Part shown: in pieces, positions 1 to 64,000 of the stretch
Position numbering within the stretch: the stretch's first letter is position 1
Layout of the letters: every line of letters starts with the position of its first letter
Sequence record: PZ445442.1
DNA: 64,000 nt
Source of the DNA: a phage
Reading direction: 5' to 3' (one strand)
Program-made: the position numbers and the translations under genes
The notes under the pieces: model-generated
Told to the model about the DNA's origin: nothing
What the model saw: the letters and a program-made list of their open reading frames with translations, nothing else
The model's database searches: none

Positions 1-1
1 A

Positions 2-1435
2 ATCGTTGAAACTAAGCAAAGCCTGATCCGTGCTTTTGGCGAAAACTTCAACGTACAGAGTAACTCCGTTGCAGATAAGCTGACCACTATCTTCAACGAG
101 CGAGAGTATCAACTTATTCTTATGGCAGCATCTGTATACGCATCACAGACGCTGTACGGGGCAGAAGGTATTTACCTGGATGAGCTTCTTGGAAGACAGG
201 GTATTTACCGAAGAGGCCGTTCTAAATCATCAGGTACTTGCCAGTTGACAATCAACACAACTGTGCCGTACAATATGATTTATGATTCCAAAACTTATAC
301 GCTGGACAGTGGCAACTTTGTTCTTAGCAACGATGTGCAAGTAGCAGGGAATCTTATTGCTCACAGAATAAATGCTCCAGACCTAAGGATTGGGAAATAC
401 AACTTCCAAATTACCAACCAGACAGATGGAAGTATCAAAACAAAAAGCCTGGTTTTAACAGATAAGTCTCTGGACTCTTCTGATTTGCCAAGCTTTTACG
501 GAGAGATTAAGCAATTCATTGTCGATAATACAACCCTGTTGAACGACGATTTGATTCAGATCGATATGTTGACAGGAACGTTGTGGATAGGGTACAATTC
601 GAATCTTGATCAAGTTGGACTTAACAGCAGGGTAGATTTCAGAGTATCCCCGATTGTAGGGGAAAGAACTATCACACTGGATGTTATCGCTAACGAGGCT
701 GGTGAGCTGTCAAGAGAGGCAGAAACCGTGACAACAATGTCACCTACTCCCAGTGGATTTATCAAGCTTACCAACCGAGAAAGATTCAATGAGGGCAGGG
801 ATGTTGAGAAAGACTCAGAGTATCGCTTAAGAGCTTCCAGCACAAAACAGTTAACATCGAAGGCTACCCGTCCTGCAATCCTTAGCGCTGTAAGCGAGGT
901 GAAAGGTGTTGAGAAAGTGAGAGTGTTTTCCAACAACACTGATAAAACTGATGCTAAAGGTATACCTCCTTACAAGTTCCAAGTGGTTGTGTTTGGTGGT
1001 GCAACGGAGGACATTTGCCAAGCACTTTACCAAACTATAGCCTGTACGAACAGGACTTATGGTAATATTTTCTACGATGTCACTACATCTGACGGTCAAA
1101 CTGAAAGAATTTATTACTCCAAGGCAAATACCTACCGCTTGGATGTGAGAATTACCTACTCCGGTGCTGCGCTTTCCACAACCGAAAAAGATGCCATTGT
1201 AGAGGCTCTTTTGCAGGTTGTTAACGGACTGGATGTTGCAGATACGTTATACAATATCCAATTGGTCGGTGCTGCATCCGCTGCTGTGTCAATAGGCAGA
1301 TTTAATAGACTGGTAATTCAAGTTAAATCCGTAGGAGCTTCTGATGAAGCTTACACTACAAACGATATTGTTGCGAACATGACCGAGGTGTTTGACCTCG
1401 ACGAAAGTAATATAACTTTCCAACAAACTATTTAA
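2..1435 (+). CDS. virion structural protein, 5'-partial (ORF open to window start)
   Basis: Frame of the 122..1435 ORF stays open back to position 2 with no stop; sits in the late module upstream of the tail fibre genes. Confidence 0.55.
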   Translation: MVETKQSLIRAFGENFNVQSNSVADKLTTIFNEREYQLILMAASVYASQTLYGAEGIYLDELLGRQGIYRRGRSKSSGTCQLTINTTVPYNMIYDSKTYTLDSGNFVLSNDVQVAGNLIAHRINAPDLRIGKYNFQITNQTDGSIKTKSLVLTDKSLDSSDLPSFYGEIKQFIVDNTTLLNDDLIQIDMLTGTLWIGYNSNLDQVGLNSRVDFRVSPIVGERTITLDVIANEAGELSREAETVTTMSPTPSGFIKLTNRERFNEGRDVEKDSEYRLRASSTKQLTSKATRPAILSAVSEVKGVEKVRVFSNNTDKTDAKGIPPYKFQVVVFGGATEDICQALYQTIACTNRTYGNIFYDVTTSDGQTERIYYSKANTYRLDVRITYSGAALSTTEKDAIVEALLQVVNGLDVADTLYNIQLVGAASAAVSIGRFNRLVIQVKSVGASDEAYTTNDIVANMTEVFDLDESNITFQQTI

Positions 1436-1446
1436 GGCGGCGAGAT

Positions 1447-2133
1447 ATGGCAGAGATTAAGTCGGATGTTAACCACATCCACACTCTGCCAGATTTTGTT
1501 CAGGGAGGTCTTGACTACCTACCTGGAGATTTTCTGGCTGAGAAGGTTAATTTAGTCACATTCTTAACCGTATACCTTAAAAGGTTGGAGGATGTTGATA
1601 AGATGCTGGTAGGTTTGGCTGAAGGAAGATTGCTTAACAATGCCAGCGGAAGATACCTCGACGAAGTTGGTAATCAACTTGGTATTCTTAGGAATGGACT
1701 TTCAGATGCTGATTTTCGTGCCACACTAATTATTCAGCAGGCCGCAGCATCAAGGGGCGGGACTCGCGAAGATGTCATCTCCACCTTGCGACAATTGTTC
1801 GGAAGAGACAATTTCGATACGTGGAAAGGAGACAACTTCAGGTTTGACATAAATATTAGAAAAACTTGCTTTGACATATTGCAGTCTATCGATCAGATCT
1901 TAGATATGCTACCATTGCCTTGTCATTTGCGTCTTACAGAATCGCAAGGGCAAGCTTTTGGTTTTGAAGGAGACTCTACAGCTCTTGGCTTCGGATCAGT
2001 GTGGGAAGAAAACCAATTCGGAGTTGGTGGGCTGGCTACTTTGCTATATGTTCCTGACGTAAGACCTGATTGGGACACCACAACCATTTATTGTGAAAGT
2101 ATTACAGTAAACGCAACTAGACAGGAGGGTTAA
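1447..2133 (+). CDS. hypothetical structural protein (baseplate/tail module)
   Basis: 228-aa ORF tightly packed in the late operon, ATGA overlap with next gene. Confidence 0.5.
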   Translation: MAEIKSDVNHIHTLPDFVQGGLDYLPGDFLAEKVNLVTFLTVYLKRLEDVDKMLVGLAEGRLLNNASGRYLDEVGNQLGILRNGLSDADFRATLIIQQAAASRGGTREDVISTLRQLFGRDNFDTWKGDNFRFDINIRKTCFDILQSIDQILDMLPLPCHLRLTESQGQAFGFEGDSTALGFGSVWEENQFGVGGLATLLYVPDVRPDWDTTTIYCESITVNATRQEG

Positions 2134-4205
2134 TGGCAACAGCTGTTTTTAAACCTTACCGTGATTACTCTACAATGGCTGCACAGTTTCATTACCGAAC
2201 AGTTCAGGATACTGCCGTTCCTGGTAGAGATTATAATCATGTTGAGGGCGATGTAACTATCCCAATTGGGGCAACCAGTATTGAGATCCCAGTGGAAATT
2301 GTTGACAAATTACCCAACAGGTTACCAAGAAGCTTCTTTATGGAGTTTTCATCAAAATCTCAAGGGGTGATGATTGGGACACAAAGGGCGAAATGTACAA
2401 TAGTTTCAGATGAGAATCTTGACAGGATATCTTGGGATACTGTCGAGGAGAGAATGTTTCACCCAAGATATTGGGTTACAACTACTCAGCAGACTGAAAG
2501 TACTTGTATTGTTGCAGATAATAACTGTTGTATTAACCGTTTAGTGTCAAGAACATATGGAGGTATGGCTGGATGCATTTGGGAAACAGTTGACAAGTAT
2601 GACCATTTCGGTATTGGGTTTGATGATCACTATGAGATGAGAAACACCAAGCTTTGGTTCAGAATGTCAATAACCAACGCCAGCAACTTCTCCACTCCTG
2701 AAAAGATGATTATGACTGTAGACCTTGTTGATGGCACAATCATCTATGTTCCTTTAGCTCAATATGCTGTCAGCATCTCAGAGGATAAGAATGTTGCAGA
2801 AATTCATATTGATTTTGAGGACTGCGTCGGGATGGACCAGAACAACAACATGATGGGTGTTGATCCTCGGCAGGTGAGAAGGATTTTAATACCGCTCATG
2901 CCTAAAGACTGGGTAAGTAATAGCACAGACCCGAGAACGGAAAATGTAGAGTGTGAGTTGCGCCTAGATTTGCTTCAGCCAGACACAGGCTGGAAAATGA
3001 TGCAACTTAACAATATTCAGGTGAGAGAGCACGACGTTGGGATCTGCACCGCATATGACGATATGTGGAACGTATCTCCTTTAAGGGTGTTGAACAATAT
3101 CAAGCGTCTGGGCTATACCGGAACCATAAACCATTATGTTGGTATGAGTCATTATTATGACTACACATGGTCAGGAACCCAATGGTCTATAAACAGAACA
3201 GGAGCGCTAAACGCTGCAGCTTATAAATGGCATGATGATTTTATGTACAATGCCAAACGACATAACTTCGACGTTATGCAATCTGTAAGTTTTGAGCTTT
3301 TCAGCGATGCCTGCCCGTTGGAATGGACCCAAAGAGACTGGAACGATAACTACGCTAAAACAGGGTATACACCTTGTAGCTACCTCCTGTCTCCAACCAT
3401 TGAAGAGGGTATGAATTTCCTTACTGCAGTATTTAAGAATTTTGCATCAGCCGCTATGAGAAACAACCTGCCAGTGATTATGCAGGTTGGTGAACCGTGG
3501 TGGTGGTACAATACCGATACTCGTAAACCTTGTATTTATGATTACCCTACAAAACAGGCGTTTTATGATGAGACAGGCGAGTATGCATTAGATATTGGGA
3601 CTATTGACGATCCTAAAACTGGCGGTGTTTACGACAAGTATGTAGCATTTTGTCGTGGTAAGCTTGGCGCTCGTATTGCGGCTATTTCAAAGGCAATAAA
3701 GGCACACGCTGCATCAGCTCAGATGACAGCTTTGCTATTTTTCCCAACTATTATGGAAACCGAGCTTACGCAAAAGCTGAACCTTGCTGACCAATATAAA
3801 AAGGAAGCCGGAGCTCTTGATTTCTTCTGCACTGAGTGCTACGATTGGGTGATGCAGGGAGGTATTGAAAAGGCAAAAGAGTCTGTAAACATACCTATCG
3901 TTAAGTTAGGTTGGCAACCGTCTGAAATACAATACCTTGCAGGGTTCGTTCCTAGTAAAGAGCTTGCTCCGGTATATGGCTACGACCCAACTAGGAATTA
4001 CCAAGAATTTTTATGGAGATGTATTTGCGGAAACATGGCAACTATAGAGTATAGATACCCTGAGGTAAAACAGTATGTGTGGGCATACCCGCAAGTAATG
4101 TCTGACAGCATCACTGTTACCGCTAGAGATTCTACCGTGCTTCATATGGGGCAGGTTGCTCTGAAAGGGTATGTAGAAGATGTTGTCCCGCCAGACTTCT
4201 CATAA
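2133..4205 (+). CDS. hypothetical large structural protein (baseplate/tail)
   Basis: 690-aa ORF, translationally coupled to upstream gene, immediately upstream of tail fibre. Confidence 0.5.
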   Translation: MATAVFKPYRDYSTMAAQFHYRTVQDTAVPGRDYNHVEGDVTIPIGATSIEIPVEIVDKLPNRLPRSFFMEFSSKSQGVMIGTQRAKCTIVSDENLDRISWDTVEERMFHPRYWVTTTQQTESTCIVADNNCCINRLVSRTYGGMAGCIWETVDKYDHFGIGFDDHYEMRNTKLWFRMSITNASNFSTPEKMIMTVDLVDGTIIYVPLAQYAVSISEDKNVAEIHIDFEDCVGMDQNNNMMGVDPRQVRRILIPLMPKDWVSNSTDPRTENVECELRLDLLQPDTGWKMMQLNNIQVREHDVGICTAYDDMWNVSPLRVLNNIKRLGYTGTINHYVGMSHYYDYTWSGTQWSINRTGALNAAAYKWHDDFMYNAKRHNFDVMQSVSFELFSDACPLEWTQRDWNDNYAKTGYTPCSYLLSPTIEEGMNFLTAVFKNFASAAMRNNLPVIMQVGEPWWWYNTDTRKPCIYDYPTKQAFYDETGEYALDIGTIDDPKTGGVYDKYVAFCRGKLGARIAAISKAIKAHAASAQMTALLFFPTIMETELTQKLNLADQYKKEAGALDFFCTECYDWVMQGGIEKAKESVNIPIVKLGWQPSEIQYLAGFVPSKELAPVYGYDPTRNYQEFLWRCICGNMATIEYRYPEVKQYVWAYPQVMSDSITVTARDSTVLHMGQVALKGYVEDVVPPDFS

Positions 4206-4217
4206 TCAGGAGATAAA

Positions 4218-5258
4218 ATGTCAAAACCTAGTTTTCCATTAGAGATTTGGGCAGAGGAGGATCAGGTTCTGCCTAACACCCACAGACAGAACAGGCTACG
4301 CCCGATTGATGATTTGTGGAGAAAAGGTTGGGATCTTGGTCAAAAGCCCTCATGTGAAGAGCTTAACTATATTTTCAATATGCTCGGAACTTGGGCAAAA
4401 TACATTGCTGACGAGCAGATCCCCGCTCAAGAAGGCCGTTATCTGGTACGTGATAATAACTTGAGTGATCTTTTGAACATTCCTGTTGCCCGTAGAAACC
4501 TTGGGATTATTACTAAGGAAGAGGCAGACGACAGGTATGTAAAAGTTACAGGTGATACAATGACAGGCCCATTGGGTTTGCAACGTATCAACTTTAAAGC
4601 TGCCGAGACAGATAAGGCTTGGATAGAGACAACTGTTGGCCCGGATAAGACAACTCTCGACTTTGGGTTAAGTGATAATATTGGGTCGTTTGATGATGGT
4701 GGTACATCTACAGTAGATGCGTTTCGTTGGAGATTCCAGCCAACTCAGCCGGATATTAATCCAGAGTTCACTTTGATGTACCTTAACGCGATCACGGCTA
4801 ACCGTGCGCTGTTGAAAGTGGTAGGCAATGTTGAAGTTGTCGATAACATGAGGTGTAATAACCTTACTATCAGTAATACAGCAACATTCACCAACTGTAA
4901 TGTGGCTAGTCAGTTGACGGCTGGGTCAGTATATGTTAATGATGGTGCAAGTTGTGACAGTATGGTTGTAAGAAGCCAGCACTGTGTTGTCGGTAACAGA
5001 AATGTGGTGCGCTCCGTGAATGGAGTGACGGCTAACGGTAACGGTGATGTAACGATCACTATCCCTCAGACAGGTGTGCAAGACATCAGAATCGGTGCAA
5101 GACTTGTGGACGGCGTTTCTGAATCTCCAATCCGCAACGGCTACGTTGTCACAGGCTGGCATTTCGGTGACAAAAAAGAGATGCGTGGTTCAACCTACTG
5201 GGCAGGACCTTTACAAAAACTTGTAAATGGTCAATGGATCACTGTTAATTATGCATAG
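4218..5258 (+). CDS. tail fibre / receptor-binding protein, paralog 1
   Basis: 346 aa; N-terminus (PLEIWAEEDQVL..GWD) and C-terminus (LQKLVNGQWITVNYA) shared with 6270..7316; followed by Tfa-like chaperone; RBS AGGAGA. Confidence 0.6.
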   Translation: MSKPSFPLEIWAEEDQVLPNTHRQNRLRPIDDLWRKGWDLGQKPSCEELNYIFNMLGTWAKYIADEQIPAQEGRYLVRDNNLSDLLNIPVARRNLGIITKEEADDRYVKVTGDTMTGPLGLQRINFKAAETDKAWIETTVGPDKTTLDFGLSDNIGSFDDGGTSTVDAFRWRFQPTQPDINPEFTLMYLNAITANRALLKVVGNVEVVDNMRCNNLTISNTATFTNCNVASQLTAGSVYVNDGASCDSMVVRSQHCVVGNRNVVRSVNGVTANGNGDVTITIPQTGVQDIRIGARLVDGVSESPIRNGYVVTGWHFGDKKEMRGSTYWAGPLQKLVNGQWITVNYA

Positions 5259-5272
5259 ATCGGAGGACTAGC

Positions 5273-5857
5273 ATGAAAATACTTCAAGAGTTTAAACTTT
5301 ACCAACCGGGATCTGGCGAATACCACGCCAACAAGGAAACCAAGGAGCTGACCCCTCAAGAGGTTGAGGATTACACCGCATACACTGGGTATTTTTTACG
5401 TAATGATGATGGCGATTGGTATGTGCAGTCACGAACATTACGACAAGAAAATCCGGGTTGTATCTTCCTACTTGTTGACGAGAAGGGAATTCTTAAGACA
5501 TCTACAGAAGAACCTGATGCCTTATGGCCTGCTCCAGGTCTTCGTGTGGTTATCGCCAAAAAAGAAGAGGTACCAGAAAACATTATGCTTCACCACGACG
5601 CTTTGCGTTTAGTTGGTGATGAATTTGTCACAGATAATGAATTCTTTGTTCAACAGGCAGAGGGTGTCATAGAGACAGAACTTGCTTGGGCTACTGCTAG
5701 AATTGGTGCCTATCAAGACATGATTGACCTTGAATATGATCTTACTGATGACCAGAAACGTAACATCAGAGATTTGAAAATGTACAGGGTAAAACTTCTT
5801 GAAATAGATACATCTAAAGCCCCTGACATTTTCTTCCCGGAGCGACCTACCCTCTAA
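5273..5857 (+). CDS. tail fibre assembly chaperone (Tfa-like)
   Basis: 194 aa; C-terminal LLEIDTSKAPDIFFPERP resembles the DTS.APDI.WP motif of phage tail fibre assembly proteins; directly downstream of fibre gene. Confidence 0.55.
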   Translation: MKILQEFKLYQPGSGEYHANKETKELTPQEVEDYTAYTGYFLRNDDGDWYVQSRTLRQENPGCIFLLVDEKGILKTSTEEPDALWPAPGLRVVIAKKEEVPENIMLHHDALRLVGDEFVTDNEFFVQQAEGVIETELAWATARIGAYQDMIDLEYDLTDDQKRNIRDLKMYRVKLLEIDTSKAPDIFFPERPTL

Positions 5858-5868
5858 GAGGAGGTGTT

Positions 5869-6183
5869 GTGGAGTTGGATTTGGCGGCATTGTACGGTAT
5901 CTGCATGGGTACCGTTGTCCCGATCTGTGTATGGGCTTTCAACCAGTGGCACACCAAATGGAAAGGCATTTCCAAGAGGTTGGATGAACTGGAGAAAGAC
6001 CTCATCTTAGTGAAAAACAGTATGGTTACAAAAGATAAACTTGATTCCGTTATCGAGACCCGGTTAAGCAAGCTAGAGGCCGATATTAACGACCTTAAGC
6101 AGGATGTCAGGACAGATGTCTCCGGTATCCGAGCTGATGTACAAAAGATTTTGCACATGCTCGTAGAGCATAGTAAAAGGTAA
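5869..6183 (+). CDS. hypothetical membrane-anchored coiled-coil protein
   Basis: 104 aa; N-terminal hydrophobic segment then charged coiled-coil-like region; RBS AGGAGG. Confidence 0.4.
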   Translation: MELDLAALYGICMGTVVPICVWAFNQWHTKWKGISKRLDELEKDLILVKNSMVTKDKLDSVIETRLSKLEADINDLKQDVRTDVSGIRADVQKILHMLVEHSKR

Positions 6184-6192
6184 ACAAAGGTC

Positions 6193-6225
6193 AGAACGGA
6201 AAGGACTCCGTTCTTGCATTTTGTT
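6193..6225 (+). terminator. Rho-independent terminator
   Basis: Perfect 8-bp stem AGAACGGA/TCCGTTCT followed by T-rich tract, just after stop of 5869..6183. Confidence 0.55.
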
Positions 6226-6269
6226 CTCTAAAGTGTTAAAATAGTCCTAAGGAATTTTCTCAGGAGAAC

Positions 6270-7316
6270 GTGATGACTAAACCAGTTATCCCTCTTGATA
6301 TTTGGGCCAATCAGGATGTTGTGCTTGAAAATACGGGAGAGTTGAATAAGTCTCAACCAAAAAAAGAAGATAGATTGAAAGGTTGGGATATGACACAAAG
6401 AATGGCATGTGAAGTTGTTAACTTTGAACTTCACATGCTTTCTGCGTGGTTAAAGCATCTAACAGAAGATGTTGTCCCAGGATGGGATAATAGATTCTTA
6501 AGGGTCACTAATAATCTAGCAGACGTTCCAGACAAAGCTGCTGCACGTCAAGTTCTCAATGTATACTCGCCTGAAGAAATGGACGATCTGTATGTTGACA
6601 AGTCTGGAGACATAATGACTCAGACTCAAACTTTAGGTCTTCAAAGAATCGAGTTTGCATCTGCGTCAACAGACAATGCGGCAATATATACCACCATAAC
6701 TCCAGACAAGACGACGATGGATTTCTGGATTATGGACAACATCGGTGGTGCTGACGGCACAGACCTTGATGATCCTTCCCACCAAATAGACGGGTTCCGT
6801 TGGAGATTTCAACCTTCTGGTGGGCAGCCTGTGTTTTCGGCTATGAAGCTCAATGCTATAACTGCCAATCGTGCAAGACTGGCCATCCAAGGAAATCTTG
6901 AATGCAACGATGCAAAAAGTTCCTCTGCAAATGCCAATGCGGTCACGATACCAAGAGCCACTGTTAATGGACAACAATCCTGCGGAAGCGCTCAAATAGG
7001 TGGAAGAGTTGATTGTAACGATGAAACCGTCAGGGGCCAATATGCAACAGTTGGTGGAAGAAACGTGGTCCGCAGGGTAAATGGTAACAGCGCAGACAGT
7101 AGCGGTAACCTTACTATCCCTATTCCTAGCAGAGGGGTTGATGATGTAAGGATAGCAAACCGTTTTAAAACCACCTACAGAGAGTCAAGAGTCTACCCTG
7201 GACATGTGATGTGCTCTGGCAACTACGCTTATAAACACCCTTATCAAGGTGATTACTGGACAGGTGCTATCCAAAAACTTGTAAATGGTCAATGGATCAC
7301 TATATCTTATGCTTAA
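6270..7316 (+). CDS. tail fibre / receptor-binding protein, paralog 2
   Basis: 348 aa; conserved N-terminus (PLDIWANQDVVL..GWD), central FRWRFQP block and C-terminus IQKLVNGQWITISYA shared with 4218..5258. Confidence 0.6.
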   Translation: MMTKPVIPLDIWANQDVVLENTGELNKSQPKKEDRLKGWDMTQRMACEVVNFELHMLSAWLKHLTEDVVPGWDNRFLRVTNNLADVPDKAAARQVLNVYSPEEMDDLYVDKSGDIMTQTQTLGLQRIEFASASTDNAAIYTTITPDKTTMDFWIMDNIGGADGTDLDDPSHQIDGFRWRFQPSGGQPVFSAMKLNAITANRARLAIQGNLECNDAKSSSANANAVTIPRATVNGQQSCGSAQIGGRVDCNDETVRGQYATVGGRNVVRRVNGNSADSSGNLTIPIPSRGVDDVRIANRFKTTYRESRVYPGHVMCSGNYAYKHPYQGDYWTGAIQKLVNGQWITISYA

Positions 7317-7327
7317 AAAGAGGGTAA

Positions 7328-7594
7328 ATGAAACTAACTCAGTTTTTATGGGGACTGGTTGCGGCATCTGATGACCCTACGAAAGTGTCCCAATCTAAGC
7401 TATGGTCGAACATAGGCATGGCGGTGATGACTGGGGTGTTTATTCATATGGGGTATAATGATACGCTTCCTGAATGGTATGCGTGGATATACGCGCCTTC
7501 AGTAGCTTGCCCCCAGCTTATTAGCAAATTCATCTCGCTCCGGTGGGGTTGCCAGCACCCTGACCACGTTAAAAACGAAGAGCAAAAAGCTTAA
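7328..7594 (+). CDS. hypothetical small membrane protein
   Basis: 88 aa with hydrophobic segments; RBS-like AGAGGG upstream. Confidence 0.35.
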   Translation: MKLTQFLWGLVAASDDPTKVSQSKLWSNIGMAVMTGVFIHMGYNDTLPEWYAWIYAPSVACPQLISKFISLRWGCQHPDHVKNEEQKA

Positions 7595-7603
7595 GGAGAA
7601 ATC

Positions 7604-9349
7604 ATGGCGCAAGACATGACAAGCTTTGAGCAGGCGGTAGATCAAGTAATTGTTGATTCTGAACGTTTGCACCTGATTGTCAACGGTAACGCTGTGGATG
7701 AAGTTGTCGTAGAGGATGGGACCACCATCCCTACGGTACGAAAAGCCATGCTTGACACCCTTTATTTTAAAACGCCACCGATCCCTTGGGCGTATGGTGC
7801 ATCCACAACAGTTTTTAACCAGCTGTACGAGTTTAAAGGGGACACAGGCCCTCAGTGGTGGTACGCTCCCGCAGCATCAAAATCTAACCCGGTTAGAATG
7901 CCAGCAGATCCTTCACAATCTCCAAACTGGAGATTATATACCGATTCTGCAGTAATGGCAAAATACTACGCAAAACTTAACAGTCCGAGGTTTGAAGGTG
8001 ACCCGCGAGTACCTACGCCTCCAATGGACGACAAATCAGAGTCTATAGCAAACACAGAGTTTGTTGTTGACTATGTGGATAGCATATTTGAAGCCATGGA
8101 GGGAATGAAAGTTACTGTAGGGTCTTTGGTGGTAAAAGGTCTTACAGAACTTGCTAACACCATAGTTGGTGGCACACTCACCTTACATGGGCCTGTTAAT
8201 GGAGCAGATTCTACTGCACGCTTCAGGAACCTAATCCTCACGGCAAATACTTCTACACTTACTTTTGCGTGGAGTGATCCTAAGCATGCAGACTGGAGAA
8301 GCACAGAGCTGCAACCTTATGAAGTGTCCACCCACAGGGTTATAGCTGACACTATAACTTCTGGGAAACCAGTGGCTAATAATAACGATGTGCATTTTGA
8401 TGGTCTAGGTAATAACTTTTTTGACTACGTGTACATTCGTGGTAATGCCATGAAGGCAGCAACCGAACCGACATTGCAGGTAGATGGGACCACCAGGGTT
8501 AAGAACCTTGAGGTGACAGGTACTGTTACAGGGATAACCTACTCTGTCGATGGCACCATGATCTACCCTAGCTATATTGAAAGCACGGGGGACGCATTAA
8601 TAAATGGTGATTTAGAAGTTGGCGGATCTGTAGTTATTCGAGGTACAGCCTCTATCCAAAACATAGCTCTGAATACCTTAAGAGTCAATGAACGTGCAAC
8701 TTTTGAAGGAGAAGGACTTACAGCCAACAAAGGTGTAATTACCGAGCTGACAACCACCACTTTAACTGCAACAACTGCAAACTCTGAAAACTGCAACGTT
8801 ACCAGAAACTTGCAGGTAAATGGAGATGTTAGTTTAAACGCAGCAGGTACGGGCACCACCTACCTTCACAACCTTGAAATATCCGGCACAGTGACTGGGT
8901 GGCTGCCAGACTTCTCTAATGTCAACTTTGTTTGTAATGGCATTAACTCCAGTGGTAAGATAACTACCTCTCAAGAAATTGAGGCGGGTAAAACCATTAC
9001 TGCCCCTACTTTCCACGCAGGAAAGGTAGATTTTGATTTAGAGGAGGTTGACGCGTCCAGTGGGACATGGACACCCAACGGGCAGGCCAGCATGTATGTT
9101 GTCCACGCGAAAGGGGATTTTACAATAGGACAATGGCCTGGTACATCAGCGGAAGATAAACCTTATCCATTTACTGCAGTTATCTATGTCATTCAGGATG
9201 CTGTAGGTCACAACGTGACTTTGCACGATAAGTATGCTATCCTGTCGGCAACACCTGTTATTAACAACAAGGCTAACAGTGTTACCCTGCTGCAATTAAC
9301 ATATTGTGGTGTTGGTGATATCGTAGACGTAGTAATTGCACAACGTTAA
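7604..9349 (+). CDS. tail fibre / tailspike-like protein
   Basis: 581 aa, Thr/Gly/Asn/Val-rich repetitive beta-type sequence typical of fibre shafts; RBS AAGGAGA. Confidence 0.5.
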   Translation: MAQDMTSFEQAVDQVIVDSERLHLIVNGNAVDEVVVEDGTTIPTVRKAMLDTLYFKTPPIPWAYGASTTVFNQLYEFKGDTGPQWWYAPAASKSNPVRMPADPSQSPNWRLYTDSAVMAKYYAKLNSPRFEGDPRVPTPPMDDKSESIANTEFVVDYVDSIFEAMEGMKVTVGSLVVKGLTELANTIVGGTLTLHGPVNGADSTARFRNLILTANTSTLTFAWSDPKHADWRSTELQPYEVSTHRVIADTITSGKPVANNNDVHFDGLGNNFFDYVYIRGNAMKAATEPTLQVDGTTRVKNLEVTGTVTGITYSVDGTMIYPSYIESTGDALINGDLEVGGSVVIRGTASIQNIALNTLRVNERATFEGEGLTANKGVITELTTTTLTATTANSENCNVTRNLQVNGDVSLNAAGTGTTYLHNLEISGTVTGWLPDFSNVNFVCNGINSSGKITTSQEIEAGKTITAPTFHAGKVDFDLEEVDASSGTWTPNGQASMYVVHAKGDFTIGQWPGTSAEDKPYPFTAVIYVIQDAVGHNVTLHDKYAILSATPVINNKANSVTLLQLTYCGVGDIVDVVIAQR

Positions 9350-9356
9350 TATATCT

Positions 9357-9385
9357 AACCGCTCCTGACGGGGCGGTTTTCTTAT
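9357..9385 (+). terminator. Rho-independent terminator
   Basis: GC stem (AACCGCTCC..GGGGCGGTT) followed by TTTTCTT after stop of 7604..9349. Confidence 0.5.
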
Positions 9386-9397
9386 CTGGAGAACACA

Positions 9398-12300
9398 ATG
9401 CTTCCAATCCCTTTGCTAAAACTTGGTCGTCATTTCCTCGATAAGAGGGGTGGAATTAAGGAACTTGCTGTTCTGTCATACCCAATAGACAACAGTGATG
9501 GTACAAGCAACACAGTATCCTATGTAAATAGCTTAGCTATACTTTTTGATGATGGTCAACTTAATATCACGGGCTATAACAGGTTCGGAGAGTGCCGCAC
9601 TGGGGATCTTGACACGATAAACTATCCCAACGAGGCTGCCTGGAACGTTGATCATGTGTGGAGAGCAGACCGTGCGTTTGTGATCCGAACTTTTGATAAC
9701 CAGTTTTTCTACATCGGCTGCACTGCAGGGCTTATTGGGTCTGATGCTGCAGGCGGTAATGATGTTTGTGTAAGAGAGTGGACACCTCTTCCTGAACAGA
9801 TCGTTAAAGGATTGCACCTTGACACCCACCCAGAGCGCCTTATTGAGGTGATGGGTGGTATTAACAACACTGTCTGGGTTATTGCAGAGGCAGAAGGCAC
9901 TGGCATACTTAACCTGTATGGGTCTGGTAACAACACCTACGGATCTTTGCATGTAGATAAAAATCAGCATGCAACCCCTGTAAAGATTGGTGAGACATCG
10001 GAAAATCCTGAAACAGGCCCTTGGAAAAACCCAAGCATCAACTGCGAGGTGCATGACAACTCTGTTATTTTCGGTGGTCCTAGGGGTTTCTGGATTGCTG
10101 GATACGACTTTCTGAGAAATAACAGTAGAAACGACCTTGTTTGGCCTCCTGTGCAGATCACTCGTAACGATTTGAGGGGCATTCCTGCAGATGAGGAGTG
10201 GAAAGGGTTTATGTGTGGTCCTAACGGGGCAATAATTGCCACACAGAGGATGCATAGACCCGATGACCAGCAGCTTGTTAACGTATTCTACGGGCAAGAC
10301 GTTTGGGGAGATGACACATGGCGTTCCTTAAATATCACCTACACCCATGAGGTAATAATGGCTCGTGGGTACGGCACAAGTGGCATTTTCTTCAATAATG
10401 GCACTAAGCAGTATCGTGGATTCTCTCGCAACTTGTGTAATGATATTGGCGCACAATCTGCAAACAATAGCCCTAGGGCCAATTTTATCCACTATCAAGC
10501 TCTTGCTACAGCTAAATATGTTGAGCAACGCCTGCCAGTTAGCTGGACAGAGAGTGTTTATTTCCAAGGCATCCACAGGGAAGGTTTCTTAGGAACCTTT
10601 ACTGTTGTTAATGGTAAACTTTGGTGGTCAGGCATCCCAAGGGGGAGTTTTGCAGGCTCTAACAACCTGTTTGGCGGCAGACTTAATAGTCAGGGGTTCA
10701 CAGAGGTTCCTGAGAATTGGTATAAAAATGTCCCAGTAGACAGTTGGGGTGTTGATGATATTTTCGACGTTAACGGTGTTAGCAGCGTTAGCAATATTTA
10801 CATTGGTGACACGGTCAAGATGAAATTGAAGCCTCAGCCAGAAGGGGCTACGTTCATTATTGACAAGATTGAACTGGTAAATGCTGCAGGCACGGTTGTT
10901 ACAGATGCAAATTACCAATTCTCCACCAACTGGAACCACGGCGGGGCCAATGAAGTTGTTGTTACCCAGTATAACAGAAATGTTAACAGACGTGGCCTGT
11001 ACTCTGTAAAAATAACTTATCATGACAAGCATGGCACAGGCAGAACCCATACGACAAGGACTTTGAACTGGAACACCATAGTTCCTGCGTATCCGTCTAA
11101 CGGCAAGTGGCATACCGTTGGTAGAAACAAGCAGTTCCATGTTAACGATACTGTATACTTTGGGCTGAATGGTACTCAGCCTGCAGTAGAAGGTGATACA
11201 TCATATATGGTCCGACTCCACAGAATGGATGCTGGATCAGTCACTTACGATGTTACCCAAGAGATTTATGATCAGAGAAGAAATACCTACAACAACTTGG
11301 TGCAGACACAGGCCGTATGGGAGTTCAACCCTAACGGCAGAGGTGGTAAAATGTTGCAGGTTAACGAGCAAAACGGAACGTCGTTAACTGTCCACGAACA
11401 CCCAGACCCTTGGCCTGATCCTGGAAAACCTCACCCAGGCGCTCGTACGCTGAAAATTGTCAGCCATGATGTAGGATATTTCGGAATACGCTGGGAAGCT
11501 ACAGTAAGGTATGCCGACGGGACAACAAACAACATAGGGATTACACTTGGGGGCACCAGTGAGGATAACTCGCTGAAAATTGCCTACACTCCTAGAGGTA
11601 TTTCTATTGATAATATGGATGTTGTTCGCAACGGTTACGGGGATGTGAACATCAAAGTTACTCTTGGTGAACATCTTGGCGGGGAAAGGATCATCATGTA
11701 CGCCTTTGATCACGACCCACGCACTGACGGAACCTATGCAGACCAAGCGTGGAGCTACCTGATAAGCGCACCTGAGCCAAATACCAAAGAATTCTACTAC
11801 GGTATGAAACGGGATGTGTGCAAGAAAACAGGGACACATGACTGGATTGCAATCTGCGTTAAAGATGAACGTACCGCTTGGGACGAGCCTGTTAACAGAT
11901 GGTTCATAGGAATTCCCACTCGAAGTGATAAATACGTTGAAGAATATATTGTATGCATGGGCGGCACCAACCTCAACATGTGTTGGAACGAGGATGCAAA
12001 CAAATACTCTGATTATGATTATATGAGGGATTACTCTTGCAATCAATGGTTTAACCAAACCGGGTATGCTAATCGACAGTCAAGAGTAAACCCTGCAATC
12101 TTTACAGATACGCAGGTTTTCTTGACAAAACAGGCCAACGAGGTTCAGACCTTCAAGAACAAATACGACCCTAACAAGTGGTTTTATAACTGTTATGGCG
12201 CATTTTTCTGGGGGCCAGGGGAACTGCCTAACGGGGGATCTTGCTTCGAGGCTGCAACTTACGCCAGTGATTACATCATGGGGCAGGTTAAGAAGTATAA

Positions 12301-15031
12301 GATAATTCCAGGGCCTGAAACTCTTGGTAATGCCGTTGATCCTTATATCATCATGACTGCGCTGAGATCAAACATGGACGGGACATCTATGTCTATGCAG
12401 ATCCCAGTAACAAATGGGTACAAACGTGTTGTGATGATTATTAAGTGTGACTTAATAGGTAAACAAGTCCTTGCAGAAAACGGGACCTCCACACATCCTT
12501 TTGAAATTGCTCTGTACTATCAGTTTGCTGACTCACCTTTTTCAGGAGATAAGAGAATATCTGATACAGATGCGCAGCGTTGTAAGAAGGTATTGTTGGG
12601 TGCAGGTTGGTGGTGGTATGAATTTGATTTAACAGACAAATTCACCGACACGTCAAAAGTTGTAACAGGACTTCGTCTAGACCTTGGCGAGAACATGCAC
12701 AAAGCTGTTTGTGATGGCACCTATGGTGACCCTACAGTATATCTGAAGTATGTCTCTTTTGAGCATCCGGAAGATGTTGTTTACGGTCCAAAACTGAGAT
12801 TGTTTGGCAGTTGGATTGCAAAAGACAGGGTAGGCATGGGTAAAAAGGTAAGAGGGTTCTTGGTTGATGCAGGAACAGAAGACATGCTGGTTAATGCAGT
12901 GTGGCCTGAATTACCTGGGACTCAGTGGGATAACTCAGCCAAGTCTATAAACTGGTTCAACATTCACAGAGCTATGTGGACCACTAACTGCTATTTGTGG
13001 AGAGAGCTTAACGATCAGGCTTTTGGCTTCAGTAACGGCAGAAGGATGGCGATCATTTGCTGGACAACGCTGCAAAGATGTTATGACCATGACTACGAGA
13101 TTGGGGGCAGGGCATGGAAAAACATCAGGGATAGAATCATAACCAATTTTGCAGACGACAACGGCGGTGGAGCACATAACTTCGGCACAAGTAGACTTAT
13201 TCACTTGAATGGGTCATCCGCGTATAAGAAAGAGGGTTACTCCGGATCCATGATCGAGTGGGGTCTGGTGAAAGATGCTCGCGTATTGATGGGTCAACAA
13301 CTTGCTGCTGCAATAGGCCCTAACGCAGTGCAGTCTGTTAAGCCAGCGTGGTTCGATATACCAATATGGTCATCTGGAACACCGGGAACTGCGGCAATCA
13401 ACCCTACCACGGGGGATTTGGAAATCTCTTGGGAGGACTTAAAGCAGGTTGGTGGCTGGGATAAGACAGGGTACCAGGTACAATGGTGGAGATCTGACGG
13501 ATCGTTAGCAGCTGATGAGTTTGTTAAGGACAATTTCTACACTATGTCCTCTGCAAAAGCCCAGCAATTGTTTGGTCAGGCCACTCCGTCAACAATCACC
13601 ATGTCTATGTGTTGTAAAGACAACAGAACTGGAGCTTTGGGACCAAGGGTTGCTAAAGTTTTCTCAGGTATTAAATGGAATCTCCCTGTTCAAAGTGTTT
13701 CATGGAAGCAAATAGGTGATAACAAGCTACTGGTTACTCCTGCCTGCCAGTTCAACGCAACCCTCAACGTTGATCCGGCTGTTGCAGCAAACTCAGCTAA
13801 AGCTTCTGACTTCTCTGTGTCTAACACTGCCATGGCAGATGTGAGAAAGATTGATACACTGAATGCCAGAATTACCTGTAAAAACACTTATGGCACATTC
13901 CAGATCATCAACAACTTCACAGATGCTGATTCTAAGGTAGTGAGAACAGCAAGCCAGACTATGCAGTTGGGAACTCTGGCATACTCTGCCTTGATCACTG
14001 AACAATCTCCTACCCTTCAGGGTGGGGGTGTTGGTAAGTTGATCACAACACCTGTGTGGAAGCCAAATGAGTGGGTTGTGTTTGATTTGACTGTAGACTT
14101 CTCCAGTGACAATAACTGGACATGGGTAAGGAATTGCTTGTCACAGTTGATGGGTGGTCCAAGCTCTGTTAGTGATAGCCACGACTCTACTGACCCGAGC
14201 GTGTTCCAGGTGGGTAAAACTCACCCAGAAACTGGGGCACAGTTGCCTGACAGGAAGTATGCTTTGGTTTGCATCTCCAACGGCAAGGCAGATGTAACCT
14301 TCTCAGGGACACACGCATATAACGGCACTTACAACTTCTCTAAAAAGTACAGCCTCAAGGCAGGTAACATTGTAGATGAAGTTGGTGCGTTGTATAATCC
14401 AGGTAACGGCATAGGGATTGTGGGCGGTAAACTGCAGATGCAGGAACCTTCTATTACCCCTTCCAATGTGCCAGGGATTAGAAAGACTTGGGAAAGTAGT
14501 AATACTAACATTGCAACAGTGGATGCTACCACAGGATTGGTAACATTTAAAGCCCCTGGTAATGTCACTATAAAGTTTGTAGTTACGGATGATGCAGGCC
14601 GCAAAACGTCTTCAACATCTTTCACTGTCAGACAGATGGCACCTCAGTGGAGAATGTGGATAGGCACAGCAACAAACGGGGCATACCCTAATCCGGCAGG
14701 GACTTCTGGTATGAAGACTTTCTCTACAAGCAAGCCGATGGAGTACGGCAGCGGTCCTAAGGTAGGGCAGATGGTGTACTTTGGTGCATATATTCCTGAA
14801 ATTATAGGGCTTCCGAGAAGTCAGCTTCAGTTGCTGTTTGGAGCTGGTGTTGACGAGCTTGCCACTTTTGGGTATAGCGACAACATCGAGGCTGCAAGGA
14901 GTTCCGGATGGGTAGGGTTCAGAATGGAGTCTGGAAAGGAAGGCAGGATTCTAGGGACAGCCTCTATAGGTGTTATGTTCCCTGGTGACCAGCAGTATCG
15001 TCTGGGAGCCTACGCGACTTTCTCTCTTTAA
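9398..15031 (+). CDS. giant virion protein (1877 aa) with BIG2-like Ig domain, probable adhesin/tail protein
   Basis: Single uninterrupted 5.6-kb ORF; C-terminal region around 14430-14640 resembles a bacterial Ig-like group 2 domain (ATVDATTGLVTFKAPGNVTI); RBS GGAG. Confidence 0.6.
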   Translation: MLPIPLLKLGRHFLDKRGGIKELAVLSYPIDNSDGTSNTVSYVNSLAILFDDGQLNITGYNRFGECRTGDLDTINYPNEAAWNVDHVWRADRAFVIRTFDNQFFYIGCTAGLIGSDAAGGNDVCVREWTPLPEQIVKGLHLDTHPERLIEVMGGINNTVWVIAEAEGTGILNLYGSGNNTYGSLHVDKNQHATPVKIGETSENPETGPWKNPSINCEVHDNSVIFGGPRGFWIAGYDFLRNNSRNDLVWPPVQITRNDLRGIPADEEWKGFMCGPNGAIIATQRMHRPDDQQLVNVFYGQDVWGDDTWRSLNITYTHEVIMARGYGTSGIFFNNGTKQYRGFSRNLCNDIGAQSANNSPRANFIHYQALATAKYVEQRLPVSWTESVYFQGIHREGFLGTFTVVNGKLWWSGIPRGSFAGSNNLFGGRLNSQGFTEVPENWYKNVPVDSWGVDDIFDVNGVSSVSNIYIGDTVKMKLKPQPEGATFIIDKIELVNAAGTVVTDANYQFSTNWNHGGANEVVVTQYNRNVNRRGLYSVKITYHDKHGTGRTHTTRTLNWNTIVPAYPSNGKWHTVGRNKQFHVNDTVYFGLNGTQPAVEGDTSYMVRLHRMDAGSVTYDVTQEIYDQRRNTYNNLVQTQAVWEFNPNGRGGKMLQVNEQNGTSLTVHEHPDPWPDPGKPHPGARTLKIVSHDVGYFGIRWEATVRYADGTTNNIGITLGGTSEDNSLKIAYTPRGISIDNMDVVRNGYGDVNIKVTLGEHLGGERIIMYAFDHDPRTDGTYADQAWSYLISAPEPNTKEFYYGMKRDVCKKTGTHDWIAICVKDERTAWDEPVNRWFIGIPTRSDKYVEEYIVCMGGTNLNMCWNEDANKYSDYDYMRDYSCNQWFNQTGYANRQSRVNPAIFTDTQVFLTKQANEVQTFKNKYDPNKWFYNCYGAFFWGPGELPNGGSCFEAATYASDYIMGQVKKYKIIPGPETLGNAVDPYIIMTALRSNMDGTSMSMQIPVTNGYKRVVMIIKCDLIGKQVLAENGTSTHPFEIALYYQFADSPFSGDKRISDTDAQRCKKVLLGAGWWWYEFDLTDKFTDTSKVVTGLRLDLGENMHKAVCDGTYGDPTVYLKYVSFEHPEDVVYGPKLRLFGSWIAKDRVGMGKKVRGFLVDAGTEDMLVNAVWPELPGTQWDNSAKSINWFNIHRAMWTTNCYLWRELNDQAFGFSNGRRMAIICWTTLQRCYDHDYEIGGRAWKNIRDRIITNFADDNGGGAHNFGTSRLIHLNGSSAYKKEGYSGSMIEWGLVKDARVLMGQQLAAAIGPNAVQSVKPAWFDIPIWSSGTPGTAAINPTTGDLEISWEDLKQVGGWDKTGYQVQWWRSDGSLAADEFVKDNFYTMSSAKAQQLFGQATPSTITMSMCCKDNRTGALGPRVAKVFSGIKWNLPVQSVSWKQIGDNKLLVTPACQFNATLNVDPAVAANSAKASDFSVSNTAMADVRKIDTLNARITCKNTYGTFQIINNFTDADSKVVRTASQTMQLGTLAYSALITEQSPTLQGGGVGKLITTPVWKPNEWVVFDLTVDFSSDNNWTWVRNCLSQLMGGPSSVSDSHDSTDPSVFQVGKTHPETGAQLPDRKYALVCISNGKADVTFSGTHAYNGTYNFSKKYSLKAGNIVDEVGALYNPGNGIGIVGGKLQMQEPSITPSNVPGIRKTWESSNTNIATVDATTGLVTFKAPGNVTIKFVVTDDAGRKTSSTSFTVRQMAPQWRMWIGTATNGAYPNPAGTSGMKTFSTSKPMEYGSGPKVGQMVYFGAYIPEIIGLPRSQLQLLFGAGVDELATFGYSDNIEAARSSGWVGFRMESGKEGRILGTASIGVMFPGDQQYRLGAYATFSL

Positions 15032-15044
15032 CAAGTAGTAGATA

Positions 15045-15075
15045 AAAAAGGGCCATTTGGCCCCTTTCTTTTTAT
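15045..15075. terminator. bidirectional Rho-independent terminator between convergent genes
   Basis: AAAAAGGGCC-ATTT-GGCCCCTTTCTTTTT: GC stem flanked by A-run and T-run, between + gene end 15031 and - gene end 15078. Confidence 0.65.
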
Positions 15076-15077
15076 AG

Positions 15078-15278
15078 TTAGTAATACTCCCAACATGCCC
15101 CATCTTCAGACGGCTTGACGCGCTTACCTTTATGGTCAACATAGGTATAGCCACAACCTTCACAAATAACAGGTGCCGCATAACCTTCCTTCCACTGGTC
15201 TTCTGTGATCAGTCCTTCCAGATCTCTGCAGTCAAAACCAAACAACTCTTCAGAACAATCTTTGCAAAAATCAGCCAT
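15078..15278 (-). CDS. zinc-ribbon protein
   Basis: 66 aa with CxxC...CxxC pairs (CKDC, CEGC). Confidence 0.45.
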   Translation of the reverse strand: MADFCKDCSEELFGFDCRDLEGLITEDQWKEGYAAPVICEGCGYTYVDHKGKRVKPSEDGACWEYY

Positions 15279-15281
15279 TTC

Positions 15282-15746
15282 TCAGTCCTCGCATTTAACA
15301 AATTTTTCTACAGATCCACCAAGCACAGCTTGTTGTTTGATGGCACTTACTTCATCATAGTGGATAGACTTATGTTCCGTACCTCCGAACTTACCTGTGT
15401 GGAAGGTGTGCACCCAAATCTCTTTAGGAAGGGATTTATTCTCTTCCTCCACCAACTCCCACATACCCCACAAGTGATCTGTGATATCTCTGATGAAATA
15501 TCCCTCGCCGAGGTTTGTATTCACACTGTAAGCTGATTCGTGATCTCCGCAAATATAACGGAAGGCAGTGTACTCTTTACCTGGTGTGAAGTGAGTATCC
15601 ATTAGTATGGCTGTTAAAGAATAAGGGTCTCGAAAGCCCAAGAACTTTAGTTTAACAATTTCGACATTTACATCTGCAAGATTATCCATGACGATCTCCT
15701 CTGTTTGGTTGGTGAGAATTATATATAGATCTGGTGGTGGTGTCAA
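15282..15746 (-). CDS. hypothetical protein (weak phosphoesterase-like GDHE motif)
   Basis: 154-aa ORF; only a GDHE and a later His-rich patch, so function is unassigned. Confidence 0.4.
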   Translation of the reverse strand: MTPPPDLYIILTNQTEEIVMDNLADVNVEIVKLKFLGFRDPYSLTAILMDTHFTPGKEYTAFRYICGDHESAYSVNTNLGEGYFIRDITDHLWGMWELVEEENKSLPKEIWVHTFHTGKFGGTEHKSIHYDEVSAIKQQAVLGGSVEKFVKCED

Positions 15747-15850
15747 GCTTAATTTTAAGAGATCTGAGAGGGTATTTTATTCAGGAAGGCAATCGCACAG
15801 GGTGGGGAAATTTATGAAGGCACAGGCCTCGTTTGAGGCCTTAAATTCTA

Positions 15851-16231
15851 TTATGACACTTTGACATAGCGCTCTGACAAAGCTGGGAAGCCAAAAGTAG
15901 TGCCTATACTACCGTACGCTATCCACCATTGAAGTTCATCGTGACACCATTTTCCGATCAGAAAGGTGCTGGGGTAGCGGGTCAGTATTTTGGCATAAGC
16001 TTTAGGATCTGCATCTTCTGGGATAATGATGCTTGGAATATCTTTGTTATGACCACAGCAGCAGTTTAGCGTTTTCAAACCTGCTGCCCACAAACTCATG
16101 ATAGGCTTAGCCATACACTTATCAAGGCACACACGTTTTTTGCCGTCACGAAGATTTTTAGGCACATCAACGATAACATTTGGATGCTTGGCACCTTTCA
16201 CTTTCCAATTATAGGATTTACACTTGCACAT
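15851..16231 (-). CDS. hypothetical Cys-rich protein
   Basis: 126 aa with many Cys (CKCK, CCCGH, WCH); likely metal-binding. Confidence 0.4.
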   Translation of the reverse strand: MCKCKSYNWKVKGAKHPNVIVDVPKNLRDGKKRVCLDKCMAKPIMSLWAAGLKTLNCCCGHNKDIPSIIIPEDADPKAYAKILTRYPSTFLIGKWCHDELQWWIAYGSIGTTFGFPALSERYVKVS

Positions 16232-16457
16232 TTAATCAGTCTCCGTCTAGAAAGCCGCACTATACGTTTTTGAGGTATACTTTACTTAAAGTCTTTATCA
16301 CCTGCCACGATTGCATGAATCCACTCATTGTGATGCTCAATAGCGGTGAGATGTAACATGATGTAGTGATCGTCATTGCCAAACATGGTATGATAGGCTT
16401 TGGCAGCATTTTGATATAACTTCCACATCAGGTAGTGATATCTTCGCCTCATGGCTC

Positions 16458-16928
16458 TTACTCCGGTTCAGGATCTGGGTAATCTTCAATAATAAAGGGC
16501 CATCCGTTCCGCTTAGCCTCAGACTTATACTCAATCTCCTTCATTGCAAACTCTAACTGATTCTTAGCCGGAATACATGCCGGAGAATCATCAATCCAGA
16601 TATCTGGGTAGATATCAAACTGCGCCAGGTAGGCTGCCTTCTGAACACCACCTGTGTAGAACACACCAACATCGAGCTCCTTGCGCCAATACTCAATGTC
16701 TACATTGTCTTGAGTAATGAATCGGAAAGTCACAAGGTAGACTGTCCACCCCTCCTTCTTCAGATCCCTGATCAGGCGGGAGAAGATGAAAGGGCTCGCA
16801 TTAAACGTTCCATCAAAGTCGATGGCAATGATGTGCGTGCCGTGGCGAGTCTCATATGGATTGCTCGTGGTAAGATTGCTGTAATTAAAAGGGACTTCTT
16901 CCCCGCAGTAGCTGTAGTCCATATTCAC
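16458..16928 (-). CDS. HAD-superfamily phosphatase (nucleotidase-like)
   Basis: 156 aa with HAD motif I IIAIDFDGTF, conserved Thr (YLVTF), Lys and terminal IWIDD. Confidence 0.55.
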   Translation of the reverse strand: MNMDYSYCGEEVPFNYSNLTTSNPYETRHGTHIIAIDFDGTFNASPFIFSRLIRDLKKEGWTVYLVTFRFITQDNVDIEYWRKELDVGVFYTGGVQKAAYLAQFDIYPDIWIDDSPACIPAKNQLEFAMKEIEYKSEAKRNGWPFIIEDYPDPEPE

Positions 16929-17200
16929 ACCTTCTCGTTGATAAATTTACGGGCGGTTTGGTGAGTTGTTTCTGCTGTCTTCAGAATGATATTAATTTTA
17001 TCGTCAAGATCATTCATCTCGGCAGTTAATTCAGGAATCTCTCCGGCATGCATGGTGAAATCATACATAGACATGCCCAAGATCTCATTGATGCGGCGGT
17101 TGCATTCTGCAGCACGCTGGTTCATTTTCCAAGCTAACACCAAAGCCTCCTGCGTAGCCTCTAGTGCAAAATCTAATACGTCGGCCTCTTCTTTCGTCAT
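16925..17200 (-). CDS. hypothetical protein
   Basis: 91-aa ORF, 4-nt overlap with downstream gene (coupled). Confidence 0.4.
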   Translation of the reverse strand: MTKEEADVLDFALEATQEALVLAWKMNQRAAECNRRINEILGMSMYDFTMHAGEIPELTAEMNDLDDKINIILKTAETTHQTARKFINEKV

Positions 17201-17257
17201 CTTAGTCTCTCCTGTTGTATTGTTGGTAGGTGTATGAATACCTTATAACTCACCTTT

Positions 17258-17824
17258 TTATTCAAACTGCAATAGTAAGTCCACCACCGCGCTAGGTCTG
17301 TCAACAAATTCCCCAGGTCCACATGCCCACAGAGGGTATCCGTCTACATACCGCCAAATCCAACCTGCAGTGTGGAGTTCGAGCAGGGCAGTACCGTCCT
17401 TACTGTCAACCACTCTTTCCCACAGTGTCGGGCAGCGAAGCTTGAGGATCGGATCCCCTCCCTTATACCCATCCATGTAGATACCCATTGCAAAGTTCAG
17501 TATCATCTTTTTGTGCACTGATCTTTTACTGAGGGTACTCATCACTTCCTCTTTGTGAATGTTTGTAAGCTTCTCCTTGGCTACCCGCAGATCGTTGCAA
17601 CCATTGTTCAGCAGATCTTCCAGACACTTGATCCGAAGGTCGTGAATGTCTTTGTCGTGTACCGTTGGCACAGGGTCGTAGCGGTATAGCACTGTTGATA
17701 CAAGGTTGCTCGGGTGTGGGTCTGACAGCAACCCATAACCCCAATACTCTTCTGTATCTGAAAGGACAAGACACCCAATGTCTCTGTCAAGCTTTCCTGT
17801 GTTGTAAGCCACATTGACCGCCAT
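17258..17824 (-). CDS. hypothetical protein
   Basis: 188-aa ORF in minus-strand accessory block. Confidence 0.45.
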   Translation of the reverse strand: MAVNVAYNTGKLDRDIGCLVLSDTEEYWGYGLLSDPHPSNLVSTVLYRYDPVPTVHDKDIHDLRIKCLEDLLNNGCNDLRVAKEKLTNIHKEEVMSTLSKRSVHKKMILNFAMGIYMDGYKGGDPILKLRCPTLWERVVDSKDGTALLELHTAGWIWRYVDGYPLWACGPGEFVDRPSAVVDLLLQFE

Positions 17825-17826
17825 GA

Positions 17827-18072
17827 CTATAGCTCCACTAGCAAAGTGCTTTCAAAGTGACGTTCATGCAGACCGTTGTAAGGGACCACTTCCACAACGC
17901 CATCACGGACATATGGGGCCATCATGGTGGTATAATCTCCAAACGGGTTGGTATTGTCACTAACCACAACCACCTTCTGCCCTTCCTTGGCAGAGTGCCA
18001 AATAGATCTGCACTTCATCAGGTGTTCGAGAGCCCCAGGTAAAATTTTGTTACGTTCTTTACGGGTCTTCAT
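17827..18072 (-). CDS. hypothetical protein
   Basis: 81-aa ORF, tightly packed. Confidence 0.4.
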   Translation of the reverse strand: MKTRKERNKILPGALEHLMKCRSIWHSAKEGQKVVVVSDNTNPFGDYTTMMAPYVRDGVVEVVPYNGLHERHFESTLLVEL

Positions 18073-18518
18073 AACAGGTATAGCTCCTTATGAAAGTGAT
18101 CTTTTAATTTCTCACTGAGAAACTTCTTGATACCTTCCTCTAAAGTGTTTTCGATGTAGTCCAGCTTAACTGCTTCGATGGACATATCATAGATCGCCAG
18201 CTCTAAGCTGTCAAGTCCCATCATAGCATGAACCATAAGATTTTCATCTTCAGATACATTCAGGGGACTTCCTATAACATCTGGAGGCAGAATAGTTTCC
18301 CAATTATTCTGGGTGGTAGTTCTCCCTCCCTCTACTTTACGGCGCAGTTCGAATGTGTTCTTAGTGTAGAACACTTCATAAGAAACGATACGACTGTCGC
18401 TCTCGTAATAAACGAAGTTCAGGTAGGAGCCTAGCCGCAGTCGGCAAACTTCTACCCCAAACCATTGTTTCTTATAAGAATTCAGGCTAATGCTGTCGCA
18501 TTCACGTTTGCTCAACAC
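18069..18518 (-). CDS. hypothetical protein
   Basis: 149-aa ORF, 4-nt overlap with downstream gene. Confidence 0.45.
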   Translation of the reverse strand: MLSKRECDSISLNSYKKQWFGVEVCRLRLGSYLNFVYYESDSRIVSYEVFYTKNTFELRRKVEGGRTTTQNNWETILPPDVIGSPLNVSEDENLMVHAMMGLDSLELAIYDMSIEAVKLDYIENTLEEGIKKFLSEKLKDHFHKELYLL

Positions 18519-18534
18519 GGCTCTCTCCTTTTTG

Positions 18535-18771
18535 TTAATCTTCGTAAATCAGGATTTCTGCTTTAGGTTTTCGTGCTTTCATGTCCAGCTCTATCCAGTG
18601 CACCATAGCTGTTTCAAGAAAAACAGCCTGGATGCATCCGTCCTCAGCAGCGTGTCCTAGCAGCATAACAAGATCTTCTCCTTCGTCATCTGCATCACGA
18701 ACATACAGAATCTCCCCGGGTTCAAAATCTTTAACAACCTGATTGTTGGATAATTTACGAATTTTCGCCAT
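18535..18771 (-). CDS. small protein, member of tandem paralog family A
   Basis: 78 aa; shares the PGE/GTVV...hydrophobic core...E.D pattern with the three upstream 87-aa paralogs. Confidence 0.45.
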   Translation of the reverse strand: MAKIRKLSNNQVVKDFEPGEILYVRDADDEGEDLVMLLGHAAEDGCIQAVFLETAMVHWIELDMKARKPKAEILIYED

Positions 18772-18772
18772 A

Positions 18773-19036
18773 TCAGAAACCCTCTAAAAAGCTCTTGTAG
18801 AAAACAATCTCAGTATCCACACCAGTCACAATCTTGTCGTTCCTGATTTCATCGGTAAGATAGGTGTCAAAACGCAGAACCTGTGTGGTGTTGTCACACA
18901 TCCACTCAGCTGTGACCATTGCGAAAATCTTAGCATCTTCATTATCTGGTGTGAATGTTACCACCTCACCGCACTTAAACTTTTCGATAGGCTGAGTGTT
19001 AGCTTTCGGTTCTGCGATAGTGATTTTTGTGGTCAT
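18773..19036 (-). CDS. small protein, tandem paralog family A
   Basis: 87 aa; CGEVVTF...VTGVDTEIVF resembles neighbours. Confidence 0.5.
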   Translation of the reverse strand: MTTKITIAEPKANTQPIEKFKCGEVVTFTPDNEDAKIFAMVTAEWMCDNTTQVLRFDTYLTDEIRNDKIVTGVDTEIVFYKSFLEGF

Positions 19037-19299
19037 TATTCTCCTCCTTCTTTTGAATAGCTTGTCTCTCCAAGGATGGTAATTTTGGTGTCAAGCTCTG
19101 TAACTTTCATGTTTGGCGGCAGATCGTACAACTCATTATTTTCTAAATCGAACCCCCACACACAATGTTCTCCTGTTTTGACAATCATAACTATGTTTTG
19201 AATGCCGTCTCCGTCGCAACTTACCACGGTCCCACACGGAAAACTGTCTGCACGCTTTTTGTTCTTCACCTTAGAATTGAATACAATGCTGGTAGCCAT
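19036..19299 (-). CDS. small protein, tandem paralog family A
   Basis: 87 aa; PCGTVVSC...VTELDTKITILGE resembles neighbours. Confidence 0.5.
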   Translation of the reverse strand: MATSIVFNSKVKNKKRADSFPCGTVVSCDGDGIQNIVMIVKTGEHCVWGFDLENNELYDLPPNMKVTELDTKITILGETSYSKEGGE

Positions 19300-19562
19300 T
19301 ATTGTTCCTCCACCATAACTTCGCCAAGAATTTCTATGCAGGCATCCATTTCTGTAACAACCAAACTGTGAGGCAGTTCTACAAACACCTTTCTGAACAG
19401 GTCAAATACCCCAACATATATGTTTGCAGGATGTGATTTTACAACAAGTGCTGTATTCACATCCCCAAGTTCATCAACAAACATCACCACAGTGCCTGGA
19501 GCTACTGAGGACAGATACTTCTTAGTTTTACGGTTTGATGCAAATTTTAACTCTGTTGCCAT
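19299..19562 (-). CDS. small protein, tandem paralog family A
   Basis: 87 aa; APGTVVMF...VTEMDACIEILGE resembles neighbours; start and stop overlap neighbours. Confidence 0.5.
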   Translation of the reverse strand: MATELKFASNRKTKKYLSSVAPGTVVMFVDELGDVNTALVVKSHPANIYVGVFDLFRKVFVELPHSLVVTEMDACIEILGEVMVEEQ

Positions 19563-19577
19563 AAATAACCTCCTCTC

Positions 19578-21059
19578 TTACTTAGCGTACTCGATTAATT
19601 CCACAGTTTTCCCAAAGCTCGGGATATAATTTTTATTATACCCCTCAGTGAGGACCCATAGAGTATCGTACTTTTTCCACTTGTTGTCAACAACCTTTTG
19701 TTCAAAGTTATGCTCAAAGTATAGGTCGGTCAGGACGATGACATCTTTTGCATTAGGTATGTTGGCATCCAGATACTCGAACACGCAAGCAGCTGTTGTG
19801 CCCCATGTTGAGTGGACCTCATAGTTGACCATCTCGTCTATGTTGCCGCGAGTGTATACTTTAACCTCTCCAACCTCAGTTGACCAACAGAACATTGTAA
19901 CCTTAAACTCTTTATACAGATTGCACAATCCGGTGATTTCATTGAACATTTTCTTTAAAGTTCTTTGAGAGATCGAGCCAGAAACGTCTAAAGCCACCAC
20001 AATATCTATAGTGTTTTCCGGATTACGACCAGGAACAATAACGTGCTGGTTCTTGTTTATAGTCCCAACTTTTCGCATTGTGCTGGTCAAAGACCCAGAT
20101 CGGCGACCAGGTTTTCTGTAGGTCAGTTCGGCCTTTCTTTTAGACAACATACGTTGCTTAATGATGTCTATATAGTTGATTACAGGCCTACCTCTGTTCT
20201 TGACAAACTCACGCACCGCCTCAGGGCAACGGCCTCCGGACGCTTGCATTGCTGCCTCCAGCATATCACCAGAGTCCTGCATGGCCTGATCTTTATCAGA
20301 TTGGCTGATTACAGGTTGTGGCTGATCATACCCCATAGCCTTTCCAAGATTATCACTGGTGCCACCGTTCCCACTCATGTGATCATCGGTTTGTCGCTTA
20401 TCACTTTGAGAGTTCTCACCTTTACCGTTCTTACTTTTACCGTTATTCTGATCTCTTTGCTTATCAAGAACTGCATAAACGTTCTCAGCAATCCATCCAT
20501 GAAACTTCATGTCGCAGTAGCAGCTGGCTAAGAAGCCAAAAGGCTTACCTTTCATGAACGTAGTGCTTTTCCCCTTCGGGAAGAAAACACAAGGAGGTTT
20601 GCTAAAGTCAACCACAAGGCCTGTGTTGATAACGTGATCACAAGCAATATTGAACAGTTCCGGCTCAAAGCTTTTACCACGGACTAGGTGATCACAGATA
20701 ATATGCCCCACCTCATGTGACAGAAGAAAGGCCACCTCTTTCACAGATTTTGGGGAATAGAAAACCTCAGCCATCTCAAACTGCTTGTCAGTCAGAGATG
20801 CTTTAAGAATGGTTTTACGCTCATCTGCCAACCCCATAATGAACTCAGGGCTGTAGTAGATGCGTTTATGGTCTGTTGCCATAGTGGAGCACCATGTGTG
20901 GTTTTCTACGAACTGCAACCCTGACAACAGTGTGCCATAAAACGGCAGCTTTTCAAGAAGGTACATGCGAGCGGCCTGCAGCATTCGCAAGGCATCATCT
21001 TTTTGTGCGGTAATGATTTCTGAACTTCTGCTATCCATTAAAACTCCAGAAGGGGCCAT
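19578..21059 (-). CDS. vWA-domain protein with HExxH metallopeptidase-like N-terminal domain
   Basis: 493 aa; HEVGHIICDH (HExxH) in N-terminal half and MIDAS-like VVALDVSGSIS (DxSxS) in C-terminal half; start may be the downstream Met (MDSRSS) because the first ATG lies within a GC hairpin. Confidence 0.6.
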   Translation of the reverse strand: MAPSGVLMDSRSSEIITAQKDDALRMLQAARMYLLEKLPFYGTLLSGLQFVENHTWCSTMATDHKRIYYSPEFIMGLADERKTILKASLTDKQFEMAEVFYSPKSVKEVAFLLSHEVGHIICDHLVRGKSFEPELFNIACDHVINTGLVVDFSKPPCVFFPKGKSTTFMKGKPFGFLASCYCDMKFHGWIAENVYAVLDKQRDQNNGKSKNGKGENSQSDKRQTDDHMSGNGGTSDNLGKAMGYDQPQPVISQSDKDQAMQDSGDMLEAAMQASGGRCPEAVREFVKNRGRPVINYIDIIKQRMLSKRKAELTYRKPGRRSGSLTSTMRKVGTINKNQHVIVPGRNPENTIDIVVALDVSGSISQRTLKKMFNEITGLCNLYKEFKVTMFCWSTEVGEVKVYTRGNIDEMVNYEVHSTWGTTAACVFEYLDANIPNAKDVIVLTDLYFEHNFEQKVVDNKWKKYDTLWVLTEGYNKNYIPSFGKTVELIEYAK

Positions 21060-21066
21060 TGGCCCC
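21046..21066 (-). terminator. GC stem-loop between tandem minus-strand genes
   Basis: GGGGCC-loop-GGCCCC hairpin immediately downstream of stop of 21072..22061. Confidence 0.4.
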
Positions 21067-21071
21067 TGTCA

Positions 21072-22061
21072 TTATTTAACGTGCTTGAAAATACCAGCCA
21101 CCTCGGTCATTGTCATGCGAGTGGTCTTCATAAGGTCTGTCATAGCCTTCTCCATGATTGGAGATACTACCATGAAGTTACCTTTGGTGAAACCTTTGTT
21201 CCAGTCGGTAACTAATAGGGGTTTAAGTCCGGCACCGAGACGTTCACCAGTTAAAGCACAACATTTTCGAATGTATGTGCTCTTAAACTGGCTGAATGAC
21301 AGATCAACTTTCATACCTGCATCGTAGAACGTCTGGCAATAGAAAGTGTAAGCTTTGGCAATCTCAACATCGTCAGGCAGTGCAGGAACCTCTTCTGTAA
21401 GCTCTTCTTCGACTCCTTGAGGCTCTTTTTCCTCTTCGTAAGCCTGTTGCGTCATCTCTTCAATCTCCTCTACTACAGGCTCGTTTACAATGTCAGAAAT
21501 GTGCTTGTTGGCTCCACGATTAGCCATGAAGTTTTTAAAATCCTGCATTGGTGACATATCTTCCTCCCATTCTTCGTCAAAGAGTGCTAGTTTATCCTCT
21601 TCCGTTCCATATTGCAAGATGAAATCTTCAAAAGTGTAATCACCTTTCAATTTCTCCATACGCTCTTCGCTCAGGTGGAGCATCATCTGCTGGACAATTT
21701 TTCGATCAGTTTTGTCTTTAATCAAGACTGCGGTCTTTTTATCTACCAGACAGTCCTTTAGAGAGTTGCATCTCAATCCCACCACACAACAGTTATCAAC
21801 CGCATAAGGACCTTCATCATCTATCCGCTCTAGAGATGGGTAGAAAGGATTTCCCAGTCCGTTTTCATCTGTGTGCATGTCGAAAGGTATAAGGGTATAG
21901 TCGCATACTCCCTCTCCTAAAAGTTTTTTACCAAATAGGAGATATTCTTCCCATGACAGGTTGAACTCTATATCTCGTTTCCGTGCATTATTCTGTTTGC
22001 GTCTGTATTTTTTGAGCAAGCGCTCTAACTCTTCTGGTGCATAATATTTTTCAAGATTCAT
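21072..22061 (-). CDS. hypothetical protein with HNH-like N-terminal motif
   Basis: N-terminal SLERIDDEGPY..DN..VV resembles the DRID..GY..N motif of the HNH ORF at 45972; start moved to Met23 because a TTGACA-17-TAAGAT promoter lies inside the track's longer ORF. Confidence 0.45.
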   Translation of the reverse strand: MNLEKYYAPEELERLLKKYRRKQNNARKRDIEFNLSWEEYLLFGKKLLGEGVCDYTLIPFDMHTDENGLGNPFYPSLERIDDEGPYAVDNCCVVGLRCNSLKDCLVDKKTAVLIKDKTDRKIVQQMMLHLSEERMEKLKGDYTFEDFILQYGTEEDKLALFDEEWEEDMSPMQDFKNFMANRGANKHISDIVNEPVVEEIEEMTQQAYEEEKEPQGVEEELTEEVPALPDDVEIAKAYTFYCQTFYDAGMKVDLSFSQFKSTYIRKCCALTGERLGAGLKPLLVTDWNKGFTKGNFMVVSPIMEKAMTDLMKTTRMTMTEVAGIFKHVK

Positions 22062-22092
22062 GAGTTGTCTCTTGTTCTCTGTGGGTGGAGAA

Positions 22093-22121
22093 ATCTTACC
22101 AAGCGCCTGGGGAGATGTCAA
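22093..22121 (-). promoter_or_regulatory. sigma70-like promoter for minus-strand accessory block
   Basis: On minus strand TTGACA-17nt-TAAGAT, upstream of ATG at 22061. Confidence 0.45.
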
Positions 22122-22134
22122 CCTCAAAAACGCG

Positions 22135-22163
22135 TTGACTTTACTTTAAATCTCCGATATAGT
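22135..22163 (+). promoter_or_regulatory. sigma70-like promoter for plus-strand gene block
   Basis: TTGACT-17nt-TATAGT about 40 nt upstream of the 22204 start; back-to-back with the minus promoter. Confidence 0.45.
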
Positions 22164-22203
22164 GCACCCATTCGAAAGAAAACTAACATAGGAGCACTTA
22201 TTC

Positions 22204-23103
22204 ATGGCAAATCTTAACAGTTTTAGCACCAGGTGGCAACAGGATATAACAACCAATCTTTCAGCTGGAGATATCCTTTCTGCAATTTACGAGGCTTTGG
22301 ATGATAAAGCTACTTCAAGATCGGTTTGTACTAATCCGCTAATTCCTATGGTGATGAAGGTAATTGAGCGGAGGTTGGTATCCGGGTCTGATAAGTGGAC
22401 ATACCTTGATAATGGAGGGCATACTTACTCCAACGGATACGTTGATATAAAAGTAGAATACGCAGTATCATACCGCCGGAGCGGTTCTGTAACTTTCAAC
22501 TTCTCTGGAGGTTTTCGATCTCTGGCTACTTCACCTTTTGTTTCCTCAGAGGAGAAGTATGAGCTGCCATTTCTTTGGATGATGGCTAACGCGACAGGAA
22601 AAACCCCCGTTAGCATCCGAGTAAAATACAACTACAACGGATCTAGTAAGATCTATGCCGAAAGTGTTTCAGCAAGTTTTTATTTTGTGATGGGGGATGG
22701 AATCCTCAAACATATAAAGATGTGCGATATGCATGATGTTATAAATGAAGTGACTGATAAGAATGTTCTAGTGAAAGACCTCAATAATTTTTATACACCT
22801 GGAGACTATTACGTCAACCGTCCACTGTGCATCTTTAATGCCGCACACCCTTTGGGTGAGTATTTGATCGCTAATAGCGATATTGCCAATAACCGCTTCG
22901 AGGTGGCAAGAGTACAGAATGAGGTATTGACATCTTGCAAGAGCGGTGATAAGTTTACCGAAGAAGAGATGGGTGTTTTAGAGATGATGGGATATAAGTG
23001 TAGCCTTTGGGTAGATGAGGTGTTTAATGACTGCATCTATGGACAGGATATTTACCCGTTAAAGAAGTATACTGATTCCAGTTTAATTTACGCGGAGATT
23101 TGA
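22204..23103 (+). CDS. hypothetical protein
   Basis: 299-aa ORF with RBS AGGAG upstream. Confidence 0.5.
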   Translation: MANLNSFSTRWQQDITTNLSAGDILSAIYEALDDKATSRSVCTNPLIPMVMKVIERRLVSGSDKWTYLDNGGHTYSNGYVDIKVEYAVSYRRSGSVTFNFSGGFRSLATSPFVSSEEKYELPFLWMMANATGKTPVSIRVKYNYNGSSKIYAESVSASFYFVMGDGILKHIKMCDMHDVINEVTDKNVLVKDLNNFYTPGDYYVNRPLCIFNAAHPLGEYLIANSDIANNRFEVARVQNEVLTSCKSGDKFTEEEMGVLEMMGYKCSLWVDEVFNDCIYGQDIYPLKKYTDSSLIYAEI

Positions 23104-23378
23104 CTATGATGAAGTCATGTGGTAGTGTATATTATGTTGGTGAGAATGTTCAGGCAGATAGTGTGTGGAAATCCATTAAGTCCACCACCGATGATGCCTT
23201 CTTGAGCGGGTTATGTTTCCCCAATCCAGGGGACATCCTCCCTCACCCTGGAGATTTTGTTGTTAACAAGATGGACGGTTATACCGTGTGCCTGATGGTT
23301 GAAAAAATCTTTTTAGACACTAGACACAATCACCGTCTTGTGTTAAAATTTCAAGAATGTAAAATGACAATTGCCTAA
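23100..23378 (+). CDS. hypothetical protein
   Basis: 92-aa ORF overlapping upstream stop. Confidence 0.4.
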   Translation: MTMMKSCGSVYYVGENVQADSVWKSIKSTTDDAFLSGLCFPNPGDILPHPGDFVVNKMDGYTVCLMVEKIFLDTRHNHRLVLKFQECKMTIA

Positions 23379-23748
23379 GGAGGCCTTACCGATGTCTAAA
23401 GCTACTTATCGTGCAGCTATTTACTGCAATGAACACCCCATCAATAATGATGGTCACTGCCTTTTTAAAGAAAATCAGTTGGGCTGTATTGTCCTACCTG
23501 ATGAAGGGAAAGGTTATCTGATTGCATTGACAGGGTTCGAGCCTGAAGCTTTGGAAGCCAATCTGGACTATCTGGTAGAAGAGGGTGCTGCAGACCTGGT
23601 TTCCAATGGCCTCGCCATAAGCCTTGACGAGGTGGAGCGCTTCATGGGCAATTACCGTGTAGTGCGTGAGTTTACTATCGAGGTGGAAACTCCAGAGTGG
23701 GGTAGCACTGAAACTAACGCCGAAGAAAAAGAAGAGGAGGCAGAATAA
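23371..23748 (+). CDS. hypothetical protein
   Basis: 125-aa ORF, RBS AAGGAGG. Confidence 0.45.
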   Translation: MPKEALPMSKATYRAAIYCNEHPINNDGHCLFKENQLGCIVLPDEGKGYLIALTGFEPEALEANLDYLVEEGAADLVSNGLAISLDEVERFMGNYRVVREFTIEVETPEWGSTETNAEEKEEEAE

Positions 23749-24005
23749 TGAAAGTGCAGATCTTGACTAATGCCGAGAAGATGTTTATTGAAGATACACC
23801 TTTTGAAGCTGGTGAGCTACAGTTCGTTTATTTTGTTGACTTAGATAAGGTGTTCCCTGCACTGAATCTGGGTCTGGATGAAGTCCCTCATAAAGTTTTG
23901 TGCCAAGTTGTTCGTGCCTTAGCGGCAGATGGGGATTTCCACACCCTTGAAGATATCCAGACCTACGGGTATCTTGAACTGCAACGAGAAGAAGAGGTGG
24001 ACTGA
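23748..24005 (+). CDS. hypothetical protein
   Basis: 85-aa ORF, ATGA-type overlap. Confidence 0.45.
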   Translation: MKVQILTNAEKMFIEDTPFEAGELQFVYFVDLDKVFPALNLGLDEVPHKVLCQVVRALAADGDFHTLEDIQTYGYLELQREEEVD

Positions 24006-24007
24006 TA

Positions 24008-24388
24008 ATGGCCCGGTGGAAGACAACAGTTGACCTTCATGATCAGTGGTTAGGACGCATCGCTGAAGACGGGAAACTAGTAGAGTGGGACAATAAGCAT
24101 GTTAGCGAGTTGGCAAGCATTGTGGCTGGCAAGTTACGCTCCAAGTTCCCTGAACAACTGGATCCTGATAATTCAAAGTTCGATCCTGAGTTGGAGGATG
24201 TTGTATACTACTTCGATACCGTGGATGACTACGATGCGTGGCTTGCAGCACGGGAGCTTTACCCACAAGGCTCTGCTATGCGCCAGATGGAAGAAGATTA
24301 TCCTCCGTGTGAGCAATTCAATAGCGCAATGACTTGCCTCTATGATTGGGCAGATAAGAACCTTGTCTGGATTCGGACTGCATTTTAG
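24008..24388 (+). CDS. hypothetical protein
   Basis: 126-aa ORF. Confidence 0.45.
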   Translation: MARWKTTVDLHDQWLGRIAEDGKLVEWDNKHVSELASIVAGKLRSKFPEQLDPDNSKFDPELEDVVYYFDTVDDYDAWLAARELYPQGSAMRQMEEDYPPCEQFNSAMTCLYDWADKNLVWIRTAF

Positions 24389-24432
24389 TGGGCAGGAATG
24401 GCGGCAAGGATGCCGCTTAAGGAGTAGTAGAG

Positions 24433-24702
24433 ATGTTATACCAGCAATATGAACTTCGTGCAGAAAAAGAGTTAAATTTTGACAAAGATATTCACAGATA
24501 TTATTATGGGAAAGTTAGAGGGCAAGCAAGAAAGTGTACTCCAACACTCTTTTATGCCAGCAGACGACTAGCGCCAGAAGAGGCAACAGCAGAAAGGGTT
24601 GCGTACAACTGGAGAGTCACGTATGATATTGACAGATTCGATGTGATATCTGTTTTGGAAAACTTTGAAAACACTTACACACAAGTAGAGGACTTTTACT
24701 AA
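24433..24702 (+). CDS. hypothetical protein
   Basis: 89-aa ORF, RBS AAGGAG. Confidence 0.45.
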   Translation: MLYQQYELRAEKELNFDKDIHRYYYGKVRGQARKCTPTLFYASRRLAPEEATAERVAYNWRVTYDIDRFDVISVLENFENTYTQVEDFY

Positions 24703-25886
24703 TGTCAAGAAACGTATTCGAAAGTGGTCAAATCACTGTCCGTGAGTTGCCAGCTATTATTCAGTTTGCCCAACGTCATAGCCGATCTGTCCTAATTTTG
24801 GGACCAATGGGTGTGGGTAAAAGCCAGGTGATGAAGCAGATCGCTGATAATATGTTCGGTGAGCGAGATGACAACCTTGTTGACGTGCGACTGTCAGATA
24901 AAGATCCTGCCGACTTATCTGGGCTACCTATCCCTGTAGAAGCGGATGGAACTACACGTACAGTGTTTGCAATTCCAGAATTTTGGCCTGCGGATCCTGA
25001 CTGGAGCGGAATTATCTTTCTGGATGAGCTCACTCATGCAGATAACTACCTGCAAAAGGTTGCAATGCAAATTATGCTTGACCACAAGTGCGGCACCTAT
25101 GCATTCCCTAAGGGTTCTGTTTTTGTGGCTGCGGGTAACCGTTCTACAGATGGTGCGGTTCTTTCGGCGCTCGAAGCCCCTCTGGCTAACCGTTTTATCA
25201 TTGTAGAGGTTACAAGCAATGCAGAGGTGTTTATTGAGGACTACGCATTCCTCAACGGGGTTCACTCCTCTGTAATTGGGTATCTGAAAAGAGTTCCATC
25301 AGCTATTGATAATTATGAGGCTATGGCTGAGATTAATTGTCCATCTTTTGCCACACCACGATCTTGGGTTGCTGCATCTGACATCTTGCACGATTTTGAC
25401 AGCGGTATTATTTCTGACGCTATGGCCCGTGTTCTTCTGCAAGGTGCTATTGGTCACACTGCAGCGGTAGAGATCTGGACATACCACACCAAGAAACGCA
25501 ATTTACCGGAAATCGGTCGGATTATGGCAGGTGGCTGCAAAGAATACGTAGGTCCTAAGCAGCCAGACATTTTGTGGATTCTTGGATCTGAAGGTTGTAT
25601 CGCTATTCGTAATATGATGGAAAATGCAAGTATCTCAGACGAAGATCTTGTCAGCTGTGTGGCAAACTTCCTCGATTTCCTTTGGGAAAACTTCAAGGAC
25701 GAGAACCGAGATTTTGTATTCTCAGTCTTTATGGCGATGATGAAACCTAATGCCTTAGGAAATGCCTTGCTTATCGGTAAAGGGCGTGACAAGATTGTTG
25801 CTCAGCTGATCAAAGCATACCCAAACCTGATGAAGATTGTAAAAGAGTTTGGTGAAGAGTTTAGCGCCATTTTGGCTAAAGCTTAA
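24702..25886 (+). CDS. MoxR-like AAA ATPase
   Basis: 394 aa; Walker A LILGPMGVGKSQ and Walker B IIFLDELTHAD. Confidence 0.6.
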   Translation: MSRNVFESGQITVRELPAIIQFAQRHSRSVLILGPMGVGKSQVMKQIADNMFGERDDNLVDVRLSDKDPADLSGLPIPVEADGTTRTVFAIPEFWPADPDWSGIIFLDELTHADNYLQKVAMQIMLDHKCGTYAFPKGSVFVAAGNRSTDGAVLSALEAPLANRFIIVEVTSNAEVFIEDYAFLNGVHSSVIGYLKRVPSAIDNYEAMAEINCPSFATPRSWVAASDILHDFDSGIISDAMARVLLQGAIGHTAAVEIWTYHTKKRNLPEIGRIMAGGCKEYVGPKQPDILWILGSEGCIAIRNMMENASISDEDLVSCVANFLDFLWENFKDENRDFVFSVFMAMMKPNALGNALLIGKGRDKIVAQLIKAYPNLMKIVKEFGEEFSAILAKA

Positions 25887-25896
25887 GGGGGGTTGT

Positions 25897-26277
25897 ATGG
25901 CTAAAGTAGGTAAGCGGGGAAACTACCTGGTGGTATTGACCGAGGAGCCGGAGAAGGAGTACGAATGCAGCTCCACTTGCGTGATCGATATCCGAGAAAA
26001 AGATGTAGATGAAATCTGGTTTAAAATATTGGACGCTTGCGATAGCAGTGATTATTTCTTCATTTATGTCAACGATAAGGCTGGATTCTTCCATGACGAC
26101 GGAGAGTTGCCGTATGAAATCTATGAACTTGTAGAGGCTTGCCATCGTGGAGATGCGGAGTTGTTTGGCCTACGGCTGAAAAGCGGTAAATTCTTCTATC
26201 AAGATGAGTGCATGAATCTTCATAACTTTGTAGAGGGAACTTGCAACGATGGAGAGATTTTGGCACACTACGATTAA
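25897..26277 (+). CDS. hypothetical protein
   Basis: 126 aa from ATG at 25897 (RBS AAGGGGGG); the track's longer ORF begins inside the previous gene. Confidence 0.45.
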   Translation: MAKVGKRGNYLVVLTEEPEKEYECSSTCVIDIREKDVDEIWFKILDACDSSDYFFIYVNDKAGFFHDDGELPYEIYELVEACHRGDAELFGLRLKSGKFFYQDECMNLHNFVEGTCNDGEILAHYD

Positions 26278-26288
26278 TTTCTAAGACC

Positions 26289-26317
26289 TCCCCCGCTTCG
26301 GCGGGGATTTTCTATTT
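26289..26317 (+). terminator. Rho-independent terminator
   Basis: CCCCGC-TTCG-GCGGGG stem-loop followed by ATTTTCTATTT. Confidence 0.6.
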
Positions 26318-26326
26318 GGAGTCATT

Positions 26327-26827
26327 GTGAAAATTAAGATCTTTGCTATTATTTTGAGCGCACTTTTATCGCTGCCTGTTGTTGCAGCACCAAAACAAAA
26401 AGTATATCATACTTGCAAGCCCTCAGATACTAAGGAAAACATTCTGGCATGCAATATCTACAGGGAGGCTAGAGGGGATGGCACGATGGGTATGCTGGCA
26501 TCAGGGTTTGCCACACTAAACAGGAAATCTCACCCCAAATACCCAGACACTATAAGAAAGATTGTCTACCAACCTAACCAGTTTTCGTGGACAAACCACG
26601 GCAAAACTTTTAAGGTGACAGAAAAAGATTCATGGGATCACGCTAAAAGTCTTGCAAAGATGCTTCTAAAGGTCTATAATAACAACCATGTTGCATACAT
26701 GGCTATGGACATAACAGGTGGAGCAACACACTACCATACAACCAAAGTACGACCGAAATGGGCAAAAAAGATGCAGAGGACAGCTCAATTCGGGAGTCAT
26801 ATCTACTACAAGGAGCGCAATAAATGA
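26327..26827 (+). CDS. secreted cell-wall hydrolase (SleB-like), candidate endolysin
   Basis: 166 aa; N-terminal signal peptide (ILSALLSLPVVAAP); CNIYREARGDG...ATLNR resembles the SleB/Hydrolase_2 family; GTG start. Confidence 0.55.
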   Translation: MKIKIFAIILSALLSLPVVAAPKQKVYHTCKPSDTKENILACNIYREARGDGTMGMLASGFATLNRKSHPKYPDTIRKIVYQPNQFSWTNHGKTFKVTEKDSWDHAKSLAKMLLKVYNNNHVAYMAMDITGGATHYHTTKVRPKWAKKMQRTAQFGSHIYYKERNK

Positions 26828-28806
26828 TTGTAAACAGTAATGAAACTAAAGCAGTACTAACCGGAAATATGGAGGTCACCAGGGGCTCAATTTCTCTGAA
26901 CAAAGAGACTTTTGGGCTAATCATTAAAGGGATTTACGAAGATAAGGTGCTGGCAAGCTGCCGTGAACCAATCTTCAATGCTGTGGACTCCCATGTTGAG
27001 TCTGGACGGGGTGATGTACCTATCATCATTCACTCTCCTACAGACCTTGAACCATACTTCTTTGTGCAGGACGTTGGATTGGGCATGTCAGAAGAGATGG
27101 TCCGCAACACTTTCATGAATCTCGGGGAGTCAACCAAGCGCAACAGCAACGCTCTGGTAGGTAATAAAGGTGTTGGTTCAAAGGCTCCGTTCAGTATGGT
27201 GGACACTTTCGATGTTATCAGTGTGCACAATGGTGTTGAAAGCACATATCTATTGTTCTTGGATCAGGGTATCCCAAACGTTACCAAGATCCGCGAGCGA
27301 AAGACTGAAGAGCACAACGGGGTAAAAGTTCAGTTCCATGTTAAGAAAGAGCATGTTCTGAAATATCGCACTGCTATTGCGTCATGCCTACGCTATGCAA
27401 AGTTTCCGTTTACCGTTACCGACCCTATGACCAGTAAGATGCTGGAAGGTGACAAGGTTGAGGCGCAGTATCGCTACGAGAAAGATGGTTGGAAAATGAC
27501 TATCCTGAAAGGTTATACCAGCTCTGATGAGAGCCGTGTGGTGATGGGACACCAACCTTACCGCTCTAAGTTTCTGGAAACATTGACAGACTACCCTGCA
27601 ATCTGTGTAGAGATCCCTATCGGGGATTGCAATATTAACCCTGGGCGCGAATGGACCATAGAGGGGCACGACGATGGTGGATTCCAGGATCGCCTGGAGG
27701 CCTTTGTCAAAGAAGGTATACGTCTTCGTGGGGCAGAAGTTGTTGCGGAATTGGAGACAGCAAAAACATCCTCAGAAGCACGTGAGATGATGAAGAACAG
27801 TGGAGTGTTCGGACACATCTTCGGCAAAAACTTTATGTGGAACCGTTGGGAAGAAACAGGGCTTGGCGACTTAGGCGATTGTGAAATTTTCGCTGGCGGC
27901 TTAAATAAAGGCCGCATAGGCTATGCTCGTTACGGAAAGTCGGAGTTCTTACGAGGTGTATACCTTGTATTTAACGACGGAGACGGCAAATATAACCGAA
28001 ATAAGTGTAACTACTTAAGCGAGATCACCGGACGCAACGTTTTCTATTGCCGTAACACGGATCTGATGGAAGAGTTTAAAGAAGCGGCACACCACCCGTT
28101 CTTTGCAGATACGGTCAAATTGTTATCAGAGCTCCCTCGCCGTCCTGTAAAGAAAGGTGAAACAAAAACTCACTATGAGCCAGGGTATTGGGTTAAAAAA
28201 CTTGAGAAAGATGGTTACTTCCGTCGTGAGCGTATTACTAAGGCAGAGTTCAAGAAGATTAAGCACTGCATTCCTTATGAGGGTGATATCCAACGTGGAA
28301 GTTGTTGGCTGGGACAGCTAAGTAACATCTACCAGCAAAATTATGACCGTGTGCGTGCGGCACTCAAGATTCCTGAAGGGGAAGATCTGTACCTGGTATC
28401 AGAATCTCGTCTGCTTTGGACTGATCCTGATTGCCAGTATGTTACAGAGAAAAATGTGGAACATTTGTTGAAAGAGGACGCCTGGAAATTCTTACTGACT
28501 CGCGCAGCAAATGAAACTTCATATGACAGCCTGTATAGACAATTAGGGAAAATTATCCCCATGCAAGATTTTGGAAATTATCGGCCACATTTCCACAAGT
28601 GGGAAGGTAACACCGCGTGGAAGCACAGTGAGCTAAATCATCGTGCCAAAATCTTAATCGCCAACCGAGTCAAGTGCGGGAAGGCCTATATTGCAAGATT
28701 GGAAAAGAAATATCCACTTTTGAAGCATGTGGGCTTGAAATATTGGGACACTCCTGCTATGATTGAATACCGTGAACTGATCGACGCAAAGAATAACACC
28801 AAATAA
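26824..28806 (+). CDS. GHKL-type ATPase (Bergerat fold) protein
   Basis: 660 aa; N-box EPIFNAVDS, G1 box VQDVGLGMS, G2 box GNKGVGSKAPF in the N-terminal 150 aa. Confidence 0.5.
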   Translation: MIVNSNETKAVLTGNMEVTRGSISLNKETFGLIIKGIYEDKVLASCREPIFNAVDSHVESGRGDVPIIIHSPTDLEPYFFVQDVGLGMSEEMVRNTFMNLGESTKRNSNALVGNKGVGSKAPFSMVDTFDVISVHNGVESTYLLFLDQGIPNVTKIRERKTEEHNGVKVQFHVKKEHVLKYRTAIASCLRYAKFPFTVTDPMTSKMLEGDKVEAQYRYEKDGWKMTILKGYTSSDESRVVMGHQPYRSKFLETLTDYPAICVEIPIGDCNINPGREWTIEGHDDGGFQDRLEAFVKEGIRLRGAEVVAELETAKTSSEAREMMKNSGVFGHIFGKNFMWNRWEETGLGDLGDCEIFAGGLNKGRIGYARYGKSEFLRGVYLVFNDGDGKYNRNKCNYLSEITGRNVFYCRNTDLMEEFKEAAHHPFFADTVKLLSELPRRPVKKGETKTHYEPGYWVKKLEKDGYFRRERITKAEFKKIKHCIPYEGDIQRGSCWLGQLSNIYQQNYDRVRAALKIPEGEDLYLVSESRLLWTDPDCQYVTEKNVEHLLKEDAWKFLLTRAANETSYDSLYRQLGKIIPMQDFGNYRPHFHKWEGNTAWKHSELNHRAKILIANRVKCGKAYIARLEKKYPLLKHVGLKYWDTPAMIEYRELIDAKNNTK

Positions 28807-28816
28807 GGAGACAGCT

Positions 28817-30022
28817 ATGATTTTCATCTACGAACATTTCAAAACTCGTAAAGAAGCACGCGACCGCCGTGCAGAACTTGAGAAGAAGGGTTTCACATGT
28901 GCTATTGAGAAAGGTACTACAACATGGACACTGGCAGTAGGTGCCCCAGAGCTGTTTGATCCTGACCGAGACAGTGTCTGCTATACCCGTGAGGATTTTG
29001 AAACCCGCGAAGAGGCCCGTTTATTCCGCTACGGACTGGAAGACAACGGTAAGTACGCCATGATCTTAGATTCAGGTGAAGGTTCCGTTAAACGTTGGGG
29101 CGTGGTATACCCACTGTGTGTTGTTCACGGTGTGGGGGTCACTGGGGTAGCAATCAAGTCAGAAGAACCTTTAGTAGAAGTCAAAGATCCGGTGCTGGAA
29201 GTGGTGAGCAGTGTGTCTCAGCAACAGTCTCGAAGCATCGAGCCTTTGGTAGTTATTTGCGGGGAACTCCTCCAGATCACCTGCAACGAAGGCATTTTTG
29301 AAATTCGCCGCAGCGAAAGTGAGGAAGTTTACCAGAAAGTCTTCGACCATATTTCTGTTCAGGAATATGATGAGGCAATTGGTGAAATCCTTGTCTGGCT
29401 GGAACGCAAGAATGAGTTCACCACACTTGCAGACAACCTGATCATGAAAGATGGTAAGCTCTACTACTACGGTGTAGAGATGCGATCCACCATTGCAAAG
29501 AAAATTGAGGAAGATTATGTAGATGGAACACTGGACGACCGATATGTTAAATTCCTTGTCCGTCTGCTACGCAACCCGTCTGCAAAATCTGTGAACATGC
29601 TCTACGATTTCATGCAGGCTAATGACATCCAGGTTGCAGAAGATGGTCGAATCATTTGCTATAAGGGGGTTCAGTTTAACGGGAGCAGGTGGGTGGATTG
29701 GCACAGTGGTAAAGTTCCACAATACCAGGGTGCTTTTGTGTCCATGCCTCGTGACTTTGTAGAAGATGATCCGGAAGCTGCGTGTTCTTATGGCCTGCAC
29801 TGCGCCAGCAAAGAGTATGCAGCGGGCTATGGCACTGTAATGATGGTTATGGTTGACCCTGCGGATGTGGTTAGTGTGCCATACCAACACAACAGTGCTA
29901 AGTGCCGTGCATGCCGCTACGAAATCGTAGCAGCACCGGAATCACGCAAAGATGGCGATCCGATTGAATACGTAGTTGACCGTGATGGTAACATCATCGA
30001 CATTATCTACGAGGAGGCGTAA
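28817..30022 (+). CDS. hypothetical protein (between GHKL ATPase and helicase)
   Basis: 401-aa ORF with two N-terminal repeats (FKTRKEARDRRAELEKKGF / FETREEARLFRYGLEDNGKY). Confidence 0.5.
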   Translation: MIFIYEHFKTRKEARDRRAELEKKGFTCAIEKGTTTWTLAVGAPELFDPDRDSVCYTREDFETREEARLFRYGLEDNGKYAMILDSGEGSVKRWGVVYPLCVVHGVGVTGVAIKSEEPLVEVKDPVLEVVSSVSQQQSRSIEPLVVICGELLQITCNEGIFEIRRSESEEVYQKVFDHISVQEYDEAIGEILVWLERKNEFTTLADNLIMKDGKLYYYGVEMRSTIAKKIEEDYVDGTLDDRYVKFLVRLLRNPSAKSVNMLYDFMQANDIQVAEDGRIICYKGVQFNGSRWVDWHSGKVPQYQGAFVSMPRDFVEDDPEAACSYGLHCASKEYAAGYGTVMMVMVDPADVVSVPYQHNSAKCRACRYEIVAAPESRKDGDPIEYVVDRDGNIIDIIYEEA

Positions 30023-31392
30023 TGGAAAAAGGGCAGTATGACGTAGGCACAGATGCTGCCCTCATTGCAATCATGAGTGGTGAGAATGTCTTCGTTTCAG
30101 GACCTGCAGGTTGTGGGAAGACGTATCTCATCAACATGATCCAGTCAATGTATGGAGACTCTTGCATAACGGTTGCCCCGACAGGGGTAGCCGCTTTAAA
30201 CGTTAATGGAGCAACAGCACACCGAACATTCGATCTTGCAGCAGGTGTGAGCATGGAGTCGGACTGGACCGCAATAAGGGCAAAAACAGCAAAGCCTTTG
30301 AAAAGCAAGGCATTTACCATCCTAATTATCGATGAAATCTCTATGATCCGTGCTGATAAGTTTATAGAGATGGATAGGAAACTCCGCTTCCTTCGAAAAA
30401 ATGACAAACCTTTCGGAGGCATACAGGTCATATTGTTTGGCGATTTTTACCAGGCACCTCCTGTTGTCTCTTCTATGGAGAAGGAAGCCTACTTCAACTT
30501 CTACCATACGGACCTGTGTTGCTACACCGAATCTTGGAAAGAGCTTGACCTCCACAACATAGCCCTAATAGATCAGTTCCGACAGGAGTCTATTCGATTT
30601 GCCACAATGCTCAACTGTGTTCGTGAGGGTCGTCGCATAAAAGAGGTTGTAGCAGAACTTAATGCTCGCTGTTACAAAGGCGGTGTACCAACAGACGCTC
30701 TCACAATTTGCGCCACCAACAAACAAGCAGAGGAAGTGAACAGAAGGTTCTATGATGCCATCAACGCCCCAGAGAAGGTATACACTGGTGAAATGAAGGG
30801 TAAGTTTCCCTCCACCCTGCCAGTTGAGCAGGAGATGAAGTTGAAAATTGGCATGAAAGTTATGATAACTGCCAACGATGTTGACCCGACGCACAAAGTA
30901 CCTTATTATGTTAACGGAACACGTGCCACAATTGTTAAATTTAAGAACAAGGCGGTGGTGGTAGAGCTTGAAGATGGAACACAGGTTGACATAGAGCAGA
31001 GGTTGTGGGAAAATAACGAGTATAAGCCCTCTCAGAGATACAACATTGCAGAAAGGAAGATGGAGAAGTTTATAGAGAGGGTAGTGATTGGGTCATACAA
31101 GCAACTTCCTCTGAAATCTGGGTACGCCGTAACATCTCATAAAAGTCAAGGACTTACGCTAGATTGTTACAACCTAGACCTTGGAAAGAACGGAGCTTTC
31201 TCTCCTGGGATGACGTATGTCGCTTTGAGTAGAGTTAAGACAATACAAGGAATAAACTTGTTGCGTCCCCTAAGAGAAGTTGACATTATTGTTGACCCGC
31301 GAGTAGTAGAGTTTTACAATACAACATTCCCTGACTTAGACAAAATTGTCAGGAAAGATTTTGAAACCAGAGCAGAAGAGGGGGACGTATGA
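30022..31392 (+). CDS. Dda/RecD/Pif1-like SF1 DNA helicase
   Basis: 456 aa; Walker A VSGPAGCGKT, Walker B IIDEISM, motif III GDFYQAPPV, motif TSHKSQGLT. Confidence 0.7.
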   Translation: MEKGQYDVGTDAALIAIMSGENVFVSGPAGCGKTYLINMIQSMYGDSCITVAPTGVAALNVNGATAHRTFDLAAGVSMESDWTAIRAKTAKPLKSKAFTILIIDEISMIRADKFIEMDRKLRFLRKNDKPFGGIQVILFGDFYQAPPVVSSMEKEAYFNFYHTDLCCYTESWKELDLHNIALIDQFRQESIRFATMLNCVREGRRIKEVVAELNARCYKGGVPTDALTICATNKQAEEVNRRFYDAINAPEKVYTGEMKGKFPSTLPVEQEMKLKIGMKVMITANDVDPTHKVPYYVNGTRATIVKFKNKAVVVELEDGTQVDIEQRLWENNEYKPSQRYNIAERKMEKFIERVVIGSYKQLPLKSGYAVTSHKSQGLTLDCYNLDLGKNGAFSPGMTYVALSRVKTIQGINLLRPLREVDIIVDPRVVEFYNTTFPDLDKIVRKDFETRAEEGDV

Positions 31393-31730
31393 GTTTGTGG
31401 AGAAATATCGTTAACTACGTGTGTGGCAATCCGACTCCTGAAGAGAAGGATGTTGTGATTCACGATTTTACTAAAAGATCTCGTGAAAAAGATCTACTGC
31501 TAACAAAGGTGACTGATAAAGATCCTGCAGTAGGGGACTGGGCAGGTTTTGCGTTTACATCGGACAAATACACCTTTAACAAAGGTGACTACCTTGTTGT
31601 GGATTTTAACGAAGACATTGAGGGTGCTGAACCTTACTATCAAACCCTTATTGTTGCAGGGTGTGTTAATCTCTCTGCAGGTATGCACAGTTTGATTCTT
31701 TTTGAGCTTGACTCTGAAGACCTTGAGTAG
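31389..31730 (+). CDS. hypothetical protein
   Basis: 113-aa ORF overlapping helicase stop. Confidence 0.4.
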   Translation: MSLWRNIVNYVCGNPTPEEKDVVIHDFTKRSREKDLLLTKVTDKDPAVGDWAGFAFTSDKYTFNKGDYLVVDFNEDIEGAEPYYQTLIVAGCVNLSAGMHSLILFELDSEDLE

Positions 31731-31736
31731 TAAGAT
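31708..31736 (+). promoter_or_regulatory. sigma70-like promoter upstream of methyltransferase gene
   Basis: TTGACT-17nt-TAAGAT, followed by 5' stem-loop GGGGAGG-CACT-CCTCCCC (31748-31765) and RBS AAGGAGA. Confidence 0.45.
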
Positions 31737-31791
31737 GTGAGTATAAAGGGGAGGCACTCCTCCCCACAAAAACTAAGGAGAGCACCAAACG

Positions 31792-33118
31792 ATGAGTAAA
31801 ACCAAATTAGAACTAACCTGGATAGGTAAAAACGAGCGCAAAAAGTTAGAGCCACACATTTTGTTAGAAGATTCTAGCAAGTCTTACCACAGCCAGAAAG
31901 TGACCGAAAACGATATTTTTTGATAATAAACTGATTTTTGGAGATAACTTATTAGCATTGAAGGCGCTAGAGCAAGAGTATGCAGGCAAAGTGAAGTGTG
32001 TTTACATAGACCCACCATTCAATACTGGAAGGGCTTTTGAGCACTACGATGATAGCCTTGAGCATTCCATTTGGCTGGGCTTAATGAGGGATAGGTTAGA
32101 AATAATTCGTAATCTTCTAAGTGATGATGGGGTAATATTCGTTCACTTAGATGATTGCGAAATGGCGTATTTAAAAGTTTTGATGGACGAGATTTTTGGT
32201 CGTGCAAATCAGTTAAATACCATATCGATGACCACAAATTCCCCTTCGGGATTTAAGGCAACAGGAGCCACAGTTTTCTCCACAGCAAACTTTTTGCTTG
32301 TATATGCAAAAGATCACACCCAGAAACCGCTTAACAAAATCTATATACCTAAAGGGTACGATACAGGATATAACAAATACCTATTAAACCCGGATGACCA
32401 TTATAAAAATTGGACGTGGTGCAGTATTGCCGATGCGTTTGCAAAGGCCAATGGCTATAAGGATGCAAAAGAAGCCAAGAAAAAACTACCTGACACATTC
32501 GATGATGAATTAGCACAATTCGCAATTGATAATGCAGAACGTGTATTTCAATCTGTTGCAATTGGTGGTGGTGCTAAAATAAAGAGAAAAGAAACTATCG
32601 AGAAGTCAAAGAAAGATAGGGATAAGGTTTATGTACATCCAAATGAGGATGTTGAAGGATTTTATATCGCAAATGGTAGGCAAATGGTCTTTTACTCCAA
32701 TAGGCTTTTGGAAATTGACGGTGAGATGCAACCTGCGGAACTAATAACTGATGTTTGGACAGACATTGGTTGGAATGGAATAGCAAATGAAGGCGGCGTT
32801 AGTTTCAAAAATGGGAAAAAACCAGAAGCGCTTTTGAAGCGGATTTTCGAAATGTGCACGCGAGAAGGCGATTTGGTATTGGATTCATTCGGTGGTTCGG
32901 GAACTACTGCTGCTGTAGCTCATAAGATGAAAAGACGCTGGATCTCAATCGAGCTAGGTGATCATTGTCATACCCATATTATTCCGCGCTTGGAAAAAGT
33001 GATCGATGGCGAAGATCAAGGTGGTATTTCTAAGTCTGTAAACTGGCAAGGTGGTGGTGGCTTCCGTTATTACAAACTTGCCCCGGCCTTAGTTGCGAAA
33101 GATAAGTCTGATCAATAA
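31792..33118 (+). CDS. N6-adenine DNA methyltransferase (Mod-like), interrupted by +1 frameshift at T6 tract 31916-31921
   Basis: N-terminal 43 codons (MSKTKLELTWIGK..ENDIF) stop at TGA 31921; the +1 frame continues FFDNKLIFGDNLLALKALEQ..VKCVYIDPPFNTG (DPPF motif IV) to 33118; removing one T restores a single ORF. Confidence 0.6.
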
Positions 33119-33131
33119 AGAGTACAATCAA

Positions 33132-33437
33132 ATGATGAAACGTTATAAACCATACACTTTTGAAATCGATTTTGAACTTGACGATATGTTCACTGTGGAA
33201 GCTCAGGCAGTTGTCCAGTTGCCAGACCCAGAGTGTCGTGATTCTGATGTTGACTATTATGGATTTAGACAGATCACTGATGTGCATGTTTACCACAACG
33301 GTGAAGAGGTGGACTTCCACAAACTGCCAAACGATATGCGCCACTCAATTTACAAACGTGCAGCCCGTGAACTAGAGTCCTATCTTGATGCAGCGACGAC
33401 AGCAGCTGCATTTGCCGAAGAAGTGGGAGGTTTCTGA
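33132..33437 (+). CDS. hypothetical protein
   Basis: 101 aa from ATG 33132; upstream part of the track ORF overlaps the methyltransferase. Confidence 0.4.
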   Translation: MMKRYKPYTFEIDFELDDMFTVEAQAVVQLPDPECRDSDVDYYGFRQITDVHVYHNGEEVDFHKLPNDMRHSIYKRAARELESYLDAATTAAAFAEEVGGF

Positions 33438-33832
33438 TGATTACAGATGTGAAGATTGTCCAATACCACTTAACCAAGTTGGAAGATGCTGAGAAAGAGC
33501 TTGCAGAAGTTCTGAATAGTGGATATACTTTGCTATCATGCGCCTGCTCAGACACCTACGCTGTGTGGACACTTATCAGGAAGGAAGAGCCTGCAGGGAT
33601 CTTGGTGCCAAACCCTAAGATTATTAGTGAGGTGGATGACTACCCCCAGGACGGCCTGCCAGAAGGCTGGGAAGTATGGGAAGGTGGTGAAAACCCTGCA
33701 CCAGGTAAGTGGGTAAAATACAAACTACGTAGTGGTGCACAGTACGCTGACTACTCTGATGACCTAGACTGGAGTCATTCTTCACCAGGATCATCTGCAA
33801 GTTCATATGATATCGTTGCTTTTCAGGAATAA
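33437..33832 (+). CDS. hypothetical protein
   Basis: 131-aa ORF, ATGA overlap. Confidence 0.45.
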   Translation: MITDVKIVQYHLTKLEDAEKELAEVLNSGYTLLSCACSDTYAVWTLIRKEEPAGILVPNPKIISEVDDYPQDGLPEGWEVWEGGENPAPGKWVKYKLRSGAQYADYSDDLDWSHSSPGSSASSYDIVAFQE

Positions 33833-33844
33833 GGAGAGGGTGTT

Positions 33845-34327
33845 ATGTCAGATTTTATGTGGAAAGTAGGCTATGCCACTCCTGAAATGTGCGAGGCTTG
33901 CTTTGTGAAAATAGGCCGCGAGGATATCGACAAAGTGATCCTTAAGTTTCGTGATGTGGCTGTGATCGGCAACCGAGTGCTTAAGCACTTAAAGAATCTG
34001 AAGCTCACCAAAAAGAAGTTCTTCGGGCTTTTCGAAGAGAAAGTTGATGCTTGGACCCATTGCATTCAGGAAGCTAAATCTCACTACAGTGCTATCGTTA
34101 CTCCAGAACGGGTAGCTAAGATGGAAGGATTCATTAACAGCACAGAATTTGAGTGTCTGAAAGCTGCACTCGATAGTTATCCGAAATGCCTTAAGCACTT
34201 GGACAAGTATGCAGAAAAGGATGGGGAAATGTATCTAACCCTGGACGCATATTATGAGATGCAAGAAATTTTAAATTTAGATTTGACATTGGTATCCACC
34301 GAGTATACAATAGGTATCCGGGTTTAA
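33845..34327 (+). CDS. hypothetical protein
   Basis: 160-aa ORF, RBS AAGGAGAGGG. Confidence 0.45.
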   Translation: MSDFMWKVGYATPEMCEACFVKIGREDIDKVILKFRDVAVIGNRVLKHLKNLKLTKKKFFGLFEEKVDAWTHCIQEAKSHYSAIVTPERVAKMEGFINSTEFECLKAALDSYPKCLKHLDKYAEKDGEMYLTLDAYYEMQEILNLDLTLVSTEYTIGIRV

Positions 34328-34333
34328 CACTAG

Positions 34334-34360
34334 GCCCTGCCCGAAAGGGTGGGGCTTTTT
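34334..34360 (+). terminator. Rho-independent terminator (copy 1 of a duplicated terminator)
   Basis: GCCCTGCCC-GAAA-GGGTGGGGC then TTTTT; same hairpin recurs at 46611. Confidence 0.6.
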
Positions 34361-34378
34361 GCATTAGGAGACAGCAAA

Positions 34379-35140
34379 TTGAAATTTATCTACAAAGAAC
34401 ACTACCACAAAGGTGTTGTGTGGAGTCTATTTGACGGGTCTGGTGGTGCAGTCATTGACTGGGCAAAAGCTGGGTACCTGTGCCTGTGCTTTAATGCAGA
34501 AGGCGCTGATCACGGCAGTTATGCAGAGGTGATCACCGATCATCCCAACATTCACTATGTGGACTATTGGATTGACCCGTGGTTCCCTCAGGAAACTTTT
34601 TGCATGTATCCGGCTCCAGATTTTATTCTTGCATTTCCTCCGTGCACGCATTTAGCGGTATCAGGTGCTGCACATTTTAAGAAAAAGCTGGCTAAGGACC
34701 CCATGATCCAAATTAATGCTGTAAAGGATGCTCGGGTTGCGGAAGAGCTGGGAGAGATTTACGATTGCCCGTGGCATGTAGAGAATCCTGTGGGTGTTAT
34801 GTCCACACTGTGGCGCAAACCTGATTACCGTTTTCACCCTTCGGATTATGGCGGGTATTTACCGGAAGATGATGTAAACCCATGGTTTCCTGAATTTATA
34901 GCTCCACGTGATGCCTATCCAAAAATAACTTGCGGCTGGATAGGTAATGGATTTATAATCCCAGCCACAAAACCTGTCCCGCAAATAGTTGACGCGGTTA
35001 GTGGGTACTCCATGCAACACGCTAAGCTGGGTGGAAAGAGTGCAAGAACGAAGATGATCCGAAGCCTCACACCACGTGGCTGGGCAAAAGCTGTATTCTT
35101 AGCAAACGAGCCTGTAGTAAGGAGAAGGGCCAATGGTTGA
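34379..35140 (+). CDS. DNA (cytosine-5)-methyltransferase-like protein
   Basis: Motif I SLFDGSGG, motif IV-like FPPCTHLAVSG (PC dipeptide), motif VI-like HVENPVG; probable TTG start at 34379 after RBS AGGAG (track ORF starts 34349). Confidence 0.5.
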   Translation: MKFIYKEHYHKGVVWSLFDGSGGAVIDWAKAGYLCLCFNAEGADHGSYAEVITDHPNIHYVDYWIDPWFPQETFCMYPAPDFILAFPPCTHLAVSGAAHFKKKLAKDPMIQINAVKDARVAEELGEIYDCPWHVENPVGVMSTLWRKPDYRFHPSDYGGYLPEDDVNPWFPEFIAPRDAYPKITCGWIGNGFIIPATKPVPQIVDAVSGYSMQHAKLGGKSARTKMIRSLTPRGWAKAVFLANEPVVRRRANG

Positions 35141-35804
35141 CTGGAGCAAGTATTTCACCTACAGTGACGGCAAACTGTTCTGGGCGTACACTGCAAAAGC
35201 CGGAAGGGGCAGGGTTATACATTACGCAGGTGAGGAGGCCACAGGCACAGATAAAAATGGCTATAGAGTGATATATGTGTCAGGTGTTGGGAGTGTTCGT
35301 AGGCATAGAATAGTTTGGGAGATGCATTACGGGGAGATACCTGAGGGACTTGTTGTGCGGCACAAGAACGACATAGCGGGCGATGATAGGGTAGAGAACT
35401 TAGTCCTAGGTACACAGGGCGATAATGCACGAGACATGATCTACAGTGACAAACTGAGCATTAACAATACCTCAGGGTGTAGAGGTGTACGCTACCATAG
35501 AGGCATAAAAAGATGGATTGCATCTGTTGGAGATATATACTTAGGGTGTTTTAAGACAAAAGAGGCTGCAATTGAATGCAGAAAGTTATGGGAGAAGGGA
35601 AAATTCGTCCCGCAAGAGTTGGATGTTAGAAACACTAGCGGTGTAACAGGGGTGTTCTATGTGCCGAGCTCTGGAAGGTGGAGAGTCAGAGTGCAAAGCG
35701 GCAAAAAGAGAAAGAGCTATGGCACTTACAATACTTTAGAAGAAGCAAAAACTGTAAGGGATAGAGTGATGAAAGAGATTGAGGAGTTTAAAGATGGGGA
35801 ATAA
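35133..35804 (+). CDS. HNH homing endonuclease with AP2-type DNA-binding repeats
   Basis: 223 aa; HNH region RHRIVWEMHYGEIPEGLVVRHKNDIAGDDRVENL; two AP2-like repeats (GCRGVRYHRGIKRWIASV, SGVTGVFYVPSSGRWRVRV). Confidence 0.6.
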   Translation: MVDWSKYFTYSDGKLFWAYTAKAGRGRVIHYAGEEATGTDKNGYRVIYVSGVGSVRRHRIVWEMHYGEIPEGLVVRHKNDIAGDDRVENLVLGTQGDNARDMIYSDKLSINNTSGCRGVRYHRGIKRWIASVGDIYLGCFKTKEAAIECRKLWEKGKFVPQELDVRNTSGVTGVFYVPSSGRWRVRVQSGKKRKSYGTYNTLEEAKTVRDRVMKEIEEFKDGE

Positions 35805-37872
35805 GTTTATATCCTCTGCATATAGCCGCTATGGAGAACCTAACCCAGTTGCAACAAGATACAAAAGTGGGGGTAGTATGAAACGAGACTATCGTGATGA
35901 AAAAGAGGTTGAAACTGTAGAGACTGTTTTAGAAAATACTAAAATTGTCCCTGTCCCACAACAAAATATCGGTCTGATGGCTGCACAATATTTTGGTGTG
36001 CGATCAGCATTGTCCCAAGAAGACGGTGTGACAGTCACTGCAACATATTTCCCATATTACGACCGATACGGAAATCTGTCCGGTTTCAAAAAGCGTGACT
36101 GGTCTAAGCCGAAAGAGCAGAAAGGGCACTGGTCTGTAGTAGGCATCGTAAAGGCCAACTCCCAGATGTTTGGTCAAAAGCTGTGTGCATCTTCCAACAA
36201 CCGTAAGCAGATCAACGTTTGTGAGGGAGAAGGTGATGTTATTGCAGCATGGCAGGCTGCATATCAGATACAAGTAAAAGGGATTCTCACCAATGCTAAA
36301 GCCCCGGCAAAGGTGAAGCAGTGGGCTAAAGAGGTCCAGGACGGGATCGATGCAGTTATCAACGGCGGTGATCTGGCAGGAAAACCCTGCCTGCCTTTTG
36401 TTGGAATTAACTGTGGATGTGCAAACGCAGTAGATACTTTTGCAAACAATGAGAAGTTTATCCGTAGCTATGGAACAGTTGTGCTGGCAATGGATAACGA
36501 TGCAGCTAACGAGGTAGAGAAGCAAAAACACGTCATTAAAGGTGTTGAGGCCACGCACAATATCGCAGCATTTTTAATGGCTGATAACGTTTACCACGTA
36601 GAATACCCTGGTGAAGTAAACGACCCTGACGGTGTAAAAGATATCCGAGACATGCTGAAGGCTAAAAAGCTGGAAGATATTGTCAACATGTTCCGGCATC
36701 CTGTTAAATATGTGCCTGATGCTGTGTCGGATTTAGAAGACTTCTCTATCGAGTCTTTGCGGAAAAAGACTTCCAACGGGGTAGATATCAGTGCAGAGTT
36801 CCCAAAACTGCAAAAAATGCTAAAAGGCTTGCACAAAGGGACACTCGTAATGCTTACAGGTCCATCAGGCGGCGGTAAAACAACCGTGGCTAAAAAACTG
36901 GAACACTGTATTGCAAGATACCTAATGGATCCGACATGCCAGAAGGCTGATGACTATGAAGAGGATGATCGTCTATGTATGATCCATCTTGAGGAGGACC
37001 CAGAGGAAGCAATTAACTCCTTGTATGCAAACCAGTTAGGGTTTGATGTTAAAGAGTTTGTTGAAGATCCTAGCCAGTTTTTAACTGATCAAGAACACGC
37101 AGAGATTCACCAATCATGGGCAAAAGCTGGAAAAATCAAAGTGTTCAAACATTTCGGGTCTATTCCGGTGGACGAGTTGATTACCAAGCTTAAGCAAATG
37201 GTTTGCCTGTACCATTGTCGTTATATTGTGCTGGATCACCTATCCATGGTAATTTCAGGGCTTAATGTTAAGGATGAGCGAAAAGAACTGGACATAGCTA
37301 TGACTCAGCTGGCTGCGTTTTGTAAGCAGTTTAATGTGTTTATCTTGGTGATCGCTCACCTCAAACGTACAGAGATTGTGCCTCCTAAGGACAAGGATGG
37401 TAACCCGTTACCTTTCTGGTATCCTGTGCGAAAAGAGAATTTGCGAGGATCGGCTGGGCTTGAGCAGTTGAGTTGGGTAGTCATAGGTGTCGAGGCCGAA
37501 GAAATGGTGGATCGTTCTCGTGGGCGTGTCCGTCTGGTAGGTCTTAAAAACCGTCCAGCAAAAACTTTAGGTATTGCTGACACTTTAGTTATGGACCCAC
37601 ACACAGGTAAGTTCCATGATGCCAGTAATTGGTACTGGGACAAAGAAATGCAAATGTTTACAGACGGAGAAGGTGGGGAGGTTGTTTGGAGACCTCAGGC
37701 TATGTTTGAGGATCAGGAGCATGCAGTTGTAGAAACACCTATGGGCAAGGTTGTGGCTGATAAGGTTGTAACTCCTACTGTTAAGTCTGTTGACACGCAG
37801 GAAGACCTCCAGTACGATGATCCATCCTCTGACCCGGTCCCCGGTTTTGAGGATGATGAAACGCCTTTTTAA
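35794..37872 (+). CDS. primase-helicase (T7 gp4-like: Toprim primase + DnaB-family helicase)
   Basis: Toprim-like CEGEGDVIAAW; Walker A LTGPSGGGKTT; Walker B YIVLDHLSMV; start ATG 35794 after RBS GAGGAG. Confidence 0.65.
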   Translation: MGNKFISSAYSRYGEPNPVATRYKSGGSMKRDYRDEKEVETVETVLENTKIVPVPQQNIGLMAAQYFGVRSALSQEDGVTVTATYFPYYDRYGNLSGFKKRDWSKPKEQKGHWSVVGIVKANSQMFGQKLCASSNNRKQINVCEGEGDVIAAWQAAYQIQVKGILTNAKAPAKVKQWAKEVQDGIDAVINGGDLAGKPCLPFVGINCGCANAVDTFANNEKFIRSYGTVVLAMDNDAANEVEKQKHVIKGVEATHNIAAFLMADNVYHVEYPGEVNDPDGVKDIRDMLKAKKLEDIVNMFRHPVKYVPDAVSDLEDFSIESLRKKTSNGVDISAEFPKLQKMLKGLHKGTLVMLTGPSGGGKTTVAKKLEHCIARYLMDPTCQKADDYEEDDRLCMIHLEEDPEEAINSLYANQLGFDVKEFVEDPSQFLTDQEHAEIHQSWAKAGKIKVFKHFGSIPVDELITKLKQMVCLYHCRYIVLDHLSMVISGLNVKDERKELDIAMTQLAAFCKQFNVFILVIAHLKRTEIVPPKDKDGNPLPFWYPVRKENLRGSAGLEQLSWVVIGVEAEEMVDRSRGRVRLVGLKNRPAKTLGIADTLVMDPHTGKFHDASNWYWDKEMQMFTDGEGGEVVWRPQAMFEDQEHAVVETPMGKVVADKVVTPTVKSVDTQEDLQYDDPSSDPVPGFEDDETPF

Positions 37873-37930
37873 TGTTTAACAAAGAGTGGGAGGGGTAGTA
37901 CAACCGCCTCCCCTTTAAGGAGAACTGTAT

Positions 37931-40321
37931 ATGAGTATGTGGTCGTTCGATTTTGAGTCATCCGGTTTGCTGGAAGACCCAGATCTTTATTATCACTGCG
38001 GTCTGTTTAAAGAGCTGAATAAGAACCGTTTTATGCTGTTCCTTCCTCTAAATGACCGCACACACTACTCCGAGGAGGATATAGAAAAGGCTAAGAACTT
38101 CATTCTGGCAAAGAAAACTCTTTATAAAGATTTTGAAGTTCGCATAGCAGATTTTTCGGAGTTGGAAGGTTGGCTTACAGGCAATTCTGACTGGTCACCA
38201 ACAGCTTTGAACTGCCATAACTGCTACAGTTATGACTTTATGCTGATGGAAAGATTATCCGGTATTCATTTTGATATGTTCCGTGATCCTAAATGCATGG
38301 GGACTATCAACGATCACCAGGTTAACCTGTTTGATACGTTGGCGATGAGCCGAATCTTGTGGCCTGATCGCCCTTTACCAAAAGGTTGTCCGGACTCTGT
38401 ATTCAACCCGGTTACTAAGAAAATGCAGCCTGTTGGTCCCCACGGCCTTATGGCATGGGGCTACGCCCTTGGTAACCAGAAAGTTCAAATTGATGACTGG
38501 CGCGATCTTCCGTTGTGGAAGTATGTGGATCGTGTATTCGAGGACGTTATCATCCAGGAGCTGCTCTGGAAAGAGCTGGTAGCGGAATCAAAAGGTGTAT
38601 TCTACGGCAAATCTGACATGCAGAACTTTATGTACGATCCTGCCAAAGAGAAGCCGAAAGGGTTCAAGAAGATCACCTGGAAGAACGCATTACGCCGAGG
38701 CATGCTGCAGCACTTCCTGATGGAGCTGCAGGCCCGTCAGGGTGTGTATTTTGACATAGATGGAGCTATTGCTTTACGTGACCGTTGCGATGCGTGGATG
38801 AAAGAAATCGCTGATCGTGTTGAACCACAACTACCTTTAAAAGAGTTGTCAATGTCTCAGCGGCCCAAGTTCCCTGAAAAGCCGTTTAACCAAGATGGGA
38901 CAATCTCCAATAATGGTTGGAAATGGTTAAAAGATAAGCTTGGCTATCCTGTAGATATGAGCGCTTTAGAGTTCAAAGCCCCGCCTAAGCGAGCATTTAC
39001 CTCCACAGGGGATGTCAGCAAGATGGGGATAAAATGGTGTGAAGAGATGGGCTGCAAAGACCCTGATAAGATGGCTGATTTCTTGAGAGGCTATATTAAG
39101 GGCACTTCCACACCACAACCTTTACCTAAAGAGCTGATGGATCAGGCAATAAGTGATCTGCAGCAGAAGCGAATGCCTGACTGCAAGATACCTATGAAAA
39201 TCAGCAATCAGGACGACATTAAGCGGTATCTGATCAGTGCTGGCTGGCTCCCGACGATGTGGAGAACTAAGGATGTAACTAAAGACAGCAAGAAGAAAGC
39301 CCTACCTGATGCAGATGTTGATGCACGAGTATATGCATATATGGACGAGCTTTTAGAGTCAGAGTATTGTGATCTGATTATCAACTTCTGGAACAAAACT
39401 GATGCTAAGTTCCAGACAACCGTGCACAAGTTCCGAAGCTTTCCTAACTCCGAAAGGATTAAAAAGGAAGTATTCGGGAAAATACGTAGAAAAGCTAGGG
39501 CACTTATTACTTCTCCGCAACTGAAAGATACGTTTGGACACCTATGCCCGAATCTTGAAAAATTGAACGGAGAGATGGCTAAAGATATCGTCTTGTGGTT
39601 ATCTTTGCGAAACCGCAGATCGGTACTTGATCCAATCAAGGAGGATAAGGTTGATACTGGTCTTCTTAATCACCCACGTTTGAAGATTGACCATAAGCTT
39701 CCTGCTAAAAGCTCTGGATTAACAAACACTTCCAGACAGAAACACAGTATTTGTGCAAACATGCCTAAACCATCTCCTAAAGTGGTCATGGGTAAAGAGA
39801 TGCGTAGTCTGTGGGGTGTTCCTCCAGGATACTTTGAGATCGGTATTGACGGGTCCAACTTAGAGCAGCTTATCGGGGCTTGGGGTGCCTTTGAGTTCGA
39901 CAACGGATTGTATTATGATGTTGTAAGTAACGGGGACGCACACCAAAACAATGCTGAAGCATATACAAAAGTGGCAGGCAGAGAGGTGTCTCGTAACGAC
40001 GGTAAACCTATCACGTATGGGGTTATGTATGGGGCACAAAAAGATAAAGTTGCAGATATGCTGGACATCTCTCCAGAACTGGGGCAGAGAGTAATTGATG
40101 CTCTCTGGGATGCCAACCCAGGTCTTAAGGGGCGCAAAGAGGATCTGGAGAAATTCTGGGAAGCAACAGGTAAGAAATTTATCTACTCTTTTGACGGGCA
40201 TGCCATTTGGACCCGCTCTAAACACTCTTTGCTTAATGCATATCAGCAAAATGGCGGTGCATCGTTGTGCGACTTGGTCGGAATCCTCATGCACCACCAA
40301 ATGGTGAAGCGTGGATGGTAT
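37931..40321 (+). CDS. family A DNA polymerase, exon 1 (3'-5' exo + polymerase motifs A and B)
   Basis: Exo I FDFESSGL; motif A GIDGSNLEQLIGAW; motif B KPITYGVMYGAQ; track ORF runs 12 codons further into the intron to a stop at 40360. Confidence 0.65.
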
Positions 40322-41196
40322 GATGAAGGTGTTCGTCGTATTATTTATTACCATAAATAACATTGTGGCTTCGTGCAGTGATGCACGTCGAAAACCTCTT
40401 TAATTGACGGGAAGGCTAAGTTGACTTTTACACCTAAACATGGTAAAAGCTCAATATGCTAATCCGCAGCGAAGACTAAAGGGGTGTAGTTAAAATGGCT
40501 AGATCAGTTGATTATCACGGATATACCGTGTTTGATGATGGAACAATACCTTTATCGAAACGTGATCATACAACAATGTTCTGTTTTGATAATGGTCGAG
40601 GTTACCTTTGCGTAACCATGTTCATCGAGGGGAAGCAGTGCACAAAAGGTGTCCACCACTTGGTTGCTGAATGCTTTGTATCAAACCCTGATCCTGAAAG
40701 GCTCACATGGGTGAACCATAAGGACGGAAACAAATACAACAATGCATACTGGAACCTTGAATGGACCACCCCTGGTGGAAATATCAAACACGCTTATGAT
40801 AATGACCTCAGAGTAAGGCCAGTCGGTGAGTATAATGCCAACGCTGTACTGACCGAGGATGAGGTAACGGAGATTTGCGAACTGTTACAAAGTGGTTTAC
40901 GACAATGCGAGATTAGGGATCTTGGGTATCCTTATGAGACGGTCAGAGCCATAAAGCAAAGAAGACAGTGGAAACATATCTCTAAAAACTACACCTGGTA
41001 GTAACGTTCAGAGACTATCGAAAGCATAGCGCCAACATAAATTGGTGCGAAGAAGCGAGTAGAGTAGGCCAGCAAGTGCGGTCGAAATGGGAGGTGCCTT
41101 GGTAACAAGGTAGTGAGATAGTCCGATCCATACAGGAAACTGTATGGCTGTGCACGTAATGGTGCGGGGTAGCTTAACGACCTACCTGAACTATTG
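40322..41196 (+). mobile_element. group I intron with HNH homing endonuclease ORF, inside the DNA polymerase gene
   Basis: Elements matching the conserved P (AATTGACGGGAA, 40402-40413), Q (AATCCGCAGC, 40461-40470), R (GTTCAGAGACTATC, 41006-41019) and S (GAGATAGTCC, 41115-41124) sequences; P9-like hairpin CCATACAG-GAAA-CTGTATGG (41128-41147); U at -1 (40321) and terminal G (41196); boundaries inferred. Confidence 0.6.
40495..41001 (+). CDS. intron-encoded HNH homing endonuclease
   Basis: 168 aa; HNH region GVHHLVAECFVSNPDPERLTWVNHKDGNKYNNAYWNLEW; lies between intron Q and R elements. Confidence 0.65.
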   Translation: MARSVDYHGYTVFDDGTIPLSKRDHTTMFCFDNGRGYLCVTMFIEGKQCTKGVHHLVAECFVSNPDPERLTWVNHKDGNKYNNAYWNLEWTTPGGNIKHAYDNDLRVRPVGEYNANAVLTEDEVTEICELLQSGLRQCEIRDLGYPYETVRAIKQRRQWKHISKNYTW

Positions 41197-41550
41197 GATG
41201 AGTACCAACTTCAAGTGCCTGACACACCTAAGTATAAAACCGTATACACCTTCGACACAATTGAAGAGCTGGAAACATTTAAGGCCAAGCAGGAGGCTAA
41301 ACTTCATGTGTTCGACGGTCATAAGTACAAAAAGGCACGCAAGGATGAGGATGGAAACGAAGTGGTTGACAAGGACGGAAATACGGTGTACGATCCTATC
41401 CTGAACGATGACGGAAAGCTTGAACTTATCTGGAGCCCTGTGGGTGAAATGGTGGTGCATTGCTTCTGGCAAGCTTCTAAAATGATGGGAGTCCCGTTCC
41501 AGATCACAGGTGAATACTTGTGTGGTCGTAATTGGGGTGATTGTCACTAA
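41197..41550 (+). CDS. family A DNA polymerase, exon 2 (C-terminal region)
   Basis: Begins DEYQLQV, which joined to exon 1 gives GWY|DEYQLQV (motif C-like); ends GRNWGDCH with terminal His, as I recall for T7 gp5 and E. coli Pol I. Confidence 0.55.
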   Translation, partial: DEYQLQVPDTPKYKTVYTFDTIEELETFKAKQEAKLHVFDGHKYKKARKDEDGNEVVDKDGNTVYDPILNDDGKLELIWSPVGEMVVHCFWQASKMMGVPFQITGEYLCGRNWGDCH

Positions 41551-41599
41551 TGTAAACTATCAACACATGGAAGTGTTGTTGAGCAAAGAGGAGACTTTT

Positions 41600-41884
41600 A
41601 TGGTAGTAGAACCAACAAAAACATTTACATCCATGACTATCCCTGTTATTATGCAGGTGGAGTGTGTTCAGGTATCTCAAGTGTGGCCTGGCACCAAAAT
41701 CCCAACAGGGCCTGATTTCTTTCAGGTTGGGAAAGTGTACAATGTCTGGAAGGCACCAGATTGTTACCCTTTCATTAAAGATGACCGTGGGATGCTGTGG
41801 TACCTTGGAAATGACTTGACACTGCACCTTGGGAATACTATTATTGCAGTATTCAGACTTAACAAGAAGGAGACCGATCAATGA
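41600..41884 (+). CDS. small protein, tandem paralog family B
   Basis: 94 aa from ATG 41600 (RBS AGAGGAG); shares GK.Y.V......D..G..W core with neighbours. Confidence 0.4.
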   Translation: MVVEPTKTFTSMTIPVIMQVECVQVSQVWPGTKIPTGPDFFQVGKVYNVWKAPDCYPFIKDDRGMLWYLGNDLTLHLGNTIIAVFRLNKKETDQ

Positions 41885-42108
41885 CGACTTTGGTTAAAGC
41901 TACCTTTGTAGAAGAAAAGATGACAGACCTGTCATTCTTTAAAGAAGGAAAGACCTACGAGGTTTATTACGATAAAGCTCGTGCAAACAAAATGATTAAA
42001 GACGAGGAAGGGGTTGCCTGGTATATCTCTCACCTGGCAAACGGTGAGTATCATATCTACGGAACCACTTTGCTTGCCAAGTTTGTAGTTGTTGAAGAGG
42101 ACCTATGA
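41881..42108 (+). CDS. small protein, tandem paralog family B
   Basis: 75 aa; GKTYEVYYDK..DEEGVAWYISHLANGEYHIYG. Confidence 0.45.
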   Translation: MTTLVKATFVEEKMTDLSFFKEGKTYEVYYDKARANKMIKDEEGVAWYISHLANGEYHIYGTTLLAKFVVVEEDL

Positions 42109-42299
42109 AAGTAAAGTATCTTGCTGAAGGTATGAATAGGTATTTTACCCTTGGTGAAGAATATTGGCCCTTTACAAACAACGGCGATGTCTACGTGAAA
42201 GATAATTTCGGCACGCCGTGGTTTCTGCACTCTAATGGGCTGGGATACTCCATTTACTGCGGTGCAGTGAACAACACAACTCTTGCAGAGTTCGTTTAG
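42105..42299 (+). CDS. small protein, tandem paralog family B
   Basis: 64 aa; GEEYWPFTNNGDVYVKDNFGTPWFLHSNG. Confidence 0.45.
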   Translation: MKVKYLAEGMNRYFTLGEEYWPFTNNGDVYVKDNFGTPWFLHSNGLGYSIYCGAVNNTTLAEFV

Positions 42300-42309
42300 A
42301 GGAGGTAGG

Positions 42310-42681
42310 ATGTTAGTAAAAGGTACCCACACAGTCAAACAACGTATTGAAGTTGAGATTGATGATTGTGAGCTGAAGCATATTTTACGGTCATGCTCCA
42401 ACGTTTTGCTCCTTAGTATTCTTCAGGAGCGAGCGGAGAAAGAGTTCTTAAATGCATTGGCAGGCCGTCCCGGTGACTTCTGTGTGCGTAAGCGTGGTGA
42501 CAACAAGTCGTGGTTGTGGGAGATCGATGCCGACTGGGATTACCACAAAAATGAGGGTATAGATGAGCCTATTCGTGAACTGACGGACAAAGAGATTCAG
42601 ATGTACAATGAAGTTTGTCATTGGGCAACACGCCAACAAATTTACCTAGACCCTGTGTGGCTGATTGAAAATAGTCGTTGA
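42310..42681 (+). CDS. hypothetical protein
   Basis: 123 aa from ATG 42310 (RBS GAGGAGG). Confidence 0.45.
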   Translation: MLVKGTHTVKQRIEVEIDDCELKHILRSCSNVLLLSILQERAEKEFLNALAGRPGDFCVRKRGDNKSWLWEIDADWDYHKNEGIDEPIRELTDKEIQMYNEVCHWATRQQIYLDPVWLIENSR

Positions 42682-42757
42682 CAAGAAGTAAGGCTAGATG
42701 TAAGATACTCCCCACAAACAGAGTATTGATTGTTAAATAATTAAGGAGACCTCTAAG

Positions 42758-43012
42758 ATGAAAATCATGTTGAAACCAGAATGCGTTGCAAACGACCGAG
42801 CTTTTAAAGATTGCACACTTGGCGCTACTTATGAAGCAGAGTTTTGTGAGAACCCTTTGGTAAAAGCCCTTTTGGAAGAAGGGGCCCCTCTATCACAAGA
42901 AGAGCTTGATGAGCTGGAAAACTCAGCACAGTGCCTTACCTTTAAAGATGATGAAGGAGACTCTGTCTGGTGCACTGTTAATGAAGTAGTTTTTGTAAAA
43001 CCTGAACATTAA
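42758..43012 (+). CDS. small protein (paralog of 43076..43336)
   Basis: 84 aa; DRAFKDCTLGATYEA..DDEGDSVWCTVNEVVFV; RBS AAGGAGA. Confidence 0.45.
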   Translation: MKIMLKPECVANDRAFKDCTLGATYEAEFCENPLVKALLEEGAPLSQEELDELENSAQCLTFKDDEGDSVWCTVNEVVFVKPEH

Positions 43013-43075
43013 TACTTGACAACAGTGATGGGGCCTAATATAATGGCCCTATCAAAACGAAAGGGGACCACAGCA

Positions 43076-43336
43076 ATGACCAAACAATATCAACGAATTA
43101 AAGCCAAGGTTAAGCCAGACTATCTGGAGAAAGACTCTGCTTTTCGGGACTGCACAGCCGACAAAGTTTACACAGGGGCTGTCCTGTTGAACGATAAACT
43201 TGAAGTAGATGTGCTGGGTAAAGAGGCCGTTATCGAGGATGACAACGGTGACTGTGTTTTCTGCACCACACGAGAGCTAGAAGTCTTAGAATATTTCGGT
43301 GAAATCTTCAACTCCTTAGACGACGAGGAAGCGTGA
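43076..43336 (+). CDS. small protein (paralog of 42758..43012)
   Basis: 86 aa from ATG 43076; DSAFRDCTADKVYTGA..DDNGDCVFCTTRELEVL. Confidence 0.45.
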   Translation: MTKQYQRIKAKVKPDYLEKDSAFRDCTADKVYTGAVLLNDKLEVDVLGKEAVIEDDNGDCVFCTTRELEVLEYFGEIFNSLDDEEA

Positions 43337-43725
43337 TGAAAAATATTTGGGATATCGATATCTTTGAAGCCTCTAAGCTTGACGGTGCTGATGGAGTGAT
43401 TATGGTGTCTGATGGCAAGGCAACACTAACTTCCGGAGATATCATCTATGCCTTGGACGAGCTGGCGCTTCTGAAATCTACCGGTAACACTTTGGAGGAG
43501 CGTCTTCAAGGATTCTCTTTCAAAGAAGGTACAAATACAGCCATGATGTGCACCACACGGACAGTTCAGGTTGGTAACGGTGTCTATATGATTATTGCTG
43601 TGTGTCCTAAATTCAGCAACGTCAACAAAGATGATGCTGACGCGGTCAACGATGTGGTTGTTCTCTTCGTGGGTGACGCTATGGCAGATCTGATGAATGC
43701 AGGAGAAGCAGCAAATGAAGACTGA
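43333..43725 (+). CDS. hypothetical protein
   Basis: 130-aa ORF, ATGA overlap. Confidence 0.45.
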   Translation: MMKNIWDIDIFEASKLDGADGVIMVSDGKATLTSGDIIYALDELALLKSTGNTLEERLQGFSFKEGTNTAMMCTTRTVQVGNGVYMIIAVCPKFSNVNKDDADAVNDVVVLFVGDAMADLMNAGEAANED

Positions 43726-44017
43726 AAACATCACCCCAGCAGGGTTCTTAAAAGTATACCGTGAACTGCTATATACTACAGAGGACAGTGTTCTAGAGTA
43801 TCCAGAATATCTTTTGCTGTATAAGTATCTGCAGGAGGCTGGTGAAAATCTGCCAGTTAGTGCAGAAGGTGGTCCAAACTGGATATACAGCGCATGGAGA
43901 AAGGTTGACATTCTCCCAGACCCAGGTAAAGATATGGTAGTTTGGCAGCTTATCAACAACATCGGGATTCCAATCTTTGATGAAGCTGTTAAAATCTATT
44001 TTGAACTTGACGATTAA
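43715..44017 (+). CDS. hypothetical protein
   Basis: 100 aa from ATG 43715 (RBS AGGAGA); the track ORF starts 18 nt earlier. Confidence 0.4.
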   Translation: MKTENITPAGFLKVYRELLYTTEDSVLEYPEYLLLYKYLQEAGENLPVSAEGGPNWIYSAWRKVDILPDPGKDMVVWQLINNIGIPIFDEAVKIYFELDD

Positions 44018-44034
44018 TATCAGGAGACCTTAAG

Positions 44035-44280
44035 ATGACTGAAGCAGTTGCTCGCGCAGGACAGAAAGTACGTTGTGTTGAAGTAGGTTTTGGTGGCAAA
44101 GGGTGTCAAAACTTGACTCAAGGTAAGGAATACGCTGTTATCTCTGGGGGTGGAGACGAAAGTATTGTGTTCGAGGGCCACATCCTGGGTGCTGAAAACT
44201 TTGAAATCTTTGACGACGATGGGGACCCGATCACCTGCCTGCTGGACGGGAATTGGGGAACTTTCGAAGTGATTGGCTAA
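44035..44280 (+). CDS. small protein, family B-like
   Basis: 81 aa; QGKEYAVISGGGDESIVFEGHILG; RBS AGGAGA. Confidence 0.45.
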   Translation: MTEAVARAGQKVRCVEVGFGGKGCQNLTQGKEYAVISGGGDESIVFEGHILGAENFEIFDDDGDPITCLLDGNWGTFEVIG

Positions 44281-44363
44281 CAAATACCTATTGTAATTTA
44301 CAGAAGGGGATGCTAAAATAGTGTCTCCTTCTATGTTGTTCAAATAAAATCGGAGATTCCATA

Positions 44364-44729
44364 ATGGAACAAATGAACGATCAAGCGTCGGTTGCGATGA
44401 ACGAGCAAGAACAACCTCAAGAATTTTTCTTAGGGTTAAGTAAAGATCAAGTGTCTCTTCTGCTAGTGCTTTCTTCTTTCATGGGAAGACTTCAGGAGCT
44501 TACACAACAGCCAGAGGCTGAACAATTATTCCAGGCTCTGCGTGAAGAAGAAAAATATCGTCGTTTGGACTATGCCTTAGGTTGGGTAGCTCAACAACGA
44601 GATATGCTGATGGCCCTCTCTGGGACCACAAGTTTTGCAATGGGCCTGTTGGCTCAAGTTCAGGACAAATTAATTCAAGCAGGGTTTGCACACACGGCAA
44701 ACACTAACGAAGAACAAGGAGATAAATAA
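44364..44729 (+). CDS. hypothetical protein
   Basis: 121-aa ORF, RBS GGAGA. Confidence 0.45.
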   Translation: MEQMNDQASVAMNEQEQPQEFFLGLSKDQVSLLLVLSSFMGRLQELTQQPEAEQLFQALREEEKYRRLDYALGWVAQQRDMLMALSGTTSFAMGLLAQVQDKLIQAGFAHTANTNEEQGDK

Positions 44730-46000
44730 TGAGCGTTATTCAACAATTCGCTAACCCGATGAATCCGCGTGAAACTGTTTTACTAGCTCACGGCATGATT
44801 AAACGTGTCAGCATCAAGCCTATCAAAGGTGCTGATCCTACAACAGGTATTAAAACCACTGTGTGGCAAGGTAAGAAAATTGAATCCAGCCACACCATCT
44901 CTTTACTGATTTCTGAACTGGATTCCTCTGATAACCTACTTCAAGGTGGTGAAGAAGTTTGGATCAGTATGGGCGATAAGCTGCTTAAACCAGGTCATCA
45001 AGACTCTGTCTCTGTTAAAATTGATGACAAGTGGGAAACCGTAACGCCAGGATGGATCGTAAATATCCCTTTGAAGGCAAACGAGCATAACGGTAAGACC
45101 TACTACAAAGGCTCACTGGCTAAGATGGTTAAGCTGGGTGCAGGAGAGGCTCCAGCAGCGACTCAGCAGCAAAAACAGCAACAAGGTGCACAATCACAAG
45201 GCCAGAAGCAGAAACCTCAGCAGAATGCCAATCAGGGCGTTTTACGCATCTATGGTGATGTGACTCAGATTGTTGGCAACGTGGTTACTGTTAATGACCA
45301 CAAGATTGGCGAAGGTGCTATGGTTGTAACTGATGAGCAGCTTAAAGACCTAGTGGTAGGTGGTCGTGTTGCAGCCATTGTTGACAAAGACACCGGAAAC
45401 ATTATCAGTGGTTTCAAGGCCTATCCTCCTAAGGCAGAGAACGGTACTCAAGGCTCCGGTGGCAAGCGTAAATCCTCTTACGACCCTATTGGTGTGGAGA
45501 CGGGGCATAGCATCAATGCGTTGCAGATCATCCTGGATCGCGGGTTTAAGGTGGACGACCCACTAGGTGTGGCTAAAACACTGCACGTAGTCACCATTGA
45601 GCTTAAGAAAGAGTATGCTCAAGCCACCAACCGAACTGAAGATGAAGTAGGTGCCAGTGTCGGTAATGCGGTGTTGAACGCTTGTCGCCGTATTGACAAG
45701 AAAACGAAAGTTGATGATTTTGCAGCGGCAATTACTGCAGAAGCAAAAGATGTCTTGACTAATCTGGCTGAGCCGTTGTACGATTGGATCAAGAACGGTG
45801 CTGAGTCCACTGACCATCAAGAACCTCAAGCTGCCAAACAGGAAGCCGCTCCACAGCAAAACACTGTAGACGCACCTCCTGTAAATGATGAGGAAGATGA
45901 CCCGATGGGTCAGAATCCGGCGCAGTATGACTTCTGTGATGACATACCTTTCGCTCCGGTAGGTTTGCAATATGGCAAAAGTAGAATCCACGCATTGTAA
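44729..46000 (+). CDS. putative ssDNA-binding protein (SSB-like acidic tail with DDIPF)
   Basis: 423 aa; Gln-rich linker and acidic C-terminal region ending ..[22 protein letters not shown] plus a 17-aa extension that overlaps the next gene. Confidence 0.45.
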
Positions 46001-46595
46001 GAGGTGCATCAAGTGCGGAGAGGTGAAAGACATCTCCGAGTTCTACAAACACCCAAAGATGTCTGACGGTCATCTTAATAAGTGCAAAGAGTGTTGCAAG
46101 AAGGCCAGCAGGGAGGCTGACCAATTTTCCCACGACTCTTCAGAAAAAGGTGTAATACGCGTGCTGTACAAGGCTCAAAAGTGCAACAGCAAGCAAAGAG
46201 GTCACCCGCCTCCGACTTACACCAAAAAAGAGTTTAAGGAGTGGCTATACCTAAACGGTTACAAAGAGTTGTATGATCAGTGGGTAGCCAGCGGATACGA
46301 CAAAAGGAAAAAGCCTTCTTGTGACAGGATAGATGATTTCAAAGGGTACTCTTTTGATAATATCCGTTTAACGACTTGGGGAGAAAATAAAGACAAGCAG
46401 ACAGAGGATATTCTGTTGCATAGAAGCACCAGCGGTAGACGGTGTAAAAATGTAAGGAGGCTGGACATGAATGGCAACGTTCTTAAAGAATGGGTATCCC
46501 ACAATTCTTGTAGAAGAGAAACCGGAATATGTGTTGATTACTACATTCATGAAAAAATTCCAGCCCCAGATGGATACCTCTACGAATACTTTTAG
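45972..46595 (+). CDS. HNH-type homing endonuclease with N-terminal zinc finger
   Basis: 207 aa; CKRCIKCG...CKECCKK zinc-finger-like; [23 protein letters not shown] nuclease motif; overlaps the 3' end of the SSB-like gene. Confidence 0.5.
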
Positions 46596-46610
46596 CACCT
46601 AACTAACATA

Positions 46611-46638
46611 GCCCTGCCCGAAAGGGTGGGGCATTTTT
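46611..46638 (+). terminator. Rho-independent terminator (copy 2 of duplicated terminator)
   Basis: Same GCCCTGCCC-GAAA-GGGTGGGGC hairpin as at 34334, followed by ATTTTT. Confidence 0.6.
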
Positions 46639-46657
46639 GTATAAGGAGATCTGAAAA

Positions 46658-47074
46658 ATGACATTAGAAGATATCATTGTTAAACCTGAGAACTATGACC
46701 AATACAACCTGTCAACTCAATCTGTAGACCTTGGATGCGCCACAGTTAGTGCGTGGCTGGTTAACGGAAAAGAGCTGGACAAGTGCTTAGAAGCTCACAT
46801 GTCTGTTAACAAGTTTCTGGATGAAAATACTCACTGGCTGGAAGGTGCAGGCGTATATGCTTCATGGTTGGAGAGCATGGGCTTTGACTATCAATCTGAT
46901 GAAGGGTGGTGGAGCTATCTAGCTATCTGTCCAGAAACACTGCAATGCTTCATGAAATACTCTGAAGATCTTGAGTACCGAGCGGTGGTTGATAGTGCTA
47001 TTGCCCGTTATAGCCGTAAACCTTTTTCCCACGACATTAAAACTGTGGAAGAGTTTGTTGAAGTTTTCTGTTGA
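46658..47074 (+). CDS. hypothetical protein
   Basis: 138-aa ORF, RBS AAGGAGA. Confidence 0.45.
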   Translation: MTLEDIIVKPENYDQYNLSTQSVDLGCATVSAWLVNGKELDKCLEAHMSVNKFLDENTHWLEGAGVYASWLESMGFDYQSDEGWWSYLAICPETLQCFMKYSEDLEYRAVVDSAIARYSRKPFSHDIKTVEEFVEVFC

Positions 47075-47169
47075 CACAGGTTGAAAGGTGTGCAATTATA
47101 ACTTCATAGACGGGAGGACGTGATGAACGAAGAAAACTGGGATGTATAACTAACAGGAGGCCACTGCCC

Positions 47170-47367
47170 ATGATTTATCGAATCCGTGTAAGAGAAGATG
47201 CACCAGGCTGTTACTTTGACTGGCGTGGGTGGTGGTTTCTCCACCCAATGGATGGACTCACAGATAGAATGCTGGATGCTGCCCTTTATACAGATACCGA
47301 TATAGAATATAATCTCTATCTGAAGGACGGTATAGATAACGGCCTGTTTGAAGCAATTCCTGTGTAA
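47170..47367 (+). CDS. hypothetical protein
   Basis: 65-aa ORF, RBS AGGAGG. Confidence 0.4.
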   Translation: MIYRIRVREDAPGCYFDWRGWWFLHPMDGLTDRMLDAALYTDTDIEYNLYLKDGIDNGLFEAIPV

Positions 47368-47435
47368 GAGGCTGTGATAGCTATGTTTTATGATCTTCCT
47401 GTAGCACCACCACCTGTTGAACCCGGAGAACTAAG

Positions 47436-47861
47436 ATGATCTATGAAATGCCAAAACTGATTCGCGACGATGCCCAAAACGCTCACACCATTATTATGGG
47501 CAAACGCATGGATATTATTTGTCATAGAGATTTCTGGGAAGGAAGTTACTTCACAGAGTATTTTGGTAAACTGGACAATGGTCTGCTGATCCAGTTCTAC
47601 ACCGATGCGGAAAACAACATTCCCTGGGAGTTCGAAACTGAAGATGTCCATAAACTTTTCACCTTCCTCGGTATTAAGGTTAAGGCCAAGTTTGAAGAAG
47701 GTGAGTGCGACGATTGTGGATTTTATGAGGTAACAGATTTCTACCTTCCTAGCGGTAAGAACCTTTACTATGAAAGCCACTTCGGTAACTCCAATATGCC
47801 ACAGTGCTGGACTGAGTTTTTTGAAATTGCGGAAGAGGAGCTGGCTTACCGTGATTATTGA
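47436..47861 (+). CDS. hypothetical protein
   Basis: 141-aa ORF directly upstream of and overlapping the macro-domain gene. Confidence 0.45.
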   Translation: MIYEMPKLIRDDAQNAHTIIMGKRMDIICHRDFWEGSYFTEYFGKLDNGLLIQFYTDAENNIPWEFETEDVHKLFTFLGIKVKAKFEEGECDDCGFYEVTDFYLPSGKNLYYESHFGNSNMPQCWTEFFEIAEEELAYRDY

Positions 47862-48309
47862 TACTGTAGAGGGAGATTTAATCTCCCTTTTTAAGGGCGG
47901 TGCTGGTCACCTGATCCACGGTTGTAACTGCTTCCACACAATGGGCAAGGGTATAGCAAAACAGATTGCCCGTGAGTTTCCTCAAGCACTGTCAGCCGAC
48001 AAAGAGACTAGATACGGTTGCCTAAGTAAACTGGGTGCGTTCTCCCGATGGGAGCACTTATCTCCGATAGGTATTGTCTACGGAATCAATCTATATACCC
48101 AGTTCTACCCAGGACCTAATGCTGAGTATTTCTCAATCCTGAAAGGCTTTGAGCTAGTCAATGAAGTATTCAGCGGATCGACTTTACCATTCTACATCCC
48201 TAAGATCGGGTGCGGCATAGGCGGTTTGAAGTGGGAACACGTAGAGGACGTTATTAACCTTGCCACTTTCGACATAGATATTGTCGTGGTGGAGTACAAA
48301 AAGTGTTGA
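47851..48309 (+). CDS. macro-domain protein (ADP-ribose binding/hydrolase-like)
   Basis: GGAGHLIHGCNCFHTMGKGIAKQI and later IPKIGCGIGGL resemble the two glycine-rich macro-domain motifs; probable GTG start 47851 after RBS GAGGAG. Confidence 0.5.
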   Translation: MIIDTVEGDLISLFKGGAGHLIHGCNCFHTMGKGIAKQIAREFPQALSADKETRYGCLSKLGAFSRWEHLSPIGIVYGINLYTQFYPGPNAEYFSILKGFELVNEVFSGSTLPFYIPKIGCGIGGLKWEHVEDVINLATFDIDIVVVEYKKC

Positions 48310-48560
48310 CGACCATCTTCTGAGGTGATATAGTTTCCACGACAACTAAGAGAGGAGAGCACTGTGGAGACTAAAATCTTAATTCTTGCTGTGGTAGATA
48401 CAACCGAAGGAGCTATATTCGAATCTGCAGGAGGGTATTTCTACCTACCATACGGAAAAAGAACTTCCGAGCCAAGTAAAGATTCAATCCTCAAAGTGTT
48501 CCCGTGTGCTTTCTGGCTGGAGATTTTGGTATAAGATTGCAGAGGATTTGGGAGAGAATT

Positions 48561-48755
48561 ATGAGAAACAAGAAAGAACTTTACTCCGGTGAGTGGATCA
48601 ACGATCAACAGGTGGGAGAGGTAACCTGCTTCCGATGTTTTACCAGGTACAATCTTAAAACTGCACCAAAAAGTGTTCCAAAGACTGACGGTTACTACAT
48701 AAAAGAACCTCATTGCCCAAAATGTAAATGCCGATTGTACTGGAGCAATCTGTAA
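48561..48755 (+). CDS. zinc-ribbon protein
   Basis: 64 aa from ATG 48561 (RBS GGGAGAG); CFRC...CPKCKC. Confidence 0.4.
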   Translation: MRNKKELYSGEWINDQQVGEVTCFRCFTRYNLKTAPKSVPKTDGYYIKEPHCPKCKCRLYWSNL

Positions 48756-48818
48756 GAGGTTGACATCTGAAAACTGCAGTGTATAATATACGCATAAACT
48801 AACAGAGGGTGATGTATT

Positions 48819-49010
48819 ATGGTAATTTTTAACCGGGATGGTATCATAGTTAGACAGCACCCGTTCCTTGAATACTATCAAATTGAGCAATGGTGCTACG
48901 GGGATTGCAGTCACTCCTATGGGCAAAGTTGGGGATATCGTACAGTTTTTGAATCCACAGACCTTGACAAAGTAAAACAGAAAGTTTTAGAACTTCTTAA
49001 CAACAAGTGA
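48819..49010 (+). CDS. hypothetical protein
   Basis: 63-aa ORF. Confidence 0.35.
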   Translation: MVIFNRDGIIVRQHPFLEYYQIEQWCYGDCSHSYGQSWGYRTVFESTDLDKVKQKVLELLNNK

Positions 49011-49020
49011 GTATCGTGCC

Positions 49021-49353
49021 ATGGTAACATTGGAAAGACGTAAAGCTATTGCCGCCACACTGGCAGACATCTTTTGGGATTGTAATTTAAAATCTACCCG
49101 AAATTGTGGTGCATCTGTAGATGTATTATTCCCACGGCCTACTATTGTTGCAATGGGCAACCTGCTCGATGTGGTATATGGAGCATGGGACAAGGAAGGT
49201 GGATTCTATATCTGGCAACCTGACTACGGGACTTGGAAAGAGGTTAGTGGTTCTTCGGACTTCACTCCTGCAGTGGCTAAAATGGATGGCTGGAAAATCT
49301 ATGTCGGTAACGACATGGAACTGAAAGGCGAAATTGTTTACTGGTTACCTTAA
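49021..49353 (+). CDS. hypothetical protein
   Basis: 110-aa ORF. Confidence 0.4.
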   Translation: MVTLERRKAIAATLADIFWDCNLKSTRNCGASVDVLFPRPTIVAMGNLLDVVYGAWDKEGGFYIWQPDYGTWKEVSGSSDFTPAVAKMDGWKIYVGNDMELKGEIVYWLP

Positions 49354-49374
49354 GAAAGTCCAGGAGATAAAGTT

Positions 49375-49620
49375 ATGAACAAAGGGTGGACATTTGTAGA
49401 CGGCGTTAAAAACATGCCTCTAGGAAAGTATATTGTAGCCATGGCAGATGAGAATGGCAAGGTTGATTTCGGAGTTTGCGAGGTTGTTCTTGCAGGATCT
49501 GGTGACTATGCTCACAAAACTGGGATAATTAACGGTCATTTCTACTTTGATTACAACCCTGTTGTGGCGTATATGGCTATGCCAGAGTTCGAGCTCCCAA
49601 AGGAAGGTGCAGATGTTTAA
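49375..49620 (+). CDS. hypothetical protein
   Basis: 81-aa ORF, RBS AGGAGA. Confidence 0.45.
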   Translation: MNKGWTFVDGVKNMPLGKYIVAMADENGKVDFGVCEVVLAGSGDYAHKTGIINGHFYFDYNPVVAYMAMPEFELPKEGADV

Positions 49621-49810
49621 GCTTAAATCTGCATGGAACATCGCTGTGGGGGACGAGATCCGTATCCCAGGTGGAAAGACCATTATGAAAATATCTCGTA
49701 TCGAGTACGAAGGTGATCGTGTATTTCATATCTTTGCAGAAGATGGTCGAGAAATTTATATACAGGCAGGCTCTCACATCTATATTCGTAAGAAAGGGGA
49801 GGACAAATGA
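49613..49810 (+). CDS. hypothetical protein
   Basis: 65 aa from ATG 49613 (RBS AAGGAAGG), start overlaps upstream stop. Confidence 0.4.
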   Translation: MFKLKSAWNIAVGDEIRIPGGKTIMKISRIEYEGDRVFHIFAEDGREIYIQAGSHIYIRKKGEDK

Positions 49811-50136
49811 CAGAGATCATCATTTCAACTGCAGGGTATGTATTCCTGACAATCATTGCGCTGACTATTCTGGTGGCGGTGTATGGATTTGTTATCCTTC
49901 CTATTCTTGAGACATTTAGTTTGTGTCGGTGTTGGAGAAAAGCTTACGGTCCACAACCATGGAAGGACTGGCCCCACCTGGTGCGCTTAGCGTTCTCTTA
50001 TGCTTACGATCACTCCAGTAGTGCATGCATAACCGGATACCACGCCCACAACTGGAGCTGGGAAGGGTTGAGGAAATGGAATGTTACAAAGACCATACCT
50101 CTGCGCATGTACAAACCTAAAAACAAAGACAACTGA
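49807..50136 (+). CDS. hypothetical membrane protein
   Basis: 109 aa with N-terminal hydrophobic segments; ATGA overlap with upstream gene. Confidence 0.45.
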   Translation: MTEIIISTAGYVFLTIIALTILVAVYGFVILPILETFSLCRCWRKAYGPQPWKDWPHLVRLAFSYAYDHSSSACITGYHAHNWSWEGLRKWNVTKTIPLRMYKPKNKDN

Positions 50137-50439
50137 TACTTGAAAATTCCTGGCATATCAAGTATAAGGGGGATTTCTAAAATGGATTTCCTCCTTTTGA
50201 TATTTCACCGGGCTGGATATTTTAAAATTCTTAGAAAATCAGAAAATGGATCGAAAACTAAAATGGATTTTTCAGAGTAGGCGCGACAAGCTGAATAGCT
50301 CATCCTATCGTTTGCACCATATTCCAGACCACCATTATAGATTTCCCACACATGCTAACCTCCCTCTACTAGAACTTCCTCCACTTACCCTTGACCTTCT
50401 ATGGTAACAATCTAACCACTATCTTGAAGTTGCGGTGCA

Positions 50440-50640
50440 GCTTTCCAGGTACTCGATCTACTTTTCATTTCAGGGCTTGGATTTTCTGAAAATTTTTCTC
50501 GATAAATTTCTCAGTACTCGATCTGTTTTTCGTTTTCTGAATCGGATTTTCTGGAAATCGTTCCGGATCTCGACCTGAAATTTTTGGGGACGAAATCTAT
50601 TTTTCGTTTTCAGAAATGGATTTTTAAAATTTCTATATGG
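50440..50640. repeat. iteron-like imperfect tandem direct repeats in non-coding region
   Basis: Three units of roughly 55-65 bp each containing GTACTCGATCT / TTTTCGTTTTC / GGATTTTCTG; AAAATGGAT recurs at about 50180, 50243, 50260, 50613. Confidence 0.5.
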
Positions 50641-50770
50641 GAATATTTTATGGGGCACTGTTTTATAGGAAATTGTTACGGAGGGTAATTAGCATGCTAA
50701 TTAAATTTATTAAATGCGAGGGATTCTTATTTAGAATTTTGAATGATAATTATTCTCGTTTGCAGAATAA

Positions 50771-50812
50771 CGGGCAGGCCCGGTGATTGTCTCCCGGCCC
50801 CTGCTGCCCCGG
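50771..50812. repeat. GC-rich palindromic element (copy 1)
   Basis: GGCAGGCCCGGTGATTGTCTCC core; inverted copy at 60344-60389. Confidence 0.45.
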
Positions 50813-50908
50813 CTTGTTATTATAGTATCACACAGGACAAAGAAGGCAAGGATTTTTTGCATAAATTTTTAAATGATAATGATAACCGTTCTCATTTTAT
50901 GAAGCGCC

Positions 50909-50950
50909 CATCCCCGGTGGTTGTCTCCCCCGTCACCGGTGCCTGCCGTC
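50909..50950. repeat. GC-rich palindromic element (copy 2, divergent)
   Basis: CCCCGGTGGTTGTCTCCCCCGTCACCGGTGCCTGCC, related to copy 1. Confidence 0.4.
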
Positions 50951-51101
50951 CTTTCGATAGGTATATTATGCCGCCTGGCGGGGCCGCTGTCAACACTTTT
51001 CAAAAAATTTTTCTAACCTGATGCGCTAACCGTTGCAACCTGGCGGGGCCAGCCTGGCAGGTCCGCACTATAAAGTAAACAGCTACAGAAGAGGTACAAA
51101 A

Positions 51102-51227
51102 ATGAAAGGTAATGCTACTCGCCTGGGAAATGTAGTGATTAATGATACGGAAGCTATCGCCCTGGTTGAAAAGGTTATGGCGGGAGCGTTGGAACATAAA
51201 GAAGAGTACGAAAAAAATGGTGGTTAA
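51102..51227 (+). CDS. small early protein
   Basis: 41 aa from ATG 51102 with RBS AGAGG; the track ORF upstream overlaps repeats. Confidence 0.35.
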   Translation: MKGNATRLGNVVINDTEAIALVEKVMAGALEHKEEYEKNGG

Positions 51228-51280
51228 CCTGGCGGGGGGCGGCAGGTGGATTCTATCATAAAAATAATTTAAAATAGTCG

Positions 51281-51308
51281 TTGACAACAAGGTTAATCAT
51301 GGTATTAT
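51281..51308 (+). promoter_or_regulatory. sigma70-like promoter
   Basis: TTGACA-16nt-TATTAT upstream of 51359 gene. Confidence 0.5.
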
Positions 51309-51358
51309 TACCCTACAAGGTGAACAACACCGCACTAACCAGTAAAGAGGATAAATTT

Positions 51359-51556
51359 ATGAACGCATACGGGATCAAAGTACGTCGCAACACTCGCCAG
51401 GTGGTCACCAATCAAGTGATTTGCCGGGTGGATGTAACCATCAACAACGGGCAAGGCCTTTATAAATTTCGTCGCGGCCATAGCTATACCCTGCAACAGC
51501 TTAATCGTTGCGCCCTGACAAAAGGTCAGATCAACCACTGGTTTAATAAAAAATAA
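51359..51556 (+). CDS. small early protein
   Basis: 65 aa from ATG 51359 (RBS AAAGAGGA); the track ORF start coincides with the promoter -35. Confidence 0.45.
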   Translation: MNAYGIKVRRNTRQVVTNQVICRVDVTINNGQGLYKFRRGHSYTLQQLNRCALTKGQINHWFNKK

Positions 51557-51559
51557 GTA

Positions 51560-51588
51560 TTGACATACAGTCCGACACCAAATACACT
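51560..51588 (+). promoter_or_regulatory. sigma70-like promoter
   Basis: TTGACA-17nt-TACACT upstream of 51621 gene. Confidence 0.5.
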
Positions 51589-51620
51589 AAAAGCACAAAA
51601 GACACTAAGAGGATAAAATC

Positions 51621-52019
51621 ATGAAAACCACTACCTTTAATTTTGATAATGCAGACTTTTCTTTTTCTGATGTCAAGAACTGCCGCCGTGATCGTGGATT
51701 TTACAAGGCTTATAATCTGGTGGGCCTGGACGATGACAATAATTTGCACGAAGTAGCTGAGATCCGGTATTATGCCGCCGCCAGCGGGAACACTCACTAC
51801 TGCGTGTTTTGGATTCACGACAACAAGAACAATAAGTACGGTTATACTGGCGGCAAGGCGAGCGGTCACGGTTACGATAAAGCTAACGCAGCACTTGAGA
51901 GCGCATTAAATGCTATGGGGATCACTGCCGACGGCTGGATCTACGAAGAAGAGTTTTTGTCGGCACTTGCTGACCACCTGGGCTATAAAAAACACATTGT
52001 AACATGCGCCCACGAATAA
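51621..52019 (+). CDS. hypothetical early protein
   Basis: 132-aa ORF, RBS AAGAGGA. Confidence 0.5.
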   Translation: MKTTTFNFDNADFSFSDVKNCRRDRGFYKAYNLVGLDDDNNLHEVAEIRYYAAASGNTHYCVFWIHDNKNNKYGYTGGKASGHGYDKANAALESALNAMGITADGWIYEEEFLSALADHLGYKKHIVTCAHE

Positions 52020-52025
52020 AAATCA

Positions 52026-52053
52026 TTGACACGCTGCAAAATTTAAGTAAACT
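52026..52053 (+). promoter_or_regulatory. sigma70-like promoter
   Basis: TTGACA-16nt-TAAACT; followed by stem-loop 52064-52082. Confidence 0.45.
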
Positions 52054-52063
52054 AGACACAAAA

Positions 52064-52082
52064 GGCGGGAATGTTTCCCGCC
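52064..52082 (+). other. 5'-UTR GC stem-loop (GGCGGGAA-TGT-TTCCCGCC)
   Basis: Perfect 8-bp stem, 3-nt loop, no downstream T-tract; between promoter and RBS of 52102 gene. Confidence 0.5.
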
Positions 52083-52101
52083 AGCACAAAGGAAAAAGAT
52101 C

Positions 52102-52497
52102 ATGAATAAGAACGTACGCCGCATCATGAACGAACTGGCAAACGATGAAAAAATTATTGATATGCATTTGGTCAACATTTGCCGCCGTTGTGTAACATAT
52201 AACAACCGCGCCGCAAAAGCGCGTGAGATGAACGCAAAAGGCACCTTAAAGCCCTTTCAGGTGGTTGTAAAATCTATAACTAGCGCAGCAGGCCAGGCGC
52301 AGGACCACAACAACGAGAGCGCTAATATTGATCCGTCTTACGTAATGAAACGGATCCGGACTTGCAAGAATAAAGAGCAGGTATATAACGTCATAGATTG
52401 GCTGGACTCCCTGGGCGATGTGGTTTACAATAGGTTTTCTGCAGCTATCGAGATCCAGCTTGACAGATTGGACGGGAAAGTACTAAAAACTTATTGA
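52102..52497 (+). CDS. hypothetical early protein
   Basis: 131-aa ORF, RBS AAAGGAAAAAG. Confidence 0.5.
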   Translation: MNKNVRRIMNELANDEKIIDMHLVNICRRCVTYNNRAAKAREMNAKGTLKPFQVVVKSITSAAGQAQDHNNESANIDPSYVMKRIRTCKNKEQVYNVIDWLDSLGDVVYNRFSAAIEIQLDRLDGKVLKTY

Positions 52498-52499
52498 GT

Positions 52500-52545
52500 T
52501 TATTTTTAGATGGCCTTGACACCAGGGCCATCAATAAAGTAAACT
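52500..52545 (+). promoter_or_regulatory. repeated palindrome-containing promoter cassette, copy 1
   Basis: TTATTTTTAGATGGCCTTGACACCAGGGCCATCAATAAAGTAAACT; TTGACA flanked by inverted repeat GATGGCC/GGCCATC; near-identical copies at 53120 and 56853. Confidence 0.5.
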
Positions 52546-52576
52546 AACCACAGTTGAGCGGAAAGGGGGCTTAAAG

Positions 52577-52696
52577 ATGAGCACTACACGCCAGCACACA
52601 AAGGTAACCATCATCGTTTGCATCATTGGGTACATCCTGGCGCAAATGTTGATGGGTAGCGCCAACGGTGTCGCAAAATTTTTCTTAAACTTTTAA
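52577..52696 (+). CDS. small hydrophobic peptide (39 aa)
   Basis: MSTTRQHTKVTIIVCIIGYILAQMLMGSANGVAKFFLNF; RBS AAAGGGGG; below the 60-aa track cutoff. Confidence 0.4.
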   Translation: MSTTRQHTKVTIIVCIIGYILAQMLMGSANGVAKFFLNF

Positions 52697-52724
52697 TTGA
52701 CAAGCTAACTTAAATCGATATAAT
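52697..52724 (+). promoter_or_regulatory. sigma70-like promoter
   Basis: TTGACA-16nt-TATAAT; followed by stem-loop GGGAA-AAC-TTCCC (52737-52749). Confidence 0.55.
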
Positions 52725-52775
52725 AAGCACATAAACGGGAAAACTTCCCAGAACACACAAAAGGAGAAAAACACC

Positions 52776-53117
52776 ATGACTACTATGACCGCCTCAGAAA
52801 AAGCTATGCAGATCGCTGAACTGAAAAAACAGATCGCAGACCTTGAGAATAAGATCGATAACTTTGAAATCGACGAGGACAAGTACGACGAAAACTATGA
52901 TGAATGGTTAGACGAGATCTACGGCGAAATTATGATCGGAAACATTTCTTTTCTTCCGTCGCGTATCCTCAAGGAGCTAGATCCTATCGCTTACCGCTGC
53001 GGATTTAGCGACTACATCGACAGCCTGGATATTGAGGACGATGAAGAATACCAGGAATTACAGACAGAGTTAGAAGAAGCAAAAGAAGAGCTTGCGGAGC
53101 TGGAAGAAAACGAGTAA
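52776..53117 (+). CDS. highly acidic early protein
   Basis: 113 aa, very Asp/Glu-rich with coiled-coil-like N-terminus; RBS AAAGGAGAAA. Confidence 0.5.
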   Translation: MTTMTASEKAMQIAELKKQIADLENKIDNFEIDEDKYDENYDEWLDEIYGEIMIGNISFLPSRILKELDPIAYRCGFSDYIDSLDIEDDEEYQELQTELEEAKEELAELEENE

Positions 53118-53119
53118 GC

Positions 53120-53165
53120 TTATTTTTAGATGGCCTTGACACCAGGGCCATCAATAAAGTAAACT
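53120..53165 (+). promoter_or_regulatory. repeated palindrome-containing promoter cassette, copy 2
   Basis: Identical 46-bp element to 52500-52545. Confidence 0.5.
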
Positions 53166-53206
53166 TTATACTGTTAACACTGAACTAATGCATAGGAGTT
53201 AAAACC

Positions 53207-53452
53207 ATGGCAGCACTAATCACCAAATATTATGCCCCTACCAACACCAAAAGCGCCCGTATCATGGTAAAAGGCTTCGGACGTAAAAAGGTGTACACCT
53301 GGGATTATGCCTTAGACACGGAAGACAACTACACCAACGCAATGACCGATTTTATTAATGAACTAAATAAGCAGATCTTGACAAGTTATAAAGTGACCGA
53401 TATTGCTTATATAGGTGAAGGCGGGATCTGTTTTGTAGGCATTGTGAAATAG
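53207..53452 (+). CDS. hypothetical early protein
   Basis: 81-aa ORF, RBS AGGAG. Confidence 0.45.
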   Translation: MAALITKYYAPTNTKSARIMVKGFGRKKVYTWDYALDTEDNYTNAMTDFINELNKQILTSYKVTDIAYIGEGGICFVGIVK

Positions 53453-53500
53453 TTATTTTTTCGGTGGTCCTGGTTGCAGGGCCATCTATAAAGATAATTT
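53453..53500 (+). promoter_or_regulatory. degenerate copy of the repeated promoter cassette
   Basis: TTATTTTTTCGGTGGTCCTGGTTGCAGGGCCATCTATAAAGATAAT: same layout with substitutions. Confidence 0.4.
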
Positions 53501-53526
53501 ATTAACACCATGAAAGGAGAAAGTAC

Positions 53527-54066
53527 ATGATCAGCGGGGCAAGTTTTATTATTGGCGCTATTGCTACGGCTTTAATTGTAAATAAGATCCAGGATAAAAA
53601 GGAAAGAGGAAGTACCGCCCTTGCAGAATATCCATTTTGGGCATTCAACGATAACGAAGATTATATTATAAAGTATAAAAATAAAGAAGGTGACCAAGTA
53701 ACACCGCGACCGATCCCGGCTTACAAAATGCAGGAAACACTATACCGCCTGGAGGCGGGAGGCGCAAAAATTGTAGACTTTTGGGGATACGACCACACAG
53801 ATCAGGAAGTTATAAAGCGCCGTATCCGGGCTATTCAGGCCAATATTGAAGTTAGCAAGGGGGAATATATGAAAATTAATTTCGAGAAAATTGTAAAGCG
53901 CCCTCATGATTCCGAAGAGCTGCCAGAACGCCGCCAGCGTAACAATAAACTGAATAAGCCAAAAAGGTTTGGGAAGATCTGGCGTAATCATTATGATCGT
54001 AAATTGCCCGGCCTACTTTTGGAACGTGAACGACAGGCAGAACGATACCGCCATAAAGACAAATAA
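53527..54066 (+). CDS. hypothetical membrane-anchored early protein
   Basis: 179 aa; N-terminal hydrophobic helix then basic C-terminus; RBS AAAGGAGAAAG. Confidence 0.5.
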   Translation: MISGASFIIGAIATALIVNKIQDKKERGSTALAEYPFWAFNDNEDYIIKYKNKEGDQVTPRPIPAYKMQETLYRLEAGGAKIVDFWGYDHTDQEVIKRRIRAIQANIEVSKGEYMKINFEKIVKRPHDSEELPERRQRNNKLNKPKRFGKIWRNHYDRKLPGLLLERERQAERYRHKDK

Positions 54067-54074
54067 CAACCAAC

Positions 54075-54100
54075 GCCCCGCCATTGTGCGGGGCTTTTTA
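54075..54100 (+). terminator. Rho-independent terminator
   Basis: GCCCCGC-CATTGT-GCGGGGC followed by TTTTTATTT. Confidence 0.65.
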
Positions 54101-54307
54101 TTTCTATCCTACGAATAGCGCCCCTGGTTGGCCCCACAAACGCCACAAAAGCCCCTACCTATGCAATCCCCTTTCTTGACCTGAAAACAACGTCTAGGGC
54201 CGTTTTATGGCGTTAAAAATATTATTGACAGTGATTTTATTCAAAGCTTGACACCTTGGAATAGTCCGGATATACTAACCACATCAAAGCAAGAAGGAGT
54301 AAACGCC

Positions 54308-54568
54308 ATGCGTAAATTAAAAAATTTTGATAAAGTAGATGTTGTCCTGAATAATTTTTACTACTGCAATAATAAAGCCGTTTGGTGGCGTGATAGCTCC
54401 ACCGATAAAGTTAAAGCGCGCTTTCTCCAGGGGCACTGGCAAGGCCGCCCAGTGATTAAAATCTTAGGGCAATTGGTAGCGTTTAAAAATTGCCACCGTG
54501 TTGACGACGTTGAAGATATTTTGAACATTTTACGCCACAATAATTTAAAAAATAGTGTTGACAAGTAA
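54308..54568 (+). CDS. hypothetical early protein
   Basis: 86 aa from ATG 54308 (RBS AAGGAG); promoter TTGACA-17-TATACT upstream at about 54208-54236. Confidence 0.45.
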   Translation: MRKLKNFDKVDVVLNNFYYCNNKAVWWRDSSTDKVKARFLQGHWQGRPVIKILGQLVAFKNCHRVDDVEDILNILRHNNLKNSVDK

Positions 54569-54585
54569 GCCTCAATAAGTATACT
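54558..54585 (+). promoter_or_regulatory. sigma70-like promoter
   Basis: TTGACA-16nt-TATACT; followed by stem-loop GGCGGGAA-AAC-TTCCCGCC (54596-54614). Confidence 0.55.
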
Positions 54586-54642
54586 TAAACACACAGGCGG
54601 GAAAACTTCCCGCCACTAACAAAGAAAATAGGAGAAAATATC

Positions 54643-55266
54643 ATGACCACCGTTAACATTACTACAGGTTACAATTTATCTTTCGACGTGCTGACCGACG
54701 AACAAAAAGAAAAAGCCGTTGAAATGGTCCGCGAAAGAGAAGAACACAGCGGGGATAATTTTTTTGCAGAAAGTGTAATTGAATACTATAAAGAATATGT
54801 TTTTCCAGAGTATGGCCTTGAAGATACCGAAGTACATTGGTCAGGCTTTTGGTGCCAGGGTGACGGCGCGTCAATCAGTGCGGAAAACGTGGATTTAGAA
54901 AAATTCTTGCGTAAAGTAAAGGCCCTGACCAAGTTCCGATCAATTCGTCACTTGTTCGGCACAATGCACGATGGCGAGCTATCCGCAAGTGTTGAGCGTG
55001 ATCCATATAGCCGCTATAGTCACGAAAACACTGTAAGCGGGTACATCGATACTACATGGCTAGACCTGACCGCCAAACAAGAAAATAAAGTGGAAGATCT
55101 GGAAGAGCTGATCACCGAGACGGTACGGGAGCTATCCCGCAAGGTTTACGTAGACCTGGAGGAGGCCTATCTTGAGCAATTTACCGCCGAAAACTTGATC
55201 GGCCTTATCGAGGCAAATGATTGGCGGTTTGATGTGGATGAGCATGGCGAGATGAGTTTTTCATAA
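54643..55266 (+). CDS. hypothetical acidic early protein
   Basis: 207-aa ORF, RBS AGGAGAAAA. Confidence 0.5.
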   Translation: MTTVNITTGYNLSFDVLTDEQKEKAVEMVREREEHSGDNFFAESVIEYYKEYVFPEYGLEDTEVHWSGFWCQGDGASISAENVDLEKFLRKVKALTKFRSIRHLFGTMHDGELSASVERDPYSRYSHENTVSGYIDTTWLDLTAKQENKVEDLEELITETVRELSRKVYVDLEEAYLEQFTAENLIGLIEANDWRFDVDEHGEMSFS

Positions 55267-55311
55267 ATAAAGTGTTGCAATAATCTAAAAACCTGCTATA
55301 TTAAAACTCAA

Positions 55312-55330
55312 GGGGCAAGACGTTTGCCCC
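55312..55330 (+). other. 5'-UTR GC stem-loop
   Basis: GGGGCAA-GACG-TTGCCCC between a TTGCAA/TATATT promoter-like element and the RBS of 55356. Confidence 0.45.
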
Positions 55331-55355
55331 CACACAAAACAAAGAGGAAAACATC

Positions 55356-55736
55356 ATGAAAAACACTACTAAAGCTATTGACACCGTCATGTTTAACCTG
55401 GTTACATTCCGTGAAGATATGAAAGATCTTCCTCGTGAAACAGTGTGCGACCATATCGAAAACTATCGCAAACTAATCAAAGAGTTGCCTTTAAAACGTG
55501 ATCAATATGCGGCTAACGCCATGCTTAATGCCATGATCAAAAAGATGATCCAGTGTGATTTAACCCTGGCCTATGATTATGCAGGCGGTCGTTTTGCAGT
55601 ATACAATCAGCCCGTGCCCGGTATGAGCACCACCGAAGAATTGCACGCGCTCAATCTAAAACAAGACGTGTGGGATAGTATGCCTCGCGTGGTGGTATGG
55701 GTAGAAAGCGGAAAGATTTACGGCGATAATTTTTAA
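55356..55736 (+). CDS. hypothetical early protein
   Basis: 126-aa ORF, RBS AAGAGGAAAA. Confidence 0.5.
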   Translation: MKNTTKAIDTVMFNLVTFREDMKDLPRETVCDHIENYRKLIKELPLKRDQYAANAMLNAMIKKMIQCDLTLAYDYAGGRFAVYNQPVPGMSTTEELHALNLKQDVWDSMPRVVVWVESGKIYGDNF

Positions 55737-55743
55737 TCAGGTA

Positions 55744-55770
55744 GCAGGCGGCATATTTGCCGCCTTATTG
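55744..55770 (+). terminator. Rho-independent terminator
   Basis: AGGCGGCA-TATT-TGCCGCCT followed by TATTGTT. Confidence 0.5.
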
Positions 55771-55800
55771 TTAATCAGAACTGTAAAAGAGGTACATAGA

Positions 55801-56172
55801 ATGGAATTTATTATTTTGGCTGTATTTGTTGCCTTGTTCAACGCCTGGATCGCTGGCAAGATGGGTAGATCCGCCTTTTTATGGTTTATTATATCTATTT
55901 TCCTGGGGGTGGTTGCAACTATTGTACTTGTTATCCTTGCAATTGTTGACAAGGGGAATAATAGAAAGGGTAAAGTATTTTCAGACCTGTACGACGCTCA
56001 AACGTTTGTCAACGCCTATTATAGTGATCTTCCAGTCTCCCTACGCTGCAGCCTGGCACAACAAGTTTTCGATGAGGCTAAAACCAGAGATCAAGCCCAT
56101 GAGATATGTTTAACTGAGGCGGATCGCCTATTTGAGAGGAATAGAAAATATGTGGGCCAACCGTTTAAATAA
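55801..56172 (+). CDS. small membrane protein
   Basis: 123 aa from ATG 55801 (RBS AAGAGG); two predicted TM helices in the N-terminal half. Confidence 0.45.
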   Translation: MEFIILAVFVALFNAWIAGKMGRSAFLWFIISIFLGVVATIVLVILAIVDKGNNRKGKVFSDLYDAQTFVNAYYSDLPVSLRCSLAQQVFDEAKTRDQAHEICLTEADRLFERNRKYVGQPFK

Positions 56173-56371
56173 TGCCACATTAATTAATCCCTTTAGTGAA
56201 GATTTGAAGCCAGCCGCCTGGCGTGATGGATTCAATAACGAACGCTTTATTTTCAAGCCTGATCTTGAGGAATTTTATAACAATGGATCGAACAACGACA
56301 GAGATAATTTTTCTTGTGGTGTGCGTAGTGATGGTACTCCTGGGGGCCATTGTAAACCACGTCACTACTAA
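56150..56371 (+). CDS. hypothetical early protein
   Basis: 73 aa from ATG 56150 (RBS GAGAGGAA). Confidence 0.4.
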   Translation: MWANRLNNATLINPFSEDLKPAAWRDGFNNERFIFKPDLEEFYNNGSNNDRDNFSCGVRSDGTPGGHCKPRHY

Positions 56372-56391
56372 CAGGGGGAAAGGGGGAGACG

Positions 56392-56511
56392 ATGACACCC
56401 AAGGATAAGCCCCGCACCGATAAGGCGCGCCGTGTTATGGTATGGCTTGAGATCATCGCCCTTGAAATATTGTTAGGGGTAGGGATGTACTTTATCGCTG
56501 TAAGTAACTAA
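56392..56511 (+). CDS. small hydrophobic peptide (39 aa)
   Basis: MTPKDKPRTDKARRVMVWLEIIALEILLGVGMYFIAVSN; RBS AAGGGGGAG; followed by terminator. Confidence 0.4.
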   Translation: MTPKDKPRTDKARRVMVWLEIIALEILLGVGMYFIAVSN

Positions 56512-56514
56512 GAA

Positions 56515-56545
56515 CGGCCCCCCGATCATGGGGGCCTATCTTTTA
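56515..56545 (+). terminator. Rho-independent terminator
   Basis: GGCCCCC-CGATCAT-GGGGGCC followed by TATCTTTT. Confidence 0.55.
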
Positions 56546-56602
56546 AAAAAATTCTTCCGGGGTGTTGCAATCCGGTCCGGAATGTGGATAATAACAATCA
56601 AC

Positions 56603-56617
56603 GGGGAGCTAATCCCC
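56603..56617 (+). other. 5'-UTR GC stem-loop
   Basis: GGGGA-GCTAA-TCCCC downstream of a TTGCAA...GATAAT promoter-like element, upstream of RBS of 56649. Confidence 0.4.
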
Positions 56618-56648
56618 ACCACCACAAAAACCAGAAAGGAGAAACAAA

Positions 56649-56849
56649 ATGAGCAACAATATCCGCGTTATTAACTTCAAAAAAGAAGAAAAAATTGCCG
56701 TGCTGATTGACGGTCAAGAAATCTTCAAGGGCGACTATGAAGATCATCAAACGGCGATTAGTATCACTCGCGTGATTGGTTACCATAATTTTTACCCCCA
56801 AGGCGCTGAGGCAGCGGTTAAACGAATCAAAGAGATTGTAGGCCTGTAA
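56649..56849 (+). CDS. hypothetical early protein
   Basis: 66-aa ORF, RBS AAAGGAGAAA. Confidence 0.45.
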   Translation: MSNNIRVINFKKEEKIAVLIDGQEIFKGDYEDHQTAISITRVIGYHNFYPQGAEAAVKRIKEIVGL

Positions 56850-56852
56850 AAT

Positions 56853-56897
56853 TTATTTTTAGATGGCCTTGACTCCAGGGCCATCAATAAAGTAAAT
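56853..56897 (+). promoter_or_regulatory. repeated palindrome-containing promoter cassette, copy 3
   Basis: TTATTTTTAGATGGCCTTGACTCCAGGGCCATCAATAAAGTAAAT, two substitutions relative to copies 1-2. Confidence 0.5.
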
Positions 56898-56943
56898 TTA
56901 AACCCTGTTAAAAATACCACGCAGTTAACAAGGAGTGATAGAC

Positions 56944-57243
56944 ATGTTTATCCAGGCTAATAATCTTTATTTCTTTGATGGTCAGATCGTAGACGGCGTG
57001 GAGGTGGAAATCACCGGGTGCCCTAGCGGTCAGGTTATGACTTTTCGGAATAATGCCTTTGATGATTCTCATATCGTTATGAGAATGGAAGTTAGTAAGC
57101 TGGATGACAAGAAAACACTTATCGACTATTCCGTCAAAGATCATCCAGACTACCACATGATCTATGGTGATTTGTGCATTGTTGACCGTGACAAGGTTGG
57201 CGGCATTGTGATCGCTATTGTGAACGATGTTTTCTCAAACTAA
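56944..57243 (+). CDS. hypothetical early protein
   Basis: 99 aa from ATG 56944 (RBS AAGGAG). Confidence 0.45.
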   Translation: MFIQANNLYFFDGQIVDGVEVEITGCPSGQVMTFRNNAFDDSHIVMRMEVSKLDDKKTLIDYSVKDHPDYHMIYGDLCIVDRDKVGGIVIAIVNDVFSN

Positions 57244-57260
57244 TTTCAGCAGGTAATTTT

Positions 57261-57611
57261 ATGAAAGTAAAACTATATTACCTTAATGAGCTTAACCCCC
57301 TTGCCCAGGTCCGCGCCCTGGCTAATACCTTGATTTGTGAGAAATCTGTATATTGTGTTGAGCTTAACGCCATGCGTGAACGTCTCAAAGGTGGTTACTT
57401 TGACATCCATGCTGCAATCAACGGCCTGAATATAGAATTTATCCGCTTACGTAACAGCCGCCAGAATCTGGCAAGAATGGAACAAGATCCGGCCCACCTT
57501 CGTAAGCTGGTTATTGAAAATCATCTGATGTTTAATGCCGATGGTGATTATTACCATTTTCACCGTAAACGCTGGTACCGTAGCGGCAATATAGGAAAGA
57601 ATGCAAAATAA
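57261..57611 (+). CDS. hypothetical early protein
   Basis: 116-aa ORF. Confidence 0.45.
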   Translation: MKVKLYYLNELNPLAQVRALANTLICEKSVYCVELNAMRERLKGGYFDIHAAINGLNIEFIRLRNSRQNLARMEQDPAHLRKLVIENHLMFNADGDYYHFHRKRWYRSGNIGKNAK

Positions 57612-57647
57612 GGCCCCTGGCAGGGCCTGCAGCGATATAATCACATA

Positions 57648-57680
57648 AAGGCTATGCGGTTGCATAGCCTTTATTATTTT
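57648..57680 (+). terminator. Rho-independent terminator
   Basis: AAAGGCTATGC-GGT-TGCATAGCCTTT followed by ATTATTTT. Confidence 0.6.
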
Positions 57681-57820
57681 GGCGTTACAGCGGCCCCCAA
57701 GGCGCTTAAAAAATTTTTAAAGAAGTACTTGCATCAAGTCCTACAATATGGATAATAAAGGGTGTCGGGGGGGGGCGGTGAGGCCTCCAATCATTAACCG
57801 GATAGATAGGAGTTAAAACC

Positions 57821-58105
57821 ATGGCTATTGTTACCGTTGGCGATGTAGTGGAAATGGAAGCAAAATACTTAAAAGCGGGTATGCATATCCTACGCAACGA
57901 TCTTGAACTAGTCCTGACAATGGTTGACTATAACCCAGGGCAAGATTATCCAAGCATCGACTACTTTTTTGAGTATGTTGATGAAGAGTTGAAAGAGGAT
58001 GAGGCCTATTGCGGTGAGTTCTGCAATTTCTTTTGTCCTGATGAGGTTGTAAAGGTTATCTATCAACCTGGCGTACCTTTCCCGCTGCACGCTATCAATA
58101 AATAA
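57821..58105 (+). CDS. hypothetical early protein
   Basis: 94-aa ORF, RBS AGGAG. Confidence 0.45.
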   Translation: MAIVTVGDVVEMEAKYLKAGMHILRNDLELVLTMVDYNPGQDYPSIDYFFEYVDEELKEDEAYCGEFCNFFCPDEVVKVIYQPGVPFPLHAINK

Positions 58106-58168
58106 ACCTGGTGGGGCCGAAAAGGCCCCCTCCTGAAACTATGAAAAAATAAAGAGAGGTAAATCATC

Positions 58169-58402
58169 ATGATGGAACAAATTAAACGCGCTGAGTCTAT
58201 TAATGGCAATGTGATCTATTTTGTCAGCAAAAACGAAAAAGGCGTACCATATGCGGCGGTAATAGTACAACCTGACGGCGATTATTGGTTTACTGTATAC
58301 GGATCTTATTCTTTCGGGCGTCCGGTTCATGATAGAATTTTGAAAGTAGCAAATCCGACCGGGAAAAATATCACAGCAGAAAAATTTTTTGAAAATAGTT
58401 GA
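58169..58402 (+). CDS. hypothetical early protein
   Basis: 77-aa ORF, RBS AAGAGAGG. Confidence 0.45.
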   Translation: MMEQIKRAESINGNVIYFVSKNEKGVPYAAVIVQPDGDYWFTVYGSYSFGRPVHDRILKVANPTGKNITAEKFFENS

Positions 58403-58426
58403 CATGACCATATAAGACTGTAATAT
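58399..58426 (+). promoter_or_regulatory. sigma70-like promoter
   Basis: TTGACA-16nt-TAATAT; followed by stem-loop about 58437-58453. Confidence 0.5.
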
Positions 58427-58478
58427 ATAAATCAAAGGGGGGCAACAAGCCCCACCAACCACAAAGAGGATAAAAATC

Positions 58479-58658
58479 ATGGCTATTATTGCAAAGACTG
58501 AGATCGTAGGCTTAGATTCTATTCTCCTCGCATATGAGGAAGCTATAGAAATGTATGTGGTTTCCTATGGTGAGTATATTCGTGAATATAAATCTATTGA
58601 TCTGGCTTTTGAATGTTATATTCGCCAGGTAAATAAAGCATATGATGATTATCGTTAA
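58479..58658 (+). CDS. small early protein (59 aa)
   Basis: MAIIAKTEIVGLDSILLAYEEAIEMYVVSYGEY...; RBS AAAGAGGA; just below the track cutoff. Confidence 0.4.
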   Translation: MAIIAKTEIVGLDSILLAYEEAIEMYVVSYGEYIREYKSIDLAFECYIRQVNKAYDDYR

Positions 58659-58664
58659 AATAGT

Positions 58665-58692
58665 TTGACAACAATTACAAATCGGGTAGAAT
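58665..58692 (+). promoter_or_regulatory. sigma70-like promoter
   Basis: TTGACA-16nt-TAGAAT; followed by conserved GTATTTCGTAGGGCGG and stem-loop 58705-58720. Confidence 0.5.
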
Positions 58693-58743
58693 GTATTTCG
58701 TAGGGCGGCAATGATGCCGCTCACAACTAAAAGAGAGATCATC

Positions 58744-58938
58744 ATGGCGCTTAAAAAACTAACAAGCAATACTCGTTGGGATGAAATCGACGGGGAAGTT
58801 TACATTTTTGCCCGTAAACCAGGGGATCAAAAATGGTCAAAGGCTTTTACTTGCCATCCTGCAACAATAGATCTGATAAAAAGTCAAGGACTACGTGAAG
58901 CAGTAGCAAGAAGTTTACTGATCCCTTGTAAAAATTAG
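58744..58938 (+). CDS. small early protein
   Basis: 64 aa from ATG 58744 (RBS AAAAGAGAG). Confidence 0.4.
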   Translation: MALKKLTSNTRWDEIDGEVYIFARKPGDQKWSKAFTCHPATIDLIKSQGLREAVARSLLIPCKN

Positions 58939-58939
58939 T

Positions 58940-58967
58940 TTGACAACAGTCAACAATCTGGTAAAGT
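58940..58967 (+). promoter_or_regulatory. sigma70-like promoter
   Basis: TTGACA-16nt-TAAAGT; followed by stem-loop GCGGGAA-TAC-TTCCCGC (58980-58996). Confidence 0.45.
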
Positions 58968-59015
58968 GTACTACATAGCGCGGGAATACTTCCCGCCATT
59001 AATGAGGGTAATTTA

Positions 59016-59153
59016 ATGAAAACTTTCAACGCAACAGCCTCGACAATTGGTTATATTATTACAGTACAAGCCGTGGATCTGGTAGCAGCAGCAAACAAGA
59101 TTAAAAAGATGATTCCGCCAGGTAGTGAATTTTCCGTTTGGGAAGTAAAATAA
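59016..59153 (+). CDS. small early protein (45 aa)
   Basis: MKTFNATASTIGYIITVQAVDLVAAANKIKKMIPPGSEFSVWEVK; RBS-like GAGGG upstream. Confidence 0.35.
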   Translation: MKTFNATASTIGYIITVQAVDLVAAANKIKKMIPPGSEFSVWEVK

Positions 59154-59236
59154 ATCTTGACAATAGTTTATTACTTGATAGACTGTATTTCGTAGGGCGG
59201 GGCAATAAGGCAACGCCCATTAATGAGGGTAGAATC

Positions 59237-59341
59237 ATGTTAGAGAAAATTTTCACGGTTGTAGTAGTTGGCCTGGCATTATCGGTTGGAGTGGTTGCAA
59301 CTATGGCTAACATGATCCTATCTTCCCACGGTATCGGTTAA
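59237..59341 (+). CDS. small hydrophobic peptide (34 aa)
   Basis: MLEKIFTVVVVGLALSVGVVATMANMILSSHGIG: single TM helix; RBS GAGGG; the track's longer ORF spans the promoter. Confidence 0.35.
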   Translation: MLEKIFTVVVVGLALSVGVVATMANMILSSHGIG

Positions 59342-59342
59342 G

Positions 59343-59567
59343 GTGAATCAAATGATCACGAATAAGACAGGTAAAACAGAATTTTTACGCGGCTTGCAAA
59401 TAGGTAAGCCTGAGATCTGGCATTGCACTAAAACACCACGTGACGAAATGAAAGACTTCACCGCCACGCTGCAACGGGTAAAGATATCCATCACGCAGAA
59501 AAAGGCCTTGATAGTGGTGGAAGGTGAGATCCCTCAAACCGTTGTTATAGTTGAGCGTACAGCATAG
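59343..59567 (+). CDS. hypothetical early protein
   Basis: 74-aa ORF. Confidence 0.4.
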   Translation: MNQMITNKTGKTEFLRGLQIGKPEIWHCTKTPRDEMKDFTATLQRVKISITQKKALIVVEGEIPQTVVIVERTA

Positions 59568-59658
59568 TTTAATTTATAGCGATACCTGAAAATTAACCAA
59601 TAAATCATAAACAGGCGGTTACCGCCGCCTTAAACGTAGCAGAAAGAGGCTAGACACA

Positions 59659-59943
59659 ATGAAAAAGATGATCGCAGTAGTTGCCCTGGTTGTTGGACTT
59701 AATGCGCCTGTAATGGCTAAAGAGCTGGCAAAAGAGGTTAATCTAACGGATATCCATGCCGTCAATCAAATCGGGGTTACTTATCGCTTATGCCTTGCCG
59801 CTAAAACTTTTAATGACGGCACAACAGAGTACTACGGATTCGAGGGTATCCGGTGCGGTAAGCTTGCTCGCGACCTTAAGGAAGATCCAGACCTGGAAGA
59901 TCTGCCCATCACCGTAAACGGTAAAGCTTACGTAAACCGTTAA
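59659..59943 (+). CDS. small secreted/periplasmic protein
   Basis: 94 aa with signal peptide MKKMIAVVALVVGLNAPVMA; RBS AAAGAGG. Confidence 0.45.
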   Translation: MKKMIAVVALVVGLNAPVMAKELAKEVNLTDIHAVNQIGVTYRLCLAAKTFNDGTTEYYGFEGIRCGKLARDLKEDPDLEDLPITVNGKAYVNR

Positions 59944-59945
59944 CC

Positions 59946-60080
59946 ATGAGAAAGATAATCATCACCTTGGGGATTGTGGCTGGATCGCTGGCGCTCTTTC
60001 CCCTTATGGTTAGGTATGTGCTGATCAGTATTGTCCTGGTAGTCAGTGATCTATTGGGAACGGTTGGCACCTTGTTTTAA
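59946..60080 (+). CDS. small hydrophobic peptide (44 aa)
   Basis: MRKIIITLGIVAGSLALFPLMVRYVLISIVLVVSDLLGTVGTLF; start 3 nt after upstream stop. Confidence 0.35.
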   Translation: MRKIIITLGIVAGSLALFPLMVRYVLISIVLVVSDLLGTVGTLF

Positions 60081-60092
60081 AGAGCGATAAAA

Positions 60093-60284
60093 ATGAATAT
60101 CGAACAAGTTAGAAAGGTATTGGCGGTACTGCGTTATCATAATCATAGAAAGGTTATAGACGATCCTGATTATGTTGATTCAAGTCTGGAAGGGGATACA
60201 CTGCAAGCCATAAGCAACATGCAAGAATTGCTCAAGCGCATGACAGAGAAAAACCGACCGGACTACATAGGCGAAAAAATATAA
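60093..60284 (+). CDS. hypothetical early protein
   Basis: 63-aa ORF. Confidence 0.4.
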   Translation: MNIEQVRKVLAVLRYHNHRKVIDDPDYVDSSLEGDTLQAISNMQELLKRMTEKNRPDYIGEKI

Positions 60285-60300
60285 TCCTTATAAACTACAA

Positions 60301-60330
60301 AACAGGGCTTGCAATGGTCCTGTTTTTTGT
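60301..60330 (+). terminator. Rho-independent terminator
   Basis: AACAGG...CCTGTT stem followed by TTTTTG. Confidence 0.45.
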
Positions 60331-60343
60331 TATACTTGTTTCA

Positions 60344-60389
60344 CGGCAGGCACCTGGCGACGGGTGGAGACAATCACCGGGCCTGCCTG
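60344..60389. repeat. GC-rich palindromic element (inverted copy)
   Basis: GGCAGGCACCTGGCGACGGGTGGAGACAATCACCGGGCCTGCC; reverse complement matches the 50771 core. Confidence 0.45.
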
Positions 60390-60412
60390 TCATATAAGAA
60401 CTATAAAAACCG

Positions 60413-60441
60413 TTGACATCTGCCAGGTGGTGGGGTAACAT
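60413..60441 (+). promoter_or_regulatory. sigma70-like promoter
   Basis: TTGACA-17nt-TAACAT; followed by stem-loop GGGCA-AAAG-TGCCC (60453-60466). Confidence 0.5.
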
Positions 60442-60495
60442 TTATCTTGAAGGGGCAAAAGTGCCCACACAACAACCAGAAGAGAGGAAAACATT

Positions 60496-60768
60496 ATGTC
60501 AAGCTGGATTAATCAAGAAGTCGAATCACGTTTTAATGCTATTTGGGATCTCATCGAAAAAGAGGACGGAACATCAAGCCCTTATCTCAATAATCTTGAA
60601 TTCCATTTCGTGGAAGCGATGAACGCAGAACATGATCACGAAGGTGGTGCGGATGAGTTCGCTAAAGGGTATGGCTTCAACAATGCCAACGAAATGATCG
60701 AGGCGGTTGTACTCCAGGCTGAGGAAGATTATCAATTAAAAACGCTTGAATTCTGCCGCCGTAAGTAA
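60496..60768 (+). CDS. hypothetical acidic early protein
   Basis: 90-aa ORF, RBS AGAGAGGAAAA. Confidence 0.45.
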   Translation: MSSWINQEVESRFNAIWDLIEKEDGTSSPYLNNLEFHFVEAMNAEHDHEGGADEFAKGYGFNNANEMIEAVVLQAEEDYQLKTLEFCRRK

Positions 60769-60782
60769 TAAGATAATGACAC

Positions 60783-60796
60783 GGGCCAAAAGGCCC
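60783..60796 (+). other. 5'-UTR GC stem-loop
   Basis: GGGCC-AAAA-GGCCC upstream of RBS of 60829 gene. Confidence 0.4.
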
Positions 60797-60828
60797 ACTA
60801 ATCAGAACCACACAAAGAGAGAAAGAAA

Positions 60829-61047
60829 ATGACAACCCGTAAAATTAAAGTTGTTTGCATTGAATCGACTGGGGGCGCTTTTGTAGTTGGTCAGGAATAT
60901 AATGCGGTTTTAATGGGTACGGATTGGAAGGTTAAAGGCCTTAATGGTTACGAGTACGGCACTACTTGCGGCTTGCGTGGTCGAATCGGATACGTGAGTT
61001 TAGACAACAAAGAAAAATTTGTTTTCGACACCGTTGTGAGTAAATAG
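60829..61047 (+). CDS. hypothetical early protein
   Basis: 72-aa ORF, RBS AAAGAGAGAAAG. Confidence 0.45.
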   Translation: MTTRKIKVVCIESTGGAFVVGQEYNAVLMGTDWKVKGLNGYEYGTTCGLRGRIGYVSLDNKEKFVFDTVVSK

Positions 61048-61125
61048 CATGAATTGCTAAAGACTGATCTGCGAACTGCTGTATTATCAACTAATCAAAA
61101 CGAACCGCATAAAGAGGAAAACATC

Positions 61126-61389
61126 ATGAAACGTCTGGATCAGCTTAAATTAGTTCAGTACATGGCCTACAGAATTCTTGAAGTCCAAAAAGGTAGCAAA
61201 AAAGAGGTTTGCGAGAAAGCTTATAAGATCTTTACTCGCAAAAAAGATGACTGGATGCTACGCCAGACCAAAAAATCCGATATCCTGGGGTACCTGGAAG
61301 AAGAGATCCGGCTTGAAGAACAAGAAGAGATCCGCCGCAGTGAGGCAGATTATCAGGCAGCTTGGGAAAACTGGATGAGCAACAAATAA
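61126..61389 (+). CDS. hypothetical early protein
   Basis: 87 aa from ATG 61126 (RBS AAAGAGGAAAA). Confidence 0.45.
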   Translation: MKRLDQLKLVQYMAYRILEVQKGSKKEVCEKAYKIFTRKKDDWMLRQTKKSDILGYLEEEIRLEEQEEIRRSEADYQAAWENWMSNK

Positions 61390-61533
61390 TACAACAAGTT
61401 ACGGTCAGGGGGGTAATAAAGCCCCTTGATCACATAAAAATTATGCTATCCCTGGTTGACAGGGATCGGCAGTTTTGCTATATTCTTTTTTGAAGGGGAG
61501 TTGTAAGAAAATTAACTAAGAGGTAAAAACACC

Positions 61534-61953
61534 ATGAACATTAAATCTAATAATCCGGCATATAGCTTTGATAACGCTTTTTGTCACGGTCCGGCGGCGA
61601 AAGGATTCGAAATCGATGGTAAACTAATTATTGTCAATGTTGACGGGGAAGAGGTTGCAGTATATCCGGTGGCAGACGTTAAAAGCCGTCTACAATGCCG
61701 CATGGATGTTACCGCCTATCAGCTTGATCCGGTCCGCATAGTTGCCCTGGTCCTGGAAGAAGAAATTAAAGCCATGCACCATAGCAACAGATTTATTGGT
61801 GACGCGCAGGATAATATGAAAGTATGCCGCCATAAAGTTAATGAAGTGCTTAAAGAGTACGGCTATAAAGATCTTATGATCAAACGCGAGGAAAAATTCC
61901 GCTACCGTAACGACCTGGCAAATCGGATTTTTGAAATATACGAATCATTATAA
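61534..61953 (+). CDS. hypothetical early protein
   Basis: 139-aa ORF, RBS AAGAGG; TTGACA-17-TATATT promoter at about 61449-61477. Confidence 0.5.
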   Translation: MNIKSNNPAYSFDNAFCHGPAAKGFEIDGKLIIVNVDGEEVAVYPVADVKSRLQCRMDVTAYQLDPVRIVALVLEEEIKAMHHSNRFIGDAQDNMKVCRHKVNEVLKEYGYKDLMIKREEKFRYRNDLANRIFEIYESL

Positions 61954-61971
61954 TTTTTTAACTGAATTATC

Positions 61972-61996
61972 AAGGGGCTTAGGCCCCTTTCTTTTT
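61972..61996 (+). terminator. Rho-independent terminator
   Basis: AAGGGGC-TTAG-GCCCCTT followed by TCTTTTT; last clear signal before the non-coding repeat region. Confidence 0.65.
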
Positions 61997-62599
61997 GTCT
62001 GCTCTTCCCCCTACCATAAACGGCCCTACCTGGCAAGTGGAATAATTGACGAGCCATCAATCCCACACACTGTACAAACATACATATAAAATAACTATTG
62101 CATAATTTTTCATTGTGTGGTAGCAGGGCCATTTTTACACATTTTTCCTTCCAAAATTGCACGTAATGCAGCATTTGCACAAAATTTAACCTGATGCATA
62201 TATTCAATAGCTTGTCAACAACTAAAAATCTTTATAAGTCATACACTTACATAACTACAAAAGCGTTTTCTACGTGAAAAATCGAGTATAACTATAGCCG
62301 CCAGATCTCAGAATTTACGTACGCTCGCCATTCTATAGCCTGCTAAGCATTTATTCCAACCATAGAATAACGGAATAGTCAATACCTGCATAAAATAATT
62401 ATTCGTGTAAACTGCATAACATAAATCGGCCCAGGTGTCAACATTTTTCGTAAACAGTCTGGAATTGTCACGTTAGGTTACCATAAGCAGAGAAATCTTT
62501 AGTCGTCTAATGTTTACTGTACGTTACTATATTAACTGAAATCATTAGATGACTAATAGAAAGATAAGAAATAATTAACAATACAATTATTTTATCTGT

Positions 62600-62835
62600 A
62601 ACAATAAGGCAACTATGCAAACGAATGGCATGGCGCGACGGAGTCGCGACATAATATAAAAGCAGTAACCATCACCCCCGTGATAGTTTGTCTGCAAACT
62701 ATTAATCAGATCATAGTTGCCTTGTATTTAGTTAATCATGACATAACAAGCAAGGCAACTATAGATCTTCTAATAGTTGCCCTGCTTTTATATTATGTCA
62801 TAAATTATTAACATGCAAACGAATGGCATGGCTTA
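62600..62835. repeat. cluster of direct and inverted repeats in AT-rich non-coding DNA
   Basis: GGCAACTAT/ATAGTTGCC four times in alternating orientation (about 62608, 62713, 62754, 62774); 20-bp direct repeat ATGCAAACGAATGGCATGGC at about 62615 and 62812; 18-bp inverted repeat GACATAATATAAAAGCAG at about 62648 and 62782. Confidence 0.5.
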
Positions 62836-63542
62836 TAATTTTTGAGAAAATAGTCTATACGTGAACAGTAAGGCATGCAATAGTAACAATTGTTATTGTA
62901 TCCAGTGTGTTGAGTATGCCCAGTATGTCACCATTGTGTCCAGTATGTCAGACAAGTTTTCCTCCTCTTTGTCAAGTGCTGCATGAAAAATTTACAAACT
63001 GGTATGGTAGCATTTTTGCGGCCCTGTTTACATTCAGTAATGTATGTATAATCCTTGTTGTGTGGGCGTTTAGACGTCTAGACGGTTGGAAGTCTACAGG
63101 TCAATATCTAATCTATTGGCTGCTAACTATATCCCACACAAATAGTAAGAAATATGATTGTTATATGCGTAAACTGTAACTCATGTTATCAATCCCTGTA
63201 TGTATCACCAGTGGTGCGCATAATGGGTATTATGTTAAATTGCCCGTAATGATAACTATTCTCACAATGATAGGTATTCTCATTCACCCCAACAAAATAG
63301 GTTGCAAATGTTGTGCCACTGTGTGAACGGCCTCACCTATTAATTTGCCTCACTGCCTCGATATTTGAGAATTATTATAAAAATGAGAAGTATTCCCATT
63401 CCGTCCGCCTGGCAGCACTCCAGTCGCTACGGCTCCTGACAGGGCAGCACTCCTGTAGGTCAGGTCAAAATCGGGGTAGAACTGGACCTGTTCAGATATT
63501 TCTGGCTGACTCTTCAGGTCTGTGTGGGAAAAGCCAACCTCT

Positions 63543-63703
63543 CCGGCGGGGCAGGGGAGGTAAATTAAAAAATTTACGTGGTGTATGAAGAGCCCTTCAG
63601 GTAAGGCATGTATTATAGGATGAAACCCTCTTCAGGCATGATATTTGTGGGTGTGATATTTGCTGGAAAGCCAGATATGACGGGACTCCCGGCGGGGCAG
63701 GGG
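63543..63703. repeat. direct repeats CCGGCGGGGCAGGGG about 145 bp apart
   Basis: CTCCGGCGGGGCAGGGGAGG at about 63541 and ACTCCCGGCGGGGCAGGGGTAG at about 63686, with CTTCAGG.ATG repeats between. Confidence 0.4.
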
Positions 63704-64000
63704 TAGTACAGACGGGGAAATATGGGGATGTAGTTGGGGAAATTGATCAGGCAGGTGGGGTATAGGATATGTTACAAGTATGTTAAATATGGAGGTTGAA
63801 TATCTGTAGGATTTGTGTGTAAAATCAAAGACTTAAGTGGTGTTGTGGTATTTTCTATAAATAATTCAAGTTTAATAGGTAATATTTGCCTCTATCCACT
63901 TTGTGTGGTAAACAGATTCAGATGAGATTAGTTTACAAGTGTATACATAATATACAAATTAAAGATACAGGAAACCCCCCTCCCCCTTCGGCTACCATTC

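Follow-up and report, generated by a model that had tools for sequence, protein, structure and literature searches.

Two old short-tail-fibre paralogues and a single Tfa gene in an rV5-like Escherichia coli phage, with signs of gene conversion at the fibre 3' ends

The short tail fibres (STFs) of rV5-like phages have been described before, and the systems closest to the locus analysed here are rV5 gp33/gp32/gp30 and the 'short tail fiber' locus of the BASEL Vequintavirus phages, which comprise the same genes at about 98% identity (PMC3606486; PMC8594841). The paralogous fibres, the single Tfa and the relationship to Mu S/U are already in print for these phages, as is the idea of a dual receptor ('two LPS chemotypes') for the rV5 STF pair, published as a hypothesis in 2013 (PMC3606486). 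At the level of the whole phage, the receptor is the Glc I region of the LPS outer core. Single-copy versions of the fibre are found in phi92 (gp147), Av-05 and PVP-SE1, whereas EmilHeitz, the phage considered here, has two copies. In phi92 the fibre gp147, the Tfa gp148 and gp149, a small transmembrane and coiled-coil protein, follow the wedge genes in the same order as here; gp147 is 23-28% identical to the EmilHeitz fibres and has a tip of the STF1 type, and the cryo-EM study of phi92 identified it as fibre III, which sits on the wedge and points downward. The STF of the flagellotropic phage phiTE (PDB 9CUY/9MJN) is a single-copy protein of 554 aa with a long coiled coil and Ig-like domains. 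Its N-terminal ~90 residues are homologous to both STF1 and STF2, its C-terminal motif PIQKKVNGVW is also shared, and the phiTE paper models its residues 3-92 as a globular joint seated on Wedge 1.

Mu S/U and S'/U' (the G segment) and P1 S (PDB 5YVQ, 8JU3) show homology to the EmilHeitz fibres in shaft and tip, and have a Tfa of the Caudo_TAP family. According to North et al. (2019), Mu Tfa binds the distal end of the fibre and remains on the virion; the Mu chaperone is described as needed for trimerisation and as staying at the fibre tip. Like EmilHeitz, Mu carries two alternative fibre versions in one genome. In Mu, however, DNA inversion switches between the versions, the N-terminal part of S is shared and each version has a separate chaperone, whereas in EmilHeitz the stablest differences lie in the N-terminal half, there is one chaperone gene and both fibre genes are on the + strand. 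A search for an invertible segment between positions 4000 and 7700 gave only chance-level inverted repeats of 14-18 nt (78-86% complementary). Phage T4 uses gp57A instead of a Tfa, and its short fibres are folded under the baseplate. T4 gp12 has a like role by analogy (baseplate-mounted fibres, LPS core binding), and T-even gp12 has C-terminal allelic modules too. The rV5 authors reported HHpred similarity of the STF to 1PDI (T4 gp12) (PMC3606486); no T4 gp12 chain was among the phmmer, profile or Foldseek PDB matches of STF1 and STF2.

The window (the whole stretch of DNA that was analysed, 64,000 nt, record PZ445442.1) is 100% identical across the locus to Escherichia phage EmilHeitz (Bas49, Vequintavirus), and the locus is the previously described short-tail-fibre cassette of an rV5-like E. 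coli phage. Its features, in window coordinates, are as follows.

122-1435: Wedge 2 homologue, in the baseplate-wedge/fibre gene block.
1447-2133, + strand: baseplate 'Wedge 1' homologue, named 'putative tail terminator' in GenBank.
4218-5258, + strand: STF1 (bas49_0035, orthologue of rV5 gp33), 346 aa; ORF and GenBank annotation.
4218-4517: predicted N-terminal wedge-docking joint of STF1 (~residues 1-100), followed by the shaft and the collar (~residues 251-291).
5091-5213: variable tip of STF1 (residues 292-332), followed by the conserved C-terminal strand.
5214-5243, + strand: STF1 arm of a 30-nt tract encoding QKLVNGQWIT, identical to 7272-7301.
5273-5857, + strand: Tfa chaperone (bas49_0036, rV5 gp32), 194 aa.
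5869-6183, + strand: bas49_0037 (rV5 gp31), 104 aa; ORF with one transmembrane segment and a coiled coil.
6193-6214, + strand: hairpin, then TTGCATTTTGTT; found by pattern scan.
6221-6257, + strand: late-promoter-like motif identical to rV5 'P030', with the core GTGTTAAAATA at 6233-6243.
6273-7316, + strand: STF2 (bas49_0038, rV5 gp30), 347 aa; ORF with start ATG 6273.
6273-6572: anchor of STF2, whose domain order is that of STF1.
7152-7271: tip of STF2 (residues 294-333).
7272-7301, + strand: STF2 arm of the putative conversion tract at 5214-5243.
7328-7594, + strand: bas49_0039 (rV5 gp29), an 88-aa membrane protein kept downstream of STF2.
7604-9349, + strand: 581-aa fibre protein, homologue of chain g of the phiTE baseplate structure.
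9357-9378, + strand: strong intrinsic terminator (rV5 t028), closing a putative STF2 unit.

The STF genes thus sit in a block of baseplate-wedge and fibre genes, the order of which agrees with Av-05 and phi92. The product of 1447-2133 matches Wedge 1 (9mjn_dh, E 6e-67) and phi92 gp146 (E 2.6e-23). A gene of the bas49_0037 type lies directly after Tfa in Vequintavirus, Av-05 and phi92 (gp149); bas49_0037 itself falls in phrog_5345 (E 1e-48) and aligns with Av05_00102 and phi92 gp149, and rV5 gp31 is entered as 'membrane protein, 1 TMD' in Table S3 of the rV5 paper (Kropinski et al. 2013, PMC3606486). The protein encoded by bas49_0039 (phrog_1322, E 3e-32) is wholly conserved in L010 and L015, and its Av-05 homologue comes after the gene for a 157-aa membrane protein. 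The 581-aa fibre protein matches 9cuy_g, 'Putative tail fiber protein' (E 2.5e-77), and its orthologues have the precomputed Pfam assignments Phage_phiTE_241_N/C; its gene would be the last of a putative STF2 transcription unit.

The original prediction, made from the sequence alone, took STF1 and STF2 to be duplicated tail-fibre genes, and their full-length homology bears this out: they are 43% identical over the full length (BLASTP, E 1e-95), and phrog_4465 spans both (E 5e-171 for STF1 and 6e-166 for STF2, profile positions 1-342 of 342). The two ORFs lie, as predicted, on the same strand and encode 346 and 347/348 aa, except that the second gene starts not at GTG 6270 but rather at ATG 6273, which is the GenBank start, is preceded by the ribosome-binding site AGGAG at 6262-6266, and aligns with the sole ATG in a sister lineage. 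Phi92 gp147 gave a full-length tblastn match to STF2 (99% coverage). Residues 1-106 of STF1 match residues 1-108 of the phiTE STF (9cuy_c, E 2.4e-19) and residues 1-83 of STF2 match the N-terminus of the same protein (9cuy, E 2e-8). Both fibres keep all those residues of the N-terminal joint that are invariant in the family, and from the phiTE structure the N-terminal ~100 residues are predicted to form a wedge-docking joint. At the other end of the protein, residues 286-343 of STF1 match residues 440-501 of Mu S (5yvq, E 3e-6), and STF2 alone gave no phmmer match to Mu S at E <= 1. The family profile reaches the phiTE STF (9cuy, 3.6e-35), Mu S (5yvq, 5.5e-14, the match taking in shaft and tip stretches) and P1 S (5e-6). 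The AlphaFold models of STF1 and STF2, which are monomers, are poor (pLDDT ~61); the sole significant Foldseek match is 5yvq_A (E 6.6e-7 for STF1 and 2.6e-7 for STF2).

The shared FRWRFQP block and the near-identical C-terminus, which reads QKLVNGQWIT(V/I)(N/S)YA in both proteins, were recovered in the alignment. The accompanying description, of conserved ends around a divergent middle, does not fit it: conserved and divergent blocks alternate (56% identity over residues 1-25, ~30% over 26-95, ~60% over 100-205, ~22% over 215-245, ~55% over 250-285, ~25% in the tip at 292-332 and 62% over the last 24 residues), and the longest conserved block, residues 100-205, is central. Synonymous sites are saturated everywhere except in the last ~30 nt. 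Since homology runs through both proteins from end to end and synonymous sites are saturated, the two are old paralogues rather than products of recent domain exchange. This weighs against a reading, also suggested by Kropinski 2013 (PMC3606486), in which modular exchange has left conserved ends framing a swapped-in centre, two receptor specificities being the purpose of the duplication. The family is indeed modular: its tips, bounded by an invariant collar and by the C-terminal QKLVNGxW, are of at least six unrelated types, and other phage groups show isolated N-terminal or C-terminal matches; the tips also differ strongly in EmilHeitz (25% identity), so that dual specificity is plausible there. 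The exchangeable unit in the family, however, is the tip of ~40 residues. The middle was not swapped in, residues 100-205 being the best-conserved long block and containing no foreign insert; no other phage fibre searched has a counterpart of the STF2 tip seen in lineages A and B. Domain exchange as the origin and purpose of the pair therefore seems to us unlikely.

Two uncultivated sister lineages (B and C) have the same two-copy gene order. There are 22 fixed differences between STF1 and STF2, distributed over residues 1-100 (13), 101-205 (8) and 206-250 (1), so that 21 of the 22 precede residue 206 and all of them precede residue 218; none (0/22) lies in the collar, the tip or the C-terminus. 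In lineages A and B the STF1 and STF2 tips are clearly different and are conserved as such, which suggests that the tips matter separately there. In lineage C, STF2 bears an STF1-type tip, so both copies are of one tip type, which again does not accord with modular exchange; taken with the location of the fixed differences in the N-terminal two-thirds, it means that dual specificity is not the conserved reason for two copies. The positions of the fixed differences would fit a reading that we consider rather unlikely, a structural division of labour in which the paralogues are not alternative receptor binders but have two mounting positions, form mixed trimers or mix on the same six wedge sites, with the receptor-binding ends kept alike. 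Retention of all family-invariant joint residues by both copies, the single STF-class density seen by cryo-EM, the one chaperone gene serving the genome, and the homogenisation of the 3' ends set out below, which takes in the whole tip in lineage C, all point the same way; the distinct and conserved tips of lineages A and B do not. A canonical wedge provides a single fibre-docking subunit, so that six sites would have to serve two fibres, a difficulty also for the reading that we prefer (below). We know of no docking site for a second fibre, and of no documented heterotrimeric phage fibre of the STF family. It is possible, if doubtful, that the STFs are non-interchangeable structural partners (in different positions, or in a mixed trimer or ring) with their identity in the N-terminal anchor and shaft, and that gene conversion matches their C-termini to the shared Tfa and, in some lineages, to the same receptor.

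Both genes are under strong purifying selection, with dN/dS of 0.02-0.03 for STF1 and 0.05-0.07 for STF2. Both frames are intact, and that of STF2 is unbroken in over 110 GenBank genomes (>=95% identity) as well as in lineages B and C, so neither copy is a pseudogene; had one been, the original prediction would have been refuted. That STF2 is redundant, decaying or non-structural, a pseudogene in the making that is absent from virions, is accordingly scarcely credible. Such a fate might be read into the lack of an adjacent chaperone gene, a non-synonymous rate (dN) about twice that of STF1, the viability of single-copy relatives, and the fact that STF2 is missing from the rV5 MS table; but STF2 also has a good ribosome-binding site and a conserved promoter-like motif, and its absence from the MS table is uninformative because STF1 is equally absent. 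In rV5, gp30, gp32 and gp33 are said in the text to have been detected, and the MS table is without all three (PMC3606486). We found no documentation in the literature of the separate presence of STF1 or STF2 in virions. In Bas49, cryo-EM revealed one STF-class density with a Mu-like C-terminus, at a resolution (7-9 Å) that cannot separate the paralogues. Examples of STF2-specific peptides are VTNNLADVPDK and VYPGHVMCSGNYAYK.

At the 3' ends, where synonymous sites are not saturated, the 30-nt tract is an exact match in the two genes where none is expected by chance; around this core extends a direct repeat of 62 nt, D1 (5196-5257 / 7254-7315, 84% identical). Identical residues are encoded by the same codon in 12/14 cases in the tail, against 39/130 elsewhere (Fisher p 7e-5). 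Three synonymous changes in the tract (CTG, GTC, CAG) are present in both paralogues of lineage B, within which the paralogous tracts differ at 1 nt; within EmilHeitz they are identical, and in L010 and L015 there are 2 and 4 differences between them. In lineage C the tracts differ at 6-8 synonymous sites that are stably paralogue-specific, and the same holds for the collar and for the final 15 codons. The tips of the lineage C paralogues, by contrast, differ from each other at 13-29 of 120 nt, and from those of lineage A at ~50 (STF1) and ~72 (STF2). A bounded tract, in which paralogues within a genome are more similar than orthologues between genomes and synonymous sites are affected, was thus found by direct comparison. 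To judge from these patterns, non-allelic recombination (gene conversion) has repeatedly made the STF 3' ends alike, probably over 30 nt in EmilHeitz and over the whole tip in lineage C, and the exchange documented here is apparently one between STF1 and STF2 themselves. A functional nucleotide element, such as a signal in the RNA or a pause at the codon level that lets the chaperone bind co-translationally, would also account for a tract at the equivalent place in both genes, right before the stop codon and the next ribosome-binding site. We consider this very unlikely: lineages A and B differ at three synonymous sites and yet match within each genome, the tracts of L010 and L015 differ between paralogues, and the 6-8 synonymous differences in lineage C mean that there is no universal nucleotide constraint.

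The Tfa ORF at 5273-5857 (Pfam PF02413, Caudo_TAP, E 8e-12 (8.4e-12); phrog_136, E 2e-36) encodes a variable N-terminal domain (residues 1-120) and a conserved Caudo_TAP C-terminal domain (residues 121-192), and has a dN/dS of 0.03-0.07. It adjoins the first fibre gene only, as originally claimed, the neighbour of STF2 being the gene for the 88-aa membrane protein. Each Vequintavirus record among the tblastn matches listed has one Tfa gene per genome. Use of this single Tfa by STF2 is something that we purely infer; at the tip, which is where Mu Tfa binds its own fibre, STF2 of EmilHeitz shares no more than 25% identity with STF1.

The two fibre genes had been said to be separated by an intrinsic terminator. 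A hairpin is indeed present at 6193-6214, with an 8-9 bp stem containing 4 G-C pairs and the interrupted tail UUGCAUUUUGUU; its fold is stable here (-17.5 kcal/mol, z -3.4) and weak in lineage B (-6 kcal/mol), and is not significant in lineage C. The sequence TTGCATTTT is conserved across lineages. The hairpin is omitted from the rV5 terminator list (ARNold/MFOLD; PMC3606486) and is at best a weak or leaky terminator. Directly after it lies the putative rV5 late promoter P030, given in Table S4 as the string TTGTTCTCTAAAGTGTTAAAATAGTCCTAAGGAATTT (PMC3606486), which is found in the window at 6221-6257. Its core, GTG[CT]TAAAATA, is kept in lineages A, B and C while the flanks diverge. The short consensus is not enriched within the window, and the promoter is therefore a prediction only; with it, STF2 would have a late transcript start to itself. 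The terminator at 9357-9378 (9-bp stem, 6 G-C pairs, T-run; -14.5 kcal/mol, z -4.3) is listed as t028 in rV5 Table S4 (PMC3606486).

The reading that we prefer, at a probability of roughly 60%, is that the cassette consists of two ancient STF paralogues, one Tfa of the Mu U type and two small membrane-protein genes. Each trimeric fibre would comprise the wedge-docking joint, a shaft, the invariant collar, a variable tip of ~40 residues and a conserved C-terminal strand (P-L/I-QKLVNGQW). Both fibres would be made late, STF2 perhaps from its own late promoter shared with the downstream phiTE-type fibre gene, and the single Tfa would trimerise both from the C-terminal end, which would account for homogenisation being both tolerated and retained in the C-terminal segment that they share. 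Placed on the baseplate and pointing downward, both fibres would bind the LPS core, and those of EmilHeitz and lineage B, with tips 25% identical, may accept different core variants. The tip difference would be lineage-specific, and the conserved reason for two copies is more likely to be found in the mounting of the N-terminal halves, in its manner or its position.

The STF pair is real, ordinary and already known (published in 2013 and 2021). The block-wise conservation map, the N-terminal fixed differences, the 3' gene conversion and the tip-homogenised sister lineages were not found in the published accounts consulted. The rV5-like phages, which have about nine fibre genes, are often considered for therapy and for the biocontrol of E. 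coli O157; the cryo-EM study of Bas49 placed only three of its fibres. The engineering of host range would profit from knowing if the two fibres serve as alternative receptor binders or as architectural partners, and the 3' conversion tract and the collar/C-terminal boundaries are natural cut points for tip swaps in the STF family. If the two fibres are indeed structural partners, this would be a fibre duplication maintained for baseplate architecture and not for host range.

The region at 4000-9400 of the window is 100% identical to Escherichia phage EmilHeitz (Bas49, MZ501062.1, genus Vequintavirus), and more than 100 rV5-like genomes match it at 95-99%. It is also matched by 16-21 GenBank records of the MG0656xx series named 'Campylobacter phage' (host Campylobacter jejuni); those among the matches listed share ~98-99% identity with Vequintavirus genomes from E. 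coli, and their Campylobacter host labels look doubtful. In MZ501062.1 both bas49_0035 and bas49_0038 (here STF1 and STF2) are labelled 'short tail fiber protein', with bas49_0036 ('tail fiber chaperone', here Tfa) and one hypothetical gene in the interval. In Table S3 of the rV5 paper (Kropinski et al. 2013, PMC3606486) STF1 is gp33, Tfa gp32, the 104-aa membrane protein gp31 and STF2 gp30. Maffei et al. 2021 relate the Vequintavirus locus to the one locus found in phi92-like phages and, at a further remove, to GpS/GpU of Mu, and report the STF paralogs to be without considerable allelic variation (PMC8594841). The locus is therefore an already known two-paralog short-tail-fibre cassette. The original prediction rested on a real observation, partly misdescribed, and its proposal of two receptor specificities rediscovers a published idea.

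Main features of the fibre locus
4218-5258: STF1, ORF of 346 aa
5273-5857: Tfa, chaperone gene adjoining STF1
6270-7316: STF2, ORF as first called, 348 aa
9357-9378: strong terminator, 3' of the gene at 7604-9349

Both ORFs are present as predicted, and their products are 43% identical over the full length (BLASTP, E 1e-95), a similarity far above chance; the FRWRFQP block and the C-terminal QKLVNGQWIT are common to both. The start of the second gene had been placed at GTG 6270, which is rejected because the ribosome-binding site AGGAG at 6262-6266 is too near; ATG 6273 is the start in GenBank and the only one of the two retained in a sister lineage. Nor are these genes with conserved ends and a divergent middle, since a sliding-window comparison shows conserved and divergent blocks in alternation.

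Identity of STF1 to STF2 by block (sliding-window comparison, STF1 residue numbering)
Residues 1-25: 56%
Residues 26-95: about 30%
Residues 100-205: about 60%
Residues 215-245: about 22%
Residues 250-285: about 55%
Tip, residues 292-332: about 25%
Last 24 residues: 62%

Third codon positions are ~15-45% identical throughout except in the last 24 codons, where the figure is 71%; this saturation outside the last 24 codons marks STF1 and STF2 as old paralogs. Both copies are intact and under strong purifying selection, with dN/dS of 0.02-0.03 for STF1 and 0.05-0.07 for STF2 (dS 0.25-0.75). STF2 has accumulated about twofold more amino-acid changes, but dN/dS and conservation rule out that it is a decaying copy, and neither gene is a pseudogene.

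STF1 and STF2 each belong to phrog_4465 over their full length. Their N-termini match the STF of phage phiTE (E 2.4e-19 for STF1, 2e-8 for STF2) and the C-terminus of STF1 matches Mu S (E 3e-6), while a profile of 36 family members finds phiTE STF (3.6e-35), Mu S over shaft and tip (5.5e-14) and P1 S (5e-6). STF2 matches phi92 gp147 over 99% of its own length. AlphaFold2 monomer models were poor (mean pLDDT 60.6 and 61.7, pTM ~0.3), as expected for trimeric fibres, and were used solely for a Foldseek check against the PDB, in which the one significant match of each model was Mu S (5yvq_A; E 6.6e-7 and 2.6e-7); no domain-level structural claims are drawn from them. From N to C, the family alignment begins with a conserved anchor (residues 1-100), which is followed by a shaft, a variable insert and an invariant collar (VGGRNVVRxVNGxxADxNGN ... 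D-x-R). Next comes a tip of ~40 residues that is hypervariable, with at least six unrelated versions, and the proteins terminate in a conserved P(I/L)QKLVNGxW. PIQKLVNGQW(V/I)T also terminates unrelated-looking fibre ORFs, one of 598 aa, on the IMG/VR contigs L008 (5143, minus strand) and L016 (11193, plus strand), so that this strand seems to be a module in wide use at fibre ends. In the phiTE structure STF residues 3-92 are modelled as a globular joint seated on Wedge 1; STF2 retains all the family-invariant joint residues. In the 2026 phi92 structure gp147 is assigned to 'fibre III', which points down from the wedge (PMC13450770).

A single STF occurs in phages Av-05 and phi92, together with one Tfa and a small transmembrane/coiled-coil gene, whereas there are two STFs here; in Av-05 the position of STF2, between two small membrane-protein genes, is occupied by a gene for a 157-aa multi-TM membrane protein. 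Protein and contig searches also yielded two diverged uncultivated sister lineages, B and C, of the lineage (A) that holds EmilHeitz and the rV5-like Vequintavirus genomes; neither has a cultivated representative in the phage genome collection. In both the order is exactly that of Vequintavirus: STF1, Tfa, 104-aa protein, STF2, small membrane protein, fibre. The duplication is accordingly older than the split of these lineages. Relative to EmilHeitz, STF1 and STF2 are 87% and 78% identical in lineage B, and 72% and about 50% in lineage C, whose STF2 has no match of at least 60% identity among the collected phage genomes.

The positions at which the paralogs differ consistently were located by taking sites invariant in 7/7 STF1 sequences, invariant in 7/7 STF2 sequences and differing between the groups.

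Fixed paralog-specific sites by region (STF1 numbering)
Anchor, residues 1-100: 13
Shaft, residues 101-205: 8
Insert, residues 206-250: 1
Collar, tip and C-terminus: 0

With 21 of the 22 lying before residue 206 (W135/A, E137/Y, F158/A and L198/R, as STF1/STF2, are among the fixed sites), stable paralog identity resides in the N-terminal two-thirds, which would carry the attachment to the baseplate.

The 3' ends behave differently. The two EmilHeitz genes share, without a single difference, a 30-nt tract encoding QKLVNGQWIT (5214-5243 and 7272-7301; 0 expected by chance), and the longest direct repeat of the region has this tract as its core. Where the residues are identical, the same codon is used at 12/14 positions in the tail against 39/130 elsewhere (Fisher p 7e-5). 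Three synonymous changes (CTG, GTC, CAG) set the lineage B tract apart, and both paralogs carry each of them, a pattern characteristic of gene conversion and not of an invariant nucleotide signal. Elsewhere in lineage A the two tracts of a genome differ at 0, 2 or 4 positions. Each paralog of lineage C has its own version of the tract, and it is the tip that has been homogenised there, STF2 having an STF1-type tip: 13-29/120 nt distinguish this from the STF1 tip of lineage C itself, ~50 nt from that of lineage A STF1 and ~72 nt from that of lineage A STF2. The collar and the last 15 codons are still paralog-specific there, so the tip is a discrete cassette that moves between paralogs. Presumably both fibres of lineage C bind the same thing. 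This concerted evolution of the 3' ends, which was not found in the published accounts consulted, is a small new detail. A Mu-like invertible segment was checked for and rejected.

That only the first fibre gene is followed by a chaperone gene was borne out: the gene 3' of STF1 encodes a Caudo_TAP/phrog_136 assembly protein, and there is a single Tfa-type gene per Vequintavirus record among the records listed by tblastn. Mu U was not among the matches of Tfa in a phmmer search of the PDB, so its placement in the family relies on Pfam and PHROGs. STF2 has a small membrane-protein gene on either side. That at 5869-6183 encodes the 104-aa TM and coiled-coil protein (phrog_5345), which always stands directly after Tfa in Vequintavirus, Av-05 and phi92 (gp149); that at 7328-7594 encodes an 88-aa protein (phrog_1322) of the same amino-acid sequence in two diverged lineage A genomes.

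Upstream of STF1, 122-1435 matches phiTE Wedge 2 and phi92 gp145. The gene at 1447-2133 (bas49_0033), 'putative tail terminator protein' in GenBank, matches the phiTE 'Wedge 1 protein' (E 6e-67) and phi92 gp146, and is on these grounds a baseplate wedge subunit. The phi92 paper is inconsistent on wedge stoichiometry, its text giving one gp145 and two gp146 and a legend gp145-i, gp145-o and gp146 (PMC13450770); by homology gp145 corresponds to phiTE Wedge 2, which is present in two copies in phiTE, and gp146 to Wedge 1, present in one. The discrepancy bears on which subunit holds the short fibre. The 690-aa protein encoded at 2133-4205, with Calx-beta, NCTSP_N and TIM-barrel_NCTSP domains (E 5.5e-80), is an N4 gp65-like deacetylase fibre, a type that the literature, for Vequintavirus and phi92-like phages, ties to NGR glycan as receptor.

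An intrinsic terminator had been predicted between the fibre genes. The hairpin at 6193-6214 is indeed stable here (-17.5 kcal/mol, z -3.4), but its U-tail is interrupted, its counterpart in lineage B is weak and that in lineage C falls short of significance, and the rV5 authors list no terminator at this site, placing there instead a putative late promoter, P030 (PMC3606486). The 37-nt P030 string corresponds to 6221-6257, and its core, GTG[CT]TAAAATA, is kept in lineages A, B and C between diverged flanks. The core is too short a motif to be enriched within the window (9 matches, 6.4 expected), which leaves a P030-like promoter as a prediction. The 581-aa fibre gene at 7604-9349, after the small neighbour of STF2, putatively shares one late transcription unit with STF2. 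Its product is clearly homologous to a 'Putative tail fiber protein', chain g in the baseplate structure of phiTE (E 2.5e-77), the best-scoring match being a 318-residue N-terminal stretch, residues 8-325; it is labelled 'lateral tail fiber protein with glycosidase domain'.

The rV5 text states that gp30, gp32 and gp33 were detected (PMC3606486). None of the three is among the loci covered in its mass-spectrometry Table S5 (19 proteins), and six diagnostic peptides have no match in any supplement, so that virion presence of both fibres and of Tfa is not documented there. Paralog-specific peptides are DNNLSDLLNIPVAR and LVDGVSESPIR for STF1, and VTNNLADVPDK and VYPGHVMCSGNYAYK for STF2; a Tfa peptide is LYQPGSGEYHANK. 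As virion evidence, a 'proteomics' paper on an O177 phage was set aside as purely in silico, and mass spectrometry of Septuagintavirus as belonging to another genus. Cryo-EM of Bas49 (RBPseg paper; EMD-51868) shows three fibre densities near the baseplate against nine annotated fibre genes; one of them, with a Mu-like C-terminus, belongs to the STF class, and the resolution of 7-9 A cannot separate STF1 from STF2. With one fibre-docking subunit per canonical wedge and one such density, the two copies may share six sites, mix in trimers, or be placed apart, one of them elsewhere.

In the mechanism that is most likely, both STFs would be made as late proteins, the single Tfa would trimerise both from the C-terminal end, and the homologous N-terminal joint would dock both on the wedge periphery. 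The tips would then bind the LPS core; LL12, a relative of rV5, requires WaaC, WaaF and WaaG, which amounts to the Glc I region in the outer core of LPS, at the level of the whole phage. Dual specificity is plausible in EmilHeitz, judging from the 25% identity of the tips and from the conservation of both tip types in lineages A and B. It is not, however, why two copies have been conserved, and architecture rather than host range may be what keeps them.

Follow-up and report, generated by a model that had tools for sequence, protein, structure and literature searches.

Four small tandem paralogues of a Vequintavirus phage and their replaceable promoter-proximal cassette

Four consecutive small genes of Escherichia phage EmilHeitz (Bas49, Vequintavirus), called A to D here, are by sequence comparison true tandem paralogues, the products of one ancestral gene that was amplified between the genes for a DUF2201 metallopeptidase and a gp17-like protein. 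The explanation that we favour, with a probability of about one half, is a lineage-specific tandem expansion of stand-alone binding modules that would be made early and that fall into two classes. Most likely the four proteins are early-expressed accessory binders of host factors, and from their size, position and variability a role in anti-defence or host interaction may be surmised. Genes of these types are annotated as coding for hypothetical proteins in >100 Vequintavirus genomes. The analysis unites three orphan families, gives them a predicted fold, and reveals a swappable cassette together with two highly constrained genes; it also ties the array genes to existing transposon data, and makes the array a defined and cheap experimental target. 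Phages like rV5, whose early genes are for the most part uncharacterised, are in wide use against pathogenic E. coli. Were the variable slot to determine host range, or the conserved pair to target a core host machine, the array would be of consequence for phage engineering and for the understanding of host takeover.

Organisation of the array

The window (the whole stretch of 64,000 nucleotides that was analysed) carries the array on its minus strand. In MZ501062.1 the four genes are the CDS bas49_0054 to bas49_0051, all hypothetical. In the order of transcription, the array and its two flanks are:

19578-21059, minus strand: DUF2201 metallopeptidase with VWA-like domain (bas49_0055), the upstream neighbour and part of the same transcription unit (Pfam DUF2201_N E 4.6e-28, DUF2201 E 2.9e-11)
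19299-19562, minus strand: paralogue A, 87 aa (bas49_0054), first gene of the A+B cassette
19036-19299, minus strand: paralogue B, 87 aa (bas49_0053), second gene of the A+B cassette
18773-19036, minus strand: paralogue C, 87 aa (bas49_0052)
18535-18771, minus strand: paralogue D, 78 aa (bas49_0051), the most diverged of the four
18069-18518, minus strand: gp17-like gene, 149 aa, the downstream flank and other edge of the slot

The original prediction described four consecutive minus-strand genes of 78-87 aa with abutting starts and stops, and its coordinates are exact, with the list of open reading frames and the sequence in agreement. The A/B and B/C junctions both read TAATG, a one-base overlap, and the C/D junction reads TGAtATG. 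A ribosome-binding site (Shine-Dalgarno) of the GGAGG type stands before each gene:

19569-19573, minus strand: ribosome-binding site of A, read from the sequence
19307-19311, minus strand: ribosome-binding site of B, GGAGG, within the last codons of A (..VEEQ)
19043-19047, minus strand: ribosome-binding site of C, within ..KEGGE of B
18780-18784, minus strand: ribosome-binding site of D, within ..LEGF of C

Since the genes have their own ribosome-binding sites in the preceding tails, and stops and starts abut, A to D are very probably co-transcribed and translationally coupled. The acidic or Gly-rich C-terminal ends share their bases with the ribosome-binding site of the gene that follows, and are thus partly dictated by it.

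The motifs quoted for the family are present in the translations (APGTVV / PCGTVV, and VTEMDACIEILGE / VTELDTKITILGE). The K/R-rich N-terminal segment, which was said to be common to all four, is clear in A and B but weaker in C and D, and all four proteins have a computed net acidic charge (-4 to -8, pI 4.5-5.0). At the DNA level, the array contains no direct repeats able to drive recent unequal crossover. An 81-aa neighbour gene at 17827-18072 was considered as a fifth paralogue and ruled out by pairwise and HMM comparison.

Evidence for a common origin

The relationship of A and B is visible in pairwise comparison: they are 37-39% identical, with a blastp E value of 2.7e-12 to 1.7e-11 depending on settings, and a Smith-Waterman z of 17.9 against 2000 shuffles. 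For C and D the Smith-Waterman z is 6.7 (p ~1e-4), and B and C align with p ~1e-3. The A-C and A-D alignments reach no significance against shuffles with the same method. This last result could mean that A and B are the sole paralogues, and that the likeness of C and D to them is due to chance or to convergence of small beta-rich proteins. The PHROGs database would agree, as it keeps three families apart: phrog_10698 contains A, B and the rV5 gp014 type, phrog_12861 contains C, and phrog_12046 contains D, all listed as "unknown function". A to D are full-length members with end-to-end matches (A 7.6e-43, B 4.8e-41, C 8.8e-62, D 3.3e-54). Orthologues of C and D are also not among the best 50 BFVD fold matches to the A model.

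Profile comparisons argue against chance and make it very improbable. When an HMM of each sub-family is run against the 285 ORFs of the window, the other sub-families rank directly after the sub-family itself. With hhalign, a query profile of 68 sequences of the A, B, gp014 and S types aligns with C at 93.4% probability (P = 2.5e-7, 78 collinear columns) and with D at 85.9% (P = 5.2e-6, 68 columns). The scores are far above those of column-shuffled controls, at 40.4 for C, where 20 shuffles reach 14.1 at most, and 33.4 for D, where the highest shuffle is 15.7. The S-type protein, which is found as a single copy in the sister clade, matches first the gp014 type and then B, C, A and D in this order, and the four proteins have length, position and predicted strand order in common. 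Based on the profiles, this bridging relative and the predicted fold, the three PHROGs families are treated here as one. The similarity is thus better than random, as the original prediction had required, with A-B being clear and C and D being joined at the profile level only. Tandem amplification is likewise supported by the sister clade, where one S-type copy is found in the same slot between the same flanking genes, followed by the gp17-like gene.

Conservation and the replaceable cassette

The proteins had been described as fast-diverging, with dN/dS suggested as a check. Among orthologues, dN/dS is 0.18 for A, 0.10 for B, 0.02 for C (at a dS of 0.70) and 0.06 for D, with a full range of 0.02-0.23. 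These ratios show that each of the four is maintained by purifying selection. C is found in 118 of 118 genomes with at least 93% amino-acid identity. In one phage, C is 98% and D is 95% identical, next to a flanking metallopeptidase at 82% and a gp17-like protein at 61%. On these comparisons the paralogues separated long ago and now differ strongly, without rapid evolution at present. The description as fast-diverging is therefore right in part only: A+B is a polymorphic, diverging cassette, but for the array as a whole the description fails, given purifying selection on all four genes and 95-98% identity of C and D.

The cassette is delimited as follows:

19040-19562, minus strand: replaceable cassette, holding A+B here, a gp014-type gene in rV5-type genomes, and A2+B2 in a third type

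A+B is present in 44 of the 118 genomes, and a single gene of the rV5 gp014 type in 74; A2+B2 is a third allele pair. Identity to rV5 is ~97% on both sides and collapses from the ATG of A (19562) to ~19040, shortly ahead of the C start codon, so that the breakpoints are sharp and lie at gene borders. The possibility that gp014 is a recent recombinant of A and B was ruled out, as it is ~40% identical to both and gives no alignment to the A+B segment in a distant blastn search. Variable accessory-gene regions of phage genomes are described in a preprint (10.1101/2023.04.06.535777). These regions are like the one here in having alternative small genes between conserved flanks in close phages; unlike them, the array varies in its promoter-proximal half alone, and C and D rank with the best-conserved genes of the region.

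Distribution in related phages

The family is restricted to Vequintavirus and close uncultured relatives. Searches by tblastn with B (E <= 1) and by word index with A recovered Vequintavirus alone, and an exhaustive HMMER comparison with 1.84 billion representatives yielded 10 matches only. Copy number ranges from one in the sister clade to three in rV5-type genomes and four in Bas49. Seunavirus and Mydovirus retain the metallopeptidase and have no family member in the slot; there, a homologue of the gp17-like gene follows the metallopeptidase directly. These phages have an 86-aa gene 5' of the metallopeptidase, which is unrelated to the family (hhalign P 0.07). In Certrevirus no family member was detected in the locus searched; the synteny search covered both sides of the metallopeptidase in all three genera. 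One distant phage (contig L030), whose backbone proteins are 37-46% identical, has a lone C-type gene that is 81% identical to C. It is located upstream of an Srd-like gene and away from the metallopeptidase. This solitary gene indicates that a member of the family works, and moves, by itself.

Predicted structure

The AlphaFold models of A (pLDDT 81, AF2) and D show the same five-stranded barrel of the SH3/Tudor/KOW-like kind, although they were built from a shallow, single-family alignment, and the two are not independent, since the alignment for D contains A. The modelled barrel, strongly bent and antiparallel, spans ~60 residues and follows an N-terminal arm that is flexible and partly basic. 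It superposes on known members of the fold, and the family is predicted to be an SH3-like small beta-barrel of the Tudor/KOW/uL2-C class. Sequence profiles gave two signals only, one to a repeat protein of the SH3_3 kind (E 6.7e-4) and one to the KOW domain of Spt5 (E 0.25). The latter was the best hit when PDB sequences were searched with two family profiles, where nothing was significant. Scans of A to D and rV5 gp014 against Pfam, NCBIfam and PADLOC gave nothing usable; PADLOC, which holds models of defence proteins, had no match in A to D. The SH3_3, KOW and Tudor families of Pfam do not match A to D even at E <= 1-10, with gathering thresholds not reached. No catalytic domain was found by Pfam in the four proteins, nor were catalytic motifs. 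A metagenome record labels one relative (P0068) as "DUF1883", a label that was rejected because this protein and six other relatives have no Pfam DUF1883 match at E <= 10.

Known barrels of this kind include Tudor domains (SMN, TDRD), KOW domains (Spt5/NusG), the uL2 C-terminal domain, EF-P domain I, the C-terminal Tudor domain of UvrD/PcrA, and bacterial SH3_3. These are domains of larger proteins, whereas A to D are stand-alone proteins of 78-87 aa with an N-terminal arm. Similar in size and predicted fold are unannotated phage proteins of 70-90 aa in BFVD, such as A0A7T3N9D3 of Serratia phage Hera, A0A2H5BHC0 of Vibrio phage Thalassa, and N4 gp21 (Foldseek E 7e-4 to 2e-2, TM 0.5-0.7). They have no detectable sequence kinship to A to D and no known function, so the resemblance adds no mechanism. 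SH3-like barrels are too widespread for the fold to point to a particular target.

Nucleic-acid binding is common among Tudor, KOW, uL2-C and PWWP barrels, and A to D might bind RNA or DNA through the basic N-terminal arm and thereby directly adjust transcription or translation, be it of the phage or of the host. This is improbable considering that all four proteins are net acidic, that C and D have only a weak basic arm, and that KOW, Tudor and S1 families give no significant sequence match. Docking onto a host factor is still the reading that we prefer for these barrels.

Dispensability and possible partners

Published transposon sequencing of the sister phage Bas54 on E. coli K-12 shows that the orthologues of array genes are non-essential: insertions hit 17 of 17 TA sites in the gp014-type gene, 13 of 15 in the C orthologue (bas54_0053) and 12 of 12 in the D orthologue. 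A to D are therefore accessory genes, with orthologues that are individually dispensable on this host. On one clinical isolate, CFE311, which is the scope of the conditional data and where redundancy of paralogues could mask an effect, no array gene is significantly depleted: the gp014-type gene stands at +0.46, C at +0.33 and D at -1.32 (q 0.68), which lends an anti-defence role no positive support. Sheets S6 and S7 of the published data are identical, the CFE303 sheet appearing to be a copy of the one for CFE311. The papers dealing with Bas49 (Avs8, KpAvs2) have the capsid and the terminase as their subject and not the array genes.

The same isolate conditionally requires the neighbouring MoxR ATPase (log2FC -7.23) and the orthologue of the metallopeptidase (log2FC -2.20, q 0.009), which form the anti-defence pair of Bas54. 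As the family is always directly 3' of the metallopeptidase gene in Vequintavirus and the sister clade, A to D could serve the metallopeptidase/VWA protein and its partner, the MoxR ATPase, as adaptors, substrates or regulators. Such a partnership has little probability, because insertions in the gp014-type gene, C and D are not significantly depleted on CFE311, Seunavirus and Mydovirus have kept the metallopeptidase with no family member in the slot, the Certrevirus locus that was searched yielded none, and the lone C-type gene of L030 does not adjoin a metallopeptidase gene.

A to D may also be subunits of one hetero-oligomer, for example a Sm-like ring or stack, in which coupled translation provides matched amounts and the whole array acts as one unit. 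The overlapping stops and starts with their embedded ribosome-binding sites suggest translation at similar levels, the proteins match in size and in predicted fold, and C and D always co-occur in Vequintavirus. However, copy number varies between 1, 3 and 4, a C-type gene stands by itself in the distant phage, and all three members in Bas54 are singly dispensable. In addition, the N-terminal helix typical of Sm/Hfq is not predicted in the A and D models (no helix of at least 4 residues in either), and there is no Pfam match to LSM. Taken together this makes such an assembly quite unlikely, and proteins that act singly are the better reading.

Proposed role

In the preferred explanation, each protein would be a stand-alone module that docks onto a macromolecule of the host (or the phage) and modulates this target, and the duplicates would have split into two classes, near-invariant C and D on the one hand and the cassette-swapped promoter-proximal slot on the other. 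The near invariance of C and D and the exchange of C between distant phages suggest that this pair probably contacts a conserved target. The promoter-proximal slot is swapped and diverges like accessory genes, which suggests that it probably handles a host factor that varies between strains, such as a component of defence or exclusion.

A more specific version, which is unlikely in its entirety, is a two-tier locus for host manipulation built on one SH3-like scaffold, where C and D hit a conserved machine and the first slot provides strain-specific counter-defence or exclusion. If this were true, C and D would inhibit or re-programme, for example, RNA polymerase, the ribosome or a nucleoid protein alongside the Srd-like factor encoded upstream, and a swap of the cassette would change the range of permissive E. 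coli strains.

Transcription of the array

The expansion of binding modules that we favour includes early synthesis of A to D from a sigma-70-type promoter before the Srd-like anti-sigma gene, a step that would follow from consensus promoters only. The relevant features are:

22093-22121, minus strand: putative sigma-70-like promoter by consensus match (TTGACA-17-TAAGAT + TG), upstream of the annotated start of the Srd-like gene
21072-22127, minus strand: Srd-like anti-sigma factor, first gene of the unit, with annotated start at 22061

A scan of the region for consensus promoters found 19, compared with 13.6 +/- 4 in shuffles, which is no enrichment. The PHROG matches of the Srd-like gene are "decoy of host sigma70" and "Srd anti-sigma factor", and rV5 gp11 is a Srd homologue (PMC3606486). 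The same rV5 genome paper leaves gp14-16 unmentioned and proposes a transcription unit of genes 11-26. The candidate at 22093-22121 is probably the equivalent of the rV5 promoter P11, which drives these genes and which the rV5 record places at the same relative position.

The four-gene array

Positions 16900-22200 match Escherichia phage EmilHeitz (Bas49, MZ501062.1), an rV5-like Vequintavirus, at 100% in megablast, and 118 further related records match the same region at 90-99%. The ORF listing and the sequence bear out the original prediction of four consecutive minus-strand ORFs at 18535-19562. In MZ501062.1 they are annotated as hypothetical proteins; here they are called A to D, with A promoter-proximal:

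19299-19562, minus strand, A, 87 aa, bas49_0054
19036-19299, minus strand, B, 87 aa, bas49_0053
18773-19036, minus strand, C, 87 aa, bas49_0052
18535-18771, minus strand, D, 78 aa, bas49_0051

A/B and B/C are joined by a one-base overlap (TAATG) and C/D by TGAtATG, a ribosome-binding site of the GGAGG type precedes each gene, and the four are probably co-translated. The GC content of the array (0.40-0.43) is like that of the rest of the window (0.44). The sites of B, C and D are embedded in the closing codons of the gene ahead of them (..VEEQ, ..KEGGE, ..LEGF), so the acidic C-terminus, originally listed as a feature of the proteins, is present but is in part imposed by the ribosome-binding site of the next gene. 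In line with this constraint, the single-copy relatives, in which a spacer separates the gene from the next one, terminate in ..CGYAHR or ..ARQ.

Paralogy

A and B are clearly paralogues as judged from their sequences, with 37-39% identity, a blastp E-value that varies with the settings between 2.7e-12 and 1.7e-11, and a Smith-Waterman z of 17.9 against shuffles; both match phrog_10698. C (phrog_12861) and D (phrog_12046) are much more distant from A/B than A is from B. Pairwise alignment gives p of ~1e-4 for C-D, ~1e-3 for B-C and 0.02 for B-D, and no significance for A-C and A-D, as would be expected if the likeness of C and D to A/B were due to chance. We consider this very improbable, as three independent lines of comparison point to a link: HMM ranking, profile-profile comparison and a bridging relative. 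When an A/B/gp014 HMM (gp014 being the single rV5 gene found in place of A and B) is run over all 285 window ORFs, C and then D rank right after its own members; with the C or the D HMM, the other of the two and B come next. Profile-profile scores rise steadily with deeper profiles; in hhalign, a profile of 68 sequences of the A, B, gp014 and S types (S being the single-copy type of a sister clade) matches C with a probability of 93.4% (P = 2.5e-7, 78 collinear columns, score 40.4) and D with one of 85.9% (P = 5.2e-6, 68 columns, score 33.4), with maxima of 14.1 and 15.7 in 20 column shuffles. The single-copy protein P0045 bridges the groups (gp014 1e-9, B 8e-5, C 3e-4, A 4e-4, D 7e-4). The multiple alignment is almost without gaps, with invariant G23 and I76 and near-invariant hydrophobic F20, V26 and L54. 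The proposal of strongly diverged tandem paralogues is thus upheld, for A-B by direct alignment and for C and D by profiles above shuffles. While the proteins were already catalogued as hypothetical in three PHROGs, uniting these as one family is new. A neighbouring 81-aa gene (17827-18072) was rejected as a member by pairwise alignment and HMM ranking.

Predicted fold

AlphaFold2 was run on the family alignment for A (mean pLDDT 81, pTM 0.69) and D (pLDDT 79.6, pTM 0.67); the alignments are shallow, and that of D includes A. Both models are all-beta with five core strands in the same order, A having two extra short N-terminal strands, and A-D are predicted to be SH3/Tudor-like barrels, a fold assignment that would be new for the family. 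The SH3-like small barrel is generic and indicates no single function. The only sequence-level signals outside the family are two weak matches, one to an SH3_3 repeat protein from bacteria (E 6.7e-4 among 1.84 billion sequences) and one, below threshold, to an Spt5 KOW domain. We think it quite improbable that A-D bind nucleic acid. Structural neighbours in BFVD are uncharacterised phage proteins of 70-90 aa, and A-D belong to a familiar kind, the small accessory beta-barrel proteins of variable early phage regions.

An exchangeable first slot and a conserved pair

The array lies between a DUF2201 metallopeptidase gene (19578-21059) and a gp17-like gene (18069-18518). Its first slot holds A+B in 44/118 genomes and a single 85-aa gene, rV5 gp014, in the other 74; gp014 is about 40% identical to A and likewise to B. 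Against rV5, identity stays near 97% as far as the ATG of A and is again about 97% from about 19040, just ahead of the start of C; the cassette has been exchanged exactly at gene borders. A third allele pair, A2+B2, is found on contigs L024-L026 (A2 57% identical to A, B2 64% to B). Pr121LW is classed as Vequintavirus murica and has the gp014 type, while Murica itself has A+B, which indicates that the cassette moves by recombination.

C is present in 118/118 records at an amino-acid identity of at least 93%, and across nine genomes compared the D orthologue shares 87-94% identity with its counterpart in the window.

Pooled pairwise dN/dS of the family and its neighbours
Gene; dN/dS
C; 0.02 (dS 0.70)
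D; 0.06
B; 0.10
A; 0.18
gp014 type; 0.23
Flanking genes; 0.06-0.07

The fast divergence originally proposed therefore holds for the first slot, with its alternative cassettes and alleles, and not for C and D. This contrast between an exchangeable cassette and a conserved pair is new. In L024, C and D are 98% and 95% identical to the window proteins, and the flanking metallopeptidase and gp17-like proteins 82% and 61%.

A lone C-type gene, P0027 (81% identical), lies upstream of the Srd-like (anti-sigma) gene on L030, a 137-kb contig that shares only 46% and 37% identity with the window in the metallopeptidase and the Srd-like protein, which indicates that C functions and travels without A, B and D. 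Abutting genes could also be pictured as encoding a hetero-oligomeric assembly of A-D, which we regard as unlikely. Two genes beside P0027 are homologues of window 47436-47861 (plus strand) and 15851-16231 (minus strand), 65-71% identical against 31-46% for backbone proteins; together with the C-type gene they resemble a small island of accessory genes shared by horizontal transfer (L030 9080-10279). Between genomes, C (18773-19036) has a near-invariant protein and a nucleotide identity of 80-95%, against 96-99% for the flanking gp17-like and gp18-like genes; this high synonymous divergence suggests that the alleles are old or that recombination has recurred at that spot.

Distribution

The family is very narrowly distributed. 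An exhaustive sequence search gave 10 representatives, and word-index searches found only Vequintavirus-type sequences and about 55 S-type clusters. These come from contigs of 120-145 kb that represent an uncultured sister clade; its closest isolates belong to Vequintavirus, with a metallopeptidase gene about 67% identical at the nucleotide level. In 4/4 contexts examined, representing two S-type sub-groups with 70-79% amino-acid identity to P0045, the gene order is Srd-like, metallopeptidase, one S-type, gp17-like, gp18-like and two gp19-like. No member was detected at the Certrevirus locus or in Seunavirus and Mydovirus, where the gp17-like gene directly follows the metallopeptidase gene. 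The slots of Seunavirus/Mydovirus, the sister clade, rV5-type phages and the window thus hold 0, 1, 3 and 4 copies. The S type is much nearer to A/B/gp014 than to C and D, which allows for either of two histories: rapid divergence of C and D once duplicated, or their loss from the sister clade. No DNA-level repeats were found in the array, so the duplications are old.

In Seunavirus and Mydovirus, a conserved gene encoding about 86 aa lies immediately upstream of the metallopeptidase gene (L003 3168-3428, L004 3175-3435, L005 3197-3457); hhalign detects no similarity between it and the family (P 0.07). The sister-clade contig L014 carries a TnpB/IS605 OrfB-like gene between divergent transcription units and two tandem gp19-like paralogues, against one in the window at 17258-17824 (L014 2119-3258, 6938-8128 for this gene and the pair).

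Transposon data and expression

Transposon-insertion maps of the sister phage Bas54, identified here as MaxBurger (MZ501093.1), are available from a HIDEN-SEQ preprint (bioRxiv 10.1101/2025.11.20.689424). Its bas54_0054, bas54_0053 and bas54_0052 are orthologous to the gp014-type gene, C and D, with 84/85, 86/87 and 73/78 residues identical. All three are classed as non-essential on E. coli K-12, where insertions hit 17/17, 13/15 and 12/12 TA sites (10.1101/2025.11.20.689424).

Bas54 log2 fold changes, K-12 vs clinical isolate CFE311 (10.1101/2025.11.20.689424)
Gene; log2 fold change; q
gp014 type (bas54_0054); +0.46; 1
C (bas54_0053); +0.33; 1
D (bas54_0052); -1.32; 0.68
gp17-like (bas54_0051); -2.28; 0.195
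Metallopeptidase (bas54_0055); -2.20; 0.009
MoxR ATPase (bas54_0063); -7.23; 0

The MoxR ATPase is reported as an anti-defence gene against the predicted system DS-28 (10.1101/2025.11.20.689424). The metallopeptidase gene adjoins the array, and A-D might be partners of a MoxR/metallopeptidase module; we give this a low probability, and the insertion data indicate that the small paralogues are accessory and not needed, at least singly, for the MoxR anti-defence function. The original reading of amplified host-interaction or anti-defence factors is supported in part: amplification and accessory status hold, and an anti-defence role is hypothetical. The tie to Tn-seq data is new. The A-D genes are real and co-oriented, encode small acidic proteins, and are selectively maintained and singly dispensable in the laboratory host.

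For rV5, genes 11-26 were proposed to form one transcription unit from a sigma-70 promoter before the Srd-like gene, and the main text of that paper neither mentions gp14-16 nor lists them among virion proteins (PMC3606486). The window has a promoter-like site that matches this one, at 22121-22093 (minus strand).

We put at roughly 50% the reading that A-D are early, stand-alone binding modules. They would be made early and bind macromolecules of the host or of the phage; the target of C and D is probably conserved, and that of the exchangeable first slot probably varies between strains.

Annotation and record oddities

About 3.6 kb separates the metallopeptidase/VWA gene (19578-21059, minus strand) from the MoxR ATPase gene (24702-25886, plus strand). 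In Bas54 the orthologues of both are conditionally required on CFE311 (log2FC -2.2 and -7.2), and the two may act as a pair; the preprint names only MoxR as anti-defence. In its Extended Data Table 8 (10.1101/2025.11.20.689424), S6 and S7 are alike, 'K-12 vs CFE303' repeating the CFE311 command line and numbers. The rV5 reference record divides the metallopeptidase into gp012 and gp013, and because its alignment to the window has a one-base gap there (about 19772-19800; L007 2473-2718), the split is read as a frameshift or sequencing error in that record. Sixteen MG0656xx 'Campylobacter phage' records (e.g. L009, L011) match E. coli rV5-like phages at 90-99% identity across the region; the two opened are marked UNVERIFIED, and probably the host label is wrong or the records are contaminated. 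PHROG-derived names for 19578-22127 and 18069-18518 recur in many records, the metallopeptidase and Srd-like protein being called 'HNH endonuclease' and the gp17-like protein 'tail protein', names that look wrong.

Follow-up and report, generated by a model that had tools for sequence, protein, structure and literature searches.

Related systems

The closest described counterparts of the gene pair analysed here are gp24 (an AAA+ ATPase) and gp25 (a vWFA protein) of N4 and its relatives in the Schitoviridae, which are homologous to, and share the domain content of, two proteins encoded in the window, a 64,000-nt stretch of phage DNA (PZ445442.1). Both are encoded by early/middle genes that are listed as core in N4-like phages, where the two genes share a strand and are neighbours, or have no more than a homing endonuclease between them, whereas in the window they lie on opposite strands. 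The identity between the N4-type and window proteins is only ~19–23%, and compared with N4 the rV5-type VWA protein has an insertion ahead of the HExxH helix and the rV5-type ATPase an extra C-terminal helical domain.

The same two families are found in bacteria (for example Sulfurivermis fontis, Thiohalomonas, Sedimenticola and Chromatiaceae) as AAA_5–DUF2201 operons, in the order ATPase then DUF2201, with the same invariant HExxH…H…D and MIDAS residues as in the phage. These operons are chromosomal, with the stress/redox neighbours HSP15, thioredoxin, peroxiredoxin, ferrochelatase and Lon, and their proteins are shorter and always encoded on the same strand.

NorQ/NorD and CbbQ/CbbO (CGN subfamily of MoxR AAA+ proteins) follow the same two-protein logic of an ATPase with a VWA/MIDAS partner, and gave the best matches of the ATPase model (E ~3e-8, TM 0.62–0.69 on the target). 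Cryo-EM of NorQD has shown a VWA finger within the pore of the ATPase, with the C-terminus of NorD sitting on the post-sensor-1 loop (PMC13036017). The NorQ/CbbQ-type proteins are, however, only 15–21% identical to the phage protein, NorQ has no C-terminal extension (only ~270 of 394 residues align), NorD and CbbO lack an HExxH domain, and their clients (nitric oxide reductase and Rubisco) are absent from the coliphage context. RavA/ViaA of E. coli and midasin (Rea1) likewise combine MoxR/AAA_5-type modules with a MIDAS-bearing VWA domain. In midasin a single giant polypeptide contains both the MIDAS domain and six AAA modules; LARA and triple-helical domains are found in RavA, whose operon partner ViaA is without a peptidase domain.

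In the MoxR–vWA ternary conflict systems (Kaur, Burroughs, Iyer and Aravind 2020, PMC7159879) the MoxR–vWA core is sometimes fused to peptidase effectors, though rarely to a metallopeptidase (PMC7159879), and a weak bpMoxR Pfam match of the phage ATPase is consistent with this. Those systems serve bacterial defence and have a third component (VMAP, iSTAND, FtsH or a beta-propeller), whereas the phage pair is virus-encoded and no conserved third component was found beside it, either on the contigs of homologues P0048, P0086 and P0036 or at the junctions of the genera in which the pair is split.

Organisation of the locus

Escherichia phage EmilHeitz (MZ501062.1), an rV5-like Vequintavirus, matches the window at 100% identity. 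The two genes themselves are ordinary and already annotated there; what is unusual is their layout, and the features concerned are as follows.

19578..21038, minus strand: VWA/HExxH gene (MZ501062.1 bas49_0055, annotated ‘putative metallopeptidase’)
21051..21067, minus strand: GC-rich palindromic hairpin (AGGGGCC-AAT-GGCCCCT) lying after the anti-sigma stop and ahead of the VWA start
21072..22061, minus strand: Srd-like ‘anti-sigma factor’ gene (PHROG 3118/1400; MZ501062.1 annotation)
22062..22203, no strand assigned: bidirectional early promoter region separating the two transcription units
22204..24702, plus strand: six small/unassigned genes before the ATPase (lineage-specific PHROGs)
24702..25886, plus strand: ATPase gene (MZ501062.1 bas49_0063, annotated ‘ATPase / MoxR ATPase’)
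26291..26306, plus strand: rho-independent terminator, CCCCGCTTCGGCGGGG then a T-run, identical to published rV5 t003

The VWA and ATPase genes are 3,643 nt apart on opposite strands. The first-pass annotation had located both open reading frames and their strands correctly and had counted six other genes between them; seven were found, both as open reading frames and as annotated CDSs (21072–22061 on the minus strand, then 22204–23103, 23100/23106–23378, 23371/23392–23748, 23748–24005, 24008–24388 and 24433–24702). The longest VWA open reading frame does reach 21059, but the ATG at 21038 (486 aa) is the start used in GenBank and in homologue P0121 and is preceded by a GGAG Shine–Dalgarno sequence, whereas the ATG at 21059 falls within the hairpin; on these sequence features, 21038 is most likely the start of the gene.

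The anti-sigma gene is the first in the minus-strand unit, directly upstream of the VWA gene, and its homologues occupy this place in Hena1, SEW_6S and NDO71 as well: the Srd-like gene is a conserved junction anchor in all split genera. The rV5 protein gp11 has been described as a Srd homologue. A Pfam search of the six plus-strand genes gave no matches, and a homologue from a second split genus (NDO71) was found for 24008–24388 alone; these genes are genus-variable filler outside the ATPase/VWA module. The plus-strand unit is closed by the terminator, one gene past the ATPase.

Divergent promoters had been proposed between the two genes, and a sequence scan located back-to-back sigma-70-like sites there, TTGACT-17-TATAGT at 22135–22163 (plus strand) and TTGACA-17-TAAGAT at 22121–22093 (minus strand), which are the counterparts of the published rV5 promoters P010 and P011. 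The plus-strand site is near-identical to P010, while the minus-strand site corresponds to P011 in its position and −35 element and differs in its spacer. At this junction Hena1, NDO71 and SEW_6S likewise have promoter-like sites on the minus strand that are close to consensus. The scan returned 18 sites in total against 14.1 ± 3.8 in shuffled sequence, which is not above expectation, and no transcriptome supporting the predicted promoters was found; the promoters are predicted here from sequence. Another near-consensus sigma-70-like site, at 24479–24507 ahead of the ATPase gene, could provide for separate regulation of the ATPase.

Adjacency of the pair and its split in the Vequintavirinae

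In N4-like phages, tblastn matches of the window proteins are annotated ‘N4 gp24-like’ and ‘N4 gp25-like’, and G7C gp24 and gp25 matched the family HMMs with E-values of 1.9e-46 and 1.2e-81. These homology searches show the window ATPase and VWA genes to be orthologues of N4 gp24/gp25. The premise of the first-pass annotation, that a MoxR ATPase usually adjoins its VWA partner, is true for exactly these two families. Among loci with enough flanking DNA to judge, the ATPase gene was on the same strand as, and within ~2 kb of, the DUF2201 gene at 77/77 bacterial loci, at 18/18 N4-like viral loci and on ~70 other viral contigs, for ~170 loci overall outside the split lineage. The ATPase gene is upstream of the DUF2201 gene and usually adjacent to it. 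At 80 IMG/VR loci the DUF2201 gene followed directly downstream on the same strand wherever there was at least ~200 nt of downstream DNA, with three exceptions: both vequintavirus-like loci, and L037, an indeterminate case whose contig ends just past an intervening open reading frame. Adjacency was also seen on the contigs of homologues P0048, P0086 and P0036; CR9, Serratia BF and G7C keep the pair on one strand, and Cassandra has it on the same strand with four genes between. Comparison of these loci shows the reconstructed ancestral state to be adjacent, in the order ATPase then VWA.

Among these loci the opposite-strand split was seen only in the Vequintavirinae (Vequintavirus, Henunavirus, Mydovirus and a Seunavirus-like phage), and in Certrevirus the genes are still adjacent. 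Both genes of the split genomes flank one bidirectional sigma-70 promoter region, a single junction common to the four genera. The rV5-type layout is, judging from these loci, the derived exception, unusual because the rV5-like group appears to have moved one half of the pair across a shared two-way promoter.

It had been suggested that the two proteins either work together despite separate transcription or have different partners. The former is strongly favoured because the genes co-occur in relatives, essentially always, and as a rule sit side by side on one strand. Of the two results that the first-pass annotation had named as refuting, an ATPase outside the MoxR class and a lack of co-occurrence in relatives, neither was obtained. 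We propose, at a probability of roughly 80%, that the two genes encode subunits of one N4 gp24/gp25-type machine, which would have been split by relocation and would still be co-acting.

The VWA/HExxH protein

The presence of both a vWA domain and an HExxH motif in the minus-strand protein, noticed in the first-pass annotation, was borne out by Pfam matches to DUF2201_N (E 4.6e-28) and to the VWA-like DUF2201 (E 2.9e-11). The protein consists of a DUF2201_N zincin-like domain, a disordered linker (~residues 210–235) and a DUF2201 VWA domain whose MIDAS (DxSxS…T…D) is complete and sits on a Rossmann-like alpha/beta fold; HExxH occupies residues 115–119 and DxSxS residues 358–362. The motifs are not chance occurrences, since H115, E116, H119, H124 and D141 as well as the MIDAS residues D358, S360, S362, T421 and D445 do not vary among 36 homologues from phages and bacteria. 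In the AlphaFold model (pLDDT 82.6) strands at 60–69 precede the helix at 106–121, and model and alignment display the zincin arrangement, in which the active-site HExxH helix comes after an edge beta-strand and H124 and D141 lie downstream.

Fold searches matched the C-terminal domain to VWA folds including those of BatB, NorD and Rea1-MIDAS; with the whole chain the VWA domain dominated, and VWA matches but no peptidase fold match were returned. A profile of the N-domain searched against the PDB matched zincins only (MJ1213, 0.004; M48 3c37, 0.016; HtpX, 0.083; BepA, 0.14), the ten matches having marginal E-values (0.004–0.2) and covering ~40 residues, and the Peptidase_M48 Pfam score was 0.025. 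From the motif conservation and these weak profile matches we infer a putative peptidase activity for the HExxH domain. No experiments on DUF2201 proteins or on this ATPase/VWA family were found in the searchable literature, where DUF2201 turned up in just three papers, all unrelated.

It is conceivable, though we consider it unlikely, that the pair cooperates with an HExxH domain that is not a protease but holds or delivers metal, the machine then serving some metalloenzyme of the phage or the host as a metal-insertion chaperone. NorQ/NorD, CoxD/CoxE and chelatases are precedents, characterised MoxR–VWA pairs being mostly maturation or metal-insertion factors (PMC13036017, PMC3893208), and the lack of a peptidase fold match with the full model fits such a role. 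The gene neighbourhoods agree with it too: the phage pair often lies amid nucleotide-metabolism genes (thymidylate synthase, dCTP deaminase and 5′–3′ exonuclease), and the bacterial pair adjoins genes for ferrochelatase, thioredoxin and peroxiredoxin. However, the invariant HExxH glutamate is the zincin catalytic base, which mere metal binding would not need, all 10/10 N-domain PDB profile matches are zincin peptidases aligned over the strand–helix–HExxH core, and Pfam labels DUF2201_N a putative metallopeptidase.

Maintenance of the pair

Each protein is encoded at one place per record (530–786 phage records), the window has one match each for the VWA and ATPase families, and no second VWA or MoxR homologue was found in the split genomes. 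Every split genus has kept both genes with the Walker, MIDAS and HExxH residues invariant. Measured against a relative 93–95% identical in both genes, the VWA gene has a dN/dS of 0.055 and the ATPase gene one of 0.025. The pairwise divergences of the two proteins correlate (r = 0.97, n = 71; 0.92 for 13 lineage representatives), a pattern that vertical inheritance would give for any two genes and that is no proof of interaction. Taken from the sequence comparisons, the VWA and ATPase proteins most likely still cooperate.

We regard it as quite improbable that the genes became functionally independent after the split, each protein acting alone or with another partner, for instance the VWA protein with host RavA, or the ATPase with host ViaA or a different phage protein. 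Separate transcription units on opposite strands would allow for this, as would the possible promoter of the ATPase gene’s own and the clade-specific C-terminal extension of the ATPase (~110 aa), which could bind something else. Against this stand the single copy of each gene, their joint retention with invariant motifs in every split genus, the strong purifying selection and matched divergence of both, and a pair that is inseparable at the ~170 other loci.

The AAA+ ATPase

Placing the plus-strand ATPase among the ‘MoxR-like’ proteins, as the first-pass annotation had done, required indirect evidence because it reached the threshold of no Pfam AAA family. None of the Pfam/NCBIfam AAA models matched at its curated threshold, the best sub-threshold Pfam matches being AAA_5 (E 0.0075, 16.7 bits vs a cutoff of 22) and bpMoxR PF20030 (E 0.012, 15.1 bits vs 27), while PHROG 1297 matched at 2e-110. 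Homologues at ~34% identity (E ~1e-44) carry PF07726 (AAA_3)/PF07728 (AAA_5), as do the bacterial operon partners of DUF2201, and the bacterial AAA_5 proteins adjoining DUF2201 scored 243 bits against the phage ATPase profile; with the window ATPase itself below every cutoff, its MoxR membership is by transitive homology to these proteins. The best PDB match of the family profile was to the midasin AAA modules (9e-12).

Walker A (GPMGVGKS, 34–41), Walker B (IIFLDE, 104–109), sensor-1 N146, R147 and R164 are invariant in 35 homologues. The AlphaFold model (pLDDT 85.4) consists of an AAA+ core and a C-terminal helical extension of ~110 aa, with a predicted helix-2 insert hairpin (strands 75–81/84–90, between beta2 and beta3) and a short predicted pre-sensor-1 hairpin (~129–136, ahead of beta4). 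The extension is absent in the bacterial and N4-type homologues, whose profile matches stop at ~278–311 of 397. In Foldseek searches with the model, NorQ and CbbQ2 chains took ranks 1–17, and cso-CbbQ and the MoxR protein CHU_0153 (2r44) were also matched. Homologues and model together support assignment to the MoxR class and its helix-2-insert clade. That the protein might be another AAA+ ATPase (Clp/Hsp100-like unfoldase or clamp-loader-like) with a coincidental proximity to the VWA gene is highly improbable: the sub-threshold AAA models and a single-sequence PDB search yielding only ClpB/ClpC/p97 P-loop matches point that way, but those matches span only ~40–50 residues around Walker A, the full-length evidence indicates MoxR/AAA_5, and adjacency to DUF2201 is conserved in bacteria and several phage families.

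Proposed mechanism

The comparisons show that the two genes are orthologues of the N4 pair, were ancestrally adjacent, came apart in one lineage and are single-copy, with their catalytic motifs intact and under purifying selection. In the split two-subunit machine that we propose, the MoxR-class AAA+ ATPase would form a presumably hexameric ring, and its cognate adaptor/effector would be the VWA protein with its C-terminal MIDAS-bearing VWA domain and N-terminal HExxH zincin-like domain. The ancestral genes would have been transcribed together as well as adjacent. Relocation and inversion of the VWA gene would date to the ancestor shared by Vequintavirus, Henunavirus, Mydovirus and Seunavirus-like phages; that gene would have come to lie behind the Srd-like anti-sigma gene on the opposite promoter arm while the ATPase gene kept the original arm, and co-expression would be maintained by the back-to-back early promoters instead of an operon. 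The analogy of NorQ/NorD, CbbQ/CbbO, RavA/ViaA and midasin suggests that the VWA domain may dock onto the ATPase ring and its MIDAS site grip an acidic residue of a target protein; ATP hydrolysis would remodel the target or the adaptor linker, and the zincin domain might then cleave the target or else deal with a metal ion. Early/middle timing, and neighbours that recurrently include nucleotide-metabolism/replication genes, suggest that the target is a host or phage protein handled early in infection.

A more speculative possibility, which we think doubtful, is that the opposite-arm layout with the VWA-peptidase behind an Srd-like anti-sigma decoy is adaptive, not neutral, setting subunit stoichiometry or timing separately. 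For example, the peptidase adaptor might come first, along with the host-takeover factor, and production of the ATPase ‘motor’ might follow, either by read-through from P010 or from a promoter of its own at 24479–24507, so that the machine would be armed only at one defined point of infection and would cleave or remodel a host protein, such as a component of the transcription apparatus or of a defence system. If this were true, the N4 gp24/gp25 core module would be an ATP-gated host-takeover protease. Lastly, the hairpin at 21051..21067 may serve as an attenuator, or else as a processing site.

Gene layout in the window

Over bases 19000-26500 the window matches Escherichia phage EmilHeitz (Bas49, MZ501062.1), an rV5-like Vequintavirus, at 100% identity, and a further 121 near-identical records were found for the same region. 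Examination of the window ORFs confirmed that both genes singled out in the first-pass annotation exist as described; MZ501062.1 labels them bas49_0055 ('putative metallopeptidase') and bas49_0063 ('ATPase; MoxR ATPase'). The main features are as follows:

19578-21038 (or 21059), minus strand, VWA gene, coding for a DUF2201_N + DUF2201 protein
21072-22061, minus strand, gene of an Srd-like anti-sigma factor
22062-22203, 142-nt junction between the two transcription units
24702-25886, plus strand, ATPase gene
26291-26306, hairpin, corresponding to the published rV5 terminator t003

Six genes had initially been counted between the ATPase and VWA genes, but ORF calling and the MZ501062.1 annotation both give seven. 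The start first assigned to the VWA gene, 21059, is indeed where the longest ORF begins, but GenBank takes 21038, as does P0121, the 98%-identical cluster representative (486 aa), which begins at the equivalent position. A suitably spaced GGAG precedes the ATG at 21038, and that at 21059 lies inside a GC-rich palindromic hairpin (21051-21067). This hairpin, a perfect 7-bp palindrome (AGGGGCC AAT GGCCCCT) between the stop codon of the Srd-like gene and the VWA start, overlaps the upstream in-frame ATG; it may act as an attenuator, in RNA processing or to stabilise the transcript. The VWA gene is followed directly downstream by three consecutive minus-strand ORFs of 87 aa (18773-19036, 19036-19299 and 19299-19562), which look like a tandemly duplicated small-gene family: the latter two are clear paralogues (39% identity, E 6e-12), and the first and a 78-aa ORF at 18535-18771 are no more than faintly similar to each other.

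Domain assignment of the two proteins

Two Pfam families matched the VWA protein: DUF2201_N (E 4.6e-28), named 'putative metallopeptidase', and DUF2201 (E 2.9e-11), named 'VWA-like'. When 36 homologues from phages and bacteria were aligned (mean column identity 30%), the invariant columns were essentially those of two active sites, H115, E116, H119, H124 and D141 of the HExxH domain and D358, S360, S362, T421 and D445 of the MIDAS site. In its AlphaFold model (pLDDT 82.6) a helical N-domain, which has a small sheet ahead of the HExxH helix, is followed by an acidic/Gly-rich linker, disordered, at about 210-235 and then by an alpha/beta C-domain. When the N-domain profile was compared with the PDB, only zincin peptidases were retrieved (the minimal zincin MJ1213, E 0.004; an M48 peptidase, 0.016; HtpX; BepA), matches which are consistent with a zincin peptidase, at marginal E-values.

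The ATPase fell below every curated threshold of Pfam and NCBIfam, giving sub-threshold P-loop matches only. A single-sequence PDB search matched the Walker A regions of ClpB, ClpC and p97 only. Both sets of matches were discarded as uninformative on class. Three independent lines instead point to the MoxR class, as initially proposed. Firstly, homologues with ~34% identity over 85% of the length (E~1e-44) carry PF07726 (AAA_3) and PF07728 (AAA_5), and some PF20030 (bpMoxR). Secondly, a family profile built from 35 sequences matched the AAA modules of midasin (9e-12). Thirdly, the AlphaFold model (pLDDT 85.4, pTM 0.79) shows two hairpins, a beta-hairpin inserted after helix 2 (75-90) and one ahead of sensor 1, and the PDB structures it matches best are those of NorQ (17 of the top 20), CbbQ2, cso-CbbQ and the MoxR protein CHU_0153. 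No variation occurs at the residues of Walker A, Walker B and sensor-1 or at the arginines. Unlike NorQ, the window ATPase has a C-terminal helical extension of ~110 residues, to which profile alignments of bacterial or N4-type homologues do not extend either.

By analogy with characterised MoxR/VWA pairs, the ATPase would probably form a hexamer gripping the VWA domain, the MIDAS site would bind the client and ATP-driven remodelling would be coupled to the zincin domain; the predicted HExxH domain may then serve either in client cleavage or in metal handling. Literature searches, including those for DUF2201 and for rV5 with MoxR, and the CRISPRi-ART paper, in which the rV5-like phage EdH4 was used, gave nothing on the function of either gene or on expression or transcriptomes in the Vequintavirinae.

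Linkage of the pair in other lineages

Co-occurrence and synteny place the two genes together in every other lineage examined. In metagenomic myovirus-like contigs the DUF2201_N + DUF2201 gene directly follows the ATPase gene on the same strand. Eighty IMG/VR loci were retrieved with the ATPase profile and scored where downstream DNA sufficed: all showed the same-strand ATPase-DUF2201 order, with typical gaps of 85-190 nt, save two exceptions, both vequintavirus-like. One locus (L037) was indeterminate, its contig ending just past an intervening ORF. For the reciprocal retrieval from the VWA protein, the alignment (A2) was too diverse and was divided into bacterial (A3) and N4-like (A4) subsets. 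In the bacterial set of 80 loci, three of which were incomplete, the ATPase gene lay upstream on the same strand in 77/77 determinable cases, at a distance of <=300 nt in 72; among N4-like viral loci a same-strand ATPase gene was present within 1.5 kb in 18/18, adjacent in 16. Records of N4-like phages name the tblastn matches 'N4 gp24-like' and 'N4 gp25-like', and gp24 and gp25 count among the ~14 core genes of these phages, as middle genes to which the literature assigns no function.

Arrangement of the pair in individual phages
Certrevirus CR9: genes 126 and 127, adjacent
Serratia jumbo phage BF: gp212 and gp213, adjacent
G7C: gp24 and gp25, one homing endonuclease inserted
Pseudomonas phage Cassandra: ATPase and VWA genes on the same strand, four genes between

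Extra genes appear to have settled repeatedly between the two: an HNH homing endonuclease in G7C (7003-7479 of the retrieved locus), a 340-aa ORF in L037 (2961-3983) and, among the four interposed in Cassandra, a 498-aa protein with weak restriction-endonuclease-like matches (10405-11901). In two bacterial loci, from Sulfurivermis and Thiohalomonas, the called genes run from an HSP15-like S4 protein and thioredoxin through the ATPase and DUF2201 genes to a ~370-aa protein without assignment and then ferrochelatase or peroxiredoxin, a conserved neighbourhood which may point to housekeeping in stress or redox for the bacterial AAA_5-DUF2201 operon.

The ATPase matched 786 records versus 530 for the VWA protein, in part because of Vibrio phage VB_VaC_TDDLMA, whose ATPase (23% identical) has no DUF2201 neighbour and was set aside as a different MoxR system. 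The locus (570-2078, 7947-9056) encodes a clear AAA_5/MoxR-type ATPase (E 9e-12), and a TROVE/Ro60-like protein, its vWA domain of the Ro60 type, is encoded on the same strand 7 kb upstream; these may represent another separated MoxR-vWA pairing of a different kind.

Origin of the split

An arrangement with the two genes on opposite strands is common to Vequintavirus, Henunavirus (Hena1), Mydovirus (NDO71), the Seunavirus-like Salmonella phage SEW_6S and an IMG/VR contig (L008). The order is VWA (minus), 0-3 small genes, Srd-like anti-sigma (minus), the junction, 2-7 small genes and ATPase (plus), with a cell-wall hydrolase and rIIA later. Between these genera only the VWA, Srd-like, ATPase and distal genes are conserved; the intervening genes vary, and the pair is therefore separated by 4-11 genes, depending on the genus. 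Certrevirus, of the same subfamily, retains the adjacent arrangement. It follows that the split is an old, lineage-specific rearrangement, which was kept as the proteins diverged to 43-53% identity. A simple inversion could not be derived from the flanking genes: CR9 has only the ATPase and VWA genes in common with the window region, and the rearrangement path is therefore not reconstructable from these data.

The junction carries putative back-to-back sigma-70-like sites. That on the plus strand differs little from P010, a published rV5 promoter, and that on the minus strand corresponds to P011 by position and -35 element. With P010 and t003 as boundaries, the ATPase gene would be the penultimate gene of a unit of ~4.1 kb, and the VWA gene the predicted second gene of the P011 unit. 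The other split genera also have promoter-like sites close to consensus (11/12 matches) at this junction. Among sigma-70 consensus matches in the region, the best lies at 24479-24507 on the plus strand (TTGACA-17-TATTAT, 11/12), ~195 nt upstream of the ATPase start and inside the ORF at 24433-24702; it is not among the promoters published for rV5 and may serve the ATPase gene as a promoter within the unit.

Each protein is encoded at one place per genome record, with one match each in the window, and comparison with L007, a locus 93-95% identical in both genes, gave dN/dS values of 0.055 (VWA gene) and 0.025 (ATPase gene); an indel offset separates the window from L007 in the ORF at 22204-23103. 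Pairwise distances of the two proteins were correlated across 71 genomes (r = 0.97, reached in 0/2000 permutations) and among 13 non-redundant lineages (r = 0.92), a correlation which indicates co-inheritance and is no specific proof of interaction. Of the two readings initially offered, the first, that the two proteins work together despite separate transcription, is supported.

Neither the genes and their annotations nor the MoxR-VWA principle is new, and the finding, one of annotated genes in a rearranged layout, is in itself ordinary. What appears new is that the rV5-type layout is a derived split of an otherwise near-universally linked module, its halves kept together by a predicted bidirectional promoter; no statement of this was found in the searchable literature, and it is a modest comparative-genomic point. 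The pair is one of few modules common to very different virulent phages, its range covering N4-like podoviruses (2 of ~14 core genes), rV5-like myoviruses, several jumbo phages and bacteria. The Vequintavirinae split offers a natural experiment in which the probable partnership is independent of operon linkage, and in which each subunit could be manipulated or silenced separately without polar effects. Gene-neighbourhood methods will miss the pairing in rV5-like phages.

Annotation of related records

Mis-annotation of DUF2201 VWA/metallopeptidase proteins is widespread in GenBank records of phages, where they are called 'HNH endonuclease', 'homing endonuclease', 'anti-sigma factor', 'DNA repair ATPase' or 'tail protein', apparently because PHROG 1314 bears the label 'HNH endonuclease'; Pfam detected no HNH motif or domain in the VWA protein. 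The present analysis corrects the labels 'HNH/homing endonuclease', 'anti-sigma factor' and 'DNA repair ATPase'.

At 24433-24702 (plus strand) an 89-aa ORF runs into the start codon of the ATPase gene (ATGA). PHROG 13164 and several GenBank records call it 'ATPase', but Pfam gave no match and blastp no homologue in the other split genera; the label is probably an annotation carry-over. On the blastp result the ORF was also rejected as a conserved third partner. The ORF at 22204-23103 (plus strand) is called 'putative (alpha) 1-3 fucosyltransferase' in many records, an annotation which looks unsupported, with no Pfam match and a PHROG (12338) without assigned function.

Salmonella phage vB_Sen_SG_WM_SEW_6S (PQ002171.1) is filed under Demerecviridae, yet has a vequintavirus-type junction, ATPase, VWA and rIIA/rIIB genes, and its tiny early ORFs bear names such as 'tail protein' and 'baseplate wedge subunit'; the taxonomy line and several product names look wrong. 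Lastly, sixteen 'Campylobacter phage' records (e.g. MG065635.1 and MG065677.1; host Campylobacter jejuni) are ~96-97% identical to rV5-like coliphages in this region, which suggests mislabelled hosts or contaminating coliphages in the data set.
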